Origin: Escherichia phage F13 | Sequence record: OP745617 | DNA length: 64,000 nt | Reading direction: 5' to 3' (one strand) | Shown: piece by piece, positions 1-64,000 of the stretch | Numbering within the stretch: position 1 is the first letter of the stretch | How the letters are laid out: each line of letters starts with the position of its first letter | Made by a program: the position numbers and the translations under genes | The notes under the pieces: generated by a model | The model's input: only the letters and a program-made list of their open reading frames with translations | The model's database searches: none | Told to the model about the DNA's origin: nothing

Positions 1-102
1 GGACTCTCCAAAGAAGAGTTCAGCAGCATTGCCGAAGCAAAGGCATGGCTAAAGGCATTCTACAAGGCCAATCCTAAATTTTATCCAACTAAGGGTGCAT
101 AA
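1..102 (+). CDS. 3' end of upstream gene (partial, hypothetical protein)
   Basis: Open frame from window edge (…GLSKEEFSSIAEAKAWLKAFYKANPKFYPTKGA*) ending at TAA 100-102, overlapping ATG 102 of the next gene. Confidence 0.4.
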   Translation, partial: GLSKEEFSSIAEAKAWLKAFYKANPKFYPTKGA

Positions 103-320
103 TGACCGATAAACAATACGCAGTCGGGCAACGTGACATCGAGCAACTCGACGAGGGCGGTTATTATACACGCCACATCTATGCTATGACTCAAGAAGGA
201 CTTTACAGCAAGTCGGACATCGCCGCTGAACTGGCCCATCGCGACTTGCAAATTGATCTTCTCAAGATAGAAGTGCAGAACTTACGAAACACCCTGTTAA
301 ACACCTGGAGCTTAAAATGA
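102..320 (+). CDS. hypothetical protein (72 aa)
   Basis: ATG start overlapping upstream stop; stop overlaps next gene start (ATGA at 317-320), typical phage translational coupling. Confidence 0.5.
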   Translation: MTDKQYAVGQRDIEQLDEGGYYTRHIYAMTQEGLYSKSDIAAELAHRDLQIDLLKIEVQNLRNTLLNTWSLK

Positions 321-742
321 TACAGCGTTACGACCTGACATATGATGTGGCATCGGACGATTTCGCCGTCACTCCCGTTCCAGAAAGTCATGAAGGACGT
401 TTTGTTGCATATGAGGACTATGAATCACTGCTCAAGCTTAATGAGTCGCTAACAAAAGAGATTGAGCAATACCACGAGCGCATCAAAGTCGCTGAAGATG
501 TTATCAAGCTTTTTAGCGAGGCTGTTGAGAAATACAAGGAGCGCAACGTACCGATTAAGGAGGAAGCGTGGACCGTGTGGCTTGGTGGTGAGAATCCTGC
601 ACCTGGCGAGATTGTTGAATACAAGCTGCGCAATGGAGGTGATAAAGTATTGTCGAGACTTTCTGACCATCTTCACTGGGGTCATATAGGAGCACTCAAA
701 GGCAGCGACATCATTGCTTATCGGGTCGTTAAGGAGGGGTGA
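317..742 (+). CDS. hypothetical protein (141 aa)
   Basis: ORF coupled to neighbours by ATGA overlaps at both ends. Confidence 0.55.
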   Translation: MIQRYDLTYDVASDDFAVTPVPESHEGRFVAYEDYESLLKLNESLTKEIEQYHERIKVAEDVIKLFSEAVEKYKERNVPIKEEAWTVWLGGENPAPGEIVEYKLRNGGDKVLSRLSDHLHWGHIGALKGSDIIAYRVVKEG

Positions 743-1275
743 TGGGTAACGATGCAGGATGGGGCAAGCCGCGATACTCAAAACTTGCCCACTACTTTGA
801 CGACGGCGAGCAAATCAGCTTGTGCGGTAAATTCAACAAAGGCAATACAGAGTTGACCGATGCTCAAGAAATGGAATCAAGTCTGACAATTGGTGATTGC
901 TCTAAGTGCAGAAAGGCATTATATGAGTTATTGACTCTAAGGGGATTGAAAGCGGCAAAATCAAGGGATGAATGGGTCATCAACGTCTGTGAAGGGAATC
1001 CAGAATTGATGGATGAATTGCTGAAAACAGATGCCGTTAATGCCATTTTCAAAAGGCATTATAAAACTTGTATGCGTTACAAGATGAATGATGATATTAT
1101 TTTTATGGTATTATCTTATTCAAGGAGCACAATGGACGTCAAAAAGCTTCGACAATATCGCCACAAGGTCATGTGTGAATTGCGCCGTTTAGGAGTTATT
1201 GTGGATAATAATGTCATTAAAACGGAGTTAAAGAAGCGTGATAAAAGGAATGGTGACTGGAAGGTCAGCGGATAA
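739..1275 (+). CDS. hypothetical protein (178 aa), Cys pairs suggest possible zinc binding
   Basis: ORF with CGKF…CSKC spacing; last gene before the AT-rich element at 1.54-1.99 kb. Confidence 0.5.
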   Translation: MMGNDAGWGKPRYSKLAHYFDDGEQISLCGKFNKGNTELTDAQEMESSLTIGDCSKCRKALYELLTLRGLKAAKSRDEWVINVCEGNPELMDELLKTDAVNAIFKRHYKTCMRYKMNDDIIFMVLSYSRSTMDVKKLRQYRHKVMCELRRLGVIVDNNVIKTELKKRDKRNGDWKVSG

Positions 1276-1539
1276 ATAAACACTGTTTACGTGTTTTGAA
1301 GAATGGAATGTGTGCAATGGGTCGCTTTATGCGGCCTTTTGTCGTTTGGGTCATGTTTTGCTATGGAATAATTATGAGGTTGTGTTTTATTTATTAATTG
1401 TGCGGAAATATTTAGAAATATATATAAACAGGATTGTTAATATTTTAATAGTTTATGGCTATTGGTCCGTGGTGTTTGTTAGATTCTATCTATGGATTGG
1501 ATTTTCTTGGGTCGTGAAACGTGGTTTTGAACACATTTG

Positions 1540-1990
1540 ATACGCCTAAAATACGGTTAAAAATTAAGCGTATCATGGCTGCAGGCCGCGCCGTTCCTGG
1601 ATTCCTCTTTTCCAAATTGGTACACCCTTACGTCATGATACGTCATGGTTTTTTATCCGTATCAGTGTACAACCCTTGCCGCGCCTGGCTTGTACATTAA
1701 TCTTACGGATGATACGGATAAAACTGAGCATCGTTATATATAGAATTCGAAAAATTAATTAACTCCATTTTAAAAACATTTATATTAATTTTTTTCATAT
1801 CCTCATACTTATGTTAATTTATATATTTAACGTATCATCCGTAAGATATAAGTAAAAACAAAGACTTGCGGCAATACGGATGATACGTCATGATACGCTT
1901 CAACCAGCCAGCAGCGGCTAAGTCGTTGATTTGCATAACAAGCGGCAAAAGGGATGGATTTCTTTTATACGTATCAAACAGTACACCACG
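1540..1990. repeat. Composite element A: AT-rich core (about 1735-1830) flanked by inverted repeats aatcttacggatgatacgg (1699-1718) and ccgtatcatccgtaagat (1831-1847), plus extra GGATGATACG-type copies (1629-1665, 1873-1898)
   Basis: Read directly; homologous to element B at 18055-18345 (shared aatcttacggatgatacgga and tatata-gaattc-aaa-ttaatt core). Confidence 0.8.
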
Positions 1991-2062
1991 CACCACGGTC
2001 CGTTATCCATTCAGCAATATGATTTGTGTACGTTTATAGCCATAATGAACATCAATCTGCAC

Positions 2063-2091
2063 TTGAATATAATGTCCATCCATTGTATAAT
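2063..2091 (+). promoter_or_regulatory. sigma70-like promoter with extended -10 (TTGAAT-N17-TGTATAAT) upstream of the TerS-like gene
   Basis: Hexamers and spacing read from sequence; the transcribed leader would contain two AATTTGCACTATG motifs. Confidence 0.4.
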
Positions 2092-2111
2092 TCACACTAT
2101 TAATTTGCACT

Positions 2112-2600
2112 ATGGGATTTTGCACTATGAGTCAAGATTATGTAGCGATGCCTGAAGACTTTGAAGACCCGCGATTCGCAGAGCACAATCAGGCTTTATT
2201 CGATGAGTTCATTGACCTTGTTATTCAGGGTCATGACATGCGCGCAGCTTTTGCACTAGTATTTGGAATGGAAGTTGCAACGGATAACTACACTGGCCAG
2301 CGAATCCTTTGCACGCAACGCAATCCATACTACAAGATGCGCTTCAAAAAGCGTATGGAAGAGATGCCACTCAAGGATTTGTGGAGCGTAAAAGGTGCAA
2401 TTCACAATTTGGTTAAGCTTGTTCGTGATCCAGAAGTCGCGGCGTCAGCCAAGCTTAATGCTATTCGTGAACTGAATATCATCTACGGCATCACGATGAT
2501 TGATGAAAACGGCAATAGTAAAATGGGCCGTTCCATGGACGATTTCTACAAGGATTTTGGAGAGGCGGCCAAAGAAGGTGAGCAATTCTCCCGCCACTAG
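2112..2600 (+). CDS. terminase small subunit-like DNA-binding protein (possible start at 2127)
   Basis: About 160 aa; NQALFDEFIDLVIQGHDMRAAFALVFGM and C-terminal AKLNAIRELNIIYGI resemble TerS (Terminase_2-type) segments; recognised from memory only. Confidence 0.4.
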   Translation: MGFCTMSQDYVAMPEDFEDPRFAEHNQALFDEFIDLVIQGHDMRAAFALVFGMEVATDNYTGQRILCTQRNPYYKMRFKKRMEEMPLKDLWSVKGAIHNLVKLVRDPEVAASAKLNAIRELNIIYGITMIDENGNSKMGRSMDDFYKDFGEAAKEGEQFSRH

Positions 2601-2619
2601 CCAATTTGCACTATAAAAC

Positions 2620-2654
2620 GGCCCTAGAACACATTTTCTCCAATTCTAGGGCCA
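2620..2654. terminator. Hairpin between convergent genes: perfect 10-bp stem GGCCCTAGAA/TTCTAGGGCC, 15-nt loop
   Basis: Inverted repeat read from sequence; no strong T-run, so terminator function is inferred from position. Confidence 0.4.
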
Positions 2655-2714
2655 TCGGTAATACGACGGGGAAGGTTACAAACATAAACGCGTTAGAAAG
2701 TGTATTATTATAAG

Positions 2715-2978
2715 TCATCTTTTAGTCACCTTACGTAACAATTTACGACCTTCAACCGTCCAATCGAACGACTCCACCAGCAGATTCGCACTATAACCTA
2801 AGACGATGCGTCCCTTCTCGTTATCGACCCGCCAACAAGTCTCGAATAGCATTCGATTTGCACTATTAACTATTGCCGCAACTCGCGTAGGATAAGCGCA
2901 ATTTGAACTATGGTCGTAAAGGGATAAGGTGCGACCACTTCCGATGGACAACGTAGCGATGAGAATGAGCGTATTCAT
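2715..2978 (-). CDS. doubtful ORF (87 aa) overlapping three copies of the AATTTGCACTAT motif
   Basis: Has a possible GGTGG RBS, but the motif copies inside suggest the region may be regulatory rather than coding. Confidence 0.2.
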   Translation of the reverse strand: MNTLILIATLSIGSGRTLSLYDHSSNCAYPTRVAAIVNSANRMLFETCWRVDNEKGRIVLGYSANLLVESFDWTVEGRKLLRKVTKR

Positions 2979-3028
2979 AAGCCACCAATTTGCACTATGA
3001 AAAGCGACCCCGAAGGGCCGCCATTCGA

Positions 3029-3655
3029 TTAGATAATCTGGAAGGTATAGGATTTGTTGCCGAACTCAAAGTTCAAGCGCCCAGCTTCCTTAAGCTTCAT
3101 GCGGAAGCGAATGTGCTTGCTATCCGGCAAGCCCAGCACGGCGAACGCTACGCGGACCGATTTGAACTCGCCTACACCCTCGACCATAACGCCGTTACGG
3201 GTGAGACGCTTTTGCGCCACTTCCTTATTATCCCAACTTTTTGCAATACCTTCGCTATTCGAACGGCGATGGGAAGGAGTTCCATTTTGCACTACGCAAT
3301 TTGCACTATCGTTTAGACCGCTCTTAACGAAGGCTTCATACTCTTCGTCGGTCATCGCGTCGAGTTCTTCCTGGGTCGGCTCGGCCTTTTTAACGACCGC
3401 ACGCGCCTTATGCGTTTTTACATCGCTGGACACTTCCTCGCGCGACTTCGCTTCGGGGATGGGCGATTCGTTGGACGGCTCATCGAGCGCGTTTAAGGAC
3501 TCGATTAACGCGATTACGCGAGTCTCGGCGGTACGGCGGTCCGCAAATTTCTTAATCGGCTTCGAACCGGAATTTGCATTATAAAATGCAACGAGGTCGG
3601 CGGTCTTAGTTGCGATAACGTCGCCGCTAGTCGAGAAACGATTTAAGCTAACCAT
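3029..3655 (-). CDS. hypothetical protein (208 aa)
   Basis: AGGAG RBS upstream of ATG at 3655; contains two tandem motif copies on the opposite strand and the TTTGCATT-N4-AATGCAAA palindrome near its 5' end. Confidence 0.6.
   Translation of the reverse strand: MVSLNRFSTSGDVIATKTADLVAFYNANSGSKPIKKFADRRTAETRVIALIESLNALDEPSNESPIPEAKSREEVSSDVKTHKARAVVKKAEPTQEELDAMTDEEYEAFVKSGLNDSANCVVQNGTPSHRRSNSEGIAKSWDNKEVAQKRLTRNGVMVEGVGEFKSVRVAFAVLGLPDSKHIRFRMKLKEAGRLNFEFGNKSYTFQII
3573..3592. promoter_or_regulatory. Palindromic operator-like site TTTGCATT-ATAA-AATGCAAA
   Basis: Perfect 8-bp inverted arms with 4-bp spacer; a dyad version of the AATTTGCA motif. Confidence 0.35.
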
Positions 3656-3735
3656 AATGAACTCCTATTTGTTAGGGCGCTAGGCGCGAAAGAATTTTAT
3701 TAAAGCGCCGCGCACGACGCTCTAAAAATCCTCTC

Positions 3736-4020
3736 TTACGCTTCGACGAGGGAGAAGGTCTCAAATTCTTCTTCGCCCATAACGAGTAAGATGTTACCGA
3801 TTTCGACCGCTTCGAAGAAGTATCCGTTAACGTTTACTTCGAAGGCTTCGCGGTCCGATTCCGGTAACGCCGCGTAAAGTTTAAAAGCCTCGGCGACCGT
3901 TACCCCACCCGCCTCGATGGTCTGGTCTACGTTCGCGGCGTAGACTTCGGATAAAATTTGTTTTACGCCGTAGTTCTCGACGATAGCGTTACGGATGGAA
4001 GAAACGTTAAGAATAGCCAT
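3736..4020 (-). CDS. small early protein, paralog family member A (94 aa)
   Basis: AGGAG RBS; preceded on the minus strand by the conserved promoter/hairpin cassette; MAILNVSSIR…EVYAANVD…VNGYFFEAVEIG aligns with the 4958-5248 product. Confidence 0.6.
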   Translation of the reverse strand: MAILNVSSIRNAIVENYGVKQILSEVYAANVDQTIEAGGVTVAEAFKLYAALPESDREAFEVNVNGYFFEAVEIGNILLVMGEEEFETFSLVEA

Positions 4021-4088
4021 TTTAAACTCCTAGTTGGGAGAGGCGTTAACGACCTATTCGCTAACTCATCCCGTCCCGATATGAGTAC

Positions 4089-4116
4089 ATTATAATATAG
4101 TGTAGAAAAAAGTAAA
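4089..4116 (-). promoter_or_regulatory. sigma70-like promoter (TTTACT-N16-TATAAT) of the conserved early cassette, minus strand
   Basis: Reverse complement of 4021-4128 is nearly identical to the plus-strand cassettes at 4548-4655 and 4851-4957. Confidence 0.5.
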
Positions 4117-4160
4117 GCACTTTTTCGATAAAAATGCGATAAATTATTTTATCTTTTTTC

Positions 4161-4188
4161 TTTACTTCTTCGTACACTCGCGTATACT
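4161..4188 (+). promoter_or_regulatory. sigma70-like promoter (TTTACT-N16-TATACT), diverged copy of the early cassette, divergent to the minus promoter
   Basis: CTTTACTTCTTCGTACACT shared with the other cassettes; followed by a GGGC…GCCC hairpin and a GGGAG RBS. Confidence 0.45.
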
Positions 4189-4244
4189 TGTTTATATCGA
4201 GACGGGCGATGGCCCTTCCTTCTACTAGCATCGGGAGCTTTATT

Positions 4245-4547
4245 ATGACTACTTTAATCTCTTCCATCCTTACTTACGACGAAGACCGTTTAACCGTTCG
4301 CTCTCTTATCGCCGCCGTTAACGCCGAACTAGAATCTAGCGCCATTAAGGTCCGCGCGGTTGCCTTCGTCGGTCTTTCCTTCGACGATATCAAGTACGCC
4401 GAACGTAGCGCCATCCGCTTCGCGAAGACCGACGACGAAGCCGTTACCCTTATCGAGACGGTTACTCCGCGCGGCGAAACGTTAATTATCGTCGAGTATA
4501 TCGACGTAGAAGGCGATAAGGCTTATAAATATTTTATCGCAAAATAA
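4245..4547 (+). CDS. small early protein, paralog family member B (100 aa)
   Basis: ATG at 4245 with GGGAG RBS (the track's 4188 start is a TTG inside the -10 element); N-terminus MTTLISSI resembles the paralogs; 3' two-thirds lies in the tandem duplication. Confidence 0.6.
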   Translation: MTTLISSILTYDEDRLTVRSLIAAVNAELESSAIKVRAVAFVGLSFDDIKYAERSAIRFAKTDDEAVTLIETVTPRGETLIIVEYIDVEGDKAYKYFIAK

Positions 4548-4558
4548 CGAAAAAGTGC

Positions 4559-4587
4559 TTTACTTCTTAGTACACTAAGACTATAAT
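4559..4587 (+). promoter_or_regulatory. sigma70-like promoter TTTACT-N17-TATAAT (cassette copy 1)
   Basis: Near-consensus -10 and 17-bp spacer; followed by the 5' UTR hairpin at 4610-4630 and AGGAG at 4644-4648. Confidence 0.55.
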
Positions 4588-4609
4588 GTTTTATATCGAG
4601 AGGGGATGA

Positions 4610-4630
4610 GGTAGCGAATAGGTCGCTACC
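4610..4630 (+). ncRNA. Conserved 5' UTR stem-loop (GGTAGCGA-ATAGG-TCGCTACC)
   Basis: Perfect 8-bp stem; the minus-strand copy (GTTAGCGA/TCGTTAAC) keeps pairing through a compensatory U-A and a G-U wobble. Confidence 0.5.
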
Positions 4631-4655
4631 CTCCCGACTAACTAGGAGAATATTA

Positions 4656-4850
4656 CGCGCGGTTGCCTTCGTCGGTCTTTCCTTCGACGATATCAAGTAC
4701 GCCGAACGTAGCGCCATCCGCTTCGCGAAGACCGACGACGAAGCCGTTACCCTTATCGAGACGGTTACTCCGCGCGGCGAAACGTTAATTATCGTCGAGT
4801 ATATCGACGTAGAAGGCGATAAGGCTTATAAATATTTTATCGCAAAATAA
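4656..4850 (+). pseudogene. Duplicated 3' fragment of gene 4245-4547 lacking a start codon
   Basis: Second repeat unit encodes RAVAFVGLSF…KYFIAK in frame, but the position matching the ATG of gene 4958 reads ACG (4655-4657). Confidence 0.45.
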
Positions 4851-4861
4851 CGAAAAAGTGC

Positions 4862-4890
4862 TTTACTTCTTAGTACACTAAGACTATAAT
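4862..4890 (+). promoter_or_regulatory. sigma70-like promoter TTTACT-N17-TATAAT (cassette copy 2, drives gene 4958-5248)
   Basis: Identical to copy 1 (offset 303 bp); hairpin at 4913-4933, AGGAG at 4947-4951. Confidence 0.55.
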
Positions 4891-4957
4891 GTTTTATATC
4901 GAGAGGGGATGAGGTAGCGAATAGGTCGCTACCCTCCCGACTAACTAGGAGAATATT

Positions 4958-5248
4958 ATGATCACTTTATCCGCTATCCGTGCCGCTCGCGTCGAAACTT
5001 CCGAAAACTCTAACGTATTTGGCGAAACCTTAGAGAGCGTTTATCTCTCTAACGTTGACGCGATTATCGAGTCTATTTATGAGCCGATCAACTTCCTCGA
5101 CCTTTACAAGTATCGCGATGAGGACATCGTGTCCTACCGCGTAACGATTAACGGCTTCGTTTATACGATTACCGAAATCGGCGGCGAATATCTCGCTGTA
5201 CCGCAACTCGGCGGCGAAGTAACTTACTTTAAAATCGTAAGCCTTTAA
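4958..5248 (+). CDS. small early protein, paralog family member C (96 aa)
   Basis: ATG with AGGAG RBS; clear similarity to the 3736-4020 product (IR-A-VE, VY-NVD-IE, NG-xxE-EIG). Confidence 0.6.
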   Translation: MITLSAIRAARVETSENSNVFGETLESVYLSNVDAIIESIYEPINFLDLYKYRDEDIVSYRVTINGFVYTITEIGGEYLAVPQLGGEVTYFKIVSL

Positions 5249-5259
5249 GGAGAAGAAAA

Positions 5260-5469
5260 ATGATTAATATGAATAACTCTCTTAACGCGCGCGCCCATCG
5301 CACCGCCGTCATCGATATGTTCCGTGAGCTTAAGGACTTATGCGATAATATGAACGCGATGTTATCCATCGGCGGCTGGGGATACGAAGAAGAAGTTAAA
5401 TATGCGGTTATGCGTCGCCGTCGCGATAACGTCCTTGGGCAAATTAAACGCGCCGGATTATTCCTTTAA
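5260..5469 (+). CDS. hypothetical small protein (69 aa, basic)
   Basis: AAGGAG RBS 8 nt upstream of ATG; followed by an intrinsic terminator. Confidence 0.55.
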   Translation: MINMNNSLNARAHRTAVIDMFRELKDLCDNMNAMLSIGGWGYEEEVKYAVMRRRRDNVLGQIKRAGLFL

Positions 5470-5495
5470 TTATAATCAACCACCGTTACTAATAG

Positions 5496-5517
5496 GCCGC
5501 GCTTAGTCGCGGCTTTT
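5496..5517 (+). terminator. Rho-independent terminator (GCCGCG-cttagt-CGCGGC followed by TTTTCTT)
   Basis: GC stem plus T-run directly after stop of gene 5260-5469. Confidence 0.6.
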
Positions 5518-5638
5518 CTTCGTCCCTATCTCGGTGCGCTCCTACGCGAAAACTCCTTTATCCTTCCCTTCGTCGTCGCATAATCTTCGTCGATATGCGC
5601 CTTAGTTCGCATAACAGGTATTACGTTAAATGGAGAAC

Positions 5639-5715
5639 ATCGCGTAAGTCCTTGTTTTATATAGACACCTATATCGGACCGTTAGGGCGGGTCGCGTAAG
5701 TCGTTGTTTTATAAA
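5639..5715. repeat. Direct repeat pair (A/G)TCGCGTAAGTC(C/G)TTGTTTTATA (5639-5663 and 5691-5715)
   Basis: Two 25-nt near-identical copies 52 bp apart in a 700-bp ORF-free region. Confidence 0.6.
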
Positions 5716-5838
5716 GGCGCAAAACTTTCCCTTCGTTCCGAACTAAAACGAGGAATATGCCGACCCTTCGTCCGAAAATAGTACGCATGCGAAATTACAT
5801 GCATCTAGAATAATCCCCACAGATATTATCCTACACGC

Positions 5839-5903
5839 AATCATTCGCTTTCGAATCATTATGCTTCATATTATTATGCGTCGAATCATTCGCTTTCGAA
5901 TTG
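5839..5903. repeat. Direct repeat pair ATCATTCGCTTTCGAAT (5840-5856 and 5885-5901)
   Basis: Read directly; each unit contains a TTCGAA palindrome. Confidence 0.6.
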
Positions 5904-5991
5904 TAACGCTGGAAACTGTAACGGCGATTGATTATTGCGTTCGTGTGGTTTTTATGGCATGGGTCTTTTGGTGCGTTTTGCTACTTGATGG

Positions 5992-6103
5992 AATTTGCGG
6001 TACACTAATCAAAATACGACACATTTAGTCTACTAACTTTTCAAAGAAAAAGTCCTGGACAGTACCGTACTATTTTGTACCCACAGGAAATTTGCAGTAC
6101 ACT
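5992..6103 (+). repeat. Variant motif pair AATTTGC(G/A)GTACACT (5992-6006 and 6088-6103)
   Basis: Shares AATTTGC with the 2.1-3.6 kb motif family and GTACACT with the early promoter cassette. Confidence 0.5.
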
Positions 6104-6183
6104 CCTGCGCGCGGCAGGCAAAATAAAGGGCCGCACCAAGCGACCCACGATTCACGATTCACGGTTAAAGCAACATCCACCCA

Positions 6184-6564
6184 CTATTCACTCTTATGGG
6201 CATCACCAAATCCATCAGCAATCTGGCTGATCAACGACTCAATGGACACAGTTTTACCAATTGATCGAGCGGTTATGGCGAGCATATTATCAATCAAACC
6301 ATGATTGACACAATACTCTGGAGATTTAGAATCATCTTCAGAACAACCAAAAAGCTGGTCGCGCAGACTTTCAAGAGAACGCTCAATATTTTCCAACTTC
6401 TCTTCTAAATCGGATTGGCGACGTAAAACCCATGTTAAGTCTCGGTTGCCGACTTCCAACCCATCAGAATAGCAAGGTGGAGCGTCAATTTTGATGCTGG
6501 AACCAAAAGCAGTGCCGCTGCCTTTAGTATAAGTATGGCTCATAGAATCATTTTTATTTGACAT
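6184..6564 (-). CDS. hypothetical protein (126 aa from ATG 6564)
   Basis: Last gene of the minus-strand block; internal ATG with weak AAGG RBS chosen over the track start. Confidence 0.45.
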   Translation of the reverse strand: MSNKNDSMSHTYTKGSGTAFGSSIKIDAPPCYSDGLEVGNRDLTWVLRRQSDLEEKLENIERSLESLRDQLFGCSEDDSKSPEYCVNHGLIDNMLAITARSIGKTVSIESLISQIADGFGDAHKSE

Positions 6565-6661
6565 ATCATTACCTTTAATATTTGGGTGATTAACAATAAC
6601 TATAATAAAGCCGCATAGCGCGGCATTCAAATCGATTTATTAATTGTGACGATTGGATTCA

Positions 6662-6856
6662 TCAATCGATACCAACTGAGCCGATGTGCTGAAAGAACTC
6701 TGAATAAACTTCCTTCCAGTACTTACGCGCTGCTTTCTGGGCTTGTCCTTTGCGCTTGAAGCTTTTGCCTTGAAAGATGAAACGGTCGCTTGTCGCGCGA
6801 TACTCCACCACACCTTCCAGCCATTGTAAGAATGCTACTGATTCATTTTTATTCAT
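6662..6856 (-). CDS. hypothetical small basic protein (64 aa)
   Basis: GAGGT RBS 5 nt upstream of ATG. Confidence 0.5.
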   Translation of the reverse strand: MNKNESVAFLQWLEGVVEYRATSDRFIFQGKSFKRKGQAQKAARKYWKEVYSEFFQHIGSVGID

Positions 6857-6863
6857 TTCAACC

Positions 6864-7259
6864 TCAATATTTTAATAAGAAAGCACCCAACCAACTTTCC
6901 TCAACCTCGCGGCCAGTAGCCACACGGTCGGTCTTGGCTATGGGTCTGGATTCGCCGCAGGGCAACCCGTCTTGTAGTTGTGTACTATTGCCAATTCTCA
7001 CCAGAACCTTTCCATCAGGGTCGATATAAGCGCGACAACCCATGATTTCGAGTCGTTGTAGACACTGGCGAATCGTTTTCAGCTTCTCACCGGACCGGAT
7101 AGAGCGCGGTCGCGACCGCTGACCGTTCTTATTTACTGTACGCTTGAAGACCGGAATATCATTGGTGCGTTGCGGCTTGGGTCGGTAGTAGGCTTCTTCG
7201 CCAGGAGTCGCACCTGGCGTCAATTCGCGCTTGAGCGCCTTTTCAATATCAATGATCAT
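6864..7259 (-). CDS. hypothetical protein (131 aa from ATG 7259)
   Basis: Start placed at MIIDIEK, just downstream of the stop of the small upstream ORF (coupling); the track's N-terminal extension overlaps other ORFs. Confidence 0.45.
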   Translation of the reverse strand: MIIDIEKALKRELTPGATPGEEAYYRPKPQRTNDIPVFKRTVNKNGQRSRPRSIRSGEKLKTIRQCLQRLEIMGCRAYIDPDGKVLVRIGNSTQLQDGLPCGESRPIAKTDRVATGREVEESWLGAFLLKY

Positions 7260-7261
7260 AA

Positions 7262-7360
7262 TTATGCCGCAGCAGCGTGAATTATTGCGTAAACAATTCC
7301 TAACAGGGCGACAACGCAAACAGTGCCCCAAAATGCAAAGCGTCGTGCCTCTTTATCCAT
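7262..7360 (-). CDS. possible small membrane peptide (32 aa, MDKEARRFAFWGTVCVVALLGIVYAIIHAAAA)
   Basis: Single hydrophobic helix; GGTGG-like RBS; sits between two coupled genes. Confidence 0.25.
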   Translation of the reverse strand: MDKEARRFAFWGTVCVVALLGIVYAIIHAAAA

Positions 7361-7640
7361 TGTCCACCGCCCCAATATCCATGAAATTAAAAACCAATTT
7401 CGCCATTTCATCTTGTGAAATGACATTATAGTGCTTAGGCAAATCGCTTTCTGATAATACCTTCTGGGCTTCTTCTTTTGTCTCAAAGAGAGGGATGCAC
7501 CAGTTTACTGCTTCACCAGATTCATTACTGTCTACTTGCTTTAAAAAGACCAAGCGGTTATCTTCAGGATCAATGCCGCAGATGACGTATTTTGGCAATG
7601 CTTTTGCTTTTTGAGTCTTATCAATATCTTCAAATTTCAT
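7353..7640 (-). CDS. hypothetical protein (95 aa from ATG 7640)
   Basis: GAGGTG RBS upstream of ATG 7640. Confidence 0.5.
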   Translation of the reverse strand: MKFEDIDKTQKAKALPKYVICGIDPEDNRLVFLKQVDSNESGEAVNWCIPLFETKEEAQKVLSESDLPKHYNVISQDEMAKLVFNFMDIGAVDNG

Positions 7641-7721
7641 AATACACCTCACTTGTTAACGTATAATGAGTATAACTTAATAGCGCATAAAGTAAAGGCG
7701 CTTTTCAGCGCCTTGAGTGAA

Positions 7722-10031
7722 TTATTTTGCTGATTTCAGCGCGGCTATCTCTGCCTTGAGTTCACCTATCTGATCCATGAGTGCAAGAATAGCCTCGTGG
7801 TGCAATGCCGCTGCCACTCCGTAAGTGTCGACTGATTTGACATCCTTGACCACGGTCCCATCAGCCAGTTCCATATCACCTGAAACAGAAACGGCTTCTG
7901 GGAAATCAACCTCAACATCTTGAGCCACGAATCCAAAACCTACTTTCGCGCCGTCAGTTTTCAATCGCCATGACACGCCATTAATCCTTTTCATCTTGGT
8001 CAATGGGTCTTGAATCTTGACAATCTCATCCTTGATTCTGACGTCTGAAGAAGTACCCCAACCGCCAGCGCAAACAGCATTACCTGCTTGCAGGAATTGG
8101 AAATACTTGTTGGTGCCTACACCGCCAGCAGTAGTGGTCATTATGGTCACATCGCCATTACGCTCAGAATATACCCGACCATACGTTGCTGTGTTGGCAC
8201 TGTTCTTAAAATCGATGAACGATTGGTTGTTGGTGTTTCCAATGAACGTCGCTTGACCGCCGCGAGTTATCAACTGGCCTTTTGCATCAACGTTCCCAGA
8301 GCTGGTGATCAAGTTATTTGGCACAAGCAAGTTGCCGTTGTCGACAAAATCGAATGCCTGGCTGGCGGCAGTCGTCAAATTGGTAACGGTCAATCGCATG
8401 TAATAAGCGCCACCGATAACAGCGCGAATGCGCATGCGACCTTCAGCCTCAACAGCAGTCCCCACTCGATACTCCGACATGACGCTGCCGCCGTCAGCGG
8501 TCGTGCCTGGACCTGGCATTGCCGTATCGCCGTTTATAACAGACCATTGCGTATTCGCCGCTGTGAATCCACCGGATGCACGAATCACCCAAACGCCTGA
8601 AAAGTTGCGCGGCAATACTTCATCTGTTGCAAGGTTGTTACGACCGTAAGCTGGGCTTGAGTTAGAAGCTCTTAGCGCAACGCTTCCCAAAGAGTTCGCA
8701 CCAGAACTTAAAAGCGAAACACCTCTTACATATCGCGGAATGGTGAATCCTTCTCCATTGATGAATGCGCCGCCAGCACCTGCGACAACCGTTCCTGATG
8801 CTGGTTCACTTGCAGGGCCGGACCCGTGGAAGTTGATGTTGCCAGTGATGTTTGGCAGGAAGGATTCCATTATCATTCCGTCATTTGACGAGTTGCCGCC
8901 ATCGCCACGGGCAAAAAGTGCACGAACACTTCCTGTCTGAACGCCGTTACGGTCTGGAACACGGAATGTTGTTGTTCCGTTGCCTAAAGAATACTTTCCG
9001 CGCTTCAGCGGGTCAGCCAACCAATCTGCATCAGCAATAGGCGTAAGCATTTGCGCATAAGCCCAAAGCTCAGGCCAGTCTGCACGGTTAAGCAATTGTC
9101 CGTCGGCAACAACTTCATACGACTGAATATAGGCGCGACTGTCGCGCAGGTGAAAGTCACCAACGCCATAGTTCATTACGCCGTTCATGCTTGGGCCAAC
9201 GGTGCCAGTATTTACTAAGTTCTCAACCCAACGCTTCGTCGCGGCATCATAATCATTGACGGGGTCGCCAGCCAGTGGTGTTGAGCCTTGTGGACGAATA
9301 TTCAACCATGCTTGCGCATTGTCTGCTGATCCTGTGCCGCCCATGGAAGTTGGAACGATGCTCTGATCAGCAACAGGGCCAAATCCAAAGGCATCTTTCA
9401 TTCCCTGAATAGTCGTTTGACCTGTGCCGCCGTTTGCAATTGGAATTGTGCTTTGTGAACTATAAATTTGCGCCCAAGGCGACCATGAAGATGTTTCAGC
9501 ATTGTACCTTCTTTGGTACAAGTTATTTGAGTTGAATGTGGTGTATCTTTGAATGCAACTTTCCAAAGATATGGCAGTCTGCAGGACTTCCAATATCCCA
9601 GCTTCCAAGGCTACTGGATAGTTGAGGGATGTCTGCGCAGCAGCATTTGAATATTGGTAATATTGCCCAAACCAAGTTCCAGTCAAAGAGTTCAGATTTA
9701 TCCCCGACGGCAAAAGTCCAAAATTCCTGACAGTATTGGTCAAAGATGCGGCAGTTGTTCGAATGGAAAGCATGTCGCCTGCCGCCCATGCGCGCGCTGC
9801 AGTTCCTTCCTGTGCACGCTGCACAGTCAGGACGTTCCCAACCACGGCTGTTACAGTGATGATTTCAAATTGGAGGCCTGTTGCAGCGTCGACGATTGTC
9901 GCCACTACACGCTCGTTTGCACCCAAGGTCGGAAAGCCCGACCCTGAGCGGATTGTGATTGTGGTGTCTGAAGTCGTCGCTGGCTGAGCGAGCGCGACCT
10001 CAAAGTTGTTTTTGAATATTAGCCTTGGCAT
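7722..10031 (-). CDS. tail fibre/tail spike protein with C-terminal intramolecular chaperone (S74-type) domain
   Basis: 769 aa, Gly/Thr/Ser/Asn-rich; C-terminus has SDVRIKDEI…DGAKVGFGFVAQDVEVDFPEAV, typical of the auto-cleaving chaperone domain of phage fibres; GAGGA RBS. Confidence 0.7.
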   Translation of the reverse strand: MPRLIFKNNFEVALAQPATTSDTTITIRSGSGFPTLGANERVVATIVDAATGLQFEIITVTAVVGNVLTVQRAQEGTAARAWAAGDMLSIRTTAASLTNTVRNFGLLPSGINLNSLTGTWFGQYYQYSNAAAQTSLNYPVALEAGILEVLQTAISLESCIQRYTTFNSNNLYQRRYNAETSSWSPWAQIYSSQSTIPIANGGTGQTTIQGMKDAFGFGPVADQSIVPTSMGGTGSADNAQAWLNIRPQGSTPLAGDPVNDYDAATKRWVENLVNTGTVGPSMNGVMNYGVGDFHLRDSRAYIQSYEVVADGQLLNRADWPELWAYAQMLTPIADADWLADPLKRGKYSLGNGTTTFRVPDRNGVQTGSVRALFARGDGGNSSNDGMIMESFLPNITGNINFHGSGPASEPASGTVVAGAGGAFINGEGFTIPRYVRGVSLLSSGANSLGSVALRASNSSPAYGRNNLATDEVLPRNFSGVWVIRASGGFTAANTQWSVINGDTAMPGPGTTADGGSVMSEYRVGTAVEAEGRMRIRAVIGGAYYMRLTVTNLTTAASQAFDFVDNGNLLVPNNLITSSGNVDAKGQLITRGGQATFIGNTNNQSFIDFKNSANTATYGRVYSERNGDVTIMTTTAGGVGTNKYFQFLQAGNAVCAGGWGTSSDVRIKDEIVKIQDPLTKMKRINGVSWRLKTDGAKVGFGFVAQDVEVDFPEAVSVSGDMELADGTVVKDVKSVDTYGVAAALHHEAILALMDQIGELKAEIAALKSAK

Positions 10032-10069
10032 TTTACGGTCCTCGTTTTGTCGACAACCGTATTATAACC

Positions 10070-10411
10070 TTAATTTCTTTTGAGAGGAATATGACGGTGG
10101 CTGCCATTATTTGGTTTAATAATGAGCATAAAAACGATTAGAAAGATGATGGCTGATATACTTAATTCAATCAGCGCGGCTTGAGATATAGATTGATCTT
10201 CGTGATACTGCTTTTGCATTTCTGCTTTCTTCTGAGCGCAAACTTCAGGTGATATGTAATCGCCTTTTGAGTTGCCATAATAAATTTCGCCGTTTTCAGA
10301 AATCAGTCTGCCGCAAATATCCGTTTCAGCCTTTGCACTTGACATCATAATAACGGTGCCGATAATAGCGGCGATAGTCCAGATTAACAGTTGTGATAAA
10401 GTGTTGTTCAT
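10070..10411 (-). CDS. secreted/membrane-anchored protein (N-terminal signal peptide, C-terminal TM helix)
   Basis: ATG 10411 with AGAGG RBS; MNNTLSQLLIWTIAAIIGTVIMMSSAKA signal-like, C-terminal ALIELSISAIIFLIVFMLII helix. Confidence 0.5.
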   Translation of the reverse strand: MNNTLSQLLIWTIAAIIGTVIMMSSAKAETDICGRLISENGEIYYGNSKGDYISPEVCAQKKAEMQKQYHEDQSISQAALIELSISAIIFLIVFMLIIKPNNGSHRHIPLKRN

Positions 10412-10428
10412 GATAACCTCTTTAAATT

Positions 10429-10449
10429 CCCTTCCCATATCGGGAAGGG
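10429..10449 (-). other. GC-rich hairpin (CCCTTCCC-atatc-GGGAAGGG) in the 5' leader of gene 10070-10411
   Basis: Perfect 8-bp stem about 17 nt upstream of the start codon on the minus strand. Confidence 0.4.
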
Positions 10450-10607
10450 TGATAATTATTTTACGCGAAAGAATAGGCGCGTGCCACACAGCGAGTCCCA
10501 ACGGCCTTCACCATCCCATACCGACCCAACGCCAGCGGTGATGACACCAGCAGAATTGGCGGCATTGGCCCAGGCGAGTCGTTTCAGCTTCCAACTACAC
10601 CAACGAT

Positions 10608-10841
10608 TCACAGTTCATCTCCAGATTGCAGAACAAGTCCCGCATAGAGGATTGCCAAGGCCAAAGGTGCACCACCACCAGCCTCTCTATTCTCTTTGAT
10701 TTGAAGAGTATCCTTAAGGAATTGCAGCTGAACGTTGAATTCACTTTCAATTCCAAGCACTCTAGCCAATTCTTTTACAGAATCTGCATATGCCTTGTCT
10801 AGCACTTCTTTTGGTACTGTTAAGGTTAATTCATTTGCCAT
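10608..10841 (-). CDS. hypothetical protein (77 aa from ATG 10841)
   Basis: Start chosen at MANELTL…; part of the minus-strand operon. Confidence 0.45.
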   Translation of the reverse strand: MANELTLTVPKEVLDKAYADSVKELARVLGIESEFNVQLQFLKDTLQIKENREAGGGAPLALAILYAGLVLQSGDEL

Positions 10842-11052
10842 TTTCTTTCCACTCCACAAATGTGTTGCCGCTTGTTTCTCTGTTTAGCAGGTATCTGCCG
10901 CGCATCCCATGAAGGCTGAACTCAACCGTCGATGGATTAGATTTTGAAAGCCATATAGGCTGCCCGTCGAATGGACCGCCTACGCATGTATATTTCGCTT
11001 TTGGCTCACTCCTTTTGGGCCGTTTTGCCCGCTCTTTGATTGATAGTCTCAT
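10831..11052 (-). CDS. hypothetical protein (73 aa, basic N-terminus)
   Basis: AAGGTG RBS; overlaps neighbours by a few nt. Confidence 0.4.
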   Translation of the reverse strand: MRLSIKERAKRPKRSEPKAKYTCVGGPFDGQPIWLSKSNPSTVEFSLHGMRGRYLLNRETSGNTFVEWKENGK

Positions 11053-11267
11053 CAGTCTTCACCTTGAGATTCCAGACAAGTAAGGACAAGCCAAGTCATC
11101 GGAAGAATCAAAACCAGAGAAATGAGGGACCAGATAGACCAGCACAGGATGACAGACTTGAATGTGTGAACGTCGCCAAACGCAGCAGTAAAACAGAATC
11201 CCATTACAAATGCAATAGCGGTGGAATGGTTGTCTATGGCTTTGATGGCACGGTCGATGAGTTTCAT
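11052..11267 (-). CDS. small membrane protein (71 aa, two predicted TM helices)
   Basis: GGAGG RBS; hydrophobic segments AIAFVMGFCFTAAF and ILCWSIWSLISLVLILPMTWLVL; first gene of the minus operon. Confidence 0.45.
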   Translation of the reverse strand: MKLIDRAIKAIDNHSTAIAFVMGFCFTAAFGDVHTFKSVILCWSIWSLISLVLILPMTWLVLTCLESQGED

Positions 11268-11349
11268 ATTACCTCCGGTTTTGAGTTAATATGATTATAA
11301 CGCAGAGTCTCAGAAAGGCAAACTTTTTGTGAATTTTAATCAAAAAAAA

Positions 11350-11370
11350 TGGCCAGAAAAAAATCTGGCC
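11350..11370. other. Hairpin GGCCAGA-aaaaaaa-TCTGGCC in the divergent promoter region
   Basis: Perfect 7-bp stem with A-rich loop between the minus operon and terL. Confidence 0.35.
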
Positions 11371-11416
11371 GAAAGATCACCCTTTATCCACTACTAAGCT
11401 GGAATCATAATTTTAC

Positions 11417-11446
11417 TTGATATAGCTTGTACAAGCAAACTATAAT
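11417..11446 (+). promoter_or_regulatory. sigma70-like promoter TTGATA-N18-TATAAT immediately upstream of terL
   Basis: Hexamers read from sequence; the -10 abuts ATG 11447, so the real terL start may be the in-frame ATG at 11480. Confidence 0.4.
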
Positions 11447-12907
11447 ATGAATAAAATATTAACACATAATTGGAAATTCATGTACCAGTTGAATCCTGCT
11501 TTAAAAGAAGTCTGGAAGACAAAAGCGCGATACAAAGTAATATACGGCGGTCGTGCATCTTCCAAATCGCACGATGCCGCTGGTTTTGCTATTTATTTGG
11601 CGGCAAACTTCAAATTAAAATTCCTTTGCGTTCGACAATTCCAGAACAAAATTTCTGAATCTGTATATACTCTATTAAAAGACAAAATAGAGATTTCTGA
11701 TTTCAAAGATGAGTTCAATTTATTAAAGAACTCTATTGAACATAAAAGAACTAAATCTGAATTTCTATTTTACGGTATCGCACGTAACGTTGATGAAATT
11801 AAATCAACAGAAGGTGTTGACGTCCTTTGGCTGGAAGAAGCGCACGCGCTTACTGAAGAACAGTGGGACATTATTGAGCCGACAATCCGTAAAGAAGGGT
11901 CCGAAATATGGATCATCTTTAACCCCGATGAAGAGGCCGATTTTGTCTACCAAAACTTTGTTATGCGACCGCCGAAGAATGCCATTGTTAAAAAGATAAA
12001 CTGGCAAGACAATCCATTTTTGTCGCAAACGATGCTGGACGTTATTGCAGGCATGTACGAGCGCGACCCGAAAAAGGCAGAGCACGTTTATGGCGGCGTG
12101 CCGAAGACTGGCGGCGATAAATCTGTAATCAACCGCGCATTCGTTAAGGCCGCGCTTAATCTCCACAAACACCCTACGCTGGGATGGAGTTTGTCAGGGT
12201 CTAACCGTATAGGCTTTGACGTAGCGGACGATGGCGACGACCTTAACGCCACTGCATTCGTTACAGGAAACGTATTGCGCGGCATCAAGACATGGGAAGG
12301 TCTGGAAGATGAATTGTTAAAATCGGCAAGCGGAGTTTGGAAAGATGCGCTTACATTTGGCGCTTCTATAACTTATGACGCCATCGGTGTCGGCGCTTTT
12401 GCTGGTTCAAAATTTGATGAACTGAACGAGTATGCAATACATGAAAATCCATCATTTCCAAGAATCGAATTTAATGCGTTCAATGCGCAAGGGTCTGTTG
12501 ATGATCCTGATGACGTTTTTCTTGAATTACCACACGTTGAAATACTCAATAAAGACCATTTCGCAAACATAAAAGCGCAAAAGTGGACTGAAATTGCAGA
12601 GAGATTCAGAAAGACATACGAATATGCAACTGGGCAAGCCGTATATCCGACTGATGAGTTGATTTCAATCGACACCGATGGCATACCAGAACTTGGAATT
12701 CCAGCTTGGACTACTGAAGAGATTGAGACGTTTCTTTTTGAGATGTCAGCGCCGCGCAAAGATACGTCTGTTCTTGGCAAGTTCAAAGTTGAATCTAAAA
12801 AGGATATGGCAAAGCGTGGAGTCAAATCACCTAACAAAGCGGACGCGGCAATCATGGCATTAATGAAACCAATCGTTGCAGCATCCGGCTTCTTCTCTAA
12901 CCTTTAA
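11447..12907 (+). CDS. terL: terminase large subunit (alternative start 11480)
   Basis: Walker A YKVIYGGRASSKSH, Walker B-like VDVLWLEEAH, size 486 aa and position at the head of the morphogenesis module. Confidence 0.85.
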   Translation: MNKILTHNWKFMYQLNPALKEVWKTKARYKVIYGGRASSKSHDAAGFAIYLAANFKLKFLCVRQFQNKISESVYTLLKDKIEISDFKDEFNLLKNSIEHKRTKSEFLFYGIARNVDEIKSTEGVDVLWLEEAHALTEEQWDIIEPTIRKEGSEIWIIFNPDEEADFVYQNFVMRPPKNAIVKKINWQDNPFLSQTMLDVIAGMYERDPKKAEHVYGGVPKTGGDKSVINRAFVKAALNLHKHPTLGWSLSGSNRIGFDVADDGDDLNATAFVTGNVLRGIKTWEGLEDELLKSASGVWKDALTFGASITYDAIGVGAFAGSKFDELNEYAIHENPSFPRIEFNAFNAQGSVDDPDDVFLELPHVEILNKDHFANIKAQKWTEIAERFRKTYEYATGQAVYPTDELISIDTDGIPELGIPAWTTEEIETFLFEMSAPRKDTSVLGKFKVESKKDMAKRGVKSPNKADAAIMALMKPIVAASGFFSNL

Positions 12908-12910
12908 CAA

Positions 12911-13150
12911 TCAAAGCATTCCGTGCTGAAGGTCTAGTTTTCTTGCAGCAAATGACCTGGCACGGAATCGCTTACCCGCCCTTACTGCCTGCCGAATCTT
13001 CTTTTGCATACACTTACGGTCAAAATCGTTGCGGTCAACGGCTTCGAGTAAATCCCGACGCAAAGCACCTAGTGTCGCCTTTTCGGATAATTCTACGCCC
13101 AGCGCGGCTGCAACGTCTTTCAAAACATCGAGTTCGGTTAACGTTCTCAT
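12911..13150 (-). CDS. hypothetical protein (79 aa, basic C-terminus)
   Basis: Minus-strand ORF coupled (ATGA) to the 13147-13563 gene, wedged between terL and portal. Confidence 0.4.
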   Translation of the reverse strand: MRTLTELDVLKDVAAALGVELSEKATLGALRRDLLEAVDRNDFDRKCMQKKIRQAVRAGKRFRARSFAARKLDLQHGML

Positions 13151-13563
13151 TTGATAATCCCCTTGATGTCTGATTCTGCCATAAAGATTGGAGTGCCGCC
13201 GCCAGGAACAATCGAGCGCGTTACTTTGTCGAACATATCGTTTTCTTCAACTTGAATACGATAAAATTTATTCTTGGATGAAGATGGGCACAATTCCATA
13301 AATTTACCAATGCCGCGAACGCATTCATCTTCAAAGTATACTGTTTCACCTTGAATGGATTCGATGTTTTCAACCGGATACACCTTGCGACCTAAAAGCC
13401 ATTCATCCATGGTCGCCTGCAACACGCTTCTCGCATCCAAAATCCAAGGGTCAACTGTGGCACCTTCATATCGCGCAGCAGTGGCTTTTGCCAGCTCTTC
13501 ATATTCGCATACGTTTACTACTTCGCCTTGATGAAGGACGACAAATACAATTGTTGTGCTCAT
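13147..13563 (-). CDS. hypothetical protein (138 aa)
   Basis: AGGAG RBS upstream of ATG 13563; opposite strand to the flanking structural genes. Confidence 0.5.
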   Translation of the reverse strand: MSTTIVFVVLHQGEVVNVCEYEELAKATAARYEGATVDPWILDARSVLQATMDEWLLGRKVYPVENIESIQGETVYFEDECVRGIGKFMELCPSSSKNKFYRIQVEENDMFDKVTRSIVPGGGTPIFMAESDIKGIIK

Positions 13564-13658
13564 TTCAATCTCCTTTCGTTTGGTTAACTAAAATATAACT
13601 CAAAATGATACAAAAGCAAAATATTTTATGAACTATTTATGATTACTATACATATCAT

Positions 13659-13687
13659 TTGCTTACAAACACATGAATATTTATAAT
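13659..13687 (+). promoter_or_regulatory. sigma70-like promoter TTGCTT-N17-TATAAT upstream of the portal gene
   Basis: Hexamers and spacing read from sequence. Confidence 0.4.
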
Positions 13688-13725
13688 ATAGATTGATTCC
13701 CTTTCACTGTCAGGTGGCGTTAACA

Positions 13726-16101
13726 ATGAAAATTCTTGGCATAAAACTCTGGGAGAAGACGCGACCAGAAGCCGAACCAGCGGAGATGCCGCCAGGCGAC
13801 CCATTGGCACCGTTTGAACGCCTTGAAAGGCGCGGCAGCGGTCAACGCTGGGAAAAGACTGAAAGCAATCGACCGACCTTTAAAACGGTTGATGACTTCC
13901 CTTTATATGAGCCTGATATTAACGGGGACGGTGTTGCAATCATCAAAGGTCGCTCAGTAGATTCAGCAACCGTATCCAAAAAAGTTATGGATAATGCCTT
14001 AAAGAACATCAGTTCAGAAGGGCAGGTGAATCCATACACAGTGCCTATTCAGTTGCAAAACTGGTACTTATCGCAATCATTTATCGGATATCAAGCTTGC
14101 GCCATCATCGCGCAGCACTGGCTAGTGAACAAGGCTTGTTCCATGGTAGGCCGCGATGCGGTCCGTAAAGGCTGGGAAGTCAAATCCAGTTCTGAGTCGG
14201 AATTGTCAGTACAGGCCAGCGAACGCTTAAAGCAAATTGATAAAGAATTTAACATCAAAGAGCACTTAGTTGAAGCCGAACGATTCAAGAATATTTTTGG
14301 CATCCGCGTCATCATATTTGATGTGCGCAGTGATGACCCAGAATATTATAGCAAACCTTTTAACATCGATGGTGTGACAAAAGGGTCTTATAAGGGAATC
14401 ATTCAGGTTGACCCTTATTGGATGATGCCATTCTTGACGTCTGAAAACACTGCAGACCCTGCGTCACAGCATTTCTATGATCCAGAATACTGGGTGATCA
14501 GCGGACAGCGTTATCATCGCAGCCACCTAATCATCTTGCGCAACGATGAGCCAGCTGATATTCTCAAGCCGACTTATATCTACGGCGGCATTCCTCTGAC
14601 TCAGCAGATTTATGAACGTATCTATGCCGCTGAACGTACCGCTAACGAAGCGCCATTGCTGGCGATGTCTAAGCGTACAACCACGCTTCGGACCGACGTT
14701 GACAAGGCGATTGCCAATGAGCGGTCGTTTGCCGAACGTCTGATGATGTGGATTAAGTACCGCGACAACTATGCAGTCAAAGTGCTTGGTCAGAAAGAAG
14801 AGATGGACCAGTTCGACATCAACTTGTCAGACTTCGACAGCATCATCATGAACCAGTACCAGCTGGTGGCCGCAATCGCAAAAGTTCCGTCGACAAAACT
14901 GTTAGGGACGTCACCTAAAGGCTTTAACGCCACTGGTGAGTTCGAAATGGTCAGCTATCACGAAGAATTGGAGACTTGTCAACAGCACGATTTGACGAAG
15001 ATTCTTGACCGCCACTATAAAATCCTTTTGAAGTCTGAAGGCGTGGAAGTCGACGTTAAAGTGGCATGGGAGCCAGTTGGTTCACTTACTGCTACTCAGC
15101 TTGCAGAGATTAACGACAAACGAGCGAATACTGGCAAGACTCTCATTGATGCTGGCGTAATCTCCCCTGATGAAGAGCGCGACCGCATCAAGGACGACAA
15201 AAACAGCGGCTACAACCGTTTGCCGGAAGATGCAGCAGAAGAAACCCCAGGGATGTCTCCAGAGAATATGGCACTGCTTGGCAAGTCTGCTGGTGAAGTT
15301 CTGCAAGGCAAGGCCGATATTGAACAGGCCAAAGCTGATGTTGTCAAGATGGGCGGCCAGTTCTATAGCGAGACTGGTATTATGCCGGAAGGTGCCGCGC
15401 GTGGTGAGTTGGCGGAAAACCCTGACAGGGCACCAGTTGAGATTAACATGGATGATACCGATGACGAATCAAGCCATCACGTTGATGTCCTAACGCAACT
15501 GAAAGAAGGTCTGGAGGGTATTGCTGACTATTACCTTAAAGAAGGTCAGGACGTGGATTTTGACCCTCAAAAAGATGCAAGGTCGGTGCAACCGTCTACG
15601 CTTCCAAGCGTAAAAGGAAATGTCGTGAACTTGCGACACAATGTAGGGAAGATGGATGCTGCATCGCTGCCTAAGATGAAGTTGCACGGGATGATTCTTG
15701 GTATTGAGAATCCTCGCAACAGCATTCGCAGGGGTAACAGCCTTGATGGTGAATGGGCAGTTAAGATGCCGCACCATTACGGATTTATCAAAGGCACCAA
15801 GGGCGCTGATGGTGATGAAGTCGACTGCTTTGTTGGACCAAACATGAAGTCGCCTAAAGTATTCATCATTAACCAAAATGATAATTATTCTGGCGAATTT
15901 GATGAACACAAGTGTATGCTTGGATTTGATTCAGCAGAAGAAGCGAAAGAAGCTTATCAGGCGTCATTTGGTAACGGTTGGAACGGATTTGACTCAATCC
16001 ACGAATTGGATGTAAACTCATTCAAGGAGTGGTTGAAGGGTGATTGCTCTCAAGCATATGGAGCACTCAACAATCCTACTAATTCACCGAAGCAAGGTTG
16101 A
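13726..16101 (+). CDS. portal protein with C-terminal inorganic-pyrophosphatase-like domain
   Basis: Large ORF directly after terL (AGGTGG RBS, ATG 13726); C-terminal ~150 aa carry GIENP…HYGFIKGTKGADGDEVDCFVG…GFDSAEEAKEAYQASF, resembling family I PPase (IEIP…YGFIP…DGDPVDVLV…GWENAEAAKAEIVASF). The portal call is from position and size. Confidence 0.6.
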   Translation: MKILGIKLWEKTRPEAEPAEMPPGDPLAPFERLERRGSGQRWEKTESNRPTFKTVDDFPLYEPDINGDGVAIIKGRSVDSATVSKKVMDNALKNISSEGQVNPYTVPIQLQNWYLSQSFIGYQACAIIAQHWLVNKACSMVGRDAVRKGWEVKSSSESELSVQASERLKQIDKEFNIKEHLVEAERFKNIFGIRVIIFDVRSDDPEYYSKPFNIDGVTKGSYKGIIQVDPYWMMPFLTSENTADPASQHFYDPEYWVISGQRYHRSHLIILRNDEPADILKPTYIYGGIPLTQQIYERIYAAERTANEAPLLAMSKRTTTLRTDVDKAIANERSFAERLMMWIKYRDNYAVKVLGQKEEMDQFDINLSDFDSIIMNQYQLVAAIAKVPSTKLLGTSPKGFNATGEFEMVSYHEELETCQQHDLTKILDRHYKILLKSEGVEVDVKVAWEPVGSLTATQLAEINDKRANTGKTLIDAGVISPDEERDRIKDDKNSGYNRLPEDAAEETPGMSPENMALLGKSAGEVLQGKADIEQAKADVVKMGGQFYSETGIMPEGAARGELAENPDRAPVEINMDDTDDESSHHVDVLTQLKEGLEGIADYYLKEGQDVDFDPQKDARSVQPSTLPSVKGNVVNLRHNVGKMDAASLPKMKLHGMILGIENPRNSIRRGNSLDGEWAVKMPHHYGFIKGTKGADGDEVDCFVGPNMKSPKVFIINQNDNYSGEFDEHKCMLGFDSAEEAKEAYQASFGNGWNGFDSIHELDVNSFKEWLKGDCSQAYGALNNPTNSPKQG

Positions 16102-16102
16102 T

Positions 16103-16954
16103 ATGGCTTTTAAAGCTTCGAAAAAACGTGAACGCCGCTCACCCGATAGAATCGGGCGCGGCAGTCCGATAATCCCATCCAACGCAATCGCGATGGCCTA
16201 TCGTCGTGAGATGAAAGGTCTTTGCTATGCGATGATTGACGACTATCAAGAAGGAATTGCTGAGTGGCTTGAAAAGAAGCAGGTGAAAAAATTCTTTGCG
16301 CAAGACTCTGCTGATTCAACTTTTCAAACCTTGATGAAGCGACTGCAACTGAAATGGGCAAAAGCTTTCGCCCGTGTCGGGTCAAAGATTGCCGCAGATT
16401 TCATCAAGTCAGTTGAAAAGGGTGCCACTTCTGCTACATTTGCAAGTCTTAAATCTGCAGGAATAGAAGCGCCAAAAGCCACATATAATAAATTCGTTGA
16501 GAACACTCTTAAAACAAGCGAGACGTTCAACACGACTTTAGTGACTAAGGTTGGCGAGGATATTCACAACAGGGTGTACGAAGCGGTGATGCTTTCGCTG
16601 ACTTCGCCAGACCCAGCGCAACAAGGCACGTCCGGTATTCAGGCGGCATTAAGGAATGTAAAACACTTCTCTGCAAAGCGCGTAGACCTTATTGCAAAAG
16701 ACCAAACGAGCAAACTTTATTGCGTATTAAGTGATGAAAGGATGCGACAGAATGGAGTCGAGGAATTTGAGTGGGCGCATTCAGGAGCAGGCAAAGAGCC
16801 GCGAATATCGCATGAGCATGTCGATGGAATGAGATTCAAGCTTGATGACAAACGCTTATGGGAAGTAGGTGGAGAACTTAAGTTCAAAAAGGGTGACATC
16901 GGTCCTCCTGGATGGGCGATACACTGCAAGTGCAGGAAAATACCAATTATCTGA
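16103..16954 (+). CDS. head morphogenesis protein (MuF/SPP1 gp7-like)
   Basis: ATG 16103 with AAGG RBS right after the portal stop; conserved position; weak motif recognition. Confidence 0.45.
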   Translation: MAFKASKKRERRSPDRIGRGSPIIPSNAIAMAYRREMKGLCYAMIDDYQEGIAEWLEKKQVKKFFAQDSADSTFQTLMKRLQLKWAKAFARVGSKIAADFIKSVEKGATSATFASLKSAGIEAPKATYNKFVENTLKTSETFNTTLVTKVGEDIHNRVYEAVMLSLTSPDPAQQGTSGIQAALRNVKHFSAKRVDLIAKDQTSKLYCVLSDERMRQNGVEEFEWAHSGAGKEPRISHEHVDGMRFKLDDKRLWEVGGELKFKKGDIGPPGWAIHCKCRKIPII

Positions 16955-16961
16955 GGTCATT

Positions 16962-17882
16962 ATGACGATACCAATCAACACATTCCCTCTATCTGGACAA
17001 ACTCCAGTCTTGCCTGCGGTGTATGCTAATGGCTTGGCAATTGTCTCAGAATTCACTTCTGATAAAAACTTGATTGTTCCACTGAGCCCGCCGCTTTCAT
17101 CAGGGTATAACTCAGTAGGCCAGTTCTTTATGATTGGCAATGATGGCGATTCGACCAGCAAGCCTAATCTGACATTGTCTGTACCTAAGATGAACATCAC
17201 CGACGTTCAAACTGGCTTGACTGCATCAACAATCACCATTGCTTTTGGAGAAGCAGTGATTATAGGAATGGAGTCTGGAGGGTCCAAGAATGCTGTCGCC
17301 GTTAAGGTAGTCAAATCCAGCGACAACCAATACACTTTACCAGCTGCGACGGCTTCCGTTCTCGGCGGCGTCAAAATAGGAAGCGGAATAAGCGTCGCAG
17401 GTGACGGTACAATTAGCGTAACTCAATACTCATTGCCGATTGCGTCAGCATCTACTTTAGGCGGCGTAAAGGTCGGTACAACTCTATCAATTGATGGTTC
17501 CGGTGTGCTTAACGCAGCAGCAAGCACCGTCCAGAATGCCACGAACAGTGTTAGCAATCCTCCAACCACTTTGGTTAATCTGGCAACCTTAAACCTTCCT
17601 GCAGGAAAGTGGCTTGTGACGGCAAGCCAATTGACCGTTGCAACTGCAGGCATTCAAGCGAATACCGGAATCACTGTAAAATTATCAACAAGCAATTCAG
17701 ATATTACGGATGATGCATTTACCATGTCAGCGGGTATTCGGGCTTCAGGACGTTTTGGCGGTAACGTCCCAACAAAAATGATTACTCTTGCCGCGCCTGG
17801 TAATGTGTATCTAAACTATCAGTGCACCGATGCGTTAACATCTACCGTTTACGGACAGATCACCGCAATTAAGCTGAACTAA
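16962..17882 (+). CDS. structural protein with tandem repeats (fibre- or decoration-like)
   Basis: GAGGT RBS; repeated blocks LPAATASVLGGVKIGSGISVAGDGTISV / LPIASASTLGGVKVGTTLSIDGSGVL. Confidence 0.5.
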   Translation: MTIPINTFPLSGQTPVLPAVYANGLAIVSEFTSDKNLIVPLSPPLSSGYNSVGQFFMIGNDGDSTSKPNLTLSVPKMNITDVQTGLTASTITIAFGEAVIIGMESGGSKNAVAVKVVKSSDNQYTLPAATASVLGGVKIGSGISVAGDGTISVTQYSLPIASASTLGGVKVGTTLSIDGSGVLNAAASTVQNATNSVSNPPTTLVNLATLNLPAGKWLVTASQLTVATAGIQANTGITVKLSTSNSDITDDAFTMSAGIRASGRFGGNVPTKMITLAAPGNVYLNYQCTDALTSTVYGQITAIKLN

Positions 17883-17892
17883 AGAGGAAGTT

Positions 17893-18030
17893 ATGCAAAA
17901 GATTATTCAGTCACGTTATGTTAAAGTGCGAAATATTAATTGCAACTCTTTGCTTTCTTGGAAATGGGCTGTTTATGACTCGATGTTGATTGGCGTTTTA
18001 GTGGCAGGAGTGCTATTTAATATTCACTGA
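17893..18030 (+). CDS. small membrane protein (45 aa), below the ORF-track size cutoff
   Basis: Strong AGAGGAAG RBS 5 nt before ATG 17893; MQKIIQSRYVKVRNINCNSLLSWKWAVYDSMLIGVLVAGVLFNIH with one hydrophobic helix. Confidence 0.35.
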   Translation: MQKIIQSRYVKVRNINCNSLLSWKWAVYDSMLIGVLVAGVLFNIH

Positions 18031-18054
18031 ATTCATCGGCAAAGGATTGCCGCG

Positions 18055-18345
18055 AGTTTTATACGTATAATGACGTATCATCCGTATCAAGTAAGTTGTT
18101 GTTTTCAAAAGAATCTTACGGATGATACGGATGATACGCGTTGCCGCCGTACTATATAGGAATTCAAATAAATTAATTTAAAATTATATATCTAATTTAA
18201 TTTTATTTTTTTATAAACTCTTATATATATGAAAAGTATCCGTATCATCCGTATCATCCGTAGCACACCAGTGATAGCGCGGCTTATACACCGATACGGA
18301 TAAAAATACGCCTCATTTTATCCGTATCATCCGTATCACACTAAT
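18055..18345. repeat. Composite element B: AT-rich core (about 18153-18236) flanked by inverted repeats TACGGATGATACGGATGATACG (18117-18139) and CGTATCATCCGTATCATCCGTA (18241-18262), extra copies at 18072-18091 and 18316-18340
   Basis: Read directly; homologous to element A. Confidence 0.8.
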
Positions 18346-18395
18346 AAAGGCGCGGCTATATCGGTTGTTATACATATTCAAACCATAATTATTGT

Positions 18396-18424
18396 TTGCC
18401 TAAGTTTTTTTCATTAGATATAAT
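18396..18424 (+). promoter_or_regulatory. sigma70-like promoter TTGCCT-N17-TATAAT upstream of the scaffold/capsid genes
   Basis: Located between element B and ATG 18454. Confidence 0.4.
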
Positions 18425-18453
18425 ACACAATACTTATTTGAGGGTGGATGCGA

Positions 18454-19869
18454 ATGCAAACGGCACGCGAAATTGACAAAAATGGATTCTTGACGATTAT
18501 GGGTTGTCCGATTTCGTCATTTGGCATTTTTGATTATTCTGCTGGTCAAGTTGGTCTTGATGGTGATCCGAATCGCATCGTAAAAGTCTATCGCCCTGAG
18601 TCAGCGGTGAAAGACCCCGAAGCGATAGATTCATTCAAAAATATCCCTTTCATCGACAATCACGAAATGCTTTCTGGATTTGAAGGTGATGAGGATAACA
18701 CAGCACCCGAAGAGTATGGCGTTGATGGCGTTCTGACTGGCAATGTTTATTATGACAAGCCATGGATGCGCGGCGACCTTAAAGTGTTTAGCCGTCGTCT
18801 GAAGAAGGCCATTGATTCTGGAAAGGTTGACTTGTCTTTGGGCTATGACTGTGAATTCATCATACAGTCTGGAGAGTTTGACGGGCAGCCGTATGAAGTG
18901 GTGCAGACAACTCTTCGCGGCAACCACATTGCTCTCGTGGACGTTGGTCGAGTACCAGGTGCACGGGTGCTGGATGGTCGTTGCTTTGACCATCTTTGTT
19001 TGACGACTGTAACACCATCCAACGAGGATTTAGACATGCCAAAACCGTTAAAAGGTAAAGCGCGTGATAATGCTGTTGAACAGCTGAAATCACTGATCCC
19101 TGCGCTCGAACAATTTCTGAACGAAGAGAGTACTGAAGCTGCTCATCAGGACGAAGTTGAAGTGAAAGCAGAAGAGAAGGACTCAACCGAAAATCGTGAA
19201 GAAGTAATGGTTGATCCAGAAGTCAAGGCAGAAGCAGAAGAAACCCCAGAAGGTGAAGAGAAGTTTGAAGTTGAAACTGAATCTCACGCTGGCGGCGAAC
19301 TTCCGCAATTGATCAGCCAAATCGAAGCACTTATTGCAAAACTGAAAGGTGGCGCGGTAGGTGATGAAGAAGAAGTTGAAGCCGAAGTCAAAGACGAAGA
19401 AGAAGTTGAAGTCAAGGCTGAAGATGTATCACCTTGCGACAAAGCTGAAGATGTGGTTAGCGGCCTGCAAAACAGCAACGTAAAGGGGGCTTCGGTCGAA
19501 AAAGATGACAAACCGACAAAAGCGGCGAAAGCGTCGCCAGGTCCAGCAAAAGGGGAACACTCAATGGCATCTGATTCAGCAGTTGCTGCTTTCTACGCTG
19601 ATTCTGCTCGTAAGAATAGCCTCTACCAGCGCCTGTCTAAAGTTGTTGGTGCCTTTGATCATGCAACTATGGACTCCAAGTCCGTAGCGAAATATGGCGC
19701 TAAAAAGTTAGGCTTGAAGTGCGTTGATGGTGCTGAGTTTGACGTGGTGGATAATTATCTGCGCGGCGTTGAGCACGGTCAGAAACAGCGTGTAGTCGCA
19801 AAACAAAAGGCCGCTGCGGATTCTGCAGCAACTGACGAAGCATTTGAAGCTTGGTTGAAAGGGGAATAA
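18454..19869 (+). CDS. putative scaffolding/prohead-processing protein with acidic central region
   Basis: GGGTGG RBS then ATG 18454; long Glu/Val/Ala-rich acidic stretch typical of scaffolds; position before capsid genes. Confidence 0.45.
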   Translation: MQTAREIDKNGFLTIMGCPISSFGIFDYSAGQVGLDGDPNRIVKVYRPESAVKDPEAIDSFKNIPFIDNHEMLSGFEGDEDNTAPEEYGVDGVLTGNVYYDKPWMRGDLKVFSRRLKKAIDSGKVDLSLGYDCEFIIQSGEFDGQPYEVVQTTLRGNHIALVDVGRVPGARVLDGRCFDHLCLTTVTPSNEDLDMPKPLKGKARDNAVEQLKSLIPALEQFLNEESTEAAHQDEVEVKAEEKDSTENREEVMVDPEVKAEAEETPEGEEKFEVETESHAGGELPQLISQIEALIAKLKGGAVGDEEEVEAEVKDEEEVEVKAEDVSPCDKAEDVVSGLQNSNVKGASVEKDDKPTKAAKASPGPAKGEHSMASDSAVAAFYADSARKNSLYQRLSKVVGAFDHATMDSKSVAKYGAKKLGLKCVDGAEFDVVDNYLRGVEHGQKQRVVAKQKAAADSAATDEAFEAWLKGE

Positions 19870-19871
19870 AC

Positions 19872-20489
19872 ATGACTTTCCAAACTAGTGTAGGCCGTCA
19901 ATATACAACTGGCTTTCCTGGCGACATCGTTCGCGACGGCCCACAGCGTGGGAAGCCAGGCCGAATCGTTAGCGCCAACGACGGTGCAAACGTAAACGCC
20001 ATCAGCCGTGTGTTTGGTTTTAAGGCTGACGTGTCATTAATGGGTACTGGCCAGACCAAAACCTTGGGCGCGCAGGACTTTGAAGTTGAACTGGGCGGCA
20101 CCAATTACTATGGCATCCTTGGCAACAGCAAGCGTTACGCTCTGTATGGCAACTCTACTGGTCCTTTGGGTGCCAGCATGGTTCTGCCTCAATATAGCGA
20201 AGGCGAGTTCTACGATATGTGCACGGGCCTCGTAGTTGAAGTGTTCAACCCAAGCACCAGTCCGCAGACGCTGAACTACGGCGACCTGCTCGCTTATGTA
20301 CCTAAAGGCATTTCCAGCGGTAACAACCCGAACAACTTGCCTATCGGTGCAATTATCGCCTATACTGGCTCACTGCCAACTGGCATGGTTGCCATTCCAG
20401 GCGGTATCGTGATTGACCCGACTGCTATTGCCCTTTCCGGCCCAAGCGTCCAGTCTTCCACTTATACCATTGTACAATTGACTCGTTAA
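19872..20489 (+). CDS. head protein (decoration or minor capsid), hypothetical
   Basis: AAGGGG RBS, ATG 19872; lies between the scaffold-like and major capsid-like genes. Confidence 0.45.
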   Translation: MTFQTSVGRQYTTGFPGDIVRDGPQRGKPGRIVSANDGANVNAISRVFGFKADVSLMGTGQTKTLGAQDFEVELGGTNYYGILGNSKRYALYGNSTGPLGASMVLPQYSEGEFYDMCTGLVVEVFNPSTSPQTLNYGDLLAYVPKGISSGNNPNNLPIGAIIAYTGSLPTGMVAIPGGIVIDPTAIALSGPSVQSSTYTIVQLTR

Positions 20490-20503
20490 TAGGCAGGTGA
20501 ATA

Positions 20504-21643
20504 ATGACTCGCATTAGCCAAACACACTCTCGCCTCCCAGCGAGCAAGGTGCGCCCTTTTGATATGCAATCTGTTACCGACGCGGCTGTTTCCCAGCTTG
20601 CTCGTATCGGTATTGTGTTTGATTCCGCGATTGTGCGTGATCAGATTGAGCACTTAAACCGTGCAGGCGCTTTCCGCGTAGGTGACGCCGCGTTCACTGC
20701 ACCGCAGACTACTCCGTCAATCCCGACCCCGCTGCAGTTCCTGCAGCAGTGGCTGCCTGGCTTCGTCAAAATCATGACCGCTGCTCGTAAAATCGACGAG
20801 CTGGTTGGTATTGATACCGTTGGTCAGTGGGAAGATGCAGAAATCGTTCAGGGTATCGTTGAACCAGCTGGCACCGCAGTTGAATATGGTGATTTCACCT
20901 CTATTCCTCTGGCAAGCTGGAACGTAAACTTTGAACGTCGTTCTATCGTTCGTGGCGAAATGGGCATGGCAGTTGGTATGCTGGAAGAAGGCCGCGCGTC
21001 TGCTATGCGTCTGAACTCCGCAGAAACCAAGCGCCAGCAGGCTGCTGTATCTCTGGAAATCATGCGTAACGCAATCGGCTTCTATGGCTGGTACAACGGG
21101 AACAACCGCACATTCGGCTTCCTGAATGATCCAAACCTGCCAGCGGCGATGACTTCCAACACCACTTCCGGCTGGGCTACTGCGACTTTCCAACAGGTAA
21201 CTGCAGACATCCGTTTGATGGTTCGTCAAATTCGTGTGAACTCTCAGGACCAGATTGATCCAGAGAAAGTTGACATGACTCTGGCGCTGCCGACTAACTC
21301 TATCGATTGGCTGTCCAACACCACTGACTTCGGTATTTCTGTACGTGACTGGATCACCCAGACCTATCCGAAGATGAAGATCAAATCTGCACCGGAACTC
21401 AACGGCGCACTTGGCAGTGACCCGACTTTCTTGAACGTGGCATACCTGTACGCTGATCACATCGATTCCTCAATCGATGGTTCAAGCGATGATGGTTCCG
21501 TATTCAGTCAGCTGGTTCAAACCAAGTTCATGACTCTGGGCGTTGAAAAGCGTGCTAAGAGCTACGTTGAAGACTACGCAAACGCAACAGCAGGCGTTCT
21601 GCTCAAGCGTCCGTTCGCAGTCGTCCGTATGACTGGCATTTAA
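20504..21643 (+). CDS. major capsid protein (candidate)
   Basis: 379 aa, conserved position after scaffold; followed by a hairpin typical of a highly expressed capsid gene; no diagnostic motif. Confidence 0.55.
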
Positions 21644-21668
21644 TTGCTGTGATTACACAGTAAAACAC

Positions 21669-21698
21669 ATGGGGCGTGGTCGAAAGGCTTCGCCCCAT
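21669..21698 (+). terminator. Hairpin ATGGGGCG-(14 nt)-CGCCCCAT after the capsid gene (candidate attenuator)
   Basis: Perfect 8-bp GC-rich stem 26 nt downstream of the stop; no T-run. Confidence 0.4.
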
Positions 21699-21758
21699 AT
21701 CAATAGACCTCAAGGGCTGTAGGGGCTTATCTGAGGCTTATATAAATAGGACTACAAA

Positions 21759-22223
21759 ATGTCAAAATACATCGTTTCAACTATGTCTATGTCAGTTAAC
21801 TACACTTTCTATACGGAAGTGAAAGAAAACCCGAATGCAAAAGCTGGTTCAGGCGCTCTTCCAAATATTCGCAAACAGATTCTAATCAAGGGCGGCGCTG
21901 GTCTTACTTCAGCAACTTCCGGCTTTGGTGAAATGGCAAAAGGCGCTGACGGTGCACCTTTGTGGACTCCTGAAGGAATCGTCACCGTTGTAAGCGATGC
22001 AGATTTTGAGCATCTGAAAGATCATCACGTGTTTAAGCAGCATCTTGAAAAAGGTTTGGTGAAAGTCGTAAATCACGACATTGTTGGCAATCACAAAGCC
22101 GTCGCTAAAGAAGTTCGCAGCATGTCAGACGACCCGTTTGCGCCTATGACGCGCGAAACTGCTGACAAGCGCATCAAGGTAAAATTGAGCGGCGACCAAG
22201 AAGATGATTTGTTCCGCGTTTAA
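21759..22223 (+). CDS. hypothetical head protein (154 aa)
   Basis: ORF in the head-completion region. Confidence 0.45.
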   Translation: MSKYIVSTMSMSVNYTFYTEVKENPNAKAGSGALPNIRKQILIKGGAGLTSATSGFGEMAKGADGAPLWTPEGIVTVVSDADFEHLKDHHVFKQHLEKGLVKVVNHDIVGNHKAVAKEVRSMSDDPFAPMTRETADKRIKVKLSGDQEDDLFRV

Positions 22224-22237
22224 ATAAGGTGAATGCC

Positions 22238-22693
22238 ATGTCATTAGATTACGAAAAGTTCAGAATTAAATTTCCACAGTTTGCTGATCAGGTTAAATTC
22301 CCTGACACAACACTTCAAGTATTCTATGACATGGCATGTGAATTTATTGAATCACAAGACAGTCCTTGTCGTGTTTTAAATGGCAGTAAATTGGAGCTGG
22401 CATTGGAATATATGACGGCTCATCTTTTATGCATAGCCGCAGACCAACAAGTGTCTGTGTCTTCTGGTGACGGAGTTGAACAAGGCGGCTTCGTGACTGG
22501 CGCAACAATTGGTGACATCACAGTGAACAAAGTCGCGCCGCCTGCGAGTGATGGCTGGGAATACTGGCTATCAAGCACTCCATATGGCATGGCGCTGTGG
22601 GCGCTTCTTCAAGCACTGGCCGTTGGCGGCTTGTCATTCGGCGGTCTTCCAGAGCGTGAAGGATTCCGTAAAATTGGTGGGGTATTCTGGTGA
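22238..22693 (+). CDS. head-tail connector/adaptor-like protein
   Basis: AAGGTG RBS, ATG 22238; YEKFRIKFPQFADQ N-terminus resembles head-tail adaptor families (memory-based). Confidence 0.4.
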   Translation: MSLDYEKFRIKFPQFADQVKFPDTTLQVFYDMACEFIESQDSPCRVLNGSKLELALEYMTAHLLCIAADQQVSVSSGDGVEQGGFVTGATIGDITVNKVAPPASDGWEYWLSSTPYGMALWALLQALAVGGLSFGGLPEREGFRKIGGVFW

Positions 22694-23076
22694 GGATTCC
22701 TGGCGTAAACTTATATCGAGTTGCGACAAAGGTTATCGGTCGCCAACCGATTCAATATTACATGTACAAGGGGCGCACCCTTGATAAGATGCGCAACTAT
22801 GTCACTACATATGAAGAACCAATCACCTTACTTGCTTCGGTGCAGGCTGTACTTCGAAACCAATACGTTGAGCTTGGTTTAGAGCTTCAAAAGAACTATG
22901 TCAAAATCTGGGTGGACAAAGACATTGTTGACCTTGACCGCGACGCTTCCGGCGACTATTTTGTGTTTGGTGGCAAAACATACAAGATGGAAGATGAAAC
23001 GACATGGTTTGACCAAGATGGTTGGACGTCTTGCCTTGCCGTGGAAGTAAAACAAAGCTTTCCAGTGTCTACTTGA
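22690..23076 (+). CDS. hypothetical head-tail joining protein (GTG start)
   Basis: GTGA overlap with upstream stop; conserved gene order. Confidence 0.4.
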   Translation: MRIPGVNLYRVATKVIGRQPIQYYMYKGRTLDKMRNYVTTYEEPITLLASVQAVLRNQYVELGLELQKNYVKIWVDKDIVDLDRDASGDYFVFGGKTYKMEDETTWFDQDGWTSCLAVEVKQSFPVST

Positions 23077-23083
23077 GGTGTAT

Positions 23084-23659
23084 ATGACAGATGTCGACCT
23101 GATTGACATGCTGGCAACGCGAATTGAAGAAGGTCTGGCGGCGTATAGTCGTGCAGACCTTTCTGCTGTTCCGGTCCAGAAAAAATACCAACCGACTCAA
23201 CAGGGCATTCCGACTGGTGATCAGATTTGGTTTAACCTTTTATTCTCAGTCCCATTCGGTTGGTCAATGAGAAAGAATGAATTTGTCAATGATGAATCTC
23301 AATTCGTTAATGGCAAATTTAAAGATATTGAAGATCAGATATACGCAACACGTTTTCAAATTAGCGGCTTATTTCCAGAAGTTCCTGGCAATCCAGAAAA
23401 GCCTACGGCTAATGACGTTTTGACTTATTTAGCAAGATTCATAACCCACAAGGCTAATTTGAGGGATTGGTTTAAAAGGCATCAAGCTTCAGTATATAGA
23501 GTCGACATGAACAACAATGAAAAGTTCTATGACGACATGTCTCAGTTTGAATCGTTTCCTTCTTTTGATTTGGTAATCCTTCACAGAAACGCAATTTCAA
23601 TTGACACGCCTGCTGTTGCAAGAGCTGTTAATAACGATTTAGGCGATATTCCGGTGTGA
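23084..23659 (+). CDS. hypothetical tail-completion protein
   Basis: GAGG RBS, ATG 23084. Confidence 0.45.
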   Translation: MTDVDLIDMLATRIEEGLAAYSRADLSAVPVQKKYQPTQQGIPTGDQIWFNLLFSVPFGWSMRKNEFVNDESQFVNGKFKDIEDQIYATRFQISGLFPEVPGNPEKPTANDVLTYLARFITHKANLRDWFKRHQASVYRVDMNNNEKFYDDMSQFESFPSFDLVILHRNAISIDTPAVARAVNNDLGDIPV

Positions 23660-23660
23660 T

Positions 23661-24146
23661 ATGACAAAATCAAAAATGATAGAAAAACAGATAAAGGCGC
23701 TTCAATCGATGAAGGGTCTTACTGTTGAAGCAGGATGGTTTGATTCTACCAGATACCCTTCAGAAACTGGTGGGGAAGGCATGTTGGTGTCAGAAGTCGC
23801 GCGACTGAATGAATTTGGTCACATAGCCGTTTTGAACTTTGGGCAAGGGCCAGTCAGGGTAGAAGTGCCACCCAGACCATTCATGAGATATGCCTATGAA
23901 TTATTCGTTAGTGAGCGCAGTGAAATAGAGAATAAAATTGCTAAAAAGATTTTTTCCGGTAAAATAGACGCTAGACAGGCATTAGGTCAGATTGGGCTTG
24001 CGATGGAAGCAAAGATTGTCGAATCAATTAAAAACGGACCTTGGCAAAGAAACGCCAGATATACCGTGCGTGTGAAAGGATTCGACAAACCTTTAATTCA
24101 CAGCAGCCTTATGTGGCAATCTGTCAACAGCCAAGTCATTAAATAA
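23661..24146 (+). CDS. hypothetical protein (161 aa)
   Basis: Begins 2 nt after the previous stop. Confidence 0.45.
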   Translation: MTKSKMIEKQIKALQSMKGLTVEAGWFDSTRYPSETGGEGMLVSEVARLNEFGHIAVLNFGQGPVRVEVPPRPFMRYAYELFVSERSEIENKIAKKIFSGKIDARQALGQIGLAMEAKIVESIKNGPWQRNARYTVRVKGFDKPLIHSSLMWQSVNSQVIK

Positions 24147-24158
24147 GAGGACACCGAC

Positions 24159-25697
24159 GTGATCAGTCAATCTCGTTATATTAAAATTGTATCAGGGGTC
24201 GGAGCAGGCGCGGCTGTTGCAGTTCGCAAACTGTCGCTTCGCATCATGACTTCCAATACAGTTCTGCCGCCAGGCATTGTAGCAGAATTTTCAACTGCTG
24301 ATGCCGTTGGATCATATTTCGGTTTTTCTTCCGAAGAATACAAGCGTGCAGCACTGTATTTCGGATTCATCAGCAAGCAAATCAACTCGCCTGATTCAAT
24401 CAGCTTTTCTCGCGTTGTATCCACGGCGATTCCTGCAATGGTTATCGGCGACACTGAGCCTAAAACGCTTGCTACTTTCCAGGCATTCACTGGCGCTATC
24501 TTAAGCATCACTTATGACGGCACAGACTACCTGACTGACGCCATCAACCTTTCAGCGGCAACAAGTCTTGCCAACGTAGCGGAACTTTTGGAAACGGCAA
24601 TCAACACCAAGTTTGCAGCAGAAGGTGGCACGTCGGTGCCTGCACTTGCTGATGCAGAAGTGTATTGGAATGCCAACACCCAGCAGTTCACTTTGGAAGC
24701 CGCTCCGTCGACCGCTGGTGCTGGAAACCTTTCGATTAACGTCACAGGTCAACCGACAGACCCATCTCAGGCGCTTGGTTGGACGACTACTGGCACCGTT
24801 ACGGTTGCTGGACAGGGTGTAGCAAGTCCGGTAGAAGCCATCGCGGCATCTGTGGAGATTTCCAACAACTTTGGCTCATTCCTTTTCGCTGGAGCAGACC
24901 GAACGCTGGAAGAAATCACAGCCGTTGCAGCTTGGACTCACTCGCAGAACAACATGTACATGTATCTGTTCTCGACTGCATTCGCCAACATCGGCTCATA
25001 CTATACCGCGTTGAAAGGTTACTCAGGCGTTGGTATGATGATCCGTGCAACTAACCTCGCGAATGATTACATCGACCAGGCGCCTGCTGAAATTCTTGCG
25101 GCGACAAACTATAACACTGTAAATGCAACTCAAAACTACATGTATTATCAGTTTGAAACGCGAAATGTAACCGTATCGACTGATTCACGCGCAGATACTG
25201 CTGATCAAAACCGTGCAAACTATATCGGTGCGACTCAGCAAGCTGGTCAAACTCTCGCGTTCTTCCAGCGTGGTGTTCTGATGGGCGGGTCTACCGCAGC
25301 AGTTGACATGAACACTTATGCCAACGAGATGTGGCTTAAATCTGCTATCACTTCTCAGCTGTTCAGCATGTTCTTGAATCTTGGTCGCGTGCCTGCAAAC
25401 GAAGAAGGCAAAGCGACTGTCCAAGCCATGATTCAAGTTGCTGTTGACAATGCGAAGGTTAACGGCACCATCTCTGTCGGTAAGGCGCTGACGGAAATTC
25501 AGAAACAGTACATCACGCAAACCTCCGGTGACAACACTGCTTGGCGGCAGGTTGAGACTATCGGTTATTGGTTGACTGTCGATTTTGACACTGAAACCAC
25601 TTCCGATAACCGCACCGAATACTATGCAACATACACGCTAATCTACTCTAAAGATGATGCTGTGCGTCGCGTTGAAGGTCGTGACGTTCTTATTTAA
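24159..25697 (+). CDS. tail sheath-like protein (candidate)
   Basis: 512 aa, AAGAGGA RBS with GTG start; directly precedes the tube-like gene; call is from order and size. Confidence 0.5.
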   Translation: MISQSRYIKIVSGVGAGAAVAVRKLSLRIMTSNTVLPPGIVAEFSTADAVGSYFGFSSEEYKRAALYFGFISKQINSPDSISFSRVVSTAIPAMVIGDTEPKTLATFQAFTGAILSITYDGTDYLTDAINLSAATSLANVAELLETAINTKFAAEGGTSVPALADAEVYWNANTQQFTLEAAPSTAGAGNLSINVTGQPTDPSQALGWTTTGTVTVAGQGVASPVEAIAASVEISNNFGSFLFAGADRTLEEITAVAAWTHSQNNMYMYLFSTAFANIGSYYTALKGYSGVGMMIRATNLANDYIDQAPAEILAATNYNTVNATQNYMYYQFETRNVTVSTDSRADTADQNRANYIGATQQAGQTLAFFQRGVLMGGSTAAVDMNTYANEMWLKSAITSQLFSMFLNLGRVPANEEGKATVQAMIQVAVDNAKVNGTISVGKALTEIQKQYITQTSGDNTAWRQVETIGYWLTVDFDTETTSDNRTEYYATYTLIYSKDDAVRRVEGRDVLI

Positions 25698-25704
25698 ATA
25701 ATTG

Positions 25705-25721
25705 CCGCCGTAAATGGCGGC
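25705..25721 (+). other. Short hairpin GCCGCC-taaat-GGCGGC between sheath-like and tube-like genes
   Basis: 6-bp GC stem just after the sheath stop. Confidence 0.3.
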
Positions 25722-25744
25722 CATCTCTCTGAGAGGAATCTGTA

Positions 25745-26212
25745 ATGATTAACGTTTCCGGTTTTGGCGCTTCGATTCGTTTGGTAGCATCAAACACTTT
25801 TCCGAATGGTGTGACTCTTTCTGATTTTGCAGATGATGCTGATCCGATTGACGCGCCGGACCTGCAAATCTCTGAGGCTGCAATGGGCCTTAACGGTGAC
25901 TTAGTAGTATGGAACCGTGCAAACCCGCTTGAAGTAGGTGTGAACATCATCCCTACTTCTGAAAGTGATGTCAACTTGGACGTTCTTGCAGCTGCAAACC
26001 GCGTAGGCAAGCGTAAGAACTCTGCAAAAGACGTGATCACACTTGTGCTGACTTATCCTTCTGGAATGGTTATCACGCTAAACAAAGGCACCTTGACAAC
26101 TGGTTCAGTAATTCCTGGCATCCAGTCTCAAGGTCGTGTGAAAACACGTCAATATCGCTTCAAGTTTGAGAACGTAGTCAAAACTGGCGTGAGCAACCAA
26201 GAGATTTTATAA
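25745..26212 (+). CDS. tail tube-like protein, paralog 1
   Basis: GAGAGGAA RBS; MINVSGFGASIRLVASNTFPNG… paralogous to the 27163-27660 product. Confidence 0.5.
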   Translation: MINVSGFGASIRLVASNTFPNGVTLSDFADDADPIDAPDLQISEAAMGLNGDLVVWNRANPLEVGVNIIPTSESDVNLDVLAAANRVGKRKNSAKDVITLVLTYPSGMVITLNKGTLTTGSVIPGIQSQGRVKTRQYRFKFENVVKTGVSNQEIL

Positions 26213-26541
26213 TGTATCAAATACCACTTGACAGCGTACCTAACCAGAATATCAGCTTTAACGTTGACGGTGCATATTGGCAGTTGCACATTTTTGCCGC
26301 TATCGAGCACATGTGCGCCGACGTATACCGCAACGGTGAACTTTTGATTCAAGGGGTGCGCTGTTTTGGTGGTATCCCAATGGTGCCTTATAAGTATCTC
26401 ATGATTGGGTACGGTAATTTCATTTTCGACAGCGTACCTGATTATGAAAGTTTTAACTCTGGCGGCTGTAATCTATATTACATGTCAGAATCTGAGTTGG
26501 CTGAATTCCAGGCAACTGCTGAAGCGGAGTTTGCAATTTGA
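26212..26541 (+). CDS. hypothetical protein (109 aa)
   Basis: ATGA coupling with upstream gene. Confidence 0.4.
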   Translation: MYQIPLDSVPNQNISFNVDGAYWQLHIFAAIEHMCADVYRNGELLIQGVRCFGGIPMVPYKYLMIGYGNFIFDSVPDYESFNSGGCNLYYMSESELAEFQATAEAEFAI

Positions 26542-26894
26542 CAACTCTAACAATTGAAGTTAACGAAAATAATGACCTTTTTCTGCCTGATGGAAGAAAC
26601 TTAAATATTCTTTCAGGAGAAAAAGCGATGGTGCAAGTAATCAAGGCCGCGCACCAGATGCGACTTGGTGAAGACTTGTACGATATAGAAAACGGTGTCG
26701 ATTATTTGGGGACCGTTTTCAAGTCGCCCGTTGACGAAGACGGTGCGCGAAAGTCGATTGCAGATGCTATTCTGAAGAAAGCAGACGTTGCCGGAATCGA
26801 CTCGTTGACTGTCACCATCCAAAACGGTATCCTTGGATTCACTGCAGAAGTGGTGACTATTTATGGCGAACGTATAAAGGTGAGTAATCAATAA
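26538..26894 (+). CDS. hypothetical protein (118 aa, non-ATG start)
   Basis: Overlaps neighbours by 4 nt. Confidence 0.4.
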   Translation: MTTLTIEVNENNDLFLPDGRNLNILSGEKAMVQVIKAAHQMRLGEDLYDIENGVDYLGTVFKSPVDEDGARKSIADAILKKADVAGIDSLTVTIQNGILGFTAEVVTIYGERIKVSNQ

Positions 26895-27160
26895 TGGCAC
26901 AAGTAATTCATTTTGCAAATGGCGTCATGAAATTTGGCGAAAAATTTGAAGACGCATCAGAGCTGTTTAATAAGAAGGTTGATCCTGTTGCAGAAATCAA
27001 AGAGCAGGTCGAAGAAAAATCCGTTGAACAAAAACTAGATTTTGATTCCATGAGCGTTTCAGAATTGAAGTCTTATGCTAAAGAAAATGGCATTGACATC
27101 AAGGGTCTTTCTTATAAGGATGAAATTCTTGCTGCAGTTAAATCTGCATCTGCGGAGTAA
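26894..27160 (+). CDS. hypothetical acidic protein (88 aa)
   Basis: Coupled ORF. Confidence 0.4.
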   Translation: MAQVIHFANGVMKFGEKFEDASELFNKKVDPVAEIKEQVEEKSVEQKLDFDSMSVSELKSYAKENGIDIKGLSYKDEILAAVKSASAE

Positions 27161-27162
27161 AC

Positions 27163-27660
27163 ATGGTCAATATTAGTGGATTTGGCACAAGCATTAGAAT
27201 TGTCGCTCTTCAATCTTTTCCTGTTGGGCTGAATATCAGTTCTTTGTCTGATGACCAGGATTCGCTAATCATTGAGGAAGTTGAATCAGTAGGTTATCAA
27301 CTTACTTACGACGGCGGCATTTGCATATACGACAAAGCCGCCGTCGTTCGCGTATCCATTGCGGTCATTCCAAACACTGAAGACGACATAAATCTTAAGC
27401 TTTTATTATCTGCCCGTAAAGGTGGATTCAAGTGGTTGCCAATTCAGGATGTGACATCGATGCTCATTACATATCCTGACGGTGGAAGGGTGGCATTCTC
27501 TAACGGAACGATAATCAGCGGTCCGCTTGGTGACTCCATAGAGCAATCAGGCCGTCGCAAGACAAACCGATACACATTTGTGTTTGCCAGCTACGGTGGC
27601 GCACAGAGCACGTCTCAAATTGCCAAGGGCGTGGTGCAGAGCATATTGGGGTCCATTTAA
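27163..27660 (+). CDS. tail tube-like protein, paralog 2
   Basis: MVNISGFGTSIRIVALQSFPVG… aligns along its length with the 25745-26212 product. Confidence 0.5.
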   Translation: MVNISGFGTSIRIVALQSFPVGLNISSLSDDQDSLIIEEVESVGYQLTYDGGICIYDKAAVVRVSIAVIPNTEDDINLKLLLSARKGGFKWLPIQDVTSMLITYPDGGRVAFSNGTIISGPLGDSIEQSGRRKTNRYTFVFASYGGAQSTSQIAKGVVQSILGSI

Positions 27661-28193
27661 TGGCTATCGATTTACTGTCATATAGTCTATCAAACAGAAG
27701 CTTCACGATAAAGAGCTTCAACCTTGGAGAAGTATCCACGCTTGGATGGGCCATAGTCAACGTCAAAATAAGACTCCAAGCAAAGATATTCAAAAACCAA
27801 AGGGAAGACGGCAGCTATATTGTCGATGGCAGAGTAAAGATGCCGCGAATACTCACTGTCACCGTGATAGCTCAGACGAAAAGCGCATCAGATGCAATAG
27901 CTAAGATGTTGCAAAACAGGTCGACTATATACACAATTAATTCCCGTGGTCTAATATTCGAACGTATGGTGCTGCAAAATAACAACTTCAGCCAGGACGC
28001 TGACAATATAACGTCTCAGCCCATACAATTGGTCTTCCATGAGATATTAACACAGCAGGATGTGTCTATTCAAACAGCGCAGGCAGGCGACTCAACAGTA
28101 ATAGAGCGCGGCATTGCATACATAAAAGAAACTTCTGCCAGCGTCACCGGCGTCGCTACAAAGGTGATGAATGGTATCAAGGGGATGTTCTGA
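27660..28193 (+). CDS. hypothetical tail protein (177 aa)
   Basis: Coupled ORF in the tail module. Confidence 0.4.
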   Translation: MAIDLLSYSLSNRSFTIKSFNLGEVSTLGWAIVNVKIRLQAKIFKNQREDGSYIVDGRVKMPRILTVTVIAQTKSASDAIAKMLQNRSTIYTINSRGLIFERMVLQNNNFSQDADNITSQPIQLVFHEILTQQDVSIQTAQAGDSTVIERGIAYIKETSASVTGVATKVMNGIKGMF

Positions 28194-28753
28194 TGGACTT
28201 CGTTTCGATTCTGCTTTCTGGTCAATCTTTGACCATAACGAATGAGTCAACAGGTCTTCCTGTCTGGACAAGGCTTTCACCTGTTTCTGCAGAAATAACA
28301 TCCCCAGCAGAAACAACTCAATTCCCTCTTGCTGGCACAGCCATGCAGGTTGTCGAAGTATCAAGCACGTCATCAGTAAGCAATTTACAGGCAGCAAAGG
28401 TTGTAATGCCAGCCCATATGGCGTTAAACGTAATTTGCAATGACCAGTCTACAATTGAAAATATCATAAATTCATTTGATGATGACGAAGTCACATTTTC
28501 AATAACTTCTCGAAGCATCATTGCCAGTAAAATGTCGATGTCCGACGTTGAAATAACCCAGTCAGAAGAAAACTTGAATGGAGTCTCAATAGTAATAACT
28601 TTCGAGCAAACGTCATTTAGCATTCAAGGAAGCTTCGACCCTAAACAATCTGCAGACGAATCATCAAATGGTGTTGCTATTAAAGAACCAGTCAGTTTGA
28701 CTACAACTGTGAGTTCGTTATATAATAAAATAAAATCAACAGTAGGAATATAA
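28193..28753 (+). CDS. hypothetical tail protein (186 aa)
   Basis: Coupled ORF. Confidence 0.4.
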   Translation: MDFVSILLSGQSLTITNESTGLPVWTRLSPVSAEITSPAETTQFPLAGTAMQVVEVSSTSSVSNLQAAKVVMPAHMALNVICNDQSTIENIINSFDDDEVTFSITSRSIIASKMSMSDVEITQSEENLNGVSIVITFEQTSFSIQGSFDPKQSADESSNGVAIKEPVSLTTTVSSLYNKIKSTVGI

Positions 28754-28754
28754 A

Positions 28755-29171
28755 ATGAAGATCACCAACAAACAAACTGGTCGTACAGTAGAAATTAAAA
28801 TCAGCAAAATGACTGCGATGGAAGGCTGGAATATTCAGCGTCGCTTTGTCGAATTTGCAATGTCGAAAGACCCTGCGTTTCGTTCAGAGTATACGATGGA
28901 AGTGTTGAGCTTCGCAAAAGTCGAGCTTGATGTGGGTCAAGAAATCCCATTAAGCACTGGTGCACTAATTGACAACCATCTTGGTGACTGGGAAAACCTT
29001 AAAGAAGTCTTCGAAGCAGTCCTCATGGAGAACGGTATAAACCCAGATACTCACGCCGAGCGTGAAGGCTACTGGGAACAAGCTGGCGGCGAAATGGCTG
29101 CAGCATTCATCGGCGAATCGATGCGATTAATCGCGCCATTCCTCAGCGGCGAGACTCCAAACAAGGGGTAA
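28755..29171 (+). CDS. tail assembly chaperone (candidate)
   Basis: 138-aa acidic protein immediately upstream of and in the same frame as the tape measure gene. Confidence 0.4.
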   Translation: MKITNKQTGRTVEIKISKMTAMEGWNIQRRFVEFAMSKDPAFRSEYTMEVLSFAKVELDVGQEIPLSTGALIDNHLGDWENLKEVFEAVLMENGINPDTHAEREGYWEQAGGEMAAAFIGESMRLIAPFLSGETPNKG

Positions 29172-29174
29172 ACT

Positions 29175-31355
29175 GTGTCTGACTCATTAGAAAAATTTGT
29201 GCTTCAATATACGGTGGACTTGAAAGAGTCCATCAATCGTCTTGAGCAATTGCAAGATAAAGTTGATCAGACAAACAAAAAGGCGAAATCCGCTGGAAAA
29301 GATTTCTCTGGAGCATTCAAAGATGTTTTTGGCGAGCTAAAGCCGCTCACTGGTGAGCTAGGGTCAATCGACGGAATACTTGCGCGGCTGACATATCGTT
29401 TTGCCGCGCTTGTTCCTGTGGTAGCAGGATTGGCTGTCGTTGTCAAATCCATCGTTGATGTTCGAAAAGAATACGAAGCGCAAAGAAAGCTTGGTTTTGA
29501 AGCCGGACTCTCTCCAATGGGTGTCGAACAACTACAACGACAGTTGAATGAAAGTTCAGGTGGCATCCTTGGCGCACAGGGGTCGCGCGATTTAATCAGC
29601 AAAGCTTCTAATTTGGCATTCAATGCATACACCAACCCTGATGTGATGAACAAGGACAACTTGTTGCTGAACAAGATGGGGACAAGTCCTTTCAATAGTA
29701 ACGGCGGCATCAAAGACACGAATCAGCTGCTTGATGAAATTGGAACAAAGCTGAGAAGTGTTAATGAGCAAACCGCTCGTGCCATTGGTGCTCTGGCAGG
29801 ATTCACGGCTGATGAAGTCCGCGCCCTTCGTGAGCGCAACCAGTCTGTGAAAGAAAGCACGCGCATAAGTGACGAAGAAACCGCGAAGCTGCAAAGACAG
29901 CAAGCTGCTCTTGAGACTATACGAAATAGTATGGGGCAAATTCAAGAAGATTGGCGGCGTATTGAACTGGTCATCGGTGAAAACGTTATGCCTGCATTCT
30001 CGACGCTTGTCAGCAAAACCGCCGATACAGTCGAAGGATTCCAGATGATGTTCCAAAGAATGTCCGATGGGTGGTCTGAATTCGTCGACAATTTCATCGC
30101 TGACTTGAAACATCCGTTCGACAAGCAGGCCGCTGTCAACGAGCGTCACGAGCGTGCCGTTGATAGATGGATCACGCAGATGGCAGACGGCGATGTGAAA
30201 CGCCAGAGGAACCAGGAGCAAAACGCTGCTGAACAACGCTCTGCACAGGCTCTTTTTACTCGCGATATCAACCTGTTTTCAAGTGCCGTTTCAACCTTTG
30301 CTGGCGTGATTGATGAGCGTCAAGCTTGGGCGGCATGGGCAGGTGAAATCGGGCGCAGCGCAGGGCAATCCGCGATGCCTGGAACACCAGCATTGAATAC
30401 TGGCGCGACCGTAGGGAATAATCTTGGGTCAGGGAATCCGACAGCATACGACTCAATATATGAGGAAGCTTCAAAACGCTATGGTATACCTGTTGCGATG
30501 ATGAAGGCCGTAACAGAAGTCGAATCTGGATTCAACCCCAATGCCGTAAGCGGAGCAGGTGCGACCGGACTGATGCAAATCATGCCTTCCAACTTCAAGG
30601 GTCTTGGTATCACAGACGGCAACGACCCTAGACAAAACATTATGGGCGGCGCTCAACTGTTGAAAGAGTATTTAAACGCTGCCAACGGCGATTGGAATCT
30701 TGCGCTGACGATGTATCACGGTGGCTACGACCGCAGCGGCTGGGGCAAGAATACACGCGCTTATCCTGGAAAGGTCATGGCAGCTCTCGACCGACAATCC
30801 AATGGTGAGTATGCCACGGCAGCGCCGCAAGGTGCACCAGTTACTCCAGTACTTAGCGGTAGCGGAGCGGAAGCACCAAAGGGCCGTTATGCACCAGTAC
30901 AAGGTCAATCGCGCCAAACGGTGCAATACAGGCAATTGCAAGAAGCCATTGCAGGATACCTGAACGTACCAGTTGAGCAGTTGATGCAGGGACAAGTCAA
31001 CAAAGGTGATATTGACTTTGCTCAAACTTACCTTAAGCTTGGAACGCAAAGGGATTATATTAAAAACATGCAACTGGCTTCAACTCCAGGTGTAAGACCG
31101 AACATTCAAGCCGAAGCGATGAAAAACGCTCGTCTTGCTGCATTCCAACTTGAAGCATTCCAGAAATACGGCGGCGACCTTTCCGCGAATAGTCGACCTG
31201 GTGGGCGTGATATTACTATGGGTCAGAAAAACGTTGTCATCAACGTCAACGGCGCTCAAGACCCACGCAGCACGGCATTCGAAACGAAACGAGTGCTTGA
31301 ACAAGATGATATCAACGACATAAACAACCTTACTGCTACACCTTTGAAGTGGTGA
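29175..31355 (+). CDS. tail tape measure protein with lytic transglycosylase (SLT) domain
   Basis: 726 aa, helical N-terminus; VTEVESGFNPNAVSGAGATGLMQIMPSNF is the SLT signature; GTG start with AAGGGG RBS. Confidence 0.75.
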   Translation: MSDSLEKFVLQYTVDLKESINRLEQLQDKVDQTNKKAKSAGKDFSGAFKDVFGELKPLTGELGSIDGILARLTYRFAALVPVVAGLAVVVKSIVDVRKEYEAQRKLGFEAGLSPMGVEQLQRQLNESSGGILGAQGSRDLISKASNLAFNAYTNPDVMNKDNLLLNKMGTSPFNSNGGIKDTNQLLDEIGTKLRSVNEQTARAIGALAGFTADEVRALRERNQSVKESTRISDEETAKLQRQQAALETIRNSMGQIQEDWRRIELVIGENVMPAFSTLVSKTADTVEGFQMMFQRMSDGWSEFVDNFIADLKHPFDKQAAVNERHERAVDRWITQMADGDVKRQRNQEQNAAEQRSAQALFTRDINLFSSAVSTFAGVIDERQAWAAWAGEIGRSAGQSAMPGTPALNTGATVGNNLGSGNPTAYDSIYEEASKRYGIPVAMMKAVTEVESGFNPNAVSGAGATGLMQIMPSNFKGLGITDGNDPRQNIMGGAQLLKEYLNAANGDWNLALTMYHGGYDRSGWGKNTRAYPGKVMAALDRQSNGEYATAAPQGAPVTPVLSGSGAEAPKGRYAPVQGQSRQTVQYRQLQEAIAGYLNVPVEQLMQGQVNKGDIDFAQTYLKLGTQRDYIKNMQLASTPGVRPNIQAEAMKNARLAAFQLEAFQKYGGDLSANSRPGGRDITMGQKNVVINVNGAQDPRSTAFETKRVLEQDDINDINNLTATPLKW

Positions 31356-31359
31356 TAAT

Positions 31360-32232
31360 TTGAAAAAGAGAATCCTTAAAGTCACCTTATCTATGCCGGA
31401 TGGCACAAGCCAAGTGCTTGATGAAGGATTGATGCTTAGATGCCGAATCAAAAAGGCAGCACTTTCCGTGCAAAATAAGGCCACAATCGAAGTCGCAGGA
31501 TTGACAGGGTACTTGAGAGAGTACCTGCTTTCCAACTTCACCGCATTCAACAAACGTCTGCGTGATCAAGGTCAATTGGCGGCGAATTATGTCAACGTAA
31601 CAATTGAAGCTGGATATAGAGAAGGCAACGTTGTTAGTAGCAACTTAGTCTACAAGGGGCAAGTCACAACGGTCGAGATAACAGCGCCGCCGCCGAACAT
31701 CGTCATACGCATCACTTGCTACACCAACCAGATAAACAGGACTAAGTTTATCACTCAAGCTGCACCGTCAAACCCAACATTCAAAGAGTTTGTGGAGTGG
31801 TCGGCAAAGCAAATGGATATTGATACTGTTATATGCGATACTTCGATTAACAATCAGCGCCTTGTTAACCCAGGCCGCACAACATATGTTGCAGCCGCCT
31901 TGTTGCTTGAGATTCAGAACTATCAAAGGAACTCTATTGCGGCATATATCGATGATGATACGCTCATCGTCAAGGATAAAGACAAAATTCTGAATCCAGA
32001 ACAGATAACGGTGATTGAGGAATTTGTCGGAATACCGATGTGGAACGAGTGGGGCGCTGACTTCACTTGCATGTATAACGCGGATTTGAAGCTTGCCCAA
32101 GGTGTGAAATTCAAATCAGTCTTAAACCCAAGCTTGAACGACACCACATTCGTCATCATGCAACTTGAATATGATTTAGCAAGTCGTGATGACATATTTA
32201 CGGTGACGGGCGGCGTTGCACCATCGGCCTAA
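31360..32232 (+). CDS. tail/baseplate hub protein (candidate)
   Basis: Position directly after the tape measure. Confidence 0.4.
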   Translation: MKKRILKVTLSMPDGTSQVLDEGLMLRCRIKKAALSVQNKATIEVAGLTGYLREYLLSNFTAFNKRLRDQGQLAANYVNVTIEAGYREGNVVSSNLVYKGQVTTVEITAPPPNIVIRITCYTNQINRTKFITQAAPSNPTFKEFVEWSAKQMDIDTVICDTSINNQRLVNPGRTTYVAAALLLEIQNYQRNSIAAYIDDDTLIVKDKDKILNPEQITVIEEFVGIPMWNEWGADFTCMYNADLKLAQGVKFKSVLNPSLNDTTFVIMQLEYDLASRDDIFTVTGGVAPSA

Positions 32233-32234
32233 AT

Positions 32235-32756
32235 ATGAGAAAGAATAAAGTAATTGATTTGTTTGGAGTTACTTATGAAATACATCAATTCAGCGCAATA
32301 GATGCGTTTGAAATGGTTGATGCGATAAGCATATTAACTCCACTTGAATTATTAAGTGAATGTCATGTTATTAAATATGACGGAACTAAAGTCAGATTAA
32401 ATTCTGAGAAGGCCATCAGTGAAGAAGTGAAAAGTGTGCCAAATCACTTGCCGCCCAACCTTGTATTGAAAGTTCTAATGGAAGCGGTAAAGAAGCACAA
32501 TTTTGGATTCCTCAGTGATTGGAAAGGCACTAAGATTCCAAATAGATTCTTGGCTGACGTTCCGACCGTGGAGCCTAATTATCTTGAGCCGATGGTTGCA
32601 AGCCTAATAAACAATGGTCTTGCTTCGTTAAAAGAATTGGAAGAATATTATTCATTGCGTGATGCATTCGCTATGTTTGATGGACTAATAGCAAAATCAC
32701 TTAATGAAGCCTACTCAAACGAAGCTGCCATTAAAGAATCAAAGTCAAATCGCTAA
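32235..32756 (+). CDS. hypothetical tail protein (173 aa)
   Basis: ORF between the hub-like gene and an internal promoter. Confidence 0.4.
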   Translation: MRKNKVIDLFGVTYEIHQFSAIDAFEMVDAISILTPLELLSECHVIKYDGTKVRLNSEKAISEEVKSVPNHLPPNLVLKVLMEAVKKHNFGFLSDWKGTKIPNRFLADVPTVEPNYLEPMVASLINNGLASLKELEEYYSLRDAFAMFDGLIAKSLNEAYSNEAAIKESKSNR

Positions 32757-32760
32757 AATA

Positions 32761-32789
32761 TTGCTTATAGACTCCTTATAGATTATAAT
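32761..32789 (+). promoter_or_regulatory. sigma70-like promoter TTGCTT-N17-TATAAT inside the tail module
   Basis: Consensus-like hexamers with 17-bp spacer upstream of the baseplate genes. Confidence 0.45.
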
Positions 32790-32813
32790 TTGTTGATCAG
32801 ATATAAGGAGTCT

Positions 32814-33542
32814 ATGATGGCAGAAAAGTTAACCCAACTTACAAGCCCCAACCAAACTGACAAATCAAGTATGTTTGCCGCGCTGCAGGGAATGCTGGAC
32901 CGTGGCAAGTATACCACTGACGGCATGATTCCTGCACAAGTAATATCTTATGACCGCAAACAGAATTTAGCAGTCATAAAGCCTGTTATTCATTTCGTAA
33001 GTCTTGATGATAAACCAGTGGAGCGTCAACCCCTGGTGTCAATTCCTGTGTTGGCAATCGGCGGCGGCGGCTTTGTAATCAACTTTCCTCTGAAAGAGGG
33101 TGATTTGGGCTGGATATTCGCTGGCGACCGCGAGTTGTCGACATTCCTTGAAGAATTGAAGCCGACCGCGCCTACCAATGGTCGCGCGAAAACTTTCGCT
33201 GATGGACTGTTCATACCGGATGTATTTCGAAAATACACCATAAGCGGAGAGGATGCAGGCTCAATGGTAATCCAGTCACTCAGCGGCGCTGTCCGCATTG
33301 CATTAAGTGATGACTCGATAAACATAACTGCATCCGCTGGAGTAAATGTGAAAACACCAATAACCACTATCGACCAACAATTGATAGTTAATGGAAAGGC
33401 AACGTTCAATGGTGGTATAGAAGGGAAAGAAGGAACGACGGCAACGCTTCCGACTGGCACAACAATCGGCGGCATAAATGTATCCACTCACGGTCACATA
33501 GGTAACGGACCTGGAAACAGAACTGGGGATATGATAGAATGA
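32814..33542 (+). CDS. baseplate spike/gpV-like protein (candidate)
   Basis: AAGGAG RBS, ATG 32814/32817; Gly-rich C-terminus ending GGINVSTHGHIGNGPGN. Confidence 0.45.
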   Translation: MMAEKLTQLTSPNQTDKSSMFAALQGMLDRGKYTTDGMIPAQVISYDRKQNLAVIKPVIHFVSLDDKPVERQPLVSIPVLAIGGGGFVINFPLKEGDLGWIFAGDRELSTFLEELKPTAPTNGRAKTFADGLFIPDVFRKYTISGEDAGSMVIQSLSGAVRIALSDDSINITASAGVNVKTPITTIDQQLIVNGKATFNGGIEGKEGTTATLPTGTTIGGINVSTHGHIGNGPGNRTGDMIE

Positions 33543-34810
33543 GTGCACAATATTCTTACATAGTAAGCACTGGTGTAATAACCATCGACACAGCCGATTT
33601 GCTGGCTGACGTTCAAAGTGAATGGATTGAGTCATTAGGGGTCGGGCTTGACGTTGATGCATCGACACCGCAAGGCACCCTAATCGCGACAGAGACTTTG
33701 GCAAGAACTTCAGTCATGAAGAACAACGCCGAGCTGGGAAGTCTCATCAACCCTAATTATTCATATGGCGTATACCTTGATGCCATCGCGGCATTGCTTG
33801 GTATTGAGCGAACGAAAAACATCAGCACGATGTTGAAAGGAATTACCGCAGAAGGAACGCCGCTGTTGGAAATTCCTGCTGGAAGTTTGCTGACGGATTC
33901 AAACGGCACATACTGGTATGTTCTTGAAGACGTTCAAATCACTTCGACTGGCAAGACAAGCAACATGACTCTTGCATCAAAAGATTATGGCTCATTTACT
34001 GTTGCCCCTGATGAAGAGTTTACAGTGGTGCAAGGATATGACGTCATCGGATGGTCAAGAACGTATTCAACATCAGCAACGACGACCGTACCAGGTACGC
34101 AATACATGGGCGACGGAGCGTTAAAGGCCGCTCGCGTAAAGCGCCTTTACCAGCAGGGAATTGCATCGCTTGGTGCTATTCGCGCTCGCGCCATGTCGGT
34201 CGACGGCGTGGAATCGGTGATGGTCGTGGAGAACGACACGGGATTGCCTGGAACGGTGCGCGGCATCACCTTTTCAACGCCTAACGGTGTCTGGGTGTGC
34301 GCAAGCGGAACGTTCGATAAGCAAGTTTTTGCTGAGACTATTTTCAAGGCAAAGATGGGCGGCCAGCCGTGGGACTTTGGTGCTACCAACCAGGGTGATC
34401 CAGTCAACTCGCCTGATGGAATAGAAGTTGTCGACGAAGAATCGCAACTGTCTTATTTCGTAAAGTTCAACACTGCTGTCATATATGACTTGTATGTCGA
34501 TATTACTGTTGTAAGAGGCACCGCAACCGCCGATGCCGAATCTATTATTGCCGCTGTGTTGAATTACGGTAATGGAAATTTTAACGGCGAGCAAGGATAT
34601 GCAGTGGGCCAATCTCAATCTTCTTTTGAGATTGCTTCAGCAGTGTCTTGCGAGTATCCAGGTCTGTACATTAAAGATTGCAAAATTGCAGCAGTAAAAA
34701 GCGGACAGGCAGCGCCAAATTATCCATCCGATTACGGCAGCGAGTGGATTGCCAATCCTTGGGATAAGGCTAATACTATGCGCGGCTTCATCAACGTTAA
34801 ATTTGTGTGA
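33539..34810 (+). CDS. baseplate J-like protein (candidate)
   Basis: 423 aa, ATGA coupling, position after the spike-like gene. Confidence 0.45.
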   Translation: MSAQYSYIVSTGVITIDTADLLADVQSEWIESLGVGLDVDASTPQGTLIATETLARTSVMKNNAELGSLINPNYSYGVYLDAIAALLGIERTKNISTMLKGITAEGTPLLEIPAGSLLTDSNGTYWYVLEDVQITSTGKTSNMTLASKDYGSFTVAPDEEFTVVQGYDVIGWSRTYSTSATTTVPGTQYMGDGALKAARVKRLYQQGIASLGAIRARAMSVDGVESVMVVENDTGLPGTVRGITFSTPNGVWVCASGTFDKQVFAETIFKAKMGGQPWDFGATNQGDPVNSPDGIEVVDEESQLSYFVKFNTAVIYDLYVDITVVRGTATADAESIIAAVLNYGNGNFNGEQGYAVGQSQSSFEIASAVSCEYPGLYIKDCKIAAVKSGQAAPNYPSDYGSEWIANPWDKANTMRGFINVKFV

Positions 34811-34816
34811 GGAACT

Positions 34817-37555
34817 ATGCAAAAGTTTGACACAAACCTGTTGCAAAACCTTAAGTGGATGCAGAACAATGCGCCAAACATTACATCTTTGGTGCAAAAG
34901 AAAAGTGACTGGTATGAAAGATACCAAGATCAGTTTTGGACTGACTGGTACAATAACATTTTTAACATTGACACTTGTGATGCAATGGGCATTTATATTT
35001 GGTGCGACATTCTTTGCATACCAAGAGACTTTGTGGACTTAAGCAATTATGAGCACAACTGGGCGTTTGGACCGACGCGCGACAACTTTGAAGGTGCGGA
35101 CAACATCGGCGGCAACTTCTTTGGTGCTGGCGGGAAGGTTGTAAAGAATATCGAAGAAGCGCGCATACTTCTTAAGCTTCGTTATCTGACGCTTACAAGT
35201 GATGGCCGCATCGAAAGTATCAATCGCATGCTTAAGTGGATTTTCAACCGTGGAGAGGCTTGGGATTACTCTTCATCACGCTACGCATATGTGACCGACA
35301 ATACTCAAGGCGCAGTGTCTTCGTCTGAATCAACCAATGGCTCATTCCTTCTGTACGACTGGCAAGGGTCAACTGAGATTCAGCACGATTATAAGCAGAT
35401 ACTTTTAAGCCATGGCAACAACGCCGGACTGACCATCAGCGGAGTATCAGGCACCGTGTCACGGATGGCGCATCCAGATTGGTACTCATGGGGGAATGGC
35501 TCCGGCACAGGTCTTGTCGGCGGCGACACCAGACAGTATGGCGGCCCTGATTACTATGGACAGTTGTGTGGTGATTACCCAGGCGAGGCCATAGAGAATT
35601 TTGCCAACGCAGTAAGGGTAGTCAAGACTGCTTCAAGCGGTGAGCCTGTGTATTCTTTGGCAGATAATCCAAGCGCCCAATCCATTGCGCTTCCTTCGCA
35701 GGCTGGCGTTAACGTTTGTTATAGCTTCTACATAAAGGTGCTTTCTGAAAATGTCGCTTCTGTTTCGGTTACAGAGAATAGTGATGCATCTAGTAATGGA
35801 AAGTTGTTTGACCCAGTCACTGGGCAGTTCAACTTGGACCCGTATTTGAGCTATTTCATCACAGGCAAATTCGATGGAGTAAGAAGGGAATCAAGCCGTG
35901 GTGGCATCAAAGCAATCGGCGGCGATTGGTATCGAATCTGGATTGTAGAGCAGACGGCAACCGCTGCGTCTGGAGTAAGTACCAGCTTTTCAATAGAGTT
36001 GAAGGCGACTGCCGCTGGATCAACTCAAACTCGTGAATTGCCTGAAGGGTCTGATGCACTTCTTTTTGGATACTCGATTTGCGTCTGCGACCCTGTTCAG
36101 AATCCAAATGGACCTGAGCCTTATTTTTATGGAACGCAAAACCCTCCTTCTGACGGAACAGCAATACTGTCTGTAACGGCGGGAACGCTCAACAACATCT
36201 CCTGTGCAAACGGACCGCTGACGACAAGAAACGGTGTGGTTGGCGAGTCATTCATGCAACCTGGCTCATCACTTGCATACTCTGGCTCAATCGGCGGCTA
36301 CCCGTACCCAGGGAACGCCACATTGATTGCAGAGACTGACGGCATCAGACGCTCATGGAACGTTAGCAGGCTTGATGGAGTACCGCCGCCGCCGACCGCT
36401 GACTATTACATGGAATACGTCATCGGACCTTATTTCGCCAACAACCTGTCAGACAACTTTAAGACGCTAGTTGGCGACAGGGATGAAGGATTCTTGCCAG
36501 CAAATGCCGGAATACGCTGGCAGCGTTACCAAGAAGTCGCAGACTTATCTGATATTGATTTGACTGTCAGCAACATAACAGACACGCGAGTAGGATTTGA
36601 AACGGAAGGTGTTGCTTGGATTAACACTGACGGTATCATCAGAGTTGGCGGCATTAACGAGTGGCCGCTGAACAACTTCAACGGTGTGATACGCCAGCTT
36701 GAATCTTTGAAAGGTGTAAACCAGGTCATCGACGGCGCGCTTGTCAACGACTATTCAATCTCAAAAGCATCAAGAGATGACTTTGGTCGTGAAATCCCAC
36801 GTGCCGCAATCACTAACTACTGGAGATACACACAGCCCAATGACGGCACATCTTTTGGCAATATCATTGAGGATGGCGCAAACACGGTCACAGCGACGCC
36901 AATCAGCGGTGTACCCAACCAGTTCCCATCATTCAAGCTTTCCGCTACAATAGGGACTGTGCCAGCGTCCGGTTATGCACGCGCTGTACTTGCTACTAAA
37001 TACACTGGCACCCTGACTGGTCCTTTATCATTCATTGCGGTAGTCAAAAACAACACGGTTAACGGTCAAAAACTTTTTGTAACTGTACCGGATGGGATGG
37101 GTGGCTATATCCCTAAATTCTACAACATAGGCGCAGGTGATTTGCAACGTATCGAAATTGACCTTGCCGCTGAGATTGTTGAAGGCGCTACCTGGGATGG
37201 ATCAACAGGCGGCATCAGCATCGGTTTGATATCAGGGAAAGACTTGCCGACCGAAGTTGGTACGACTCTTGAACTTGATATTTTAAGCTTGATGCTTGTG
37301 TCTGGTAATACGATGAATGCGCTTGCAATTTCAACAAGCGAAGATTTCGCAAAGAAGACTGCGACTTCTATATACATCAAAAACCCAGGATCACTTGCCA
37401 CTGGAGTTCAATTGATTGCTTCTAATGGTGATGTTGTAGCAACAGTAAACTTTCCGAGAAGTGCTGCTGGTGGTTATGTTTCAAGCATGAACATAACTGA
37501 CTTAACTGGTGATTGGGCATCAACCCTTTTATCAAAAATTAAATACATCGTGTAG
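34817..37555 (+). CDS. large baseplate-associated/tail fibre protein (912 aa)
   Basis: Size, Gly/Ser/Thr-rich composition and position upstream of the distal tail fibre. Confidence 0.5.
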   Translation: MQKFDTNLLQNLKWMQNNAPNITSLVQKKSDWYERYQDQFWTDWYNNIFNIDTCDAMGIYIWCDILCIPRDFVDLSNYEHNWAFGPTRDNFEGADNIGGNFFGAGGKVVKNIEEARILLKLRYLTLTSDGRIESINRMLKWIFNRGEAWDYSSSRYAYVTDNTQGAVSSSESTNGSFLLYDWQGSTEIQHDYKQILLSHGNNAGLTISGVSGTVSRMAHPDWYSWGNGSGTGLVGGDTRQYGGPDYYGQLCGDYPGEAIENFANAVRVVKTASSGEPVYSLADNPSAQSIALPSQAGVNVCYSFYIKVLSENVASVSVTENSDASSNGKLFDPVTGQFNLDPYLSYFITGKFDGVRRESSRGGIKAIGGDWYRIWIVEQTATAASGVSTSFSIELKATAAGSTQTRELPEGSDALLFGYSICVCDPVQNPNGPEPYFYGTQNPPSDGTAILSVTAGTLNNISCANGPLTTRNGVVGESFMQPGSSLAYSGSIGGYPYPGNATLIAETDGIRRSWNVSRLDGVPPPPTADYYMEYVIGPYFANNLSDNFKTLVGDRDEGFLPANAGIRWQRYQEVADLSDIDLTVSNITDTRVGFETEGVAWINTDGIIRVGGINEWPLNNFNGVIRQLESLKGVNQVIDGALVNDYSISKASRDDFGREIPRAAITNYWRYTQPNDGTSFGNIIEDGANTVTATPISGVPNQFPSFKLSATIGTVPASGYARAVLATKYTGTLTGPLSFIAVVKNNTVNGQKLFVTVPDGMGGYIPKFYNIGAGDLQRIEIDLAAEIVEGATWDGSTGGISIGLISGKDLPTEVGTTLELDILSLMLVSGNTMNALAISTSEDFAKKTATSIYIKNPGSLATGVQLIASNGDVVATVNFPRSAAGGYVSSMNITDLTGDWASTLLSKIKYIV

Positions 37556-37565
37556 AGGAACGGCA

Positions 37566-39350
37566 ATGCCAACACTTATTAACAGACCTTTCGCGCAAAG
37601 CGGTGATGTATCCGTGGTGCCGGATGCAAGTCCAAGCGGTTATGTGAACTTCCAGCGCGGCTACACCCCTGACTATGCACTTGCGCTGGAAGCCGGAAAC
37701 GTCGCCGCGAAAGCAGTTGAACGTGAGTCGATGAACTGGTTGCTGAATCTGATCACCGACAACCTTATGTTCATCCAGGACCACGGCGCTCAACAGTATT
37801 TCTCGTCTGACTTGAAGCCAGATGGATACCCGAAAAATGCCATCGTTGTCAGCAACTCTGGCACCCCTTCAGCGCCTGAATGGCGCATTTTCCAGAGTGT
37901 GGTAGACGGCAACACCAGCGCAGTCCCAGCTAACGGCGAAACGGAATCTTGGCAGGAATTGACGCTGCCTAGCGAAGCGAGAAAATATATTCCTATGCCT
38001 GCTGGCGGCGATGCGCAAAACCCGTATTTTGTTCGCGGACTGATTTCAAACTTTGTGGACTTTGATAATATCACGACTTCCACAACTATTGTCATTCAAT
38101 CTGATGCCGTTGCCGCTCTCTGCTCTAACATCCCGAACGCGGTTGGTGCGACGAAGGTTGCAGGTCGTCTCCAGGTTTGCGCTTGGCAGGTTGATGCGCA
38201 GACTTTCGCCCTGCAACAATACACGTCAATGAACGGATATGTTTTCACCCGCTCTTATACTTCTGGTGCTTGGAGTGCTTGGATTCAAAATGCAACTGTT
38301 CAAGACGTGCAAATCGGCACGCCGAATCTTGCATCAGGTAAAGGCGCACAAGATATAATCCTTACCGTTCCGGCAGGTTATGCATGGCCGCCGTCAGCAG
38401 GTAGTCGCCTGACAATTGTCAATGATGTAACGACTACCGGACCTGTTACCGTGACCATTGGTGCAAACAAAGTTGCAGTCCTTGGATTCGACGGCGGCGA
38501 GCTGCCAGCAGGGTCCATCGTCGGTCTTCTTCCTTTTACTATTATTTATGACGGCACCGTTTGGCGTCTTCTTCAAGCATTCGGCGCGGCGCAAATCGGT
38601 GTCGATGCTAGTGAGCCGCAACAGTTTGTTACAAAGCGCCAACTCGATGCTTTGGCTGCGAAATTGATAACTATGGGTGATGTATTCGAAGTCGGTGAGA
38701 CTCGATTCTTGACTAATGGCACTAACCCAAATACTAAACTGGGCGCTTATGGACAGGTTTGGACCAGATTGCCTGACAACATGGTCATCAGGACATCTGG
38801 CACAGCAAGAAACGGCCTTGCCACTGGCGGCGCGGACTCTGTTACTCTTACCGCCGCCATGCTTCCTCTGCACAATCACAGCGTGAACATAACTACGCGA
38901 CAGAGCGGTCCATGGTCCAATACCACTGGAGGCGCAGGCAACCATAACCACACAGGCGATACCAGTCAAAACGGCGCTCACGTGCACGGAATGGATGCTG
39001 CTGGTAATCATCATCACGACAGTGGCTGGGGTGAGGCTTATGCAGACCAGGCTAGATACGGGGTGTATGATGGCACGCACAATAACCTTGGAAGTGCAAG
39101 GTCTGATTATGACAACTACAAATACAACACCTCGACTAACGGTAGCCACGTCCACAATATTCAATCTTCTGGGTCACACACCCATGGGTTGAATATAAAT
39201 TTCGCTGGCAATCACAGCCATAGCTATACCCTTCCCGCTCACACTCACGATGTGGTCGGTAACACTGGCAATGCAGGGCAGTCCGTCCCAACGGCTGTTT
39301 CAACTCTGCCGCGATATGTCGTCTTGAACGGCTGGTACAGAAGCGCATAA
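37566..39350 (+). CDS. tail fibre protein with histidine-rich HxH repeat region
   Basis: GAGGAA RBS, ATG 37566; C-terminal HNHSVN…NHNHTGD…AHVHGMDAAGNHHHD…SHVHNIQSSGSHTHGLNINFAGNHSHSYTLPAHTHDV. Confidence 0.65.
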   Translation: MPTLINRPFAQSGDVSVVPDASPSGYVNFQRGYTPDYALALEAGNVAAKAVERESMNWLLNLITDNLMFIQDHGAQQYFSSDLKPDGYPKNAIVVSNSGTPSAPEWRIFQSVVDGNTSAVPANGETESWQELTLPSEARKYIPMPAGGDAQNPYFVRGLISNFVDFDNITTSTTIVIQSDAVAALCSNIPNAVGATKVAGRLQVCAWQVDAQTFALQQYTSMNGYVFTRSYTSGAWSAWIQNATVQDVQIGTPNLASGKGAQDIILTVPAGYAWPPSAGSRLTIVNDVTTTGPVTVTIGANKVAVLGFDGGELPAGSIVGLLPFTIIYDGTVWRLLQAFGAAQIGVDASEPQQFVTKRQLDALAAKLITMGDVFEVGETRFLTNGTNPNTKLGAYGQVWTRLPDNMVIRTSGTARNGLATGGADSVTLTAAMLPLHNHSVNITTRQSGPWSNTTGGAGNHNHTGDTSQNGAHVHGMDAAGNHHHDSGWGEAYADQARYGVYDGTHNNLGSARSDYDNYKYNTSTNGSHVHNIQSSGSHTHGLNINFAGNHSHSYTLPAHTHDVVGNTGNAGQSVPTAVSTLPRYVVLNGWYRSA

Positions 39351-39358
39351 GGTGATTT

Positions 39359-40003
39359 ATGATTAATGCAAACGTAATATCTAAAGGGACCGGATGCAGC
39401 ATGGATGTTGCTGAAAAATGGGTCGACCCCTTCAAGCAGGCTTGTGAGCACTACGGAATCAAAAGCAAGAATGCCATCGCGGCGTTGCTTGCAAACGTAG
39501 GAGTAGAAACAGGCAGTATGAAGACTTTTGTGGAGAACTTGAATTACTCCGCTCAAGGTCTTGCGAATACATGGCCTAGCCGTTACAGCGCCAGCGGTCG
39601 TTTCGGTGGCGCACCAAACTCCTTGGCATTGTCTATTGCCCGTAAACCAATGGAAATCGCCAATAATACATATGCAAACCGAATGGGCAATGGTTCGGTA
39701 GCATCTGGCGACGGTTGGAAGTACCGTGGCCGTGGTGCCATTCAGCTGACTGGAAAGGCTAACTATGCAGAGTATTCAAAGCAATCAGGGTATGATGCAT
39801 TGAATAACCCTGACATTTTGACTGAGCCGAAACACATCGCTGACAGCGCGGCATGGTTCTTCAAGAACAGCGGTTGCATCCCACTTGCTGATGCTGGCGC
39901 ATTTGATTCGACTGTGAAGCGGATTAACGGGGCCGCGCCGAATACGGCTAACCATGGAGATTTGCGACGGAAGCGTTACAAGGATGCACTAGCAGTTATG
40001 TAA
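39359..40003 (+). CDS. endolysin, glycoside hydrolase family 19 (chitinase-like)
   Basis: AAGGTGA RBS; GVETGSMKTF and YRGRGAIQLTGKANYAEY match GH19 catalytic-region signatures. Confidence 0.8.
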   Translation: MINANVISKGTGCSMDVAEKWVDPFKQACEHYGIKSKNAIAALLANVGVETGSMKTFVENLNYSAQGLANTWPSRYSASGRFGGAPNSLALSIARKPMEIANNTYANRMGNGSVASGDGWKYRGRGAIQLTGKANYAEYSKQSGYDALNNPDILTEPKHIADSAAWFFKNSGCIPLADAGAFDSTVKRINGAAPNTANHGDLRRKRYKDALAVM

Positions 40004-40006
40004 GAA

Positions 40007-40026
40007 AAAGGCCCATATGGGCCTTT
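40007..40026. terminator. Bidirectional intrinsic terminator (AAAGGCCCATATGGGCCTTT followed by GTTTATTTT)
   Basis: Perfect palindromic GC stem with flanking A/T runs between convergent endolysin and minus-strand genes. Confidence 0.7.
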
Positions 40027-40028
40027 GT

Positions 40029-40259
40029 TTATTTTACGGCTTCAACCTGGACGGGCGGCGCGGAACTTGTATCAATGTCTGGCAAGTCGAAGTAATACCC
40101 CGCCATGCCAATCACGCCAACAATCGCGGCCCGTGCCACCTTGTTGCTGATTGACTCCCCAATAAGCTTTACCAACAGGGACAAGATTTGAGACGTCAAA
40201 GCCTTTTTCAGCCTTTTGTTTTCTTCCAAATCTTTCTGCATAACTACCACCCATGTCAA
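40029..40259 (-). CDS. small protein with one hydrophobic helix (76 aa)
   Basis: ATGA coupling to upstream gene; AAIVGVIGMAGYYF hydrophobic segment. Confidence 0.4.
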   Translation of the reverse strand: MTWVVVMQKDLEENKRLKKALTSQILSLLVKLIGESISNKVARAAIVGVIGMAGYYFDLPDIDTSSAPPVQVEAVK

Positions 40260-40798
40260 CGCACTTCCTGTGTCTTAACATTACCTGAAGCATCTCTTAA
40301 GGGCAGTGGATAGTAGGCCATTTGGTAGTCTGATACGCCTTCAACATGATAAAACACGATTACGTCTTTGCTGTTGATGAGCATGTTAACGACATCTGAT
40401 TTATCTTCTGGAGTGAGTATGAGTGCGCCGCCTGTCCTGCTGTCTACTGCAACAGGGTATGTCTTATCGACAAGGCCGCTGTCCAATGTATTATACCTGA
40501 CAACGATTTCAGGGGCATCAACTTTTGCAATTGACATTCCGAACACAAACGACACGACTTGGCGACCGCGATCATTCATTACGCACATCTTTTCCTTATC
40601 AAACCTTTCCTTTATCACATCATATTTGTTCCAACAAAATTCGAACGATTGGCCGTTGTTAAAATATCTCGTTAATACTTTTGCATTGCTGTTTGGCGGC
40701 GTAAACATACTTTCAGCCGCTGCACTTTTGGTGAAGAACAAAACTGTCAGCATAGCCATGATGATGATCAAAACAATCTTTAAGTTTTTCGATTTCAT
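40256..40798 (-). CDS. secreted protein of unknown function (180 aa, signal peptide)
   Basis: AAGGTG RBS; MKSKNLKIVLIIIMAMLTVLFFTKSAAAE signal-peptide-like N-terminus. Confidence 0.5.
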   Translation of the reverse strand: MKSKNLKIVLIIIMAMLTVLFFTKSAAAESMFTPPNSNAKVLTRYFNNGQSFEFCWNKYDVIKERFDKEKMCVMNDRGRQVVSFVFGMSIAKVDAPEIVVRYNTLDSGLVDKTYPVAVDSRTGGALILTPEDKSDVVNMLINSKDVIVFYHVEGVSDYQMAYYPLPLRDASGNVKTQEVR

Positions 40799-40974
40799 TA
40801 TAATTCACCTTTTGATTACGAATATTAATAGTATAGGCCGAAGGTTTTGAAAGTAAATAAGGCGAAAGGTAAATAAAAGAAAAGCCGGAGATTTCCGGCT
40901 TTATGTATACACTGTATATTAAATTCTATAAAACGACGAGATAGATTATCCGCACCAATTATTTATCTAGTGTC

Positions 40975-41952
40975 TTAGAAATACTCCATATCGGTAATAT
41001 CACGGAAGCATTTATACAAAGCAGAGCGCGGCACGTCAACGATGCCAAAGTTAAAGAATTTATACGTAAGGTATTTATCGCGATAGTTTTCGCGATTCTC
41101 CCAAAGCATTTTACGCTCTGCCATAGGCATTGAACCAGCGGAGACGCGGAAAGGAATCATTTCACCTTTCTCATCCACATATTTTGGATTGACGACTACG
41201 AATGAGCCAAGGTATCCTTTCGCAACTAAACCTTCAGCCTCTTTTGAACGCTTGGTGCGACCCAATTCGTCAATGAATGCTTCGTTGTTGTTCTCCATCA
41301 TCTCAACGAAGTCTATGATCAATCCTTCTTCATCGGTCCACGGCTTGTCCTTCCACACATCACGTGACTTCGGCGTCGCGCGGCCATGCTTGTATTTGCC
41401 CGTCCAAGACTTGCCATACAAGCCTTCATATCCAAGCTGGTCCGCTTCGATTTGCATCGCCGCGTACTGTTCCATATTTTCGATGTTTCGATATTCGAGA
41501 GCGCGAAGGAATGGGCGTCGACCATGGTTGATGAGATGTTGATTAACTTCAGCAACTCTAGCTCGATAGTTCGCATAACGCTTTTCAAAAGGCAAATCAG
41601 GGTCGCTGAAGTCATCAAACACCCACCATGTAAAGTTAGTGATTGCATCAGTATTCATGCACGCAGTATAGGCCTGTTGCATGACGTTCTTGTCATTTGG
41701 ATTGCCGTCGATTAGCTCTCCATCAAGTCCGTGAATTAGTTCACCCAAAAAGAGGAATTCTTTTTTGATTTGAACGTTTCTCAGCGCCATGCCGGACGTG
41801 CCCATTGGCAAGTTGTCATACGCCATTGCGCGTATTCCATCGACCTTGAATGACAATCCGCAAGGCAGCGGCACGTCTTCGCCGCGCTCGATTATTTGCT
41901 TACGCTGGCAACCCTTCATTGGTTTTAATGCTTTGATTTCTCCTGCCATCAC
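40975..41952 (-). CDS. ATP-dependent DNA ligase (T7-like)
   Basis: Motif I KVDGIR at the expected N-terminal position; YEGLYGKSWTGKYKHGRATPKSRDVWKDK resembles T7 ligase EGLIVKDP…YKRGKKSGWWKMK. Confidence 0.7.
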   Translation of the reverse strand: MMAGEIKALKPMKGCQRKQIIERGEDVPLPCGLSFKVDGIRAMAYDNLPMGTSGMALRNVQIKKEFLFLGELIHGLDGELIDGNPNDKNVMQQAYTACMNTDAITNFTWWVFDDFSDPDLPFEKRYANYRARVAEVNQHLINHGRRPFLRALEYRNIENMEQYAAMQIEADQLGYEGLYGKSWTGKYKHGRATPKSRDVWKDKPWTDEEGLIIDFVEMMENNNEAFIDELGRTKRSKEAEGLVAKGYLGSFVVVNPKYVDEKGEMIPFRVSAGSMPMAERKMLWENRENYRDKYLTYKFFNFGIVDVPRSALYKCFRDITDMEYF

Positions 41953-42542
41953 TCAAACTCCTTATTCATCACTTGTTCCAGCGCATAGGCGTAAGCCTGA
42001 TCAGTAGATTTGATGAACGTTCCGTTGTACATGACACCTTTGCGGTCCTTGATGTCTTCGTAGGCCGCTTGCGCACAGTCGGATAAGCGAAGGCCATAAT
42101 CATGAGCTACGCCGGAAAGGTAATCGACTGCGGCCATGATGGTGACGTCAATATCCATGGTCTGATTCTTAGCAATAGCATCACCAAGCCGTCCAAGGGT
42201 CTTTGCCAGGCGAAGGATGAATGAATGAGGGTGAGCGCCTTTATCAGCACAACCGCCGCCATTAATGTTTTCGATTTCAGTACCGTTTTGCGCCGCCAGG
42301 ATGGTCAACACAACAAGACAATCGCCAATGTCGTCCTTGATTGCAGCTTGCAAGTCACAGATGGCCTGCTCTGTATATCCAATTTCAGGGTCGAAGAACA
42401 CAAGGTCATGGAGTTGATCAACGTGGTCGGTTAACTCCCCAAACTCGCTGATAAGCTTCGGGTATTGGTCCTTAAGGTCGCAACCTTGGATGATGTTACG
42501 GTCAGAAGCCCACTGGCGAATGTTTGCATAAATCTGTTTCAT
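41949..42542 (-). CDS. all-alpha nucleotide pyrophosphohydrolase (MazG/dimeric dUTPase-like), tentative
   Basis: ISEFGELTDHVDQ and AIKDDIGDCLVVLTILA resemble MazG-type segments; weak, memory-based. Confidence 0.35.
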   Translation of the reverse strand: MKQIYANIRQWASDRNIIQGCDLKDQYPKLISEFGELTDHVDQLHDLVFFDPEIGYTEQAICDLQAAIKDDIGDCLVVLTILAAQNGTEIENINGGGCADKGAHPHSFILRLAKTLGRLGDAIAKNQTMDIDVTIMAAVDYLSGVAHDYGLRLSDCAQAAYEDIKDRKGVMYNGTFIKSTDQAYAYALEQVMNKEFE

Positions 42543-43058
42543 TTATTTTTCCTTTGATGCATTGAATTGATCGATTTTTATTTTAGCCTGATTATAAGTA
42601 TCAATCAAGCTATTAACTTTCTCTTTTAATCGATTTGTTTCTGCGGCGAACTGAACAAGAAATCTGACATCCTCTTCTGATAGTCCACAGTTTCCTTCTG
42701 GGATAGAGAGGCGTCCAGTGGTCGCAGAGTCGGGCACACTCCTGAGTAACTCACGGGAGCAGCTGAGTTGCTCGCGCAACTTGACATTCCCAGACTTGTA
42801 ACGAGCAATAGTGTCATCAGCAACCAGTTGCGCTTCCTGGCGACCCTTCTCATATGCCGATGCCGATTCAACCTGTAAAGTTGCAATTTGCTCTTCGAGT
42901 GCATTTATCTTGTCCTTACGCTCATTAAGCGATGTCAGATATTGATTATCCTTGGCCAGTGATGCGTTGGTTTGCTGCAGGTCTTCAACGTATGATCCAG
43001 CGGCAAACGCGCCAACAAGGGCCAGAATCTTCAGGAGCGGTACAATTCTTTCTATCAT
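42543..43058 (-). CDS. i-spanin (Rz-like)
   Basis: N-terminal TM helix (LLKILALVGAFAAGSYV) then coiled-coil; C-terminal half resembles lambda Rz (…GNVKLREQLSCSRELLRSV…RLSIPEGNCGLSEEDVRFL…). Confidence 0.55.
   Translation of the reverse strand: MIERIVPLLKILALVGAFAAGSYVEDLQQTNASLAKDNQYLTSLNERKDKINALEEQIATLQVESASAYEKGRQEAQLVADDTIARYKSGNVKLREQLSCSRELLRSVPDSATTGRLSIPEGNCGLSEEDVRFLVQFAAETNRLKEKVNSLIDTYNQAKIKIDQFNASKEK
42626..42853 (-). CDS. embedded o-spanin (Rz1-like lipoprotein) in alternate frame of the i-spanin gene
   Basis: Out-of-frame ORF inside the Rz-like gene: MRRVARKRNWLLMTLLLVTSLGMSSC… (signal peptide, lipobox-like Cys, Pro-rich mature part); start could also be 42817. Confidence 0.4.
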   Translation of the reverse strand: MRRVARKRNWLLMTLLLVTSLGMSSCASNSAAPVSYSGVCPTLRPLDASLSQKETVDYQKRMSDFLFSSPQKQID

Positions 43059-43115
43059 GATGCACCAGATAAATAAAAGGCCGCCAATCGGCAGCCTTGT
43101 TGATTTGATTGTCGA

Positions 43116-43976
43116 TTAAAACTCTTCTGCGTCGGTCGGAGTTTCATTGACAGGGCCAGCGGCACCGCTTGCTTCTTCCTGCTTGCTGCGGTCAATGTTA
43201 ACGTTGCCGCCAACTACGTCGTTGTGGAATGCCTTGGCGACTTCGTACAGACCTTTGTCCTGCACCAGACCTTCCAGCTCAAACTTCAGAACTGACCATG
43301 TATTGCCGTCTTTGGACTGGGATGCAGTGCCCATGCGAACGATGTTCATAAAGGTCGGCGGCGTTTTCAGACCCTGCGGAGTCTGAACTTTCTTCTGCTG
43401 CAGAGCTGTCATCAGCATGCGAGACGGCTTGATCATGGAAGAAGTCAGAGACAGCATTGCGCTACCAAATTCACCAGTTTCTTCGTTCAACAGAATTACG
43501 AAGTGGTTACGTGTATCTGCGTAGTAAGGCGATTTCTTCTCGTGCACCTTGCCGTTTTCGTCCGGCACAAACACTTTACCGTTGATCTCAACAGCGCGCC
43601 CTGCCGCGACTTCTGCATCAACGTGCTCTTTGGTGAATTCACCTTTAAAGCCTTTATCGTCGGACTCGCGACCGCCCCAAAGGATGAAGGTGCGTTTGAA
43701 TGCACAAGGGATGATCTGCACGCCTTTCTTGCCGTCATACAACTCACCAGTGACGGTGTTGTAAAGCATGCCAGCTTTTGCGCCAGGAACGTGTTTCGGA
43801 TCATCTTCGTCGACCATAGGTGACATCTTCTGCAGGACGACGATAAAAGGAATGGCATACGCATCGGCATCGGCACCTTCAAAACCAGCGCCAAAATCGG
43901 TCATGTCGACAAAATCGGCCATAGCGGACATCTGGGTGTTTTTCACTGCAACTTCGGTGGTTTCTTTCTTAGACAT
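43116..43976 (-). CDS. putative ssDNA-binding/recombination protein
   Basis: 286 aa ending in an acidic tail with terminal Phe (…NETPTDAEEF), as in T7 gp2.5 and bacterial SSB; no further motif. Confidence 0.35.
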   Translation of the reverse strand: MSKKETTEVAVKNTQMSAMADFVDMTDFGAGFEGADADAYAIPFIVVLQKMSPMVDEDDPKHVPGAKAGMLYNTVTGELYDGKKGVQIIPCAFKRTFILWGGRESDDKGFKGEFTKEHVDAEVAAGRAVEINGKVFVPDENGKVHEKKSPYYADTRNHFVILLNEETGEFGSAMLSLTSSMIKPSRMLMTALQQKKVQTPQGLKTPPTFMNIVRMGTASQSKDGNTWSVLKFELEGLVQDKGLYEVAKAFHNDVVGGNVNIDRSKQEEASGAAGPVNETPTDAEEF

Positions 43977-44035
43977 TTGATATTTTCCTATAGTATCAAG
44001 TTTCGTGGCAACCTGATTTCAAGATAAAGGTTAAA

Positions 44036-44593
44036 TTACTTTTTGCTTTTAGGCAAGGTTATTTTAGCTTCTTTGTATTCAAAAACGCTAATATCTTCAC
44101 TAACTGGATTGCCTGCTTCCAGCTGTTCTTTTACAAATGACTTCAGTGTAGCAGAATGAACGCCTTGTTTCAATGTGGCTTCAACGCCATCTTCACGCAG
44201 CGCGGCAACAATCTCTTGCGCCTGTTCGATTTCTTCGCGACCGAACTCAGCCGTGACGCTGGACTTGATCAAGCCGCCGTAACCGTTGTTGACAAGCCAA
44301 TCGAAAACTTTTAATTCGTTTTCTTTCTTGATTGAAGCATTCACCTTGGACTCGACCTTGATTTTGGTCTTGTCCTCAAGCTTGATTTCAGACACACCAA
44401 GCTCATCCATTACGCCAGGAAGCAAAACAGTTTTGATTTCACTGATGCGCTGCTTTTGCATATCAGCTTCATCTTCAAGCTCTGTCAAAGCTTCTTGACG
44501 TTCTGCAAGTTCAGATACTAAGCGCGCAAGGCGCTCTTGAATGCTCTCAGGAGCGACCTGCGGCAAATCATCTTCCCAATTAATATTGCTCAT
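44036..44593 (-). CDS. hypothetical replication/recombination-associated protein (185 aa, coiled-coil N-terminus)
   Basis: ORF in the replication module. Confidence 0.4.
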   Translation of the reverse strand: MSNINWEDDLPQVAPESIQERLARLVSELAERQEALTELEDEADMQKQRISEIKTVLLPGVMDELGVSEIKLEDKTKIKVESKVNASIKKENELKVFDWLVNNGYGGLIKSSVTAEFGREEIEQAQEIVAALREDGVEATLKQGVHSATLKSFVKEQLEAGNPVSEDISVFEYKEAKITLPKSKK

Positions 44594-53945: not shown

Positions 53946-54941
53946 TTATTTATTAGCAATATAAGCAAATTTTTGATAGTTATTTGCTTTGATGAGTTTT
54001 TCAACTTCAACAAGGTCATGAGCAACGTCATCAAGCAAAATGTTTCGCCAAGTAGCAAAGCGACCGACACTAAATACGTTCAAATCCATGGTCAGCTGTA
54101 GGAGTAGAGCGTGTCGCAAGTCTTTCGGAATGTCGACAATCTTGCCATACTTCTGGTCGACCTTTTCAACTTCTTCGAGATCGATGTCACTCCATGATAG
54201 GCCAAAGGCTGTCAATACTTCGTCAACTTCTGCACGCAACTTAATGTCACGGTAACGAGTAATGCCGCCAGCGGCTTCAACTGCGGCTTCACTTACGCTA
54301 ACCAAAGGAATTGTTTCAATGATCAGTGTGTCACCAGTGATTGATGCGCGGTAAGTTCTGACGGAGTAGTCAGGAAAGTAAATGGTTTGATACAGTGCAC
54401 ACTTGCGCTTAATCTTAAAGCGGTAAACACGAATGTTTGCCTTATCGAATGAGAAATCAATCTTTTGATCAATCCCAGCAAGCTTCATCATGACTGGCAG
54501 CGGCGACGTGTTGATGATTGGCGTCTCGCTATAGCCGCAAAGAGTATCAACAGGAGTATTAAAGAATATGCGGTCACCCAGTTTGTCGACAAGCTGATCA
54601 TAAAAGTCATCAGGCGCAATATAACGCGTTGCAGTTTTAAGCTTCATGATTGAGCGGCTACCGAATTGATTAGTGACCTTCATGGAATACATATTGGCAA
54701 GGTTGATTGGGCAATGGTCGTGGTAGTAGTTGCCGCGAAAATACACAGCCTTGTCAACTGTCACGGCCTTAAAAGGGATTCCGGTAATACGGCTTACTTC
54801 TTCGCCGCGAAATCGTAGCAAAGCCTTGTGCTGTGGCGCTCGTTCCCCTGCTTCGTACACAATGGAGTTCGGGAAGTGACACGCGGTAATAAGTCCTGCC
54901 AAACCGCCGCCGATAATCATTACAGGTTGTTTCATGTTCAT
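53946..54941 (-). CDS. FAD/NAD(P)-binding Rossmann-fold oxidoreductase
   Basis: N-terminal dinucleotide-binding motif VMIIGGGLAGLITA; 331 aa. Confidence 0.55.
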   Translation of the reverse strand: MNMKQPVMIIGGGLAGLITACHFPNSIVYEAGERAPQHKALLRFRGEEVSRITGIPFKAVTVDKAVYFRGNYYHDHCPINLANMYSMKVTNQFGSRSIMKLKTATRYIAPDDFYDQLVDKLGDRIFFNTPVDTLCGYSETPIINTSPLPVMMKLAGIDQKIDFSFDKANIRVYRFKIKRKCALYQTIYFPDYSVRTYRASITGDTLIIETIPLVSVSEAAVEAAGGITRYRDIKLRAEVDEVLTAFGLSWSDIDLEEVEKVDQKYGKIVDIPKDLRHALLLQLTMDLNVFSVGRFATWRNILLDDVAHDLVEVEKLIKANNYQKFAYIANK

Positions 54942-55074
54942 TTGTCCTTTGTGGGTGATATGAGAAGTATAATAGCTAAATTATTTTACAGCAACAAGTC
55001 ATTTCTATTTAGTACAGACGAAAAAGACCCACAACAAGTGTGGGTCAATTACCGCTATATAACCGTCCTACAGG

Positions 55075-55920
55075 TTATTCCGCTTGATCACCGTCTTCGG
55101 CATTGTCGTTGGATTCAACATCGACAAACTCGATGTGGCCCATCTCTTCCAGCTTGCTCAGGTAGGAGCGAACGGAAGCGCCAAACAGTTGATCTTTAAC
55201 TTTTTCGCCCAGCTCATCGATAGACTGCGCCACGCCAACTTCGCCTTCTTTGATCGCCGCCAGAACGCGTCCACGGGTGGAATGCTCTTGCGGCTGGCTC
55301 AGGCCATTGCCGGTGTAGATGAAGTGAGTGGCTTTTGCACGACGCTGACCGTTTGCCTTTTTAGCAGCCTTGCGCTCTGCGATGGCTTTGCGACGTTCTT
55401 CAGCTTCTTTCTTACGCTGTTCTTTCTGCTGTTCTGCAGCTTCTTTAGCCGCAATCTTAGCAGCTTCACGCTCTGCCTTGCGTTTCGCTTTAGCTTCTTC
55501 TTTGGCCTTCTCTTTTTCGGCCTTCGCTGCAGCACGGGCTTGATCACGCTCTGCTTTCTTGGCCGCAGCCTGCTCAGCTTTCAGGCGCTTGGCTTCTTCT
55601 TTAGCCTTTGCCTTTTCGATTTCTTTTGCTGCTTTAGCGGCTTCACGCTCTGCTTTCTTAGCAGCAGCCTTTTCTGCACGCTCTTTAGCTTTCTTAGCTG
55701 CTTCTTCAGCACGCTTCTGCGCCTTCTCATCAGCAGCCTGCTTGCGTTTCAGCGCAGCTTCTTCACGCTTGGCTTGTTTTTCCTGCTCACGCTTCTGGCG
55801 CTTCTCTTCGGCTTCTTTCTTTTTAGCCAGGCGTTTTTCTTCAGCCACGCGACGACGTTCTGCTGCGGCTGCTTGTTTTTCTTCTTTAGATAATACTTTG
55901 ATTGCTTCGGCCATATTCAC
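55075..55920 (-). CDS. Lys/Ala/Glu-rich low-complexity protein with globular C-terminal domain (histone H1/TolA-like)
   Basis: About 180 aa of KAE repeats (…EEKRQKREQEKQAKREEAALKRKQAADEKAQKRAEEAAKKAKERAEK…) then a ~90-aa non-repetitive domain. Confidence 0.5.
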   Translation of the reverse strand: MNMAEAIKVLSKEEKQAAAAERRRVAEEKRLAKKKEAEEKRQKREQEKQAKREEAALKRKQAADEKAQKRAEEAAKKAKERAEKAAAKKAEREAAKAAKEIEKAKAKEEAKRLKAEQAAAKKAERDQARAAAKAEKEKAKEEAKAKRKAEREAAKIAAKEAAEQQKEQRKKEAEERRKAIAERKAAKKANGQRRAKATHFIYTGNGLSQPQEHSTRGRVLAAIKEGEVGVAQSIDELGEKVKDQLFGASVRSYLSKLEEMGHIEFVDVESNDNAEDGDQAE

Positions 55921-55983
55921 AGTCCTTAAATAAATTAGTTTATTTTATATTCCCCGTTTGGGATAACTTAATTATGCCTTCAG

Positions 55984-56018
55984 TTGCCGCCAGTAGCAAC
56001 TAAAAACTATGGCGGCAA
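55984..56018 (-). other. Hairpin TTGCCGCCA-(17 nt)-TGGCGGCAA between the Dda-like and KAE-rich genes
   Basis: 9-bp GC-rich inverted repeat in the intergenic region. Confidence 0.35.
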
Positions 56019-56073
56019 TGCCACTTTAATTAAACTGATTTTCAGTTTTATTTTTCGTAAATTTACGTCAACA

Positions 56074-57258
56074 TTAACGCGCTTTCAAATCACGGTACAC
56101 GGTCAGATTCTTCTTAGCACGGGTGATAGCGGTGTACATCATCTTGGAGTACGGAACGCCGCGCAAGATTTCTTCCAGCACGCACACATTATCCCACTCG
56201 CTGCCTTGCGATTTGTGCACCGTGATGACATAGCCATAGTCCATCCCGCCAACAGCGCGTTGCGCTTCTTTGCGCACTTCCTGATCAGTAGAGAAGGAAA
56301 GAGGATTGATCTTCACCTTTATATCTTTACCATCAGTTAATGAACGCAAGTTGACATACATTATTTCATTCGACTCATCTTCATCCCTTTCAAAGTCCGG
56401 CACTGGCTCATAGCTAATAACAATCCCTTGCTCGCCATTACAGAATCCTGGACCGTGTTGGTTGAATGTGCAAATAACCTTCTCGCCGATTCCTGGCATT
56501 GGCGTTATACGTCCGCTCACTTGCCGTAATAATGAATTCCATTTATCTTTGGTGCTATTATAGGAGCAAATAATTTGATCATCTTCGCCCATGAATTTCT
56601 TCAATGCAGTAACGCGCGGCGATTCTGCCAATACTTTGACGTCATCGTATTCACGCGGGGGAAGGCGGTTGCCTTGGCGCACGAAGAAGGAGGCGCGGAT
56701 TATATTGGACTCTTTCCCTTGCCGCATGATTTCGGTTAACAGCACGTCAACGGCATCTTCAGTAAAGTAGGCGGCGGCTTTTACCGGAGGGACTTGTCCA
56801 ATGTCGCCTAATGCCAGGACAGGGATGCGGTGATCAAGAAGGCGCTCTGTGTCCCACTCGCCAACCATCGACGCTTCATCGAGTACAACAAGGTGCGGCC
56901 TTTCATCCAGCTTTGACTTTCTCGAAAAGATTGGCTCATTGTCGTCATTTACGCCGCGCACGTTATAGATGAACTGGTGAAGGGTCTTAGCGCCACGACA
57001 GCCTTTTTGCTTTAATCGGCTTGCAGCCTTTCCGGTCGGCGCAATATAGATAGCTCCATACTCACCGACACAACGGCGCACAATCTCGCGAGCAATAGAG
57101 GTTTTACCAGTCCCTGCATAGCCAGCGATGAAAAACACGCGCTTCGTCGTTTTACCGTCCTGCAATCGCTTGTACCATGCAACGGCTTTCTCGATGGCGT
57201 CGATTTGTTGCGCGTTAAACTGAATCACTGGCTCATCATTAAATTCTGGAATGTTCAT
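56074..57258 (-). CDS. Dda/RecD-like SF1 DNA helicase
   Basis: Walker A GYAGTGKTS, Walker B VVLDEASMV, C-terminal VITVHKSQGSEWDNV. Confidence 0.8.
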   Translation of the reverse strand: MNIPEFNDEPVIQFNAQQIDAIEKAVAWYKRLQDGKTTKRVFFIAGYAGTGKTSIAREIVRRCVGEYGAIYIAPTGKAASRLKQKGCRGAKTLHQFIYNVRGVNDDNEPIFSRKSKLDERPHLVVLDEASMVGEWDTERLLDHRIPVLALGDIGQVPPVKAAAYFTEDAVDVLLTEIMRQGKESNIIRASFFVRQGNRLPPREYDDVKVLAESPRVTALKKFMGEDDQIICSYNSTKDKWNSLLRQVSGRITPMPGIGEKVICTFNQHGPGFCNGEQGIVISYEPVPDFERDEDESNEIMYVNLRSLTDGKDIKVKINPLSFSTDQEVRKEAQRAVGGMDYGYVITVHKSQGSEWDNVCVLEEILRGVPYSKMMYTAITRAKKNLTVYRDLKAR

Positions 57259-57584
57259 TATAACTCCACTACGCTTTCAAGGTCCAGATATACTGGAATA
57301 AAATGGCAATCTTCTTTTCGTTCAAACATCTCACCATCAACATGGCTGAAGAAAACAGTTGTGTTTGGTATCTTCCATCCTTTCTCGTCGCGCACTAAGT
57401 ACGCCATGGATTCAACAGGGATGTACAGCGATACCGGATTTGCGGCAAAAATAAATTTGATTCTGTCTGGTTGGCCCAGAAATCGCATGATTGTTAGGCT
57501 TGAATTCAATCTTGTATTAAGGAAGGACTCAACGATTCCGACGTGTGTTGCACGTTCGCGTTGCTTCGTCTCTTTTTCGTTCAT
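57258..57584 (-). CDS. hypothetical protein (108 aa)
   Basis: First gene of the minus-strand replication operon. Confidence 0.45.
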   Translation of the reverse strand: MNEKETKQRERATHVGIVESFLNTRLNSSLTIMRFLGQPDRIKFIFAANPVSLYIPVESMAYLVRDEKGWKIPNTTVFFSHVDGEMFERKEDCHFIPVYLDLESVVEL

Positions 57585-57687
57585 TTCAGGCGACCTTTGT
57601 TAGTGCGGAAATATTTTCTGATAGTATAATTGCAGATATAGTATAAAGCAAAGTAAATCGAAATTGTGAACTAAATGGTAAATATTG

Positions 57688-57715
57688 TTGACTTTGTATC
57701 ACTCAATATTATACT
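57688..57715 (+). promoter_or_regulatory. sigma70-like promoter TTGACT-N16-TATACT for the plus-strand primase operon
   Basis: Hexamers in the 160-bp divergent intergenic region. Confidence 0.4.
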
Positions 57716-57744
57716 GCAGGTATTGATCACCAAAGGAAAGAAAG

Positions 57745-58827
57745 ATGGCTAGTTTAAGAGAAGAAGCAAAAATAATTGAAGAGTTTTTAACAGAACTCCA
57801 GAGAGGCATCCCAGAAGATGAGCGCGTCATGACGGTGTTTGCTCCTGAAGCAACGGTGCAGACTGACGAGCGCGGAAAGAAGATTAACAGCAGCTTCTGG
57901 CCTAAGCCTTGGAAGTTGGGCAAGCCGCTCATGCAGCACCAAAACGGCTATGCTTGCATCAGTTCAATGCGTAAGTCTCCCAACCCAAAGACGGGTGAGA
58001 TGCGATACTGGCGTACAGAGTCGGCCTTTGGTCACGGTATGGCGATGATGGTCGACGACATCGGTCACGGTAAAGGGTCCAAAGGCGATTTAGATTTGGA
58101 ATTCTTTTTTGAGCGACTGAAGCCGACTGTCATCGTCGAGACTTCACCGAACAACCACCAGCTTTGGTACTTCTTTAAAGAACCGATTGACCATCTTATT
58201 CAGTTCAAAGCGTTCCTTGGGTCTTTCGTTAACATGGTACTCAAGAAGGGCGGCGACAACACGATTAAAGACGTAACGCGCGTGGGCCGTGTTCCTGGGT
58301 GCATCAATAACAAGCGTGTGACTCACGACGGCCCCTATAAATATGTCGATGAGAACGGCGACCCGTTCCGCTGCCGACTTGTCCATGCAGACTACTCCTT
58401 GCGCTACACCATCGAAGACATTTGTCACGCATTTGGCTTTCACGTCGTCATGCCGCAAAAGCGTGAGATTCAAATTGACGTCGATGAATACAAGTATGAT
58501 GCCGTTTGGTATAAAATAGCCCAGCAGATTCTGGCGCGCAACAAGATGGGTGAAGGGTCTGATGGCGACGTCATCGAGAATATGTCAGGCAAGTGCCGCA
58601 TAATCTGTCCTTGGGGTGAAGAGCACACCAACGGCGACCCGTATGGCGCGTACTTTCGCGGCCCTATCCCTGGTGCAGAACATGAATTTGTGTTCGGTTG
58701 CGCCCACGACTGTCACCGGAAAGGGGAAGGCAAGAAAGGTTGGACTGCTTTTGTTGAAGCAATCGTCATGCCTTATATTGAGAATCAACTTGACATGATA
58801 AATCGTCGTGCAGGTGGCATAAAATAG
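57745..58827 (+). CDS. DNA primase, archaeo-eukaryotic primase (AEP/prim-pol) type with C-terminal zinc ribbon
   Basis: MAMMVDDIG, SPNNHQLWYFF and RVPGCIN resemble AEP motifs; C-terminal CRIICPW…CAHDCH; AAGGAAAG RBS. Confidence 0.55.
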   Translation: MASLREEAKIIEEFLTELQRGIPEDERVMTVFAPEATVQTDERGKKINSSFWPKPWKLGKPLMQHQNGYACISSMRKSPNPKTGEMRYWRTESAFGHGMAMMVDDIGHGKGSKGDLDLEFFFERLKPTVIVETSPNNHQLWYFFKEPIDHLIQFKAFLGSFVNMVLKKGGDNTIKDVTRVGRVPGCINNKRVTHDGPYKYVDENGDPFRCRLVHADYSLRYTIEDICHAFGFHVVMPQKREIQIDVDEYKYDAVWYKIAQQILARNKMGEGSDGDVIENMSGKCRIICPWGEEHTNGDPYGAYFRGPIPGAEHEFVFGCAHDCHRKGEGKKGWTAFVEAIVMPYIENQLDMINRRAGGIK

Positions 58828-58885
58828 TTTGCTTTTATTTTCATAGCAACTATAATCATTTTATGAACTGAAGCAGAGGTGATTT

Positions 58886-59032
58886 ATGCAAAGCGAAGAA
58901 TTGAACATCGAGGTTGAAGGACTGTTAAAGTCGTTAGAACCTAAACCAGTAGAGCTTCCGACCCTTCAAGGCGTCATGGCTCACCATCAATCGGCTGCGG
59001 CCCAACACTACTCTGAATTTGTTAAGGAATAA
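58886..59032 (+). CDS. small hypothetical protein (48 aa), below the ORF-track cutoff
   Basis: GAGGTG RBS 5 nt before ATG 58886; stop 3 nt before the next gene's ATG. Confidence 0.35.
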   Translation: MQSEELNIEVEGLLKSLEPKPVELPTLQGVMAHHQSAAAQHYSEFVKE

Positions 59033-59034
59033 AA

Positions 59035-59325
59035 ATGAACGAACCAAAAATGATGACCGTTGAAGAAGCACAAAAGCTTCGTGTTGAAAACGAGCTTAAG
59101 CTTGTCAACCAGATTCTTCCTTTGTTTGCAGGCTACGCAGTGGAGGAAGTTGTTGGGGCAATCCTTAACGTATCCACGCATGTCGCTATGAATCTTCAGG
59201 CCGAGCGATTCAACACACTGCTGACTATTAAAGACCTTACCGTCAGCGCAACGTTCACTGTTGAGCCAGTCAATTTTGACGAAGCTTCAGCCGCGATTCA
59301 ACAGCAAAGAGATCAAGAGGTGTAG
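59035..59325 (+). CDS. hypothetical protein (96 aa)
   Basis: ORF in the small-gene cluster. Confidence 0.45.
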   Translation: MNEPKMMTVEEAQKLRVENELKLVNQILPLFAGYAVEEVVGAILNVSTHVAMNLQAERFNTLLTIKDLTVSATFTVEPVNFDEASAAIQQQRDQEV

Positions 59326-59326
59326 C

Positions 59327-59590
59327 ATGGGCGCTTTCCGTAACGAGTTCACCTGGAACGTTACCAGCAATCTCTCGACTTGTCCTAACTGTGCAAGCGA
59401 TGTTATCAAGGTGCGGCAGCATCGCAACGCGGAGGAAGGTGCCTGGGAAGATGGCGACCTTGTAGAGTGCCAGTGCTGCTCTCATGAAGGTGTTGTTGAG
59501 CTTCAAGCTGGTGAAGGTTGCCCACCAGCAGAGCGCACAGCACGCGTTGAATGGGATGCAACAGACTCCATTGGTGATCCTCAACAGTAA
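59327..59590 (+). CDS. small zinc-ribbon-like protein (87 aa)
   Basis: AGAGGTG RBS, ATG 59327; CPNCASD…CQCCSH cysteine pairs. Confidence 0.45.
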   Translation: MGAFRNEFTWNVTSNLSTCPNCASDVIKVRQHRNAEEGAWEDGDLVECQCCSHEGVVELQAGEGCPPAERTARVEWDATDSIGDPQQ

Positions 59591-59608
59591 ATTTAGGTAT
59601 AGATACTT

Positions 59609-59713
59609 ATGAAAGCCGTAAAGAAATACACATTAATCATTTCCCTTGTCATCATCCTGGGGCTATTATATGTATTGGATATGGCATATTATTTGGCAGG
59701 GGTGAGTGGATGA
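59609..59713 (+). CDS. possible membrane peptide (34 aa)
   Basis: MKAVKKYTLIISLVIILGLLYVLDMAYYLAGVSG; weak RBS; stop overlaps next start. Confidence 0.25.
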   Translation: MKAVKKYTLIISLVIILGLLYVLDMAYYLAGVSG

Positions 59714-60000
59714 ATATTGTAATTCTTTATGGTGAAAATATCAGCGATGACGACATCGAAGTTGCCGTTGATGTTTACGGTATCGATGAGGTGAAACGTG
59801 TTGAAGAAATTAGTGGCGCAAATCTCAATGAGATTGTCAAAGAAGCTTGCTGCCCTTCGGAAGAGATTCTGGTGGTTACTAACGATGACCTGTCTTCTAT
59901 GGATCATTTGCGCCGCATCTTCACCGATTGCCAATACCTTCATGCTGTTCAATCAGTAAACAAATTGAGAAAGGCATACGCCAACCAATTTCCTTGCTGA
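59710..60000 (+). CDS. hypothetical acidic protein (96 aa)
   Basis: ORF followed by an intrinsic terminator. Confidence 0.45.
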   Translation: MNIVILYGENISDDDIEVAVDVYGIDEVKRVEEISGANLNEIVKEACCPSEEILVVTNDDLSSMDHLRRIFTDCQYLHAVQSVNKLRKAYANQFPC

Positions 60001-60050
60001 TAGTTCACCAGTTATATTGCTTTAAATTGAGTTTTACTATATTAATATAC

Positions 60051-60076
60051 AACGCCAGATTTCTGGCGTTTATTTA
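60051..60076 (+). terminator. Rho-independent terminator (AACGCCAG-attt-CTGGCGTT then TATTTA)
   Basis: 8-bp stem plus T-rich tail about 50 nt after the stop. Confidence 0.6.
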
Positions 60077-60136
60077 CCGCACCCTGAAAGGATATATCCA
60101 TGCAACAATATAACAAAGCCGTATCAGGAGGATTAA

Positions 60137-61807
60137 ATGTCAATTAATAATGACAATCTTCCAGAGGATACAGGTGATGAATTTGGTGCAATCTTTGACG
60201 AAATTCAAGATGCAGGCGTTTCGGAAGAAATGCAGGCAGCAGAGCAGCAAGGCACCAGAGCTAAAATCAGCCTTCAACATAAAGCCGTTGAAAAAGATTC
60301 AGAGCGCATGGAATGCTACGGTGAAGAAGACTTGGTTGAAAGAGCACGCTTGCTCGCCTCACTTCAGGTAATCAAGTTCCCTCACTACAAGCCGACCAAA
60401 GATGACTTCGTTCTACAGGCAGACCGGACGAGTGACATGAACCGTTATGCGGTTTTCGACGCGTTGTTTGATAAGGGAAGTGGCGTTGTTCCATTCCCTC
60501 ACAAAGATACTTTTCGTGGGCGCTTAGTCGACCATCGCGGCGAAACATTCACCGACCGTACTTTGGAAGTCACAGAGATAGTTGCCGCTGTCGACGCAGC
60601 AGGATTGTCCAACCCAAACTCACGTCAGGTCGCTCAATCCTATAAGGAATGGGCCATGCGTTATCAGCGCGACGACCTGATGGACTTCTTCTACAAGAAG
60701 CTGCCTGAATGGGACGGTACTGCGCGCATCGAGAAATACCTTATCGAGCTATTCCGACCGTTCGATACAGAGTTAAACCGACAAATCGGTGTGTATTTTT
60801 GGCTATCGCTCTACAACCGCCTGACCAACCCTGGCTGTCAAGCGCCAATTTCTATCGCGCTCATCGGCGGCCAGAACGCAGGGAAGAGTTATTTTAGCAA
60901 GCTGCTTTGCGAAGCTATTATGAACGACCGCCACGCAACACCGATTCCGTTGAACTTAGCCGCGCAAAACTTCAACCCGTTCTTGCGAGCTATTACGGGT
61001 CGCTCAATTATCGCGAACGTTGGCGAGATGACAGGCTTTAAAAAGGCCGACATCGAAAACATGAAAGCATTCCTGACTAAGACGGAAGATGACCTGGACT
61101 TCAAATTTGAAGATACGCAGGTTAAACCACGCCAGTGGATTGCGATAATGGACGGCAACGAATACGCAGGTATGCAGCGTGATGACACGGGCAACCGTCG
61201 TGTGTATCCTATCTTTGTTGGCCAACTCGCCGACAAGGACGGGCAACCGAACTGGTCGAAAGACTTCCAAGCTGACCTTTCCACTTTGAAAGAAGACGTT
61301 TGGCAATTGATGGCTGAGTGCGCTGCTTGGATGGAGAAGCACGGCGAAGCAGGTTACAACGCGTTTGTTGGTGAAACATCTCGCATGCTCACTGAGTTTA
61401 GTAAGAACGAAATGGAACGTGCACGCGGCGTTATTCGTGATGAGATGGTTGACAACGACCTTGTTGAAGTCGTCATTACCGCGCCTTATGACCGACATCA
61501 CAGCGGACGCTGGCACATAACCAGTGGTGCTATTGCTATGGGATTCAGAGCGAAGTGCGGCAAGTCGCCTTTCTCTCGTACCCTTGCGCCGCACATGTCG
61601 AAGCTTGGTTTTGAGCCTGCAACCTATCGCAACCAGCGCGGTTACTTTACGCCGCTGATTAAGAATGAAGCAGGAGAATACATTTCTGATTTGATGACCA
61701 TCTTAGCGTATCTTATCCGCGATGAGTCTGACCCTGAAGATATTGAATTCTTGAAGAAGGTTATTGAGCGTAAACGTTCTTTGGGAAGAGATAAGGATGA
61801 ATTCTGA
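60137..61807 (+). CDS. VirE/D5-like primase-associated SF3 helicase
   Basis: AGGAGG RBS; P-loop ISIALIGGQNAGKSYFSKL in the C-terminal half; 556 aa. Confidence 0.55.
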   Translation: MSINNDNLPEDTGDEFGAIFDEIQDAGVSEEMQAAEQQGTRAKISLQHKAVEKDSERMECYGEEDLVERARLLASLQVIKFPHYKPTKDDFVLQADRTSDMNRYAVFDALFDKGSGVVPFPHKDTFRGRLVDHRGETFTDRTLEVTEIVAAVDAAGLSNPNSRQVAQSYKEWAMRYQRDDLMDFFYKKLPEWDGTARIEKYLIELFRPFDTELNRQIGVYFWLSLYNRLTNPGCQAPISIALIGGQNAGKSYFSKLLCEAIMNDRHATPIPLNLAAQNFNPFLRAITGRSIIANVGEMTGFKKADIENMKAFLTKTEDDLDFKFEDTQVKPRQWIAIMDGNEYAGMQRDDTGNRRVYPIFVGQLADKDGQPNWSKDFQADLSTLKEDVWQLMAECAAWMEKHGEAGYNAFVGETSRMLTEFSKNEMERARGVIRDEMVDNDLVEVVITAPYDRHHSGRWHITSGAIAMGFRAKCGKSPFSRTLAPHMSKLGFEPATYRNQRGYFTPLIKNEAGEYISDLMTILAYLIRDESDPEDIEFLKKVIERKRSLGRDKDEF

Positions 61808-62454
61808 TGAATAAAGCAATCAACATCGCTAAATTCTTTCAACATCTTGGTGAACTGAACAAAGAAAGTGACGTTCACGGCGAAGAAATGAACCGGATGA
61901 TTTCAACCGTGTTGCGTGGCTTTGGTTATGATAAGGACTCCATCACTTGCAAGCGTACAAAACTTGTCGATGAGTCTTATCTTTACTACGTAGAGCTGCG
62001 CATTGGTAAAGATGTAATGATTATTGACCCTAAACTGGAAGGGGCGCACTGTTTTGGCGCTCATCCTCGTGCGAGTGAATTCAAGGGTCGCGGTCGCAAC
62101 CGAATCCAGAAGCTTGATGACGCAGGCGACTTGAACATTGCCATGTTCCTCAAAGAGTTCCTTGCGCTACCGAAGGTTGCATCATCCACTGGCCGTGATG
62201 ACCCTTGCAAGATTGGATTCAGAACTAAAGATTTGCGCAATGCGCTACGCAAGAAGGGATTTGTGCCTTCTTATGACAACGTCGCCGCGCTGATGGCTTC
62301 AATGGAGGAAGCTGAAGCGATGGACAAGGTGCGCGGCTATTTCCTGAATACAGGCTTCACCATGTATGAATGGCACACGAAGGGATTGACTGTCGCCGAC
62401 TTCATCTATTCATTAGAGCAGAAGTATGTACGCAATATGCAGGCCACAGGATAA
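61807..62454 (+). CDS. hypothetical protein (215 aa)
   Basis: ATGA coupling with the helicase gene. Confidence 0.5.
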   Translation: MNKAINIAKFFQHLGELNKESDVHGEEMNRMISTVLRGFGYDKDSITCKRTKLVDESYLYYVELRIGKDVMIIDPKLEGAHCFGAHPRASEFKGRGRNRIQKLDDAGDLNIAMFLKEFLALPKVASSTGRDDPCKIGFRTKDLRNALRKKGFVPSYDNVAALMASMEEAEAMDKVRGYFLNTGFTMYEWHTKGLTVADFIYSLEQKYVRNMQATG

Positions 62455-62493
62455 TTATCATCAAAATATTTGCTTTTCTGACGAGGTGATATT

Positions 62494-62718
62494 ATGATTA
62501 ATTTAGACAGGATTGAGTTAGCACTTAGTACCTTAATCAAATATTACCAGTTTGCTTTTAAGGCTAGTTTGTTTGGCTTGTTCAATCCTCATCAAGCAGC
62601 AAAGGCGAGAAGCAATGCCAACCGCCTGCGCTGCACTGGTATAGTTATCCACGACCGGATATTGACAGAGGGTAGATTCAGCCATGAATACACAGGGGAG
62701 AATAACAAATCAACGTAG
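62494..62718 (+). CDS. hypothetical protein (74 aa)
   Basis: GAGGTG RBS. Confidence 0.4.
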   Translation: MINLDRIELALSTLIKYYQFAFKASLFGLFNPHQAAKARSNANRLRCTGIVIHDRILTEGRFSHEYTGENNKST

Positions 62719-62893
62719 GGCTTTACAAGTCCTCATCCACTACCTGTCACGCCTTTATCCAACGGCGCACGAGCAGAATCCAGCGACTGGTAATCTGTTT
62801 AAGCGCCGTAACCTTTCGTTAAAAACATTCGCTTTAATCCAATATGACCGCTACCTGGACGGGCGCTACTGCGGCCCGAAGGATTCTCTATGA
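62684..62893 (+). CDS. hypothetical basic protein (69 aa)
   Basis: Overlaps the upstream ORF by 35 nt; start uncertain. Confidence 0.3.
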   Translation: MNTQGRITNQRRALQVLIHYLSRLYPTAHEQNPATGNLFKRRNLSLKTFALIQYDRYLDGRYCGPKDSL

Positions 62894-63168
62894 TTACTAC
62901 ATACAAAGTATTCTTTGTCAAGTGCACATCATCTATTGATGACCAATTTACTGCTGGCAAGAATTATCCCGTGATTTCTGAGTCAAAGCTAGATATAATC
63001 TTGAACGATCATGAAATCTATGAGCCGATGCCAGCGACTGCGTTTGATGTTATCGGTCACGTTCGGATCAAGACGAATGTTGAGACGATGCATGACCCGT
63101 TGTTCAAGAAGCAAATCAAGAATGCCATGCAAGACTTTTGCGCGGCCATGTTTAAATATTATAAGTGA
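62890..63168 (+). CDS. hypothetical protein (92 aa)
   Basis: ATGA coupling. Confidence 0.45.
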   Translation: MITTYKVFFVKCTSSIDDQFTAGKNYPVISESKLDIILNDHEIYEPMPATAFDVIGHVRIKTNVETMHDPLFKKQIKNAMQDFCAAMFKYYK

Positions 63169-63175
63169 GTTGAAG

Positions 63176-63397
63176 ATGAGCAAGAAAACCCTTAAGGCTG
63201 GCGACCGTATCCGTTGGATGTCAGGACAGAATATGCGCGCAGGCACCATCCTTGAGCTGGACCAGTACCTTACCGATTCACGCGGTCGCAATCATTACCG
63301 CGTTCGAATCGATACAGTAAAAGAAGATGACAAGTCACTGGTTGGTGAAGTCGTCATCGTAACTCCACGTCAAATCAAGGCGGCTTGTGAAGCGTGA
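63176..63397 (+). CDS. hypothetical protein (73 aa)
   Basis: Internal ATG 63176 chosen; the track's N-terminal extension overlaps the previous gene. Confidence 0.4.
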   Translation: MSKKTLKAGDRIRWMSGQNMRAGTILELDQYLTDSRGRNHYRVRIDTVKEDDKSLVGEVVIVTPRQIKAACEA

Positions 63398-63549
63398 ATA
63401 AATATCAATTTAACGATAATAAAATCAGTAAGGCAGACGCAATCAAGCAGCTTCGTCGCGTACTTGAAGCCAGCGGTCACACGAAAGAGCGTGCACGCGT
63501 CCTGGCCAAAGAGCATTATAAACGTTTTGTGTCACAAATCAGAGGTTAA
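63394..63549 (+). CDS. small hypothetical protein (51 aa, GTG start)
   Basis: GTGA overlap with previous stop. Confidence 0.3.
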   Translation: MNKYQFNDNKISKADAIKQLRRVLEASGHTKERARVLAKEHYKRFVSQIRG

Positions 63550-63551
63550 TT

Positions 63552-64000
63552 ATGATCATCCATCGCCCTTTAATGTTAAGTAAAACAGAAGCAGCAATTA
63601 TTTTAGCGGCAGCAAGTCAATGTAACGTTCCAATTCCATTAAGGATGAAAATAAATAAATTCATCGACAGCGAGTTTGCAGATGTTGAGTCATTCGATAT
63701 TTTACCGCCAACCAAAAGGCATGTTGAAAGACTTGTACATCACCAATCACGTTGCGCAAAAGTTCCTATTCAAACTTATGTTGATAAAAAGCCGCGCCTT
63801 AAACCTGTTCCGGCTGATAAGATAGAAGTTGGTGACGTTATTGTTTGCGTATATTACGGCAGTCAGATTTTCAATGCTGTTGTAGTAAGGCGATACAGCA
63901 TGAACGGTTGCCAATACATGGAAGTGACGAACGCAAAGAAAGAACCTGGCAGCTTGAACGTGGCTTACGCATTAAGGGAATTCAGCAGTCCTTCTTGCAC
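63552..64000 (+). CDS. hypothetical protein, 5' part (runs off the window end)
   Basis: AGAGG RBS 6 nt upstream of ATG 63552; open frame to the window edge. Confidence 0.4.
   Translation, partial: MIIHRPLMLSKTEAAIILAAASQCNVPIPLRMKINKFIDSEFADVESFDILPPTKRHVERLVHHQSRCAKVPIQTYVDKKPRLKPVPADKIEVGDVIVCVYYGSQIFNAVVVRRYSMNGCQYMEVTNAKKEPGSLNVAYALREFSSPSC

Follow-up and report, generated by a model that had tools for sequence, protein, structure and literature searches.

Dispersed lysis genes in Escherichia phage F13, with an Rz/Rz1 spanin pair at the site of a putative holin gene of related phages

In Wifcevirus an Rz/Rz1 spanin pair stands at the site of a 201-aa putative holin, and neither the 201-aa protein nor the Pbunavirus u-spanin is present; this is what is new here. 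It came from an analysis of 64,000 nucleotides of Escherichia phage F13 (record OP745617; here denoted the window), in which an initial annotation had noticed scattered lysis functions. All ORF coordinates of that annotation were reproduced. That the lysis genes of this phage are dispersed is correct and mostly on record already for its relatives; the scatter is an ordinary finding, and the holin is the one piece without identification in any relative. We regard as established what the endolysin and the spanin pair are, along with the transcription signals (Table 1) and the gene replacement.

The following scheme is inferred as regards the time of expression, the function of the spanins and the choice of holin. 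Host lysis would follow the standard three-step Gram-negative route, with its genes divided among three or more transcription units. Expression of the last part of the tail operon would supply a soluble GH19 muramidase-type endolysin, which, because it has no export signal, would accumulate in the cytoplasm; a holin would open the inner membrane to release it. An Rz-type i-spanin and an Rz1-type o-spanin, transcribed with the replication-gene operon when the polymerase reads through a strong terminator, would bridge the periplasm and be inactive until the wall is degraded. Taken whole, with the 71-aa protein C1 as the likeliest holin, we consider this explanation the best and reasonably probable.

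Over 39000-43300 the window matches Escherichia phage vB_EcoM_SP13 (Wifcevirus) at 100% identity; in the record of that phage the spanin is a 'hypothetical protein' and the o-spanin carries no annotation. The lysis genes are the same, with 92-100% nucleotide identity, in the Wifcevirus phages ECML-117, Mansfield, vB_Eco4M-7 and Bas98-101, where annotations exist for the endolysin, the i-spanin and the embedded o-spanin; there is no substantive difference from the window. In T4 (e, t, pseT.3/pseT.2) the endolysin, holin and spanin genes are also dispersed, with the spanins distant from the endolysin (PMC6139136). However, the T4 spanin genes are separate, whereas those of this phage are embedded, and a holin (T) and antiholins are known from T4, whereas a T-like protein was not found in this phage.

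Table 1. Features of the window with a known or candidate part in lysis, and neighbouring signals
Feature	Coordinates	Strand	Description
C2	10070-10411	-	113 aa; signal peptide or first helix, 55 periplasmic residues (2 of them Cys), C-terminal helix, basic tail
C1, two membrane helices	11052-11267	-	71 aa; first gene of a leftward operon ending in a tail-fibre gene
Tail-anchored membrane peptide	17893-18030	+	45 aa; head-gene operon; weak holin candidate
Endolysin, soluble GH19	39359-40003	+	214 aa; last gene of the tail/structural operon
Palindromic hairpin, two-way terminator	40007-40026		between the endolysin and the convergent 70-aa gene
70-aa protein, ORF47/PA1-LRP family (phrog_5165)	40029-40241	-	tail-to-tail with the endolysin
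180-aa protein, beta-rich, secreted or signal-anchored	40256-40798	-	co-transcribed with the 70-aa gene
Terminator and promoter	40830-40902	-	terminator 40902-40881 after the ligase gene, then sigma70-like TTTACT-N16-TATACT 40857-40830
i-spanin, Rz-like	42543-43058	-	171 aa; phrog_1327 'Rz-like spanin', E 1.9e-26
o-spanin, Rz1-like lipoprotein	42626-42853	-	75 aa; fully embedded, +1 frame of the i-spanin gene
Terminator hairpin, strong	43077-43098	-	ends 18 nt 5' of the i-spanin start codon

The endolysin and the embedded spanin pair

The GH19 assignment of the endolysin is borne out by Pfam Glyco_hydro_19 (PF00182; 31.2 bits, cut-off 25.5), phrog_181 'endolysin' (E 1.9e-69), PDB 8p8e (E 2e-72) and the SPN1S endolysin 4ok7 (E 4e-27), and the sequence contains E50-x8-E59 (GVETGSMKTFVEN). 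The gene lies 3' of the tail-fibre gene and is the final + strand gene ahead of the strand switch, thus closing the structural operon as proposed. The N-terminus has no hydrophobic segment (KD19 maximum 1.10, at residue 40), and a hole-forming holin is therefore needed. Downstream of the gene we found a perfect palindrome, AAAGGCCCATATGGGCCTTT, forming a hairpin with an 8-bp stem (5 GC pairs) and a T-run on the + strand; its reverse complement gives the identical hairpin followed by TTCTT. Together with the T-runs on both strands, terminator annotations in Mansfield (both strands, same place) and in WFC (one strand) confirm the bidirectional terminator claimed for this position.

The i-spanin has an N-terminal membrane helix at residues 5-23, a periplasmic coiled coil, and Cys99 and Cys123. 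It is distantly related to the Rz protein of PY54 (tblastn E 6e-13), the gene of which is part of a holin-endolysin-Rz cassette, and it is annotated as an i-spanin in Mansfield and Bas98. The window i-spanin gave no Pfam Rz match above cut-off; the orthologue from lineage L022 weakly matches Pfam Phage_lysis. The start of the gene is ~3.05 kb and its 3' end ~2.5 kb from the endolysin stop, on the opposite strand, in agreement with the initial annotation, which had placed the pair 2.5 kb off on the other strand.

Within this gene, the longest o-spanin ORF is 42626-42904 (92 aa); with the ATG at 42853 as the likely start of translation, the product has 75 aa. Its N-terminus, MRRVARKRNWLLMTLLLVTSLGMSS-C, satisfies a PROSITE-type lipobox rule, so that a lipobox is present on the embedded ORF; the signal reads MRRVARKRNWLLMTLLLVTSLG(M/I)SS-C. 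In 9 Wifcevirus genomes the ORF is uninterrupted and Cys26 and Cys40 are conserved; it is also uninterrupted in two relatives with 62-65% i-spanin identity. The o-spanins of lineages L021 and L022 (53-62% identity) retain the lipoboxes LAISSC and LAISGC and the motif GVCPTLPPL. When the Rz gene was recoded synonymously, such a lipoprotein signal appeared in 1.8% only, as an estimate of chance. In the overlap, substitutions are found at Rz codon position 1, the equivalent of position 3 in Rz1, which counts in favour of the spanin pair. The o-spanin also weakly matches phrog_4306 (E 0.0039). Together, the phrog_1327 match, the lipobox and the conservation in relatives uphold the proposal of an Rz-like i-spanin with an embedded out-of-frame lipoprotein.

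The pair shares with lambda Rz/Rz1 an N-terminal membrane helix and coiled-coil periplasmic domain, a lipoprotein gene entirely in the +1 frame, and periplasmic cysteines in both subunits; the Rz-like PHROG match and the weak Phage_lysis match of the L022 orthologue are also a basis for this likeness. Unlike lambda Rz/Rz1, it lies outside a holin-endolysin-Rz cassette, among replication genes and directly behind a terminator, and its o-spanin is longer, with a 49-aa mature part, and presumably less proline-rich than lambda Rz1. The terminator hairpin has a 9-bp stem (6 GC pairs) and the tail TTATTTAT, and is annotated in WFC, WFH and Mansfield. The pair had been placed between ligase/MazG-like genes and an SSB-like gene; its position stands, but the SSB label lacks support. 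We found no recognisable SSB in 43116-43976, which is Pam3 gp34-like (PF23977, E 4e-86).

This spanin pair is already known: that of ECML-117 forms a singleton family of embedded two-component spanins in the census of Kongari et al. (2018), where its i-spanin orthologue has one predicted coiled coil, and the pair is annotated in Mansfield and Bas98-101. In vB_Eco4M-7, whose i-spanin is 100% identical, C-terminal tagging of this protein gave no plaques; with the MazG start codon immediately after the i-spanin stop codon, polarity might account for this.

Gene replacement at the spanin site

In Pbunavirus, Kylevirus and Myosmarvirus a 201-aa three-helix putative holin is encoded between the Pam3-gp34-like and MazG genes. 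Synteny tables and sequences placed Rz/Rz1 at this position in Wifcevirus, and neither the window nor the complete Bas98 genome yielded a homologue of the 201-aa protein, of u-spanin gp07 or of gp09. Surrounding gene content is shared with Pbunavirus (PB1, 14-1): the endolysin is orthologous (52% identity, the PDB 8p8e match above), synteny extends from helicase to endolysin, and the endolysin has a convergent ORF47-like neighbour. The Pbunavirus lysis set comprises the GH19 endolysin, the 201-aa putative holin and u-spanin gp07, whereas this phage has an extra 180-aa secreted protein. The Wifcevirus lineage would thus have swapped the putative holin of its PB1-like relatives for Rz/Rz1 and lost the u-spanin, and would therefore need a different holin.

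The 201-aa protein is a putative holin by a published prediction and by a match to GTA_holin_3TM (E 0.014) that lies under the Pfam cut-off. The exchange might instead have been like for like, the 201-aa protein being an envelope or outer-membrane disruption factor with Rz/Rz1 as its substitute, and the holin a gene common to all these phages. The replacement falls at exactly the position of the 201-aa gene, the MTx annotators identified neither holin nor spanin, and no holin model matched the protein above cut-off. Its architecture, a Gly-rich hydrophobic N-terminus, a stretch of ~60 residues that looks like coiled coil by eye and a C-terminal two-helix anchor, is unlike that of compact class I holins. 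However, Pbunavirus already has a u-spanin, gp07 (AWAC lipobox), tested by transplant into T1 gp11, and both the weak GTA_holin_3TM match and the published prediction point to a holin. The sole experiment, in which PA1-LVP, apparently the 201-aa protein, was fused to endolysin, showed no effect and is a poor test. We regard a like-for-like exchange as very improbable, and replacement of a putative holin as the better reading.

Candidates for the holin

The initial annotation saw no canonical holin, and this holds: no candidate or window protein matched a holin family, none is annotated in whole-genome records of relatives, and the Center for Phage Technology annotators, using TMHMM, called none in Mansfield. 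The 4.4 kb of the genome outside the window encode no membrane protein. The earlier list of small membrane ORFs was sensible in that it included both top-ranked proteins, 11052-11267 and 40029-40259; the two-helix candidate 10070-10411 was missing from it. When membrane helices were sought in 19-residue windows (KD 1.6; Wimley-White octanol <0), 11052-11267 showed two, but the 70-aa endolysin neighbour failed both hydrophobicity tests.

C1 is the best candidate by architecture and, tentatively, the likeliest holin. Its Wimley-White windows are residues 18-36 (-3.2) and 43-61 (-15.7), with KD19 2.32; a weak segment rich in Gly/Ala/Ser/Thr and a strong hydrophobic one are joined by a 7-residue loop. 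It is a real coding gene with a GGAGG ribosome-binding site and the upstream promoter TTGCCT-16-TATAAT. Of the differences from lineage L017 (76% amino-acid identity), 26 are residue-preserving and 31 residue-changing. We found C1 in 28 Wifcevirus records and 2 protein clusters only, in a search that did not cover L021 and L022, relatives with the same arrangement of spanins. In favour of C1 as a holin are an operon shared with a well-expressed tail-fibre gene and its occurrence only in the genus that does not have the 201-aa protein. Against it count the missing holin-family match, a short C-terminal tail that is acidic (ESQGED) and not basic, and the 28 kb to the endolysin. Its weak first and strong second helix also give C1 a resemblance to pinholins, a further point against it; pinholins normally serve SAR (signal-anchor-release) endolysins, not soluble ones.

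The 70-aa neighbour of the endolysin (phrog_5165, E 1.9e-8) could itself be the holin, or a holin-like membrane permeabiliser, in Wifcevirus and perhaps in all PB1-like phages. Homologues are Kyle_58 (42% identity, E 3e-15) and 14-1 ORF47 (38%), and the gene has the same position in Kyle, 14-1, MTx, L021 and L022. The family adjoins the endolysin in Pbunavirus (289 records), Myosmarvirus, Kylevirus, Wifcevirus and the L021/L022 lineages, and does so in L021 even though a lambda-R-type enzyme has replaced the GH19 enzyme there; a gene common to all lineages would explain phage survival after loss of the 201-aa gene. This adjacency, however, comes with synteny of the whole region and therefore counts as one observation only, and three of the five lineages have a better holin candidate too, the 201-aa protein. 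The protein combines small size with a basic N-terminus, a pair of helices and a hydrophilic tail. In the versions from this phage, 14-1 and L021, however, all 19-residue windows stay below KD 1.6 and have an unfavourable Wimley-White energy; the versions from Kyle and MTx are marginal.

PA1-LRP of Pantoea phage PA1, of which Kyle gp058 is named the closest relative, slowed growth alone and increased beta-galactosidase leakage; co-expressed with endolysin, it enhanced killing (PMC11538084). These effects took hours and pET over-expression or fusions, direct interaction with the endolysin was not detected, and hole formation of the holin type would be one reading of them. Kyle_58 adjoins an endolysin of the same type as that of the window; the link of PA1-LRP to the window protein runs via Kyle and not via the PA1 sequence itself.

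The 70-aa gene is also transcribed apart from the endolysin. The terminator and promoter behind the ligase gene set the 180-aa and 70-aa genes apart as a transcription unit of their own, with a sigma70-like promoter of the early-region kind (5 occurrences of this motif in the window, where 0.16 would be expected); in 14-1 the gene is a 'moron-like' single-gene unit, the homologue gp48 being the monocistronic unit TU021 by ONT-cappable-seq (PMC10914365). The 180-aa protein, which could act as a periplasmic regulator if its neighbour were the holin, has a hydrophobic N-terminal segment at residues 5-23 followed by AAA-ES, and homologues in Kyle (Kyle_59, 36% identity), MTx (gp059), L021 and L022; it is absent in 14-1. 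No family match was found for it, and its AlphaFold model (pLDDT 44.6) is too poor for use. The 70-aa protein may be a lysis accessory factor or a non-canonical holin; an accessory membrane-active factor is more likely, and we consider it an unlikely holin.

Similarly, we assign a low probability to a holin among the other membrane proteins, namely C2, the 45-aa peptide 17893-18030 or an early peptide of 31-34 aa such as 59609-59713, for none of which a holin family match was found. The 45-aa peptide is encoded in a late operon, and Pbunavirus 14-1 has a counterpart at a similar position, gp21 (46 aa), with undetectable sequence similarity; the 31-34-aa peptides, however, are located in early regions. 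To our knowledge, peptides of 31-45 aa are shorter than known holins. C2 has two strong hydrophobic segments (Wimley-White -9.4 and -12.3) and a basic C-terminal tail (KPNNGSHRHIPLKRN). It is restricted to Wifcevirus, a search of 1.84 billion representative proteins having given no homologue from elsewhere, and is under strong purifying selection (37 residue-preserving differences from L017 against 4 residue-changing). But its first hydrophobic segment resembles a cleavable signal peptide (AKA-ET), a topology unusual for holins, and its place directly upstream of a tail-fibre gene suggests a fibre-linked or exclusion role. C2 is a candidate for a secondary holin or antiholin, or for a tail-fibre-linked function, and, encoded in the same operon, it could be the partner of C1.

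Endolysin and spanin genes

Across 39000-43300 the window matches Escherichia phage vB_EcoM_SP13 (OP352608), a member of the genus Wifcevirus, at 100% identity, and it shares 92-97% identity with 27 further records, including WFC, WFH, ECML-117, FEC19, vB_Eco4M-7, Mansfield and Bas98-101. These phages are myoviruses of roughly 68 kb, described as PB1-like. Of three Serratia records hit by the nucleotide search, the one listed (MTx) matched just 41 bp inside the ligase gene, a trivial similarity. Wifceviruses such as ECML-117, vB_Eco4M-7 and the Bas98-101 phages find use in the control and detection of E. coli O157 and as model phages. The initial annotation described dispersed lysis functions, with a GH19 endolysin and an Rz/Rz1 pair on the other strand; the observation was accurate and its interpretation sound. 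Both match the expected families (Table). The dispersed lysis system is an ordinary one, annotated and catalogued before in this genus, and of low novelty: ECML-117 stands as a singleton family among the embedded two-component spanins of Kongari et al. 2018, whose supplement gives sequences, coordinates and a 75-aa o-spanin, GenBank records of Mansfield and Bas98-101 carry both an i-spanin and an o-spanin, and RefSeq records carry an 'Rz-like spanin'. Dispersed lysis genes are well known elsewhere, T4 being one example.

Table. Lysis-related features, candidate holin genes and regulatory signals in the window.
Feature	Coordinates	Strand	Characteristics
C2, 113 aa	10070-10411	-	two hydrophobic segments, basic tail
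C1, 71 aa	11052-11267	-	weak Gly/Ala/Ser/Thr-rich helix and strong helix, 7-residue loop
45-aa peptide	17893-18030	+	tail-anchored
GH19 endolysin	39359-40003	+	PF00182, phrog_181
Two-way terminator hairpin	40007-40026	both	perfect palindrome, T-runs on each strand
70-aa protein	40029-40241	-	ORF47/PA1-LRP family; endolysin's neighbour in every lineage compared
180-aa protein	40256-40798	-	
i-spanin (Rz-like)	42543-43058	-	phrog_1327, E 1.9e-26
o-spanin (Rz1-like lipoprotein)	ATG at 42853, 75 aa	-	+1 frame inside i-spanin gene
Terminator hairpin	43077-43098	-	9-bp stem; ends 18 nt ahead of i-spanin start codon
TTTACT-N16-TATACT copy	4089-4116	-	
TTTACT-N16-TATACT copy	4161-4188	+	
TTTACT-N16-TATACT copy	7669-7696	-	
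TTTACT-N16-TATACT copy	40830-40857	-	
TTTACT-N16-TATACT copy	57688-57715	+	

The endolysin scores above the curated Pfam threshold for a GH19 catalytic domain (31.2 bits, cut-off 25.5) and matches phrog_181 at E 1.9e-69. Among solved structures, 8p8e in the PDB comes nearest (E 2e-72), with a further match to the endolysin of SPN1S (4ok7, E 4e-27). A Glu-x8-Glu pair, E50 and E59, which we take to be the catalytic pair of GH19 endolysins, lies within GVETGSMKTFVENLNY, a block that aligns to GVESGGLVSLVENLNY of 8p8e. As a predicted GH19 enzyme, the protein would be expected to degrade peptidoglycan. The N-terminus, MINANVISKGTGCSMDVAEKW, is polar; a KD19 scan reached its maximum of 1.10 at residue 40 and detected neither a signal peptide nor a signal-anchor-release domain. 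With no hydrophobic segment at the N-terminus a signal-anchored endolysin is ruled out, indicating that the enzyme is cytoplasmic and requires a hole-forming holin. The gene lies 3' of a tail-fibre gene and is the final plus-strand gene ahead of the strand switch, and the bidirectional terminator previously placed behind it was confirmed as a hairpin with T-runs on both strands. In the metagenomic relative L021, a 72.5-kb contig (Logan SRR26188688), a lambda-R-type lytic transglycosylase (10803-11291, minus strand; PDB 1am7, E 1.6e-36) takes the place of the GH19 endolysin, while the flanking genes are unchanged.

The i-spanin has an N-terminal membrane helix (residues 5-23), and the supplement of Kongari et al. 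2018 reports one coiled coil in its ECML-117 orthologue. Outside the genus the window protein is most similar to Rz of Yersinia phage PY54 (E 6e-13), whose gene belongs to a holin-endolysin-Rz cassette, and to the i-spanin of Burkholderia phage Mica (E 9e-7). Pfam PF03245 did not match the window i-spanin and matched the orthologue in L022, a second metagenomic relative, at E 0.0021, under the cut-off. The base composition of the spanin genes bears no clear mark of foreign origin.

The initial annotation had made the o-spanin candidate depend on a lipobox in the embedded ORF. One is present, called by a scripted PROSITE-type rule: the N-terminus reads MRRVARKRNWLLMTLLLVTSLGMSS up to the lipobox cysteine, and across lineages this cysteine is preceded by LG(M/I)SS, LAISS or LAISG. 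In 9 Wifcevirus genomes the +1 frame is unbroken, and both the lipobox cysteine and a second one are kept. In L021 and L022, whose i-spanins are 62-65% identical to that of the window, the embedded +1 lipoprotein is still present, with lipoboxes LAISSC and LAISGC and a conserved GVCPTLPPL motif. A comparable lipoprotein signal arose in 1.8% of 5000 synonymous recodings of Rz. Substitutions in the overlap concentrate at the first codon position of Rz, the third of Rz1, and several alter Rz and not Rz1. On this evidence the embedded o-spanin gene is real. Cysteines C99 and C123 of the i-spanin and C40 of the o-spanin are invariant in the 9 genomes; in L021 and L022 the i-spanin again has two cysteines, each in a matching sequence context (LQC or GNCGL), and that of the o-spanin lies in GVCPTL. 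Both predicted subunits would therefore carry periplasmic cysteines, as in disulfide-linked spanin dimers.

A synthetic-phage study of vB_Eco4M-7 bears on both proteins. A tagged endolysin was tolerated, and a C-terminal tag on gp69, named there 'lysis system i-spanin' and 100% identical to the window i-spanin, gave 0 plaques. This result may reflect a polar effect, since MazG begins immediately after the stop codon of the i-spanin gene. The terminator hairpin 18 nt upstream of the i-spanin suggests that the spanin, MazG and ligase genes need read-through or a promoter upstream of the hairpin.

From the identities of these proteins and from what is known of their families, lysis would proceed as follows. 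The endolysin would build up in the cytoplasm late in infection, and the spanin pair would be made from the replication-gene operon, downstream of the terminator. According to the established spanin model the spanins would stay idle in the envelope for as long as the wall is whole. A holin would open the inner membrane, the endolysin would then degrade the wall, and the freed spanins would disrupt the outer membrane. The genes and their signals were read directly from the DNA; for timing and function we infer from related systems.

Exchange at one position of a shared gene order

Pbunavirus 14-1, Pantoea phage Kyle, Serratia phage MTx, Wifcevirus, L021 and L022 have a common gene order: helicase, gp33-like, Pam3-gp34-like, a variable position, MazG, ligase, in some cases a secreted protein of 170-180 aa, a small ORF47-like gene and the convergent endolysin. 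The gene upstream of the spanins had been labelled 'SSB-like', a label that does not hold: 43116-43976 (minus strand) encodes a Pam3 gp34-like protein (PF23977, E 4e-86) and 44036-44593 (minus strand) a Pam3 gp33-like protein (DUF7307). The variable position is occupied by a 201-aa protein in 14-1, Kyle and MTx and by Rz/Rz1 in Wifcevirus, L021 and L022. Judging by gene order and family assignments, one lysis gene is exchanged for another at a fixed genome position.

The literature regards the 201-aa protein as the likely holin of PB1-like phages. Its N-terminus is hydrophobic and rich in Gly, and it has two C-terminal helices and a stretch that, by eye, looks like a coiled coil; its best family match is GTA_holin_3TM (E 0.014, under the cut-off). 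Whereas the lysis set of Pbunavirus comprises this three-helix putative holin, encoded between MazG and the Pam3-gp34-like gene, and the u-spanin gp07 (AWAC lipobox), Wifcevirus has neither: tblastn searches of the window and the complete Bas98 genome with 14-1 ORF50, Kyle_63, MTx gp064 and 14-1 gp07 found no match below E 0.8, and a homologue of the multi-helix gp09 is absent from both. If PB1-like relatives use the 201-aa protein as their holin, that of Wifcevirus must come from elsewhere. We consider it very unlikely that the replacement was like for like; this reading concerns the role of the 201-aa protein, a question separate from the identity of the Wifcevirus holin and overlapping with it. 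The exchange of a putative holin for a spanin pair at a fixed site is new, a modest but useful observation and a natural experiment that bears on the true role of the 201-aa 'holin' in many therapeutic Pbunavirus phages.

Some Pbunavirus records label the gp33-like homologue 'u-spanin', for which its sequence gives no support. We rejected 14-1 ORF52 and JJ01 ORF85 as u-spanins, since they have no membrane helix or lipobox and are Pam3-gp33-like; the u-spanin of the census is gp07.

Candidates for the holin

The initial annotation found no canonical holin, and our searches agree. No holin is annotated in the whole genomes of Bas98 and Mansfield, and the announcement of the related Serratia phage MTx states that neither holin nor spanin could be identified. 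Candidates were drawn from all small hydrophobic proteins encoded in the window and in the 4.4 kb of genome beyond it, and from the small annotated Bas98 genes, and were scored on the Kyte-Doolittle (KD) and Wimley-White octanol scales. None of the candidates matched a holin family of Pfam, PHROGs or NCBIfam at E < 0.1, the best score being that of the 70-aa protein against phrog_6384 'holin' (E 0.15). Membrane-spanning segments are predicted in C1 (two, -3.2 and -15.7), C2 (two) and the 45-aa peptide (one) and not in the 70-aa protein, in which no segment passes KD or Wimley-White in the window, 14-1 or L021 versions. Holins usually carry a highly charged, mostly basic tail at the cytoplasmic C-terminus; the tails here are mixed, basic in C2 and acidic in C1 and the 70-aa protein, the last with a proline. 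The 70-aa gene is convergent with the endolysin gene at 25 nt, and C1 and C2 lie about 28 kb away, in a phage group whose lysis genes are dispersed anyway. The comparison narrows the holin search to a few testable genes.

C1 is tentatively put forward as the holin. It heads an operon whose last gene encodes a tail fibre, has a GGAGG ribosome-binding site and a sigma70-like promoter, and is under purifying selection, with matches limited to Wifcevirus. Its C-terminal tail, ESQGED, is however short and acidic, it is far from the endolysin, and its helices are patterned like those of a pinholin, a type that would not let a soluble enzyme out. A search for distant homologues yielded no more than 2 protein clusters and, in IMG/VR and JGI metagenomes, loci of near-identical sequence. 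That C2 or one of the small peptides is the holin appears unlikely. C2 has a basic tail, KPNNGSHRHIPLKRN, and shows 37 residue-preserving against 4 residue-changing differences, but its first segment looks like a cleaved signal peptide; no homologue outside the genus was found among 1.84 billion representatives. Because neither C1 nor C2 has distant homologues beside lysis genes, guilt by association is impossible for both.

The leftward module of C1 and C2 (7722-11267, minus strand) consists of 71-, 73-, 77-, 51- and 113-aa genes and the tail-fibre gene, and is wholly absent from Pbunavirus 14-1. In the divergent lineage L017 the 73-aa gene is missing, the other four small genes are retained, and the tail-fibre homologue has a Peptidase_S74 domain. 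The 51-aa ORF (10456-10611, minus strand; GTG start), which is Trp/Arg-rich and lies between the 77-aa and 113-aa genes, shows 15 residue-preserving and 2 residue-changing differences to the divergent lineage, indicating a real, tightly constrained gene.

We likewise doubt that the 70-aa protein is the holin. It is 42% identical to Kyle_58, named as the closest relative of PA1-LRP, a protein of Pantoea phage PA1 that is reported to slow growth and make membranes leakier, and to enhance killing upon co-expression with the endolysin (PMC11538084). These effects, however, were slow and came from over-expression. In Pbunavirus, Myosmarvirus, Kylevirus and Wifcevirus alike, the gene that converges on the endolysin consistently encodes a member of the 70-aa protein's family. 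It is conceivable, if improbable, that the ORF47/PA1-LRP family (phrog_5165) is an unrecognised lysis effector with a marginal membrane helix at most, gating endolysin release across the PB1-like group; the 201-aa 'holin' would then have another envelope role, which Rz/Rz1 could replace in Wifcevirus. A word-indexed search with the 70-aa protein returned a near-identical cluster only, and a locus scan with a four-sequence family alignment returned known phages only, a six-sequence alignment being too divergent for such a scan.

There is perhaps a one-in-four chance, in our judgement a somewhat unlikely outcome, that something else serves as holin or that no dedicated holin exists. Bas98_0047 (71 aa, N-terminal membrane helix) was rejected, as SP13 keeps only a 28-aa remnant of it (window 50923-51009, minus strand). 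The adjacent 55-aa gene appears to be missing too, so both are likely dispensable.

Promoters and repeats near the candidate genes

Sequence signals place the 70-aa and 180-aa genes in a separate transcription unit between strong terminators, and in 14-1 the homologue of the 70-aa gene forms a single-gene, 'moron-like' unit, TU021 (PMC10914365). The AlphaFold model of the 180-aa protein has a pLDDT of 44.6. The sigma70-like motif TTTACT-N16-TATACT (at most 1 mismatch) occurs in 5 copies in the window against 0.16 expected, mostly in early regions. Most copies head small-gene operons, and the copy at 40830-40857 is the promoter of the 180/70-aa unit. The 417-bp gap that separates the 45-aa ORF from the prohead protease gene (18031-18447) contains at least 10 copies of the 9-bp ATCCGTATC, in both orientations around an AT-rich core, an arrangement that resembles iterons or a protein-binding array.

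Follow-up and report, generated by a model that had tools for sequence, protein, structure and literature searches.

The gene found on the minus strand at positions 43116..43976 of the window, i.e., the whole 64,000-nucleotide stretch of phage DNA analyzed here, codes for a protein that joins a conserved folded core to an acidic, phenylalanine-terminated tail and lies within a replication module. This protein, hereafter called gp34-like, is considered a putative ssDNA-handling replication or recombination protein, a functional analogue of T7 gp2.5 or T4 gp32 whose fold would be unrelated to those of known SSBs, a reading to which we give a probability of roughly 50%. It is also the best candidate for the SSB or annealing protein that these phages otherwise appear to be without.

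The gp34-like coding sequence comprises 286 codons and a stop codon, starts with ATG and specifies a product that ends in ...GAAGPVNETPTDAEEF (…TPTDAEEF). An earlier note on this DNA had placed a 286-aa open reading frame at 43116-43976, and this exact span was borne out on the minus strand, the plus-strand reading of the same interval being riddled with stop codons throughout. The window belongs to a Wifcevirus (Escherichia phage ECML-117-like), related to the PB1-like phages of Pseudomonas, and the product matches a hypothetical protein of Escherichia phages ECML-117 and TH35 with 100% identity. The earlier note regarded the remainder of the protein as unrecognizable and the protein itself as defined only by its tail; both views have to be abandoned, since the protein is a member of Pfam family PF23977 (Pam3_Gp34; E=4.2e-86, profile positions 3-234 of 235) and of phrog_2402 (E=3.6e-105, profile positions 12-291 of 292), two families of unknown function. 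PF23977 was matched by all 124 diverse relatives scanned with hmmscan, and a PHROG scan of eight divergent gp34-like and two SSB-like proteins, conducted in search of an annotated sister family, assigned the eight gp34-like proteins (8/8) to phrog_2402, function unknown. A scan of the protein against NCBIfam gave zero matches, and a literature search found no publications on the PF23977, phrog_2402 or Pam3 gp34 family, or on the partner family DUF7307. Clustered at 50% identity, the family comes to about 4,800 clusters, and its gene is present in 509 GenBank phage records, 364 of which are Pseudomonas phages, Pbunavirus among them.

The last residues of the protein form a low-complexity disordered linker followed by an acidic tip (aa 261-286; 43119..43196, minus strand), a segment delimited by pLDDT and family-wide tail statistics that includes the tip D-A-E-E-F-COOH (43119..43133, minus strand). 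The AlphaFold2 (AF2) pLDDT falls below 50 at residues 268-286, which points to a disordered tail. Its acidity is moderate, with four D/E and no K/R among the last 15 residues and seven D/E among the last 26; still, no other of the window's 207 stop-to-stop frames (80 aa or longer) combines an aromatic end with four or more acidic residues and a lack of basic ones over its last 12 positions. A terminal F was found in 119/119 full-length homologs (49-100% identity), within the motif [DE]-A-[DE]-x-F, and in 107 of 143 diverse representatives clustered at 50% identity, 130 of which have an aromatic or hydrophobic end. In these 143 representatives, D/E dominate positions -4 to -8 and the final 15 residues carry a net charge of -3.1 on average. 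Canonical SSB-Ct tips of the form [DE]{2,}..[IVLMA]PF occur in 17 of them and xP[FYM] in 24; many distant relatives in the family have a canonical tip, with examples such as ...DDDIPF, ...DDDDIPF, ...EEIPF, and ...DDEVPF; the metagenomic contigs looked up for DDIPF-tipped members measured only 1.5-1.7 kb and were uninformative. In IMG/VR loci, 50 of the 55 distinct gp34-like tails end in F, and, taken as controls, the DnaE, epsilon-exonuclease, SNF2 helicase, ligase, and PolA encoded in those loci show no conservation at their final position. Conservation of the terminal Phe and of the acidic tip rules out a tail arisen by chance. The acidic Phe-ended tail reported in the earlier note is therefore confirmed, and its likeness to the recruitment tails of SSBs and gp2.5 is supported by the disordered linker, the acidic tip, the almost invariant Phe and the canonical tips of some members. 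Judged by sequence, the tip is a conserved SSB-Ct-like motif, and the view that the tail behaves like a partner-recruitment tail of the SSB or gp2.5 type is supported.

A second protein of the window ends in a comparable manner. The VapE/D5-like (SF3-type) helicase of 556 aa (60137..61807, plus strand; Pfam PF05272, E=1.6e-28) terminates in ...GRDKDEF, and an acidic end with a terminal F was found in 15 of 16 complete sequences of its homologs (39-48% identity). The [x]A[DE]xF tail class of gp34-like proteins co-occurs with DnaE across loci. The ligase, whose product ends in ...DMEYF, was also considered as part of the same tail system and was rejected because its homologs do not keep the terminal F.

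Upstream of the tail, the protein consists of two parts. The N-terminal segment (aa 1-38; 43863..43976, minus strand) is predicted with low confidence (pLDDT 33-58 for residues 1-40) and holds the conserved motif D-x-G-x-G-F-E-G-x-D, in which G31 is invariant and E33 is 97% conserved (family alignment A1 and broad family alignment A3). The folded alpha/beta core (aa 39-260; 43197..43862, minus strand) is predicted by AF2 with a pLDDT mostly above 90 and a pTM of 0.75, and is built of long beta-hairpins and three helices. Its conserved aromatic residues are F44, F93, W100, F110, Y159, F209, and W227, and its conserved basic residues R95, R103, R156, K183, K184, K/R186, K196, and K248. The core has a pI of 7.2 and is hence roughly neutral, not basic; column conservation revealed no Cys/His cluster, only H158 and the partly conserved C91. 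D154, T155, H158, S179, Q181, K183, and S185 are the most conserved polar residues and, from sequence, could be read equally well as a catalytic or ligand site and as a DNA-binding face.

Comparison of the AF2 model with the PDB by Foldseek gave no fold match at E<=1e-3, the highest TM-score being 0.29. The OB fold by which the earlier note proposed to check its reading is thus not found in canonical form in the predicted structure. Sub-threshold matches nevertheless include OB-fold SSB or RPA structures, with 11 chains from seven entries among the best 30 matches; the SSB structures 4dam, 3tqy, 3afp, and 6bhw appear at non-significant values (E=0.03-0.3, TM 0.22-0.29). The match of highest probability (0.69) is the phiC31 gp3 recombination directionality factor (RDF; 9teh_I), also sub-threshold, with TM-scores of 0.23-0.29. 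Against BFVD, 32 matches were obtained at E<=1e-3, mostly to uncharacterized phage proteins but also to proteins named SSB, DNA-binding protein and RDF, the RDF and SSB coming from actinophages. Read from the order of secondary-structure elements, residues 86-124 would form a strand-strand-helix unit, and residues 129-194 and 197-255 each show the same succession: two short strands, then a long hairpin and a helix. A Whirly/PUR/PC4-like fold was considered because of this repetition and set aside, the sole such Foldseek match being WHY2 (4kop; E=0.37, TM 0.22).

Searches for kinship with known SSBs and annealases were negative at the level of profiles as well. Scanned at E<=0.1, the 124 diverse members gave no second Pfam family besides PF23977, the rest being noise, which leaves no SSB, gp32, gp2.5/DUF2815, DUF669 or annealase family among them. 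PF00436 (bacterial-type SSB) was not matched at this threshold by the query or the 124 relatives; PF10991 (gp2.5/DUF2815) and PF05037 (DUF669) were absent from the 124 members, and the 1JE5 and Enc34 structures were absent among the Foldseek matches listed. With family alignments A1 and A3 as hhalign queries, probabilities were 0.1% for T7 gp2.5 (A1), 0.2% for T4 gp32 (family profile), and below 1% for N4 gp45 as well as for phiC31 gp3 and a 35-sequence alignment of the gp3 family (PF18897). Neither the protein on its own nor the family profile gave a meaningful match in sequence searches of the PDB. The earlier suggestion of an SSB-like protein from a divergent ssDNA-binding or annealing family is therefore only partly sustained: the tail and the replication module speak for it, whereas the negative searches for an OB fold and for any SSB or annealase profile match speak against it.

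The gene immediately upstream on the same strand (44036..44593) codes for a coiled-coil partner, the gp33-like protein of 185 aa (Pfam PF23984, DUF7307; phrog_2378). In an IMG/VR locus search made with alignment A1, a co-oriented gp33-like gene directly precedes the gp34-like gene in 74 of 77 loci, the other three being cut at a contig end; in phage records, gp33-like was found in 453, compared with 509 for gp34-like. The pairing of the two genes is obligate. The AF2 model of the gp33-like protein (pLDDT 78.5) consists of a 48-residue helix (aa 18-65) and a small alpha/beta domain. Identification of this partner as a Gam/Ku-like or orf157-like protein was explored by modeling and rejected for want of a structural match: PDB Foldseek returned nothing below E=0.38 and no Ku-like fold, the PDB profile search yielded coiled-coil noise only, and Pfam gives PF23984 only, with no match to Mu Gam (PF07352) or Sfi21 orf157-like proteins (PF05565). 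A sigma-70 promoter-like site, TTGCCA-18-GAAAAT (43982..44011, minus strand), was found by consensus scan within the 59-nt gap separating the two genes; it is weak, with 9/12 matches.

The gp33-like/gp34-like pair is syntenic with a gene for an SNF2-family helicase (44928..46451, minus strand; Pfam SNF2-rel_dom and Helicase_C), a homolog of which lies within 10 kb in 61 of the 77 loci. This gene order is kept in YuA-like, PaMx11-like, Rhizobium and Vibrio phages, and the link to SNF2 holds whatever the polymerase type of the phage. In the window, the replication operon around gp34-like includes genes for a ligase, MazG, the SNF2 helicase, DnaE, an exonuclease, PNKP, ThyX and a Dda-like helicase; the DnaE-type polymerase (965 aa; Pfam DNA_pol3_alpha, finger and PHP) and the RNase T/DnaQ-like exonuclease (180 aa; RNase_T) are encoded at 46857..50296 on the minus strand. 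Beginning 17 nt past the gp34-like stop codon, an intrinsic-terminator-like hairpin (43077..43098, minus strand) was detected by consensus scan, with a 9-bp stem containing six GC pairs followed by a T-rich run; the regional count of such sites is not above that of shuffled sequences, so that only its position and the quality of its stem speak for the hairpin.

Annotation of the whole genome of phage kaset, a 99.7%-identical relative, lists neither an SSB nor an annealase, and in Pbunavirus Pa193 the 28-66.6 kb region, where the replication genes lie, is likewise free of SSB annotations; the replisome of both phages is otherwise full. Both findings count in favor of the proposed role, as does the acidic Phe-ended tail of the VapE-like helicase. 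In Vibrio phage K228 and in a marine IMG/VR clade, a PHROG-annotated SSB is encoded one or two genes downstream of gp34-like, the gene orders being [coiled-coil protein]-[gp34-like]-[nuclease]-[SSB] in K228 and [gp33-like]-[gp34-like]-[small SSB] in the marine clade, where the SSB is canonical. In these phages gp34-like would therefore not be the sole SSB. The separate SSB of some phages is counted against a simple SSB role, together with the neutral core, the negative searches for an OB fold and for SSB profile kinship, the conserved polar residues that could equally be a catalytic site, and the weak acidity of the tail.

These gene orders also mirror the [Gam or orf157-like]-[annealase]-[SSB] module (PMC8093625), and so favor an alternative in which gp34-like, instead of coating ssDNA in bulk, mediates recombination or anneals single strands. 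It would form a recombination or fork-remodeling module with the gp33-like protein and the SNF2 helicase, and its tail would enter the SSB network or compete with SSB for partners. The obligate pairing with gp33-like, the association with SNF2 across polymerase types, the fact that no other annealase is annotated in Wifcevirus and the annotation of T7 gp2.5 as both SSB and annealase agree with such a role. However, no likeness to RecT/Redbeta, Erf, Rad52, Sak3 or Sak4 emerged from Pfam at E<=0.1 in the 124 members, and no annealase, Rad52-like or RecA-like fold occurs among the best 50 PDB Foldseek matches listed; the gp33-like protein has neither a Gam/Ku-like nor another known fold. Moreover, annealases are described as proteins that bind SSB tails and do not bear them. 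On balance this alternative is judged unlikely.

The canonical tips invite a second alternative, in which gp34-like does not bind DNA and mimics the SSB tail, acting as an adaptor or decoy that captures or blocks host readers of that tail (e.g., exonuclease I, RecQ, PriA, the chi subunit or defense sensors) and thereby redirects or protects phage replication. Tips of the ...DDDIPF type are found in many members, including those of phages whose own SSB has a like tip, and no SSB-like fold was detected in the core. Yet the tip of the lineage of the window, [DE]A[DE]xF, is unlike the host DDDIPF and more like the end of the helicase that the phage itself encodes, the synteny with core replication genes seen across widely different phages is not that of early host-takeover genes, and a strongly conserved folded core of 220 residues exceeds the needs of a decoy peptide, all of which makes mimicry alone improbable. 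It is just as hard to credit that gp34-like is an enzyme of DNA metabolism, such as a nuclease or end-processing factor, with the tail as a replisome tether and an active site made of D154-T-R-x-H158 and S179-x-Q-x-K183-x-S185, whose polar residues are 90-97% conserved among members sharing 25-47% identity, because, despite the precedents for tail-bearing enzymes offered by T7 gp4 and the VapE-like helicase, no enzyme family was matched in Pfam, NCBIfam or the PDB and the conservation profile is devoid of the acidic metal-binding cluster typical of nucleases.

If gp34-like is the ssDNA-handling protein proposed here, its core, rich in conserved aromatic and basic residues, would bind ssDNA at replication forks or recombination intermediates, and the disordered linker would present the acidic Phe-COOH tip for docking into a partner's basic or hydrophobic pocket. 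For the DnaE lineage, to which Wifcevirus and Pbunavirus belong, this partner would probably be the phage polymerase and/or the SNF2 helicase; by analogy, the DnaE polymerase and the exonuclease are candidate docking partners of the Phe-ended tails. The tail of T7 gp4 is acidic and Phe-terminated, similar to that of gp2.5, and by analogy with T7 gp4, gp2.5 and gp5 the VapE-like helicase may use its own tail to reach the same partner site. Lineages whose tips are of the ...DDIPF kind would probably have host or phage readers of SSB tails as partners. The gp34-like protein may also act with the upstream coiled-coil protein, perhaps through its conserved N-terminal motif.

Should the family bind ssDNA, the short list of phage SSB types would gain a structurally new class, and an annotation gap would be closed in a very large phage group, which includes Pbunavirus, a genus widely used in personalized phage therapy (PMC11990801). 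In its broadest form, the proposal would make PF23977 an unrecognized major class of phage ssDNA-binding proteins with a non-OB fold that has no relative among solved structures and with a universal SSB tip, always paired with a coiled-coil protein and usually with SNF2, and the "missing SSB" both of the PB1-like phages used in therapy and of uncultured phages numbering in the thousands, and the tail shared with the VapE-like helicase in the DnaE lineage would be an independently evolved T7-style tail exchange; this generalization is possible but doubtful, and is advanced tentatively. If the family does bind ssDNA, the SSB C-terminal tip would be a portable docking signal attached by evolution to unrelated folds, with a bearing on phage replisome wiring, on the discovery of recombineering tools and on SSB-sensing bacterial defense. 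Bacterial defense systems are reported to sense phage SSBs. The Phe-ended tails common to gp34-like and the VapE-like helicase offer a testable parallel to T7 gp2.5/gp4/gp5 in a DnaE-based replisome.

When set against known SSB architectures (PMC5686142; PMC11795197), the three-part layout and the size of gp34-like match, by analogy, T4 gp32 and the gp2.5-type SSBs. T4 gp32 is of similar length (301 aa compared with 286) and likewise runs from a short motif at the N-terminus through a folded core to an acidic C-terminus, this last being the domain that recruits replication proteins; however, no homology links the two proteins and the His/Cys3 zinc site of gp32 is absent in gp34-like. Bacterial SSBs (PF00436; tip DDDIPF) share with it an intrinsically disordered linker, an acidic tip and a terminal Phe, but gp34-like is without the PF00436 OB domain, and the tip in the window, DAEEF, is without Ile-Pro. 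The phiC31 gp3/TG1 gp25 RDF group (PF18897), which includes the highest-probability structural match, offers an example of a phage SSB long missed by annotation, as TG1 gp25, a close homolog of phiC31 gp3, was shown to be a phage SSB (PMC11795197). TM-scores with this group reach only 0.23-0.35 with non-significant E-values, and the gp34-like family is without a zinc site whereas gp3 is without a Phe-terminated acidic tail. The DUF669/N4-type SSBs (e.g., that of HK620) are likewise a divergent phage family recognized by remote homology only; their genes follow Gam-like or orf157-like ones in recombination modules (PMC8093625), and the tail of the HK620 protein, ...NDYPPF, is needed to stimulate the neighboring annealase (PMC5928155), but their resemblance to gp34-like is limited to a short N-terminal stretch (GGGFG...DIY compared with GAGFEG...DAY here). 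T7 gp2.5 and the DUF2815 proteins (PF10991; Enterobacter phage Enc34 ORF6) resemble gp34-like as replication-module proteins with a disordered acidic Phe-ended tail. The gp2.5 tail was reported to interact with T7 polymerase and primase-helicase, and the modules of Enc34-type SSBs also contain helicase and polymerase genes (PMC5686142). The T7-type SSBs have an OB-fold variant in which a long helix directly follows strand beta-2, whereas gp34-like, which is larger, gave no OB-fold match and has a conserved N-terminal motif and a constant coiled-coil partner gene; its DAEEF tail is weakly acidic in comparison with the more acidic tail of gp2.5. The parallel extends to the helicases, the T7 helicase-primase ending in an acidic, Phe-terminated tail as does the VapE-like helicase of the window.

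The gene under study, here called gp34-like, occupies 43116..43976 on the minus strand and encodes a 286-aa product with the C-terminus ...GAAGPVNETPTDAEEF. The earlier note had delimited this ORF exactly, but the strand is minus, and the plus-strand translation of the same interval is riddled with stops. The product is 100% identical to its counterparts in Escherichia phages ECML-117 and TH35 and 99.7% identical to that of phage kaset, which identifies the phage as a Wifcevirus, distant kin of the Pseudomonas PB1-like Pbunavirus. Apart from its tail the protein had been held to be unrecognizable, a statement contradicted by matches to two families of unknown function, Pfam PF23977 (Pam3_Gp34; matched over the full length, E=4.2e-86) and PHROG phrog_2402 (E=3.6e-105). 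An exhaustive profile search retrieved 4,774 clusters at 50% identity with E<=1e-3, or 926 at the stricter cut-off of E<=1e-30, and 509 GenBank phage records carry the gene, including 364 Pseudomonas phages. Nearly all listed homologs are named “hypothetical protein”, occasionally “Phage protein”, with one evident holin mis-annotation, and no paper on the family was found.

The acidic tail ending in Phe, on which an SSB-like (single-stranded-DNA-binding) reading had first been based, is real; the observation holds up and is now much stronger. All 119 full-length homologs with 49–100% identity terminate in Phe, with the end motif [DE]-A-[DE]-x-F behind a variable low-complexity linker. Among 143 far more diverse full-length representatives, the last residue is F in 107, F, Y or W in 115 and aromatic or hydrophobic in 130. 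The tail is just moderately acidic, since its last 15 residues hold four D/E and no K/R; among the 207 long frames of the window, gp34-like is alone in combining an aromatic end with a final 12 residues that include at least four acidic ones and none that is basic. In the diverse representatives, D/E predominate at positions -4 to -8, and the final 15 residues average a net charge of -3.1; 24 of the 143 terminate in [IVLMA]-P-[FYM], and in 17 at least two acidic residues stand just ahead of [IVLMA]PF (e.g., ...ADDDDIPF, ...DDDEEIPF, ...ENDDIPF, ...HDDEVPF). The DDDIPF-type tips of some of these members are the same as the C-terminal tip of bacterial SSBs, a motif described in PMC5872125 and PMC5928155. 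Terminal Phe is retained at ~28% identity (Acinetobacter pB23, ...NGGEF; Pseudomonas Jack, ...KPVF) and in 50 of the 55 distinct tails from the compared loci, and no conserved last residue was found in the DnaE, proofreading exonuclease, SNF2 helicase, ligase or PolA proteins of the same loci. AlphaFold2 (AF2) predicts the last 19 residues to be disordered (pLDDT <50). We regard the tail as a conserved functional element; judging from its sequence, it is a true recruitment motif of the SSB type, borne by a protein associated with the replisome.

The gene sits within a minus-strand replication operon. Upstream of it lie the coiled-coil partner gene gp33-like, a small ORF, and genes for an SNF2 helicase, a 140-aa protein, a DnaE polymerase and a DnaQ-like exonuclease, followed further upstream by PNKP, ThyX and a Dda/RecD-like helicase; downstream are an Rz-like spanin gene, MazG and a ligase, and the opposite strand carries a RepB-like primase and a VapE-like helicase. 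An SNF2 helicase is encoded within 10 kb of gp34-like in 61 of 77 loci, and the order SNF2, small ORF, gp33-like, gp34-like is repeated in YuA-like, PaMx11-like, Rhizobium and Vibrio phages, in several of them followed by a RecD-like helicase; the phages with this order use different polymerases. Neither an SSB nor an annealase is annotated in the fully annotated kaset genome, nor an SSB in the 28–66.6 kb portion of the Pbunavirus Pa193 genome, where the replication genes lie, and the phages of the window's lineage with gp34-like appear to be otherwise devoid of an SSB. A strong terminator-like hairpin (43077..43098, minus strand), with a T-run and a 9-bp stem of which 6 pairs are GC, is located 17 nt past the gp34-like stop, and a promoter-like site (43982..44011, minus strand) lies in the 59-nt gap upstream; because these elements flank the gene, it may be its own expression unit, and they faintly suggest separate tuning within the operon.

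The adjoining Rz-like i-spanin gene (phrog_1327; 42543..43058, minus strand), inside the replication operon, contains an out-of-frame ORF (42626..42904, minus strand) with a lipobox-like signal (...LLLVTSLGMSSCAS), and this embedded Rz/Rz1-type pair is distant from the endolysin gene (39359..40003). Between the polymerase/exonuclease and PNKP/ThyX genes, 50351..51682 (minus strand) encodes two proteins that are odd cargo for a replication operon, a short-chain dehydrogenase of 227 aa resembling FabG and a 183-aa protein with a weak likeness to glyoxalase. The 360-aa protein encoded at 57745..58827 (plus strand), annotated as “DNA primase” in relatives, has a RepB-type (archaeo-eukaryotic, AEP) primase domain (PF16793), so that an AEP primase would be joined in the replisome by a VapE-like SF3 helicase and the DnaE polymerase.

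The AF2 model of gp34-like, built from a 78-sequence alignment, is confident (mean pLDDT 82.9, pTM 0.75; residues 40–260 mostly >90) and predicts an alpha/beta core of three helices and long beta-hairpins. Residues 1–38 have low confidence, yet carry the conserved short motif D-x-G-x-G-F-E-G-x-D, in which G31 is invariant and E33 97% conserved. The N-terminus of the phage N4 SSB gp45 (...NLGGGFGAKESDIYLATLKV; 12322..13119 of the N4 locus) is similar to this motif (...DFGAGFEGADADAYAIPFIVV; window 43863..43976); since hhalign gives no alignment of the two, the likeness may be a coincidence or a shared short motif. Foldseek returned no PDB match at E<=1e-3, with 0.29 as the highest TM-score, and a canonical OB fold was therefore not detected. 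Of the SSB reading, which is partly supported, the recruitment tail stands, while the OB fold is undetectable in the predicted core. Among the 30 best sub-threshold PDB matches, 11 chains from 7 entries are OB-fold SSB/RPA proteins, and the highest-probability match (0.69, sub-threshold) is the phiC31 gp3 recombination directionality factor (RDF), whose close homolog, the TG1 RDF, was demonstrated experimentally to be a phage SSB whose OB fold resembles that of gp32 (PMC11795197). Predicted viral structures gave 32 matches at E<=1e-3; almost all of these are phage proteins of comparable size and uncharacterised, a few distant ones bearing the names SSB, DNA-binding protein or RDF. The sub-threshold SSB/RPA/RDF resemblances of the model are hints only. 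Conserved aromatic (F44, F93, W100, F110, Y159, F209, W227) and basic (R95, R103, R156, K183, K184, K/R186, K196, K248) residues are compatible with nucleic-acid binding, though no proof of it. We put the probability that gp34-like is an ssDNA-binding functional analogue of the gp2.5 or gp32 type at roughly 0.5. Phage SSB-like proteins with acidic Phe-terminated tails are a kind already known; that gp34-like belongs to a truly novel structural class among SSBs is possible rather than probable.

Some phages with gp34-like have a separate SSB. In Vibrio phage K228, gp33-like and gp34-like are followed by an HNH-type endonuclease gene and, after it, by an SSB gene annotated through PHROG, the gp34-like tail being ...ADDIPAEM and that of the SSB ...DFDDGIPF, with a DDGIPF tip of which the former is reminiscent. 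In a marine IMG/VR clade, a small SSB-like gene (tail ...D[EK][MV]PF) lies directly 3′ of gp34-like, whose own tail is ...[AST]IPF. It follows that gp34-like is not the sole SSB in those phages. Their gene order resembles the known [Gam or orf157-like]-[annealase]-[SSB] module (PMC8093625), and this arrangement, together with the separate SSB, makes an annealase or mediator the leading rival, albeit a rather unlikely one; a gp2.5-like dual role would reconcile both observations. Membership of gp34-like in known SSB or annealase families failed every test run; profile-profile comparisons with T7 gp2.5, T4 gp32, N4 gp45, phiC31 gp3 and a gp3 family alignment were all negative, a Pfam scan of 124 diverse members returned PF23977 alone, and the conservation profile lacks the Cys/His cluster that a zinc site like those of gp32 or gp3 would need. 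Alongside the gp33/gp34 pair and a canonical SSB, the K228 locus (OZ196485, 6345..14639) encodes a PolA polymerase, a dATP triphosphohydrolase and an adenylosuccinate synthetase of the PurZ type, a combination characteristic of 2-aminoadenine (Z) genomes.

The partner gp33-like (44036..44593, minus strand; PF23984/DUF7307) occurs in nearly the same phage set (453 vs 509 records) and lies upstream of gp34-like on the same strand in 74 of the 77 IMG/VR loci, a contig end interrupting the other three. Its AF2 model, a 48-residue helix and a small alpha/beta domain, has no PDB match, a Gam/Ku-like fold in particular being absent. Its last residue is Lys in 36 of 52 distinct tails (window and homologs in loci L016–L093), the window's protein ending in ...LPKSKK, so that this C-terminus is basic, opposite to the acidic gp34-like end.

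The strongly conserved polar residues D154/T155/H158 and S179/Q181/K183/S185 of gp34-like could equally form an active site, but a tethered enzyme is improbable, as is an adaptor or decoy that mimics the SSB tail.

The SSB-like reading finds a parallel in phage T7. The tail class of the window's lineage, [x]A[DE]xF, co-occurs with DnaE: all 33 loci with DnaE within 10 kb have this tail or a near variant ending in F, and none has xPF, whereas the visible polymerase of xPF-tail loci is PolA, not DnaE, an association confounded with phylogeny. The VapE/D5-like (SF3-type) helicase (60137..61807, plus strand) itself ends in ...GRDKDEF, and of 16 complete homologs with 39–48% identity, from Pbunavirus, Bcepfunavirus and uncultured relatives, 15 have a terminal Phe, in most variants with acidic residues before it (...LGEDF, ...EGDGF, ...EHEGF, ...DPEAF, ...DNGGF). 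T7 gp4 bears a tail similar to that of gp2.5. The gp2.5 tail has been implicated in binding of the T7 polymerase and primase-helicase (PMC5686142). The helicase-primase and SSB of T7 have a common tail type, as do the VapE-like helicase and gp34-like in the window, and that two replisome proteins have a common tail in a DnaE-based phage is the best support that the context gives to the SSB-like reading.

Follow-up and report, generated by a model that had tools for sequence, protein, structure and literature searches.

A predicted long charged helix with a predicted winged-helix head, encoded by Escherichia phage F13 and other PB1-like phages

The window analyzed here, a stretch of 64,000 nt, comes from Escherichia phage F13 (record OP745617). 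On its minus strand, 153 nt downstream of a gene for a Dda-like helicase (56074-57258; Pfam AAA_30/UvrD_C_2) and thus beside it, as a first-pass annotation had noted, lies a gene for a 279-residue protein rich in lysine, alanine, and glutamate. The 4-kb stretch around this gene is 100% identical to the corresponding part of Escherichia phage vB_EcoM_SP13 and 94 to 98% identical to that of 27 other Wifcevirus records. Position 54000 of the window corresponds to position 51932 of OP352608.1, so that the window starts about 2 kb before that record does; deposited Wifcevirus genomes come in two size classes, ~68 kb and ~72 kb, a difference that terminal repeats or the opening of the assemblies may explain. 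The features of the locus are the following.

55075..55914, minus strand: coding sequence of 279 aa plus stop, a member of phrog_4765 (ORF list and the 840-nt annotations of relatives)
55360..55887, minus strand: uninterrupted predicted alpha-helix, residues 10-185 (176 residues, ~26 nm; AlphaFold2, block pLDDT 74-97)
55327..55359, minus strand: basic arm KKANGQRRAKA, residues 186-196, the start of the motif G-x-R-R-x-K-A-T-H, in which T-H are residues 197-198
55123..55326, minus strand: winged-helix-like domain, residues 197-264 (beta1, H1, beta2, H2, H3, beta3)
55078..55122, minus strand: acidic low-confidence tail DVESNDNAEDGDQAE, residues 265-279 (pLDDT <50)
55923..55927, minus strand: Shine-Dalgarno sequence AAGGA, invariant in eight phages and annotated as a ribosome-binding site in phage Mansfield
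55971..55999, minus strand: sigma-70-like promoter candidate, TTGCTA, 17-nt spacer, and CATAAT (9 of 12 consensus matches in a scan; a pattern match only)
55026..55046, minus strand: intrinsic terminator with an 8-bp GC-rich stem and a T-run, 29 nt past the stop codon (terminator scan)
55084..55893, plus strand: antisense ORF of 269 aa, rich in F, L, S, and C, non-coding and explained by the GCN/AAR/GAR codons of the gene

The open reading frame spans 55075..55920 on the minus strand and includes a GTG at 55920, two codons upstream of the ATG at 55914. Since AAGGA is found 8 nt before the ATG but only 2 nt from the GTG, translation almost certainly starts at the ATG, as judged from this spacing, and a coding sequence of 840 nt and 279 aa is annotated in all eight related-phage records inspected. 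The long antisense ORF had been taken as spurious, and comparison of eight orthologues bears this out: read in the minus-strand frame, 57 of the 61 variable sites are third codon positions, and in phage Mansfield codon 30 of the antisense frame is a stop. Neither an Rfam nor a tRNA scan revealed an RNA gene in the window.

According to a scan of the window, the gene forms a monocistronic unit with its promoter candidate, Shine-Dalgarno sequence, and terminator. The hexamers of the promoter candidate are invariant in the eight phages, as is the stem of the terminator, for which the records of Mansfield, LBL3, and XcP1 carry an annotation at the corresponding position, and the 166-nt region upstream of the gene has five variable positions among these phages. 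Between the helicase stop codon and the gene's promoter we observed a perfect 9-bp inverted repeat, TTGCCGCCA-N17-TGGCGGCAA (55984-55992 and 56010-56018), which overlaps the -35/spacer part of the promoter candidate. Its RNA fold has an energy of -25.5 kcal/mol (z -2.9), and among the eight Wifcevirus phages one stem pair changes from T-A to C-G in two genomes, with a U.G-compatible intermediate in three others. Possible roles of the repeat are those of an operator or of a hairpin for read-through or attenuation.

The protein is under strong purifying selection, comparable to that acting on the helicase. All eight Wifcevirus orthologues have 279 aa and no indels, so that the freely varying repeat length which would have counted against a function is not seen, and only 4 of the 279 residues vary among them, two of these in the 190-residue helical part. 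Variable protein columns amount to 1.4% for this gene, compared to 1.8% for the helicase and 4.1 and 6.4% for two other neighbors. Third-position variability among the eight phages is 0.20, compared to 0.22 to 0.39 for the neighboring genes; arginine is encoded exclusively (100%) by CGT or CGC, and the gene favors GCT, GAA, and AAA, in the manner of highly expressed Escherichia coli genes. The low third-position variability and the arginine codons would fit codon selection for high expression, or else restricted synonymous choices for lysine and glutamate.

The whole protein (residues 1-279) matched positions 14-271 of the 294 in the phrog_4765 profile with an E value of 1e-83, and its C-terminal 91 aa alone gave 1.5e-44. 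When the C-terminal 92 residues were used in tblastn, 356 phage records were found, of which about 293 were Pbunavirus, the other matches being Wifcevirus together with Serratia, Burkholderia, Xanthomonas, Pantoea, and Aeromonas phages. Word-indexed homologue searches returned three proteins for the C-terminal domain and eight for the full length, and an exhaustive HMMER search of 1.84 billion representatives returned only 27 clusters, in all of which the domain is C-terminal and stands behind an Ala/Lys/Glu-rich region. From these searches, the family appears confined to the Lindbergviridae or "PB1-like phages," which according to the ICTV comprise Wifcevirus, Pbunavirus, Bcepfunavirus, Myosmarvirus, Carpasinavirus, Tabernariusvirus, and Kylevirus (PMC12451628); the protein is present in at least six Lindbergviridae genera. 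Across genera the N-terminal region has a modal length of 166 to 190 residues. It is nearly neutral in most members (+4 to +12 over 130 to 260 residues), and Wifcevirus, with +25, is an outlier.

In the window protein, residues 1-190 consist of 30% A, 24% K, 20.5% E, 10.5% R, and 6% Q, with Asp plus Glu making up 21.6% and a net charge of +25; the pI of the entire protein is 9.7. The helix predicted for residues 10-185 by AlphaFold2, run on a 10-sequence alignment (mean pLDDT 82.5), contains neither Pro nor Gly, and the fraction of charged residues in it is 0.59. Pairs of opposite charge at i+3/i+4 are enriched (z +2.4), and pairs of like charge gave a z of -2.7. Lysine and arginine recur with a period of 3.67 to 3.70 residues (power 15.1, compared to a shuffle 95% limit of 6.4), and aspartate and glutamate lie about 180 degrees from them around the helix (mean phases of -62 degrees for K/R and +122 degrees for D/E). 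The charge phase is coherent over the whole helix, and alanine has no preferred face. The same 3.67-residue stripes are conserved in four other genera, namely, in the homologues of Pseudomonas phage 14-1, Burkholderia BcepF1, Xanthomonas XcP1, and Aeromonas Gekk3-15 (power 10.6 to 14.6; null 95% limit about 6). These opposite stripes with an 11/3 period are the most distinctive feature of the stalk, and no earlier description of them or of the protein architecture was found in the searchable literature. In several metagenomic relatives (P0007 to P0010, P0013, P0024, and L017 5001-5834), the N-terminal tip of the stalk carries a His-rich peptide, MSHGHHHH..D.GHTHG, which may be a metal-binding or partner-binding end; the stalk tips of the Wifcevirus and 14-1 proteins are unrelated to it.

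The first-pass annotation had described about 180 residues of KAE-rich repeats followed by a domain of about 90 aa. Composition and layout were confirmed (residues 1-190 and 191-279), and the gene does encode a genuine protein, with a long, charged, helical portion followed by a domain of its own at the C terminus, but the repeats were not. Tandem Repeats Finder reported a 15-nt unit present twice as the sole unit, and the direct repeats in the gene are degenerate (63 to 86% identical, at a spacing of 96 to 102 nt). Residue autocorrelation peaked at lags 8, 11, 15, 19, 26, 33, and 37 and was depleted at 14 and 21; since the peaks are multiples of ~3.67, the regularity is a helical periodicity of composition and not a repeated unit. 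Together with the invariant length, these results rule out tandem repeats and repeat-number variation. A heptad coiled coil, the other structure for which a check had been proposed, is ruled out by the periodicity analysis as well: at most two of eight a/d positions carry a large hydrophobic residue, leaving no hydrophobic seam, lags 14 and 21 are the depleted ones, and there is no 3.5-residue peak, the power at this period being 0.9 or less for the Ala, basic, acidic, and net-charge classes. The combined apolar class showed no peak over the shuffle null at any period tested.

Residues 191-279 have an ordinary composition with an acidic tail at the end. Without the arm, the C-terminal domain is acidic (pI 6.3), and the last 20 residues have a net charge of -8 here and a negative one in nearly all family members. 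AlphaFold2 placed strands and helices at E197-200, H213-222, E229-231, H232-238, H248-257, and E261-264, and modeling the last 99 residues on their own gave the same picture. With the H1-beta-H2-H3-beta topology found in these models, the domain is a predicted winged-helix fold. Foldseek against the PDB found no significant solved relative of the C-terminal domain (best E, 0.22), and matches in BFVD were family members only, including the "TolA protein" of BcepF1 and of Serratia MTx and the "putative structural protein" of tabernarius. By sequence, the full protein gave only a meaningless match in the PDB (E, 0.69), and neither Pfam nor NCBIfam yielded a family at an E of ≤0.01.

The R and R/K of the arm are invariant or nearly so, as alignments of 10 and of 27 members of the family show. 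Residues invariant in the 27 members are the second Arg of the arm, the Gln of P-Q, the Ser and Arg of S-x-R-G at the start of H1, a Gly, Arg249, and Lys254. Going by the hydrophobic pattern of the 27-member alignment, R249 and K254 point outward from helix 3, which reads VRSYLSKLEEMGH and would resemble a typical wHTH recognition helix, VRSYLSKLEE being the putative recognition helix in the model. The winged-helix head probably binds nucleic acid.

With such a head, the protein could bind promoters by way of its wHTH and act as a sequence-specific transcription regulator, either of middle or late phage genes or of its own. Apart from the fold and its recognition-helix-like H3, this role would be consistent with the second, non-sigma-70 promoter class of phage 14-1, which lacks an assigned activator (PMC10914365), and with the overlap between the 9-bp inverted repeat and the gene's own promoter in Wifcevirus. 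The repeat is, however, not conserved in Pbunavirus or Carpasinavirus, and across the genera compared no conserved operator-like inverted repeat was found upstream of the gene. Abundance and codon bias would also be atypical of a regulator, a stalk of 176 residues is without precedent among phage transcription factors, and the dimerization element typical of wHTH regulators was not seen. We consider a regulatory role quite improbable.

We compared the gene context in Wifcevirus, Pbunavirus, Carpasinavirus, Bcepfunavirus, an Aeromonas phage, and two metagenomic contigs. In these relatives the gene is always part of the replication/nucleotide-metabolism module, where it follows the Dda-like helicase and usually precedes genes for a UGM-like flavoprotein, ThyX, and PNK. 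Strict coupling to the helicase is ruled out by one metagenomic relative in which five ORFs lie in between. Coupling to the downstream UGM-like gene is ruled out too, as the latter is absent in BcepF1 and is found in Rhizobium and Vibrio phages that lack the present family. In the window, this directly downstream gene (53946-54941, minus strand) encodes a 331-aa phrog_4828 protein with no Pfam or NCBIfam match, which the annotators of Mansfield regarded as UDP-galactopyranose-mutase-like; it adjoins ThyX and PNK and occurs in 361 phage records, largely of the same lineage. The replication module also contains a 148-aa ORF (53434-53880, minus strand) with a hydrophobic, signal-peptide-like N terminus (MKRITGIALAATAILGTMY...) and with no match in Pfam, PHROG, or NCBIfam.

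Winged helices also serve as protein-binding modules, as in RPA32C, kleisin, and ScpB, and the protein could thus be a replisome or recombination adaptor in which the winged helix and the acidic tail tether the Dda-like helicase, a primase, or a polymerase, with the helix as spacer. The neighboring helicase gene would suit such a role, but the linkage is weak evidence because module order is conserved as a whole in the phage family, and the adjacency itself is not strict. Moreover, one would not usually expect an adaptor to be abundant, to show such codon bias, or to turn up in virion preparations, and the conserved basic arm and the invariant Arg and Lys of H3 fit contact with nucleic acid better than contact with protein. 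An adaptor is in our opinion unlikely.

The protein is expressed, a point on which the first-pass annotation had made its reading depend. In a mass spectrometry analysis of CsCl-purified vB_Eco4M-7, whose protein differs from the window protein by one residue, the "TolA protein" gp83 was identified with 7 peptides, 25.8% coverage, and a score of 1197.6, sixth of 33 proteins, and the protein was found in ECML-117 too (Necel et al., PMC7048862). Together with the codon bias, the gene's own promoter-like site, the strong Shine-Dalgarno sequence, and the terminator, this score suggests that the protein is abundant.

The same data would be consistent with a virion-internal protein that is packaged and injected and that protects or bridges DNA ends, counters host defenses, or condenses DNA in the head. 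Its homologue S1_069 was not among the 31 proteins of DNA-free ghost particles of Pbunavirus SCUT-S1 (PMC6521218), which would fit release together with the DNA. On the other hand, the CsCl preparation of vB_Eco4M-7 held clearly non-structural proteins, namely, the helicase and a glyoxalase-family protein (PMC7048862), and in the accessible parts of the cryo-EM papers on Pbunavirus phages E217 and Pa193 the homologue goes unmentioned (PMC10329688; PMC11456595). The gene, furthermore, belongs to the replication and not to the structural module and has a sigma-70-like promoter. LBL3, LMA2, JG024, and other PB1-like phages carry the annotation "putative structural protein," a label that reportedly stems from Ceyssens 2009. 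This annotation speaks for a virion protein, but the note in LBL3 also reads "cell wall associated hydrolase," a wording that suggests a low-complexity BLAST match behind the "structural" label. Virion association is thus uncertain, and a dedicated virion-internal function appears improbable on balance.

The gene itself is already in databases, as hypothetical or mislabeled; the labels in use are "hypothetical," "TolA," "structural protein," and "transcription initiation factor." "TolA protein" is the label in FEC19, ECML-117, vB_Eco4M-7, and Epa phages, and a likeness to TolA had also been proposed for the window protein. What the two share is a long, Ala/Lys/Glu-rich helical segment of similar length, domain II in E. 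coli TolA, and this compositional resemblance alone would speak for an envelope protein that spans the periplasm or mimics TolA, helping infection or lysis. In contrast to TolA, however, the window protein has no signal peptide or hydrophobic segment that could serve as membrane anchor: its maximal Kyte-Doolittle 19-residue mean is 0.61 (residue 217), compared to 2.45 (residue 14) in E. coli TolA. No match to TolA domain III or to any TolA profile was obtained in Pfam or NCBIfam at an E of ≤0.01, the best BLASTP hit to E. coli TolA under compositional adjustment had an E of 0.17, and the C-terminal domain is modeled as a winged helix and not as TolA domain III. TolA domain II, for its part, lacks the 3.67-residue charge stripes. 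Missing anchor, missing domain III, and the BLASTP value refute membership in the TolA family, the label is a compositional artifact, and we regard an envelope role as extremely improbable. For therapy and biocontrol directed at Pseudomonas aeruginosa and E. coli O157, Pbunavirus and Wifcevirus phages are among the most widely applied or suggested, and correcting this label matters for safety annotation.

Our preferred reading, to which we assign a probability of about 0.4, is an abundant, DNA-associated architectural protein specific to PB1-like phages, a "stalked winged helix." The head, with its basic arm (RRxKATH) and the outward-facing invariant Arg and Lys of H3, would bind nucleic acid, and the 176-residue N-terminal helix would be a rigid stalk with a fixed length of ~26 nm, whose opposite basic and acidic stripes would let stalks associate side by side or touch DNA or a partner; the basic surfaces may be modulated by the acidic tail. 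The protein would be produced on a large scale from its own promoter-terminator unit within the replication module, and part of it would copurify with virions and may be packaged in them. DNA binding, self-association, and biological role are what we infer here. The first-pass annotation had suggested that the repeat coats DNA or acts as a spacer or scaffold; spacer or scaffold and association with DNA remain the best readings, whereas DNA coating of the polycation type cannot be the conserved mechanism because the stalk is nearly neutral outside Wifcevirus. Knowing the role of this protein, be it in DNA organization, as a replisome accessory, or as injected cargo, would close one of the larger gaps in Lindbergviridae biology.

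Among known systems, a weak and non-significant similarity to the nucleoid-associated protein YejK/NdpA (NA37), which would favor the architectural reading, recurred across methods. It concerns the H1-beta-H2 segment and YejK residues 213 to 251: Pfam NA37 was matched by 3 of the 27 family members (best E, 0.0068), hmmsearch matched PDB entry 9be2 with an E of 0.38, and hhalign against the E. coli YejK alignment gave probabilities of 19 to 28% over 37 to 38 columns. Since the hhalign probability stayed at this level, we do not take kinship with YejK as established.

KfrA of IncP plasmids likewise combines a small DNA-binding head with a long charged helical tail and is regarded as a probable scaffold. 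Its head is N-terminal, whereas that of the window protein is C-terminal; KfrA_N of Pfam gave no match, and no sequence relationship to KfrA was detected.

The stalk has the sequence properties of ER/K single alpha-helices (SAHs), such as those of myosin VI/X and caldesmon: it is highly charged (0.59), has hardly any large hydrophobic residues and no heptad core or hydrophobic seam, is enriched in i/i+3-4 pairs of opposite charge, and is predicted to be a rigid spacer. It differs from them in its 30% Ala, in having opposite 11/3 stripes instead of the alternating E4/K4 blocks of SAHs, and, in Wifcevirus, in its net positive charge. A helix of fixed length with 11/3 stripes, unlike both classical SAHs and coiled coils, offers a clean natural model of long charged helices.

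Histone H1, to which the protein had been likened, provides the remaining comparison. Membership in the H1 family is ruled out, as the Linker_histone family of Pfam had no match in any of the 27 family members at an E of ≤1 and Foldseek aligned the domain to the globular domain of yeast H1 (Hho1p GII) with an E of only 2.9 and a probability of 0.15. The polycationic, acid-poor, disordered tail of H1 is also absent, the corresponding region having 21.6% Asp plus Glu, being predicted helical, and carrying +4 to +12 in most relatives. Compared to H1/H5, the extension is N-terminal, so that the order is reversed, contains 20% Glu, and forms one continuous predicted helix of mixed charge. A linker-histone-like DNA organizer that is packaged with the genome, self-associates through a charge zipper, and spaces or bridges duplexes in replication and in the capsid is, in our estimation, decidedly doubtful; if true, it would mean that tailed-phage DNA is not always packaged "naked" and that there is a new kind of viral chromatin protein. 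What stands of the comparison is the layout, and the analogy has become stronger because the C-terminal domain is predicted to be a winged helix, the fold class of the H1 globular domain. With H1/H5 and the bacterial H1-like Lys/Ala-rich proteins, the window protein, itself strongly basic, would thus share abundance and a long Lys/Ala-rich extension attached to a winged-helix globular domain.

Follow-up and report, generated by a model that had tools for sequence, protein, structure and literature searches.

Gene content and signals of the locus

The analysis covered a 64,000-nucleotide stretch of DNA from Escherichia phage F13 (OP745617), hereafter the window, to which all positions refer. 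The region of interest is 100% identical to GenBank OP352608 (Escherichia phage vB_EcoM_SP13, Wifcevirus) and carries on its plus strand a primase gene, five small ORFs, a terminator-like hairpin and the gene of a P-loop protein, all of which were recovered where a sequence-only reading of the same DNA had placed them. OP352608 labels the two large genes 'DNA primase' and 'DNA primase/helicase protein CDS', with DNA primase as the product name of both; primase and helicase as a replication module are thus already annotated.

The first gene (57745..58827, +) encodes a stand-alone RepB-type DNA primase of the AEP superfamily with 360 aa. The protein matches the Pfam family RepB_primase (PF16793) with E 4e-36 and 125 bits (cut-off 24.3) and, end to end, phrog_4861 'DNA primase' (E 4e-197). 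Its AF2 model (pLDDT 89) adopts the AEP fold, and a Foldseek search with this model retrieved the AEP domain of S-2L PrimPol (6zp9, E 5e-8) and RepB' (3h20 and 3h25, E 2e-7), so that the earlier assignment as an AEP-type primase holds. The catalytic domain spans approximately aa 40-237, with D104/D105 aligned to the RepB' segment LVDDL, and the C-terminal domain contains the zinc motif C288-x5-H294-x24-C319-x-H321-x2-(C/H)324, encoded by nt 58606-58716. The putative catalytic and zinc-binding residues D104, D105, D171, D176, R179, R182, C288, H294, C319 and H321 are invariant in 51/51 homologues, all of which carry C or H at position 324. Between SP13 and FEC19 the pN/pS of the primase is ~0.015.

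The P-loop protein (60137..61807, +; 556 aa) is a VapE-family SF3 helicase. Like the primase it scored above the Pfam cut-off, here against VapE-like_dom (PF05272; E 1.6e-28, 100 bits, cut-off 25), and it aligns over its full length with phrog_4630 (E 4e-254) and, by sequence against the PDB, matches SaPI1 Rep1 (7pds, E 4e-11). An N-terminal tier (aa ~30-190) is followed by the P-loop ATPase and a C-terminal winged-helix-like unit (aa ~436-504). The ATPase motifs comprise Walker A (G244-x-Q-x2-G-K250-S), E297, N341 and R354/R355; their residues, including the arginine finger, are invariant among homologues. Foldseek analysis of the AF2 model (pLDDT 89) again gave 7pds as best match (E 1e-16, ~480 columns, nearly full length), followed by NrS-1, ASFV PrimPol, poxvirus D5/E5 and SaPI5 PriRep5, which bears out the former description as VirE/SF3-like. 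The pN/pS (SP13 vs FEC19) is ~0.02. Directly downstream, a gene for a 215-aa protein (61807..62454, +) is kept in the nearest relative L015 (55%), in L016 (31%) and in Pantoea phage Kyle (30%); the protein has no family match in Pfam or PHROG. An overlap between its start codon and the stop codon of the helicase gene makes translational coupling probable.

The five small ORFs between the two genes lie on the same strand and encode 48, 96, 87, 34 and 96 aa. The first (58886..59032; pN/pS ~0.26 between SP13 and FEC19, as for all following values) is acidic and has a weak homologue solely in L015 (35%). The first 96-aa ORF (59035..59325; pN/pS ~0.10) likewise has a copy solely in L015, at 46% identity, and found no match in Pfam, PHROG, NCBIfam or PADLOC. 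The third ORF (59327..59590; pN/pS ~0.06) encodes an 87-aa Cys4 zinc-ribbon-like protein, designated Zn87, which a start at the TTG of position 59261 would lengthen to 109 aa. It carries the CxxC...CxCC motif noted before (C19-P-N-C22 ... C48-Q-C50-C51, i.e. CPNC...CQCC), whose cysteines are retained in L015 (77%), in L016 (56%) and in the diverged homologue of Pantoea phage Kyle. Zn87 matches phrog_4446 (E 1e-10), Pfam zinc ribbons below threshold only, and one real match was found among 1.8 billion representative proteins. The former mention of several zinc-ribbon genes has to be corrected, as the motif occurs in just one of the five small proteins, and the primase has a zinc finger of its own. 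The fourth ORF (59609..59713; 34 aa) is hydrophobic, putatively coding and possibly a small membrane peptide; it has a 55% copy in L015, and SP13 and FEC19 differ at too few of its positions for a pN/pS value. The second 96-aa ORF, s96b (59710..60000; pN/pS ~0.42), belongs to a small family with the motif MKIxxLYG...ILxVTNDP/D that has no relative in Pfam, PHROG or the PDB. Judged by pN/pS, the small ORFs other than the 34-aa one are not chance ORFs.

A consensus scan suggested several transcription signals. A sigma-70-like promoter candidate (TTGACT-N16-TATACT; 57688..57715, +) lies upstream of the primase gene together with a divergent candidate (57651-57623, -), and a promoter-like site (TTGCTT-N16-TATAAT; 58829..58856, +) precedes the small-ORF block. 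A weak promoter-like sequence (TTGCTT...TATATT; ~60018-60045, +) is located just upstream of the hairpin, which together with its short T-rich tail occupies 60051..60077 (+; hairpin 60051-60070). The hairpin consists of AACGCCAG-ATTT-CTGGCGTT, then TATTTAC, with a folding energy of -12.4 kcal/mol (z -4.7). It is kept in L015, L016 and Pantoea phage Kyle, including one compensatory change from a C-G to a T-A pair, and the vB_EcoM_WFC record (NC_048195) has a terminator annotated at this position. The terminator seen earlier between the two genes is thus present as a putative one, which the consensus terminator scan did not list because its T-run is short. As it lies downstream of a promoter-like site, the hairpin could instead be a 5' mRNA structure. 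The surrounding intergenic DNA is almost invariant in five Wifcevirus genomes (57540-57750) and nearly invariant among Wifcevirus genomes at 58770-58890 and 60000-60150; synonymous sites near these stretches differ by ~40%.

On the opposite strand a divergent operon of the replication gene set (56074..57584, -) encodes a protein of 108 aa (57258-57584) and an SF1 helicase of Dda/RecD-like type (56074-57258; Pfam AAA_30 and UvrD_C_2, phrog_325 Dda-like helicase with E 1e-99), and it is syntenic in every relative examined. A domain search further identified an SNF2-type helicase at 44928-46451. Elsewhere in the window two elements combining iterons with AT-rich DNA are candidate origins. Candidate B (18074..18338) consists of inverted ATCCGTATC iterons flanking an AT-rich stretch of ~95 bp, is conserved in 28/28 Wifcevirus records and is matched in PB1 by an analogous element in syntenic position; candidate A (1629..1899) is a paralogous iteron and AT-rich element.

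Synteny and the variable interval

Comparison with related phages revealed a fixed gene order with variable content in between. In an IMG/VR scan a RepB primase was encoded upstream on the same strand in 47/51 loci with an orthologous helicase, at distances from -4 bp (overlap) to 8487 bp. The order from primase to helicase was also kept among a wider set of 54 related phage loci with both genes, in which gap ORFs of at least 40 aa were counted. In this set the two genes overlap by 4 bp at one extreme and lie 8.5 kb or more apart at the other, and the gap held between 0 and about 19 ORFs, most of them specific to a lineage: the 182 gap ORFs fell into 89 BLAST families, 53 of them limited to one locus. 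For example, the gap measures 11 bp in FoX6 (0 ORFs), about 2.7 kb in Burkholderia phage Karil-Mokiny-1 (4 ORFs) and about 5.8 kb in Serratia phage SMP (16 ORFs). None of the five Wifcevirus small ORFs was detected in PB1, FoX6 or the Burkholderia, Serratia and Salmonella phages. Since related phages fill the same slot with zero to about nineteen unrelated genes, the arrangement with intervening genes is ordinary.

Members of the s96b family, where they occur, are encoded in the gap that precedes the helicase gene; such homologues were found in L015, L016 and Pantoea phage Kyle and, by jackhmmer, also in the loci L023, L025, L026 and L048.

Comparison with known primase-helicase systems

A close counterpart is the SaPI1 pair, whose primase, as in the phage, has a gene of its own upstream of the helicase gene, while in SaPI5 the primase is fused (PMC9371898); the fused alternative, PriRep5 (7OLA), also has parallels among relatives. 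Rep1 (7PDS), an SF3 self-loading initiator-helicase (PMC9371898), shares its three-tier SF3 architecture with the phage helicase, although the identity is merely 16-17%. Furthermore, the SaPI origin lies directly downstream of rep, whereas no iterons adjoining the helicase gene were found in this phage; the phage genes are 1.3 kb apart with small genes between them, and the phage is a virulent myovirus of a Gram-negative host and not a satellite.

RepB' of RSF1010 (3H20/3H25) belongs to the same Pfam family as the primase (PF16793, above the gathering score) and has the same fold and the VDD and ETSPxNxQ motifs, yet the structurally aligned residues are only ~12-14% identical. C-terminally the phage protein has a C-H-C-(C/H) zinc-finger domain, RepB' a helix-bundle domain instead. 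Priming by RepB' takes place at specific ssi hairpins of the plasmid, and to our knowledge no ssi-type priming sites are known for the phage primase. PrimPol and the herpesvirus UL52-type primases likewise place a zinc motif after the AEP catalytic domain, with identical ligand order and comparable spacing (C-x5-H-x24-C-x4-C/H in the phage, C419-x6-H426-x19-C446-x4-C451 in human PrimPol). In PrimPol this C-H-C-C finger (C419, H426, C446, C451) is required for priming (PMC10415149). The likeness is a resemblance only: no sequence-level match of the phage primase to UL52 or PrimPol was found, and its catalytic domain is nearest to RepB' and S-2L PrimPol.

NrS-1 polymerase, poxvirus D5/E5 and ASFV PrimPol have the SF3 helicase core in common with the phage helicase. 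In Vibrio phage 1.021.A, gp40 combines in one 864-aa chain a homologous RepB-like primase, the same zinc finger (CPW..H..C..C) and, after these, a DUF5906 P-loop domain. In all of these the functions are fused, unlike the separate polypeptides of the phage. The top structural matches of the primase in BFVD were also fusion proteins, of VapE/NrS-1 type with 760-900 aa. Fused versions thus exist in other phages, but the statement that the two functions are usually fused does not hold within this orthologous family, where no fused partner was found among the 120 primase and 120 helicase homologues listed as closest. The orthologues gp75 and gp77 of PB1 (Pbunavirus; primase ~64%, helicase ~44% identical) show the same gene order, and PB1-like phages also share the divergent Dda-like helicase operon, but the 338-bp gap of PB1 contains just one ORF, unrelated and 61 aa long, vs five ORFs in 1309 bp in Wifcevirus.

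Probable insertion of accessory genes into a replication module

We read the region as the pri-rep (primase-helicase) module of a virulent PB1-like myovirus, in which an ancestrally adjacent pair was split by insertion of accessory genes (probability roughly 0.8). The insertion proposed earlier fits the synteny, given mostly unrelated cargo and a gap that varies from -4 bp to 8.5 kb or more, whereas the modular primosome offered beside it found no support, most relatives lacking all five small genes.

In its most plausible form, the latter would make Zn87 and/or the s96b-like protein a dedicated loader, adaptor or regulator bridging primase and SF3 helicase. Both genes are under purifying selection and occur, in unchanged order, in L015, L016 and Pantoea phage Kyle, which are enterobacterial sister lineages. 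The divergence of Zn87 does not exceed that of the helicase (77% vs 75% identity to L015, 56% vs 56% to L016), and s96b-like genes, the most widespread gap family by BLAST clustering (14/54 loci), lie directly upstream of the helicase gene in L015, L016, Kyle, L025 and L048, loci that were checked singly. Because Zn87 has diverged about as little as the helicase and s96b-like genes occur in 14/54 gaps, the two are not random cargo and may have some functional tie to the helicase. A bridging role nevertheless appears unlikely: most relatives that encode orthologues of the two large proteins lack Zn87 and s96b, the gap is free of ORFs in at least six loci and the PB1 group has its one unrelated ORF, the primase already contains an invariant zinc finger, neither Zn87 nor s96b resembles any known replication factor, and the remaining small ORFs show turnover even among the closest relatives.

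That the two large proteins are not partners, with the VapE protein confined, for instance, to origin binding or transcription control or acting as a non-replicative ATPase, while the Dda-like or SNF2-type helicase unwinds the fork, would make 'split primase-helicase' a misnomer; the two further helicases and the several kilobases between the genes in some relatives speak for it, but the conserved order on one strand in 47/51 orthologous loci despite large cargo turnover, the homologous domains in one chain in other phages, the invariant ATPase motifs and arginine finger, and a closest solved relative, Rep1, that is a replicative initiator-helicase with a cognate primase render it highly improbable.

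According to the preferred reading of accessory-gene insertion, the helicase would act as a hexameric SF3 enzyme like Rep1, with N-terminal tier, ATPase ring and C-terminal winged helix, presumably loading itself at an origin and opening the DNA for the phage DnaE-type polymerase. The primase would lay primers on the strands exposed by the helicase, its C-terminal finger probably gripping the template and the initiating nucleotide in the manner of PrimPol and UL52-type primases. Both genes would have been neighbours in the ancestor; in some other phages they are fused. The Wifcevirus cassette comprises its own promoter-like site, the five small accessory genes and the terminator-like hairpin, after which the helicase gene is apparently re-promoted. 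The junction between primase and helicase would be a permissive insertion slot in this phage group, and the small genes would be lineage-restricted cargo, most likely with early accessory or host-interaction roles, and not obligatory primosome subunits.

A split primase and helicase

Across 57000-62500 the window and Escherichia phage vB_EcoM_SP13 share 100% identity (OP352608.1, Wifcevirus; adding 2068 to a position of the OP352608 record gives the window position), and 27 further Wifcevirus records match this region with 93-98% identity. The Pseudomonas Pbunavirus (PB1) group comprises distant relatives of this genus (PMC11990801). GenBank labels the two large genes 'DNA primase' and 'DNA primase/helicase' and lists those lying in between as hypothetical; in the literature no paper was found which treats the Wifcevirus replication genes further than annotation. 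Every element described in the sequence-only reading, namely the primase ORF, five small ORFs, a hairpin and the P-loop ORF, is present at the locus, and its primase and helicase domain calls were confirmed by the domain search (PF16793 and PF05272 above their cut-offs), with which the modelled folds agree.

The primase is encoded on the plus strand at 57745-58827 (360 aa). Its residues 40-237 match Pfam RepB_primase PF16793 (E 4.1e-36, 125 bits versus a cut-off of 24.3), and the protein corresponds end to end to phrog_4861 'DNA primase'. With the AlphaFold2 model (mean pLDDT 89, alignment of 51 homologues), the best PDB match in Foldseek was the AEP domain of cyanophage S-2L PrimPol (6zp9, E 4.7e-8), together with RSF1010 RepB' (3h20, E 1.6e-7; 3h25, E 1.3e-6) and, furthermore, LigD-Pol, CRISPR-associated Prim-Pol (CAPP) and poxvirus D5 primase domains. 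In the profile alignment VDDIG...ETSPNNHQLW of the primase family is placed on LVDDL...ETSPKNYQAW of RepB', D104-D105 corresponding to the DD of LVDDL, and D104, D105, D171, D176, R179 and R182 are invariant in 51/51 sequences. Judged by profile and modelled fold, the protein belongs to the RepB_primase/AEP superfamily with its catalytic residues intact, and priming activity is predicted. C-terminal to the AEP domain, the last third carries an equally intact zinc-binding motif, C-x5-H-x24-C-x4-C/H, in which C288, H294, C319 and also H321 are invariant in the 51 sequences and position 324 is Cys in 39 and His in 12. The C-H-C-C finger of human PrimPol (C419, H426, C446, C451) is required for priming, not for polymerisation (PMC10415149), and the primase finger is like this PrimPol/UL52 type in ligand order (C, H, C, C) and spacing. 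PDB profile searches with the primase returned only RepB' and chance matches and no sequence link to the UL52/PrimPol finger; the likeness is a resemblance of pattern, short of demonstrated homology.

In Pseudomonas phage 6917 (OL362268.1) the primase match at 54467-56720 consists of two pieces spread over 2.25 kb, compared with ~1.03 kb in other Pbunaviruses, which suggests an insertion (intron or homing element) within that primase gene.

The helicase ORF (60137-61807, plus strand, 556 aa) matches Pfam VapE-like_dom PF05272 with aa 189-407 (E 1.6e-28, 100 bits versus a cut-off of 25). Its sole sequence relative in the PDB is 7pds, the SaPI1 Rep1-DNA complex (E 4e-11), and its AlphaFold2 model (pLDDT 89, 56 homologues) matches the same structure with E 1e-16 across ~480 columns in Foldseek, the next matches being the NrS-1 helicase region (E 5e-8) and ASFV PrimPol, monkeypox E5 / vaccinia D5 and SaPI5 PriRep5 (7ola), each at ~E 1e-6. 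The ATPase motifs of this Rep1-like SF3 helicase are intact: G244, Q246, G249 and K250 of Walker A, the acidic Walker B residue E297, the sensor N341 and the arginine finger R354/R355 are invariant in the 56 sequences. By profile and model the protein is a member of the VapE-like SF3 family, for which hexamer formation and unwinding are predicted. Rep1 of SaPI1 is an SF3 self-loading initiator-helicase whose C-terminal winged helix reads iterons (PMC9371898). In our model aa 436-504 follow a helix-strand-helix-helix-strand-strand order, which is the winged-helix pattern; the Rep1 alignment (~480 columns) was made with full-length Rep1, and the unit is a putative winged helix.

Directly after this gene, a 215-aa protein (61807-62454), whose start overlaps the helicase stop codon and which gave no family match, is kept in the relatives' loci L015 (55%) and L016 (31%) and in Pantoea phage Kyle (30%).

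The sequence-only reading had regarded such partner genes as usually fused or adjacent. In the window they are two ORFs, with 1309 bp from primase stop to helicase start, and yield two polypeptides, unlike the fused PriRep5, D5 and NrS-1 type. All 120 primase homologues among the matches listed are ~340-410 aa long and carry PF16793 alone; the 120 helicase homologues listed all carry PF05272 and none a primase domain, three of them having in addition the related P-loop family DUF5906 (PF19263). No fused primase-helicase polypeptide was found among these 120 primase and 120 helicase homologues. The best structural matches of the primase model in BFVD are proteins of 760-900 aa annotated as VapE or NrS-1-like helicase, and in gp40 of Vibrio phage 1.021.A (864 aa) an N-terminal region 25% identical to the window primase, with DD motif and a CPWxEEHT...C-HHGN-C finger, precedes a DUF5906 P-loop domain. 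Since fused versions exist in distant phages and none among the listed orthologues, the split/fused dichotomy is real and equals the known situation in SaPI1, where rep is preceded by its cognate primase as an independent gene, and SaPI5, where primase and helicase are fused (PMC9371898). The earlier statement consequently applies to adjacency in some relatives and to fusion in distant phages, and fails for fusion among the listed orthologues.

Gene order and content between primase and helicase

Synteny was analyzed in 80 IMG/VR loci around helicase relatives, of which 51 contain an orthologous helicase (at least 36% identity). A RepB-type primase gene lies upstream on the same strand in 47 of these 51 loci; of the four exceptions, two are truncated near the helicase gene and the remaining pair show no primase in 5.6-7.2 kb of sequence upstream. 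The linkage of the two genes is conserved and the slot between them is variable, with distances of -4, 2, 15, 41, 74, 85, 190 and 276-338 bp (PB1 group 338) at the short end, then 486-919, 1309 (Wifcevirus), 1331-1513 and 2262 bp, and finally 2468 (Pantoea phage Kyle), 3271 (BcepF1), 5762-6433 (Serratia and Erwinia phages) and 8487 bp. Annotated genomes likewise range from an 11-bp gap with no ORF in Xanthomonas phage FoX6 via one 61-aa ORF in PB1 and four ORFs in Burkholderia phage Karil-Mokiny-1 to 16 in Serratia phage SMP. In Salmonella phage vB_SeEM_UALMA_PCSE1 (PQ314491; locus L007, 6326-7555) a VapE helicase homologue lies directly 3' of the primase and is unannotated, apparently since the gene crosses the point at which the circular record begins. 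When the comparison was widened to 54 loci carrying both genes, each gap held 0-19 ORFs of at least 40 aa, and the total of 182 ORFs falls into 89 BLAST families, 53 of which occur at a single locus. Read from gene order and content, this pattern is the signature expected of an insertion hot-spot between ancestrally adjacent genes. We attribute the separation of the two genes to accessory-gene insertion at this hot-spot, as had been proposed from the sequence, and regard the intervening genes as exchangeable cargo.

The Wifcevirus cargo consists of five ORFs on the primase strand: 58886-59032 (48 aa), 59035-59325 (the first 96-aa ORF), 59327-59590 (Zn87, 87 aa, with C19PNC22...C48QC50C51), 59609-59713 (34 aa, hydrophobic) and 59710-60000 (s96b, the second 96-aa ORF). 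A zinc-binding motif is found in only one of these small proteins, and the zinc-ribbon genes originally postulated in the plural reduce to Zn87. In a comparison of SP13 with FEC19, the primase and the helicase had pN/pS values of ~0.015 and ~0.02, Zn87 one of ~0.06, the first 96-aa ORF ~0.10, s96b ~0.42 and the 48-aa ORF ~0.26; all six values indicate purifying selection, the 34-aa ORF having too few changes for a ratio. A role of the small ORFs in defence or anti-defence was rejected, as PADLOC gave nothing below E 0.02 and NCBIfam only sub-threshold CxxC noise.

Conserved signals and candidate origins

Five intergenic stretches (57540-57750, 58770-58890, 59550-59700, 60000-60150 and 62400-62550) are near-invariant among five Wifcevirus genomes, whose synonymous sites diverge by ~40%. 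Within such stretches lie sigma-70-like sites at 57688 (TTGACT-N16-TATACT), 58829 (TTGCTT-N16-TATAAT) and 62470 (TTGCTT-N17-TATGAT) and a divergent one on the minus strand at 57651; several of the stretches share a promoter-like TTGCTT-N16/17-TATAAT. A weaker TTGCTT...TATATT directly precedes the hairpin at 60051-60070 (-12.4 kcal/mol, z -4.7), which is followed by TATTTAC (to 60077) and labelled a terminator in the WFC record. L015, L016 and Kyle all keep the hairpin, a C-G pair being replaced by T-A in one compensatory change; the structure is strong and conserved, but its tail has only 4 T in 8 and it was not called by a consensus terminator scan. With promoter-like sites and hairpin placed in near-invariant stretches, the small-gene block looks like a cassette with its own predicted promoter and stop signal, after which the helicase gene is probably re-promoted from a further predicted promoter. 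A 39-aa ORF at 59994-60113 (Bas98_0064 of Bas98) is unlikely to be a gene, as it overlaps the invariant promoter/hairpin region with 1 change in 120 nt; its conservation points to what is probably a non-coding element. A search of 57000-64000 for known RNA families gave no match with E of 1 or less. The idea that the hairpin recurs as an ssi-like priming site was dismissed, since GCCAG-N3-9-CTGGC occurs only 3 times in the window and the others (7200, 11352) have unrelated loops and contexts.

In SaPI Rep1 modules an iteron/AT-rich origin lies directly downstream of the helicase gene, whereas the window helicase is without iterons nearby: a repeat search of 57200-64000 revealed only short two-copy chance matches, and a SaPI-style origin next to the helicase gene was rejected. 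The near-iteron AGCCGTATC at 60117-60125 in the helicase leader has no conserved counterpart in L015, L016 or Kyle and was likewise discarded as chance. Elsewhere in the window, two paralogous elements were identified at ~1629-1899 (locus A) and ~18074-18338 (locus B), in which inverted 9-bp ATCCGTATC repeats flank an AT-rich stretch (1721-1830 and 18141-18235, respectively). All nine exact ATCCGTATC 9-mers of the window fall within the two loci, and of all 80-bp segments in the 64 kb only their AT-rich stretches attain 82% A+T or more. PB1 (NC_011810) possesses an analogous AT-rich pair built on a different repeat, GGTAATTTGG: element 1 (L097 12620-13100), at which the A+T content of the first 50 kb peaks, is syntenic and lies upstream of the protease gene, and element 2 (L004 8380-8620, record ~58.8-59.04 kb) directly follows the VapE helicase gene, within a 900-bp gap that carries no annotation. 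Origins of SaPI and of other SF3 initiators have an AT-rich core between inverted iterons (PMC9371898). Since loci A and B share this layout, we regard them as candidate origins, to which the helicase may bind. Locus B, conserved in 28/28 Wifcevirus records, occupies the 565-bp gap that precedes the gene for the head maturation protease, and locus A adjoins position 1 of the GenBank record; it is possible that the two loci serve another role, in late-promoter control or terminus processing.

At 4353-4958 a 303-bp unit is duplicated in tandem without mismatch (2.0 copies, 100% match); no ORF of at least 80 aa spans the duplication, which could be real or an assembly artefact.

Older residents of the slot and implications for replication

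None of the five Wifcevirus small genes was detectable in the PB1, FoX6, Burkholderia, Serratia or Salmonella phages examined. The nearest relative outside the genus, the 72.5-kb metagenomic contig L015 (primase 89%, helicase 75%), keeps all five in order plus a 164-aa ORF. In L016 (primase 69%, helicase 56%) only Zn87 (56%) and s96b (41%) are kept; Pantoea phage Kyle has an s96b homologue (46%) and, in the place of Zn87, encodes a Cys4 protein that has diverged. The two Cys pairs of Zn87, CPxC...CxC(C), are conserved in Wifcevirus, the protein matches P0122 and P0243, L016 and Kyle; P0244 was rejected as a second homologue, being a repetitive spurious ORF. Against curated zinc-ribbon families Zn87 stayed below threshold throughout (A2L_zn_ribbon 15.5 bits versus 22.9, Zn_Ribbon_YjdM 14.7 versus 30.8), as it did against HypA (16.4 versus 88.1), and its one PHROG match is of unknown function. 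Remote homologues were limited to two clusters in 5.8 billion proteins and one real match in an exhaustive search of 1.8 billion representatives, and cultured phages beyond Wifcevirus gave no match.

The protein s96b represents a small family (motif MKIxxLYG...ILxVTNDP/D...FPEIxSIR) present in 14 of 54 PB1-like loci according to BLAST clustering, with no match in Pfam, PHROG or PDB-profile searches. At every individually checked locus it lies in the gap and adjoins the VapE helicase gene just upstream (window 59710-60000, L015 4551-4847, L016 5538-5837, L024 8454-8756, L048 8486-8824 and L025 8457-8810); in L023 and L026 the family domain forms the N-terminus of 227-278-aa proteins.

As Zn87 and s96b persist in relatives, they are older residents of the slot and may be functionally tied to the helicase. 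Their persistence in the enterobacterial branch is the sole observation in favour of a modular primosome. Most of the phages that share this primase and helicase, however, manage without them, and as the primase carries its own zinc finger, nothing points to a need for a further zinc-ribbon subunit; we therefore assign this explanation a low probability. It would be a long shot that s96b and, in the enterobacterial branch, Zn87 are unrecognised primosome accessory subunits (e.g. a loader or adaptor) and that the helicase fires from twin origins at 1.6-1.9 and 18.07-18.34 kb whose iterons co-vary with phage genus.

We infer that a helicase hexamer would load at an origin and unwind the DNA, which would serve the DnaE-type polymerase and epsilon-like exonuclease of the phage (encoded at 46857-49754 and further upstream), and that the primase would prime the strands laid open. 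The Dda-like (56074-57258) and SNF2 (44928-46451) helicases would probably have auxiliary roles.

The primase-helicase arrangement is a known module type in an already annotated phage and has little significance outside annotation. The paired 'DNA primase' labels of Wifcevirus and PB1-like phages are resolved into two different proteins: an AEP primase of the RepB type, bearing a zinc finger like that of PrimPol, and an SF3 helicase resembling Rep1. Wifcevirus phages are now held in the BASEL collection, unusually fast replication has been reported, and Pbunavirus relatives are used in therapy (PMC11990801). The corrected replisome parts list and the two candidate origins provide concrete targets for replication studies, and the primase-helicase slot is a handy hunting ground for lineage-specific early genes.
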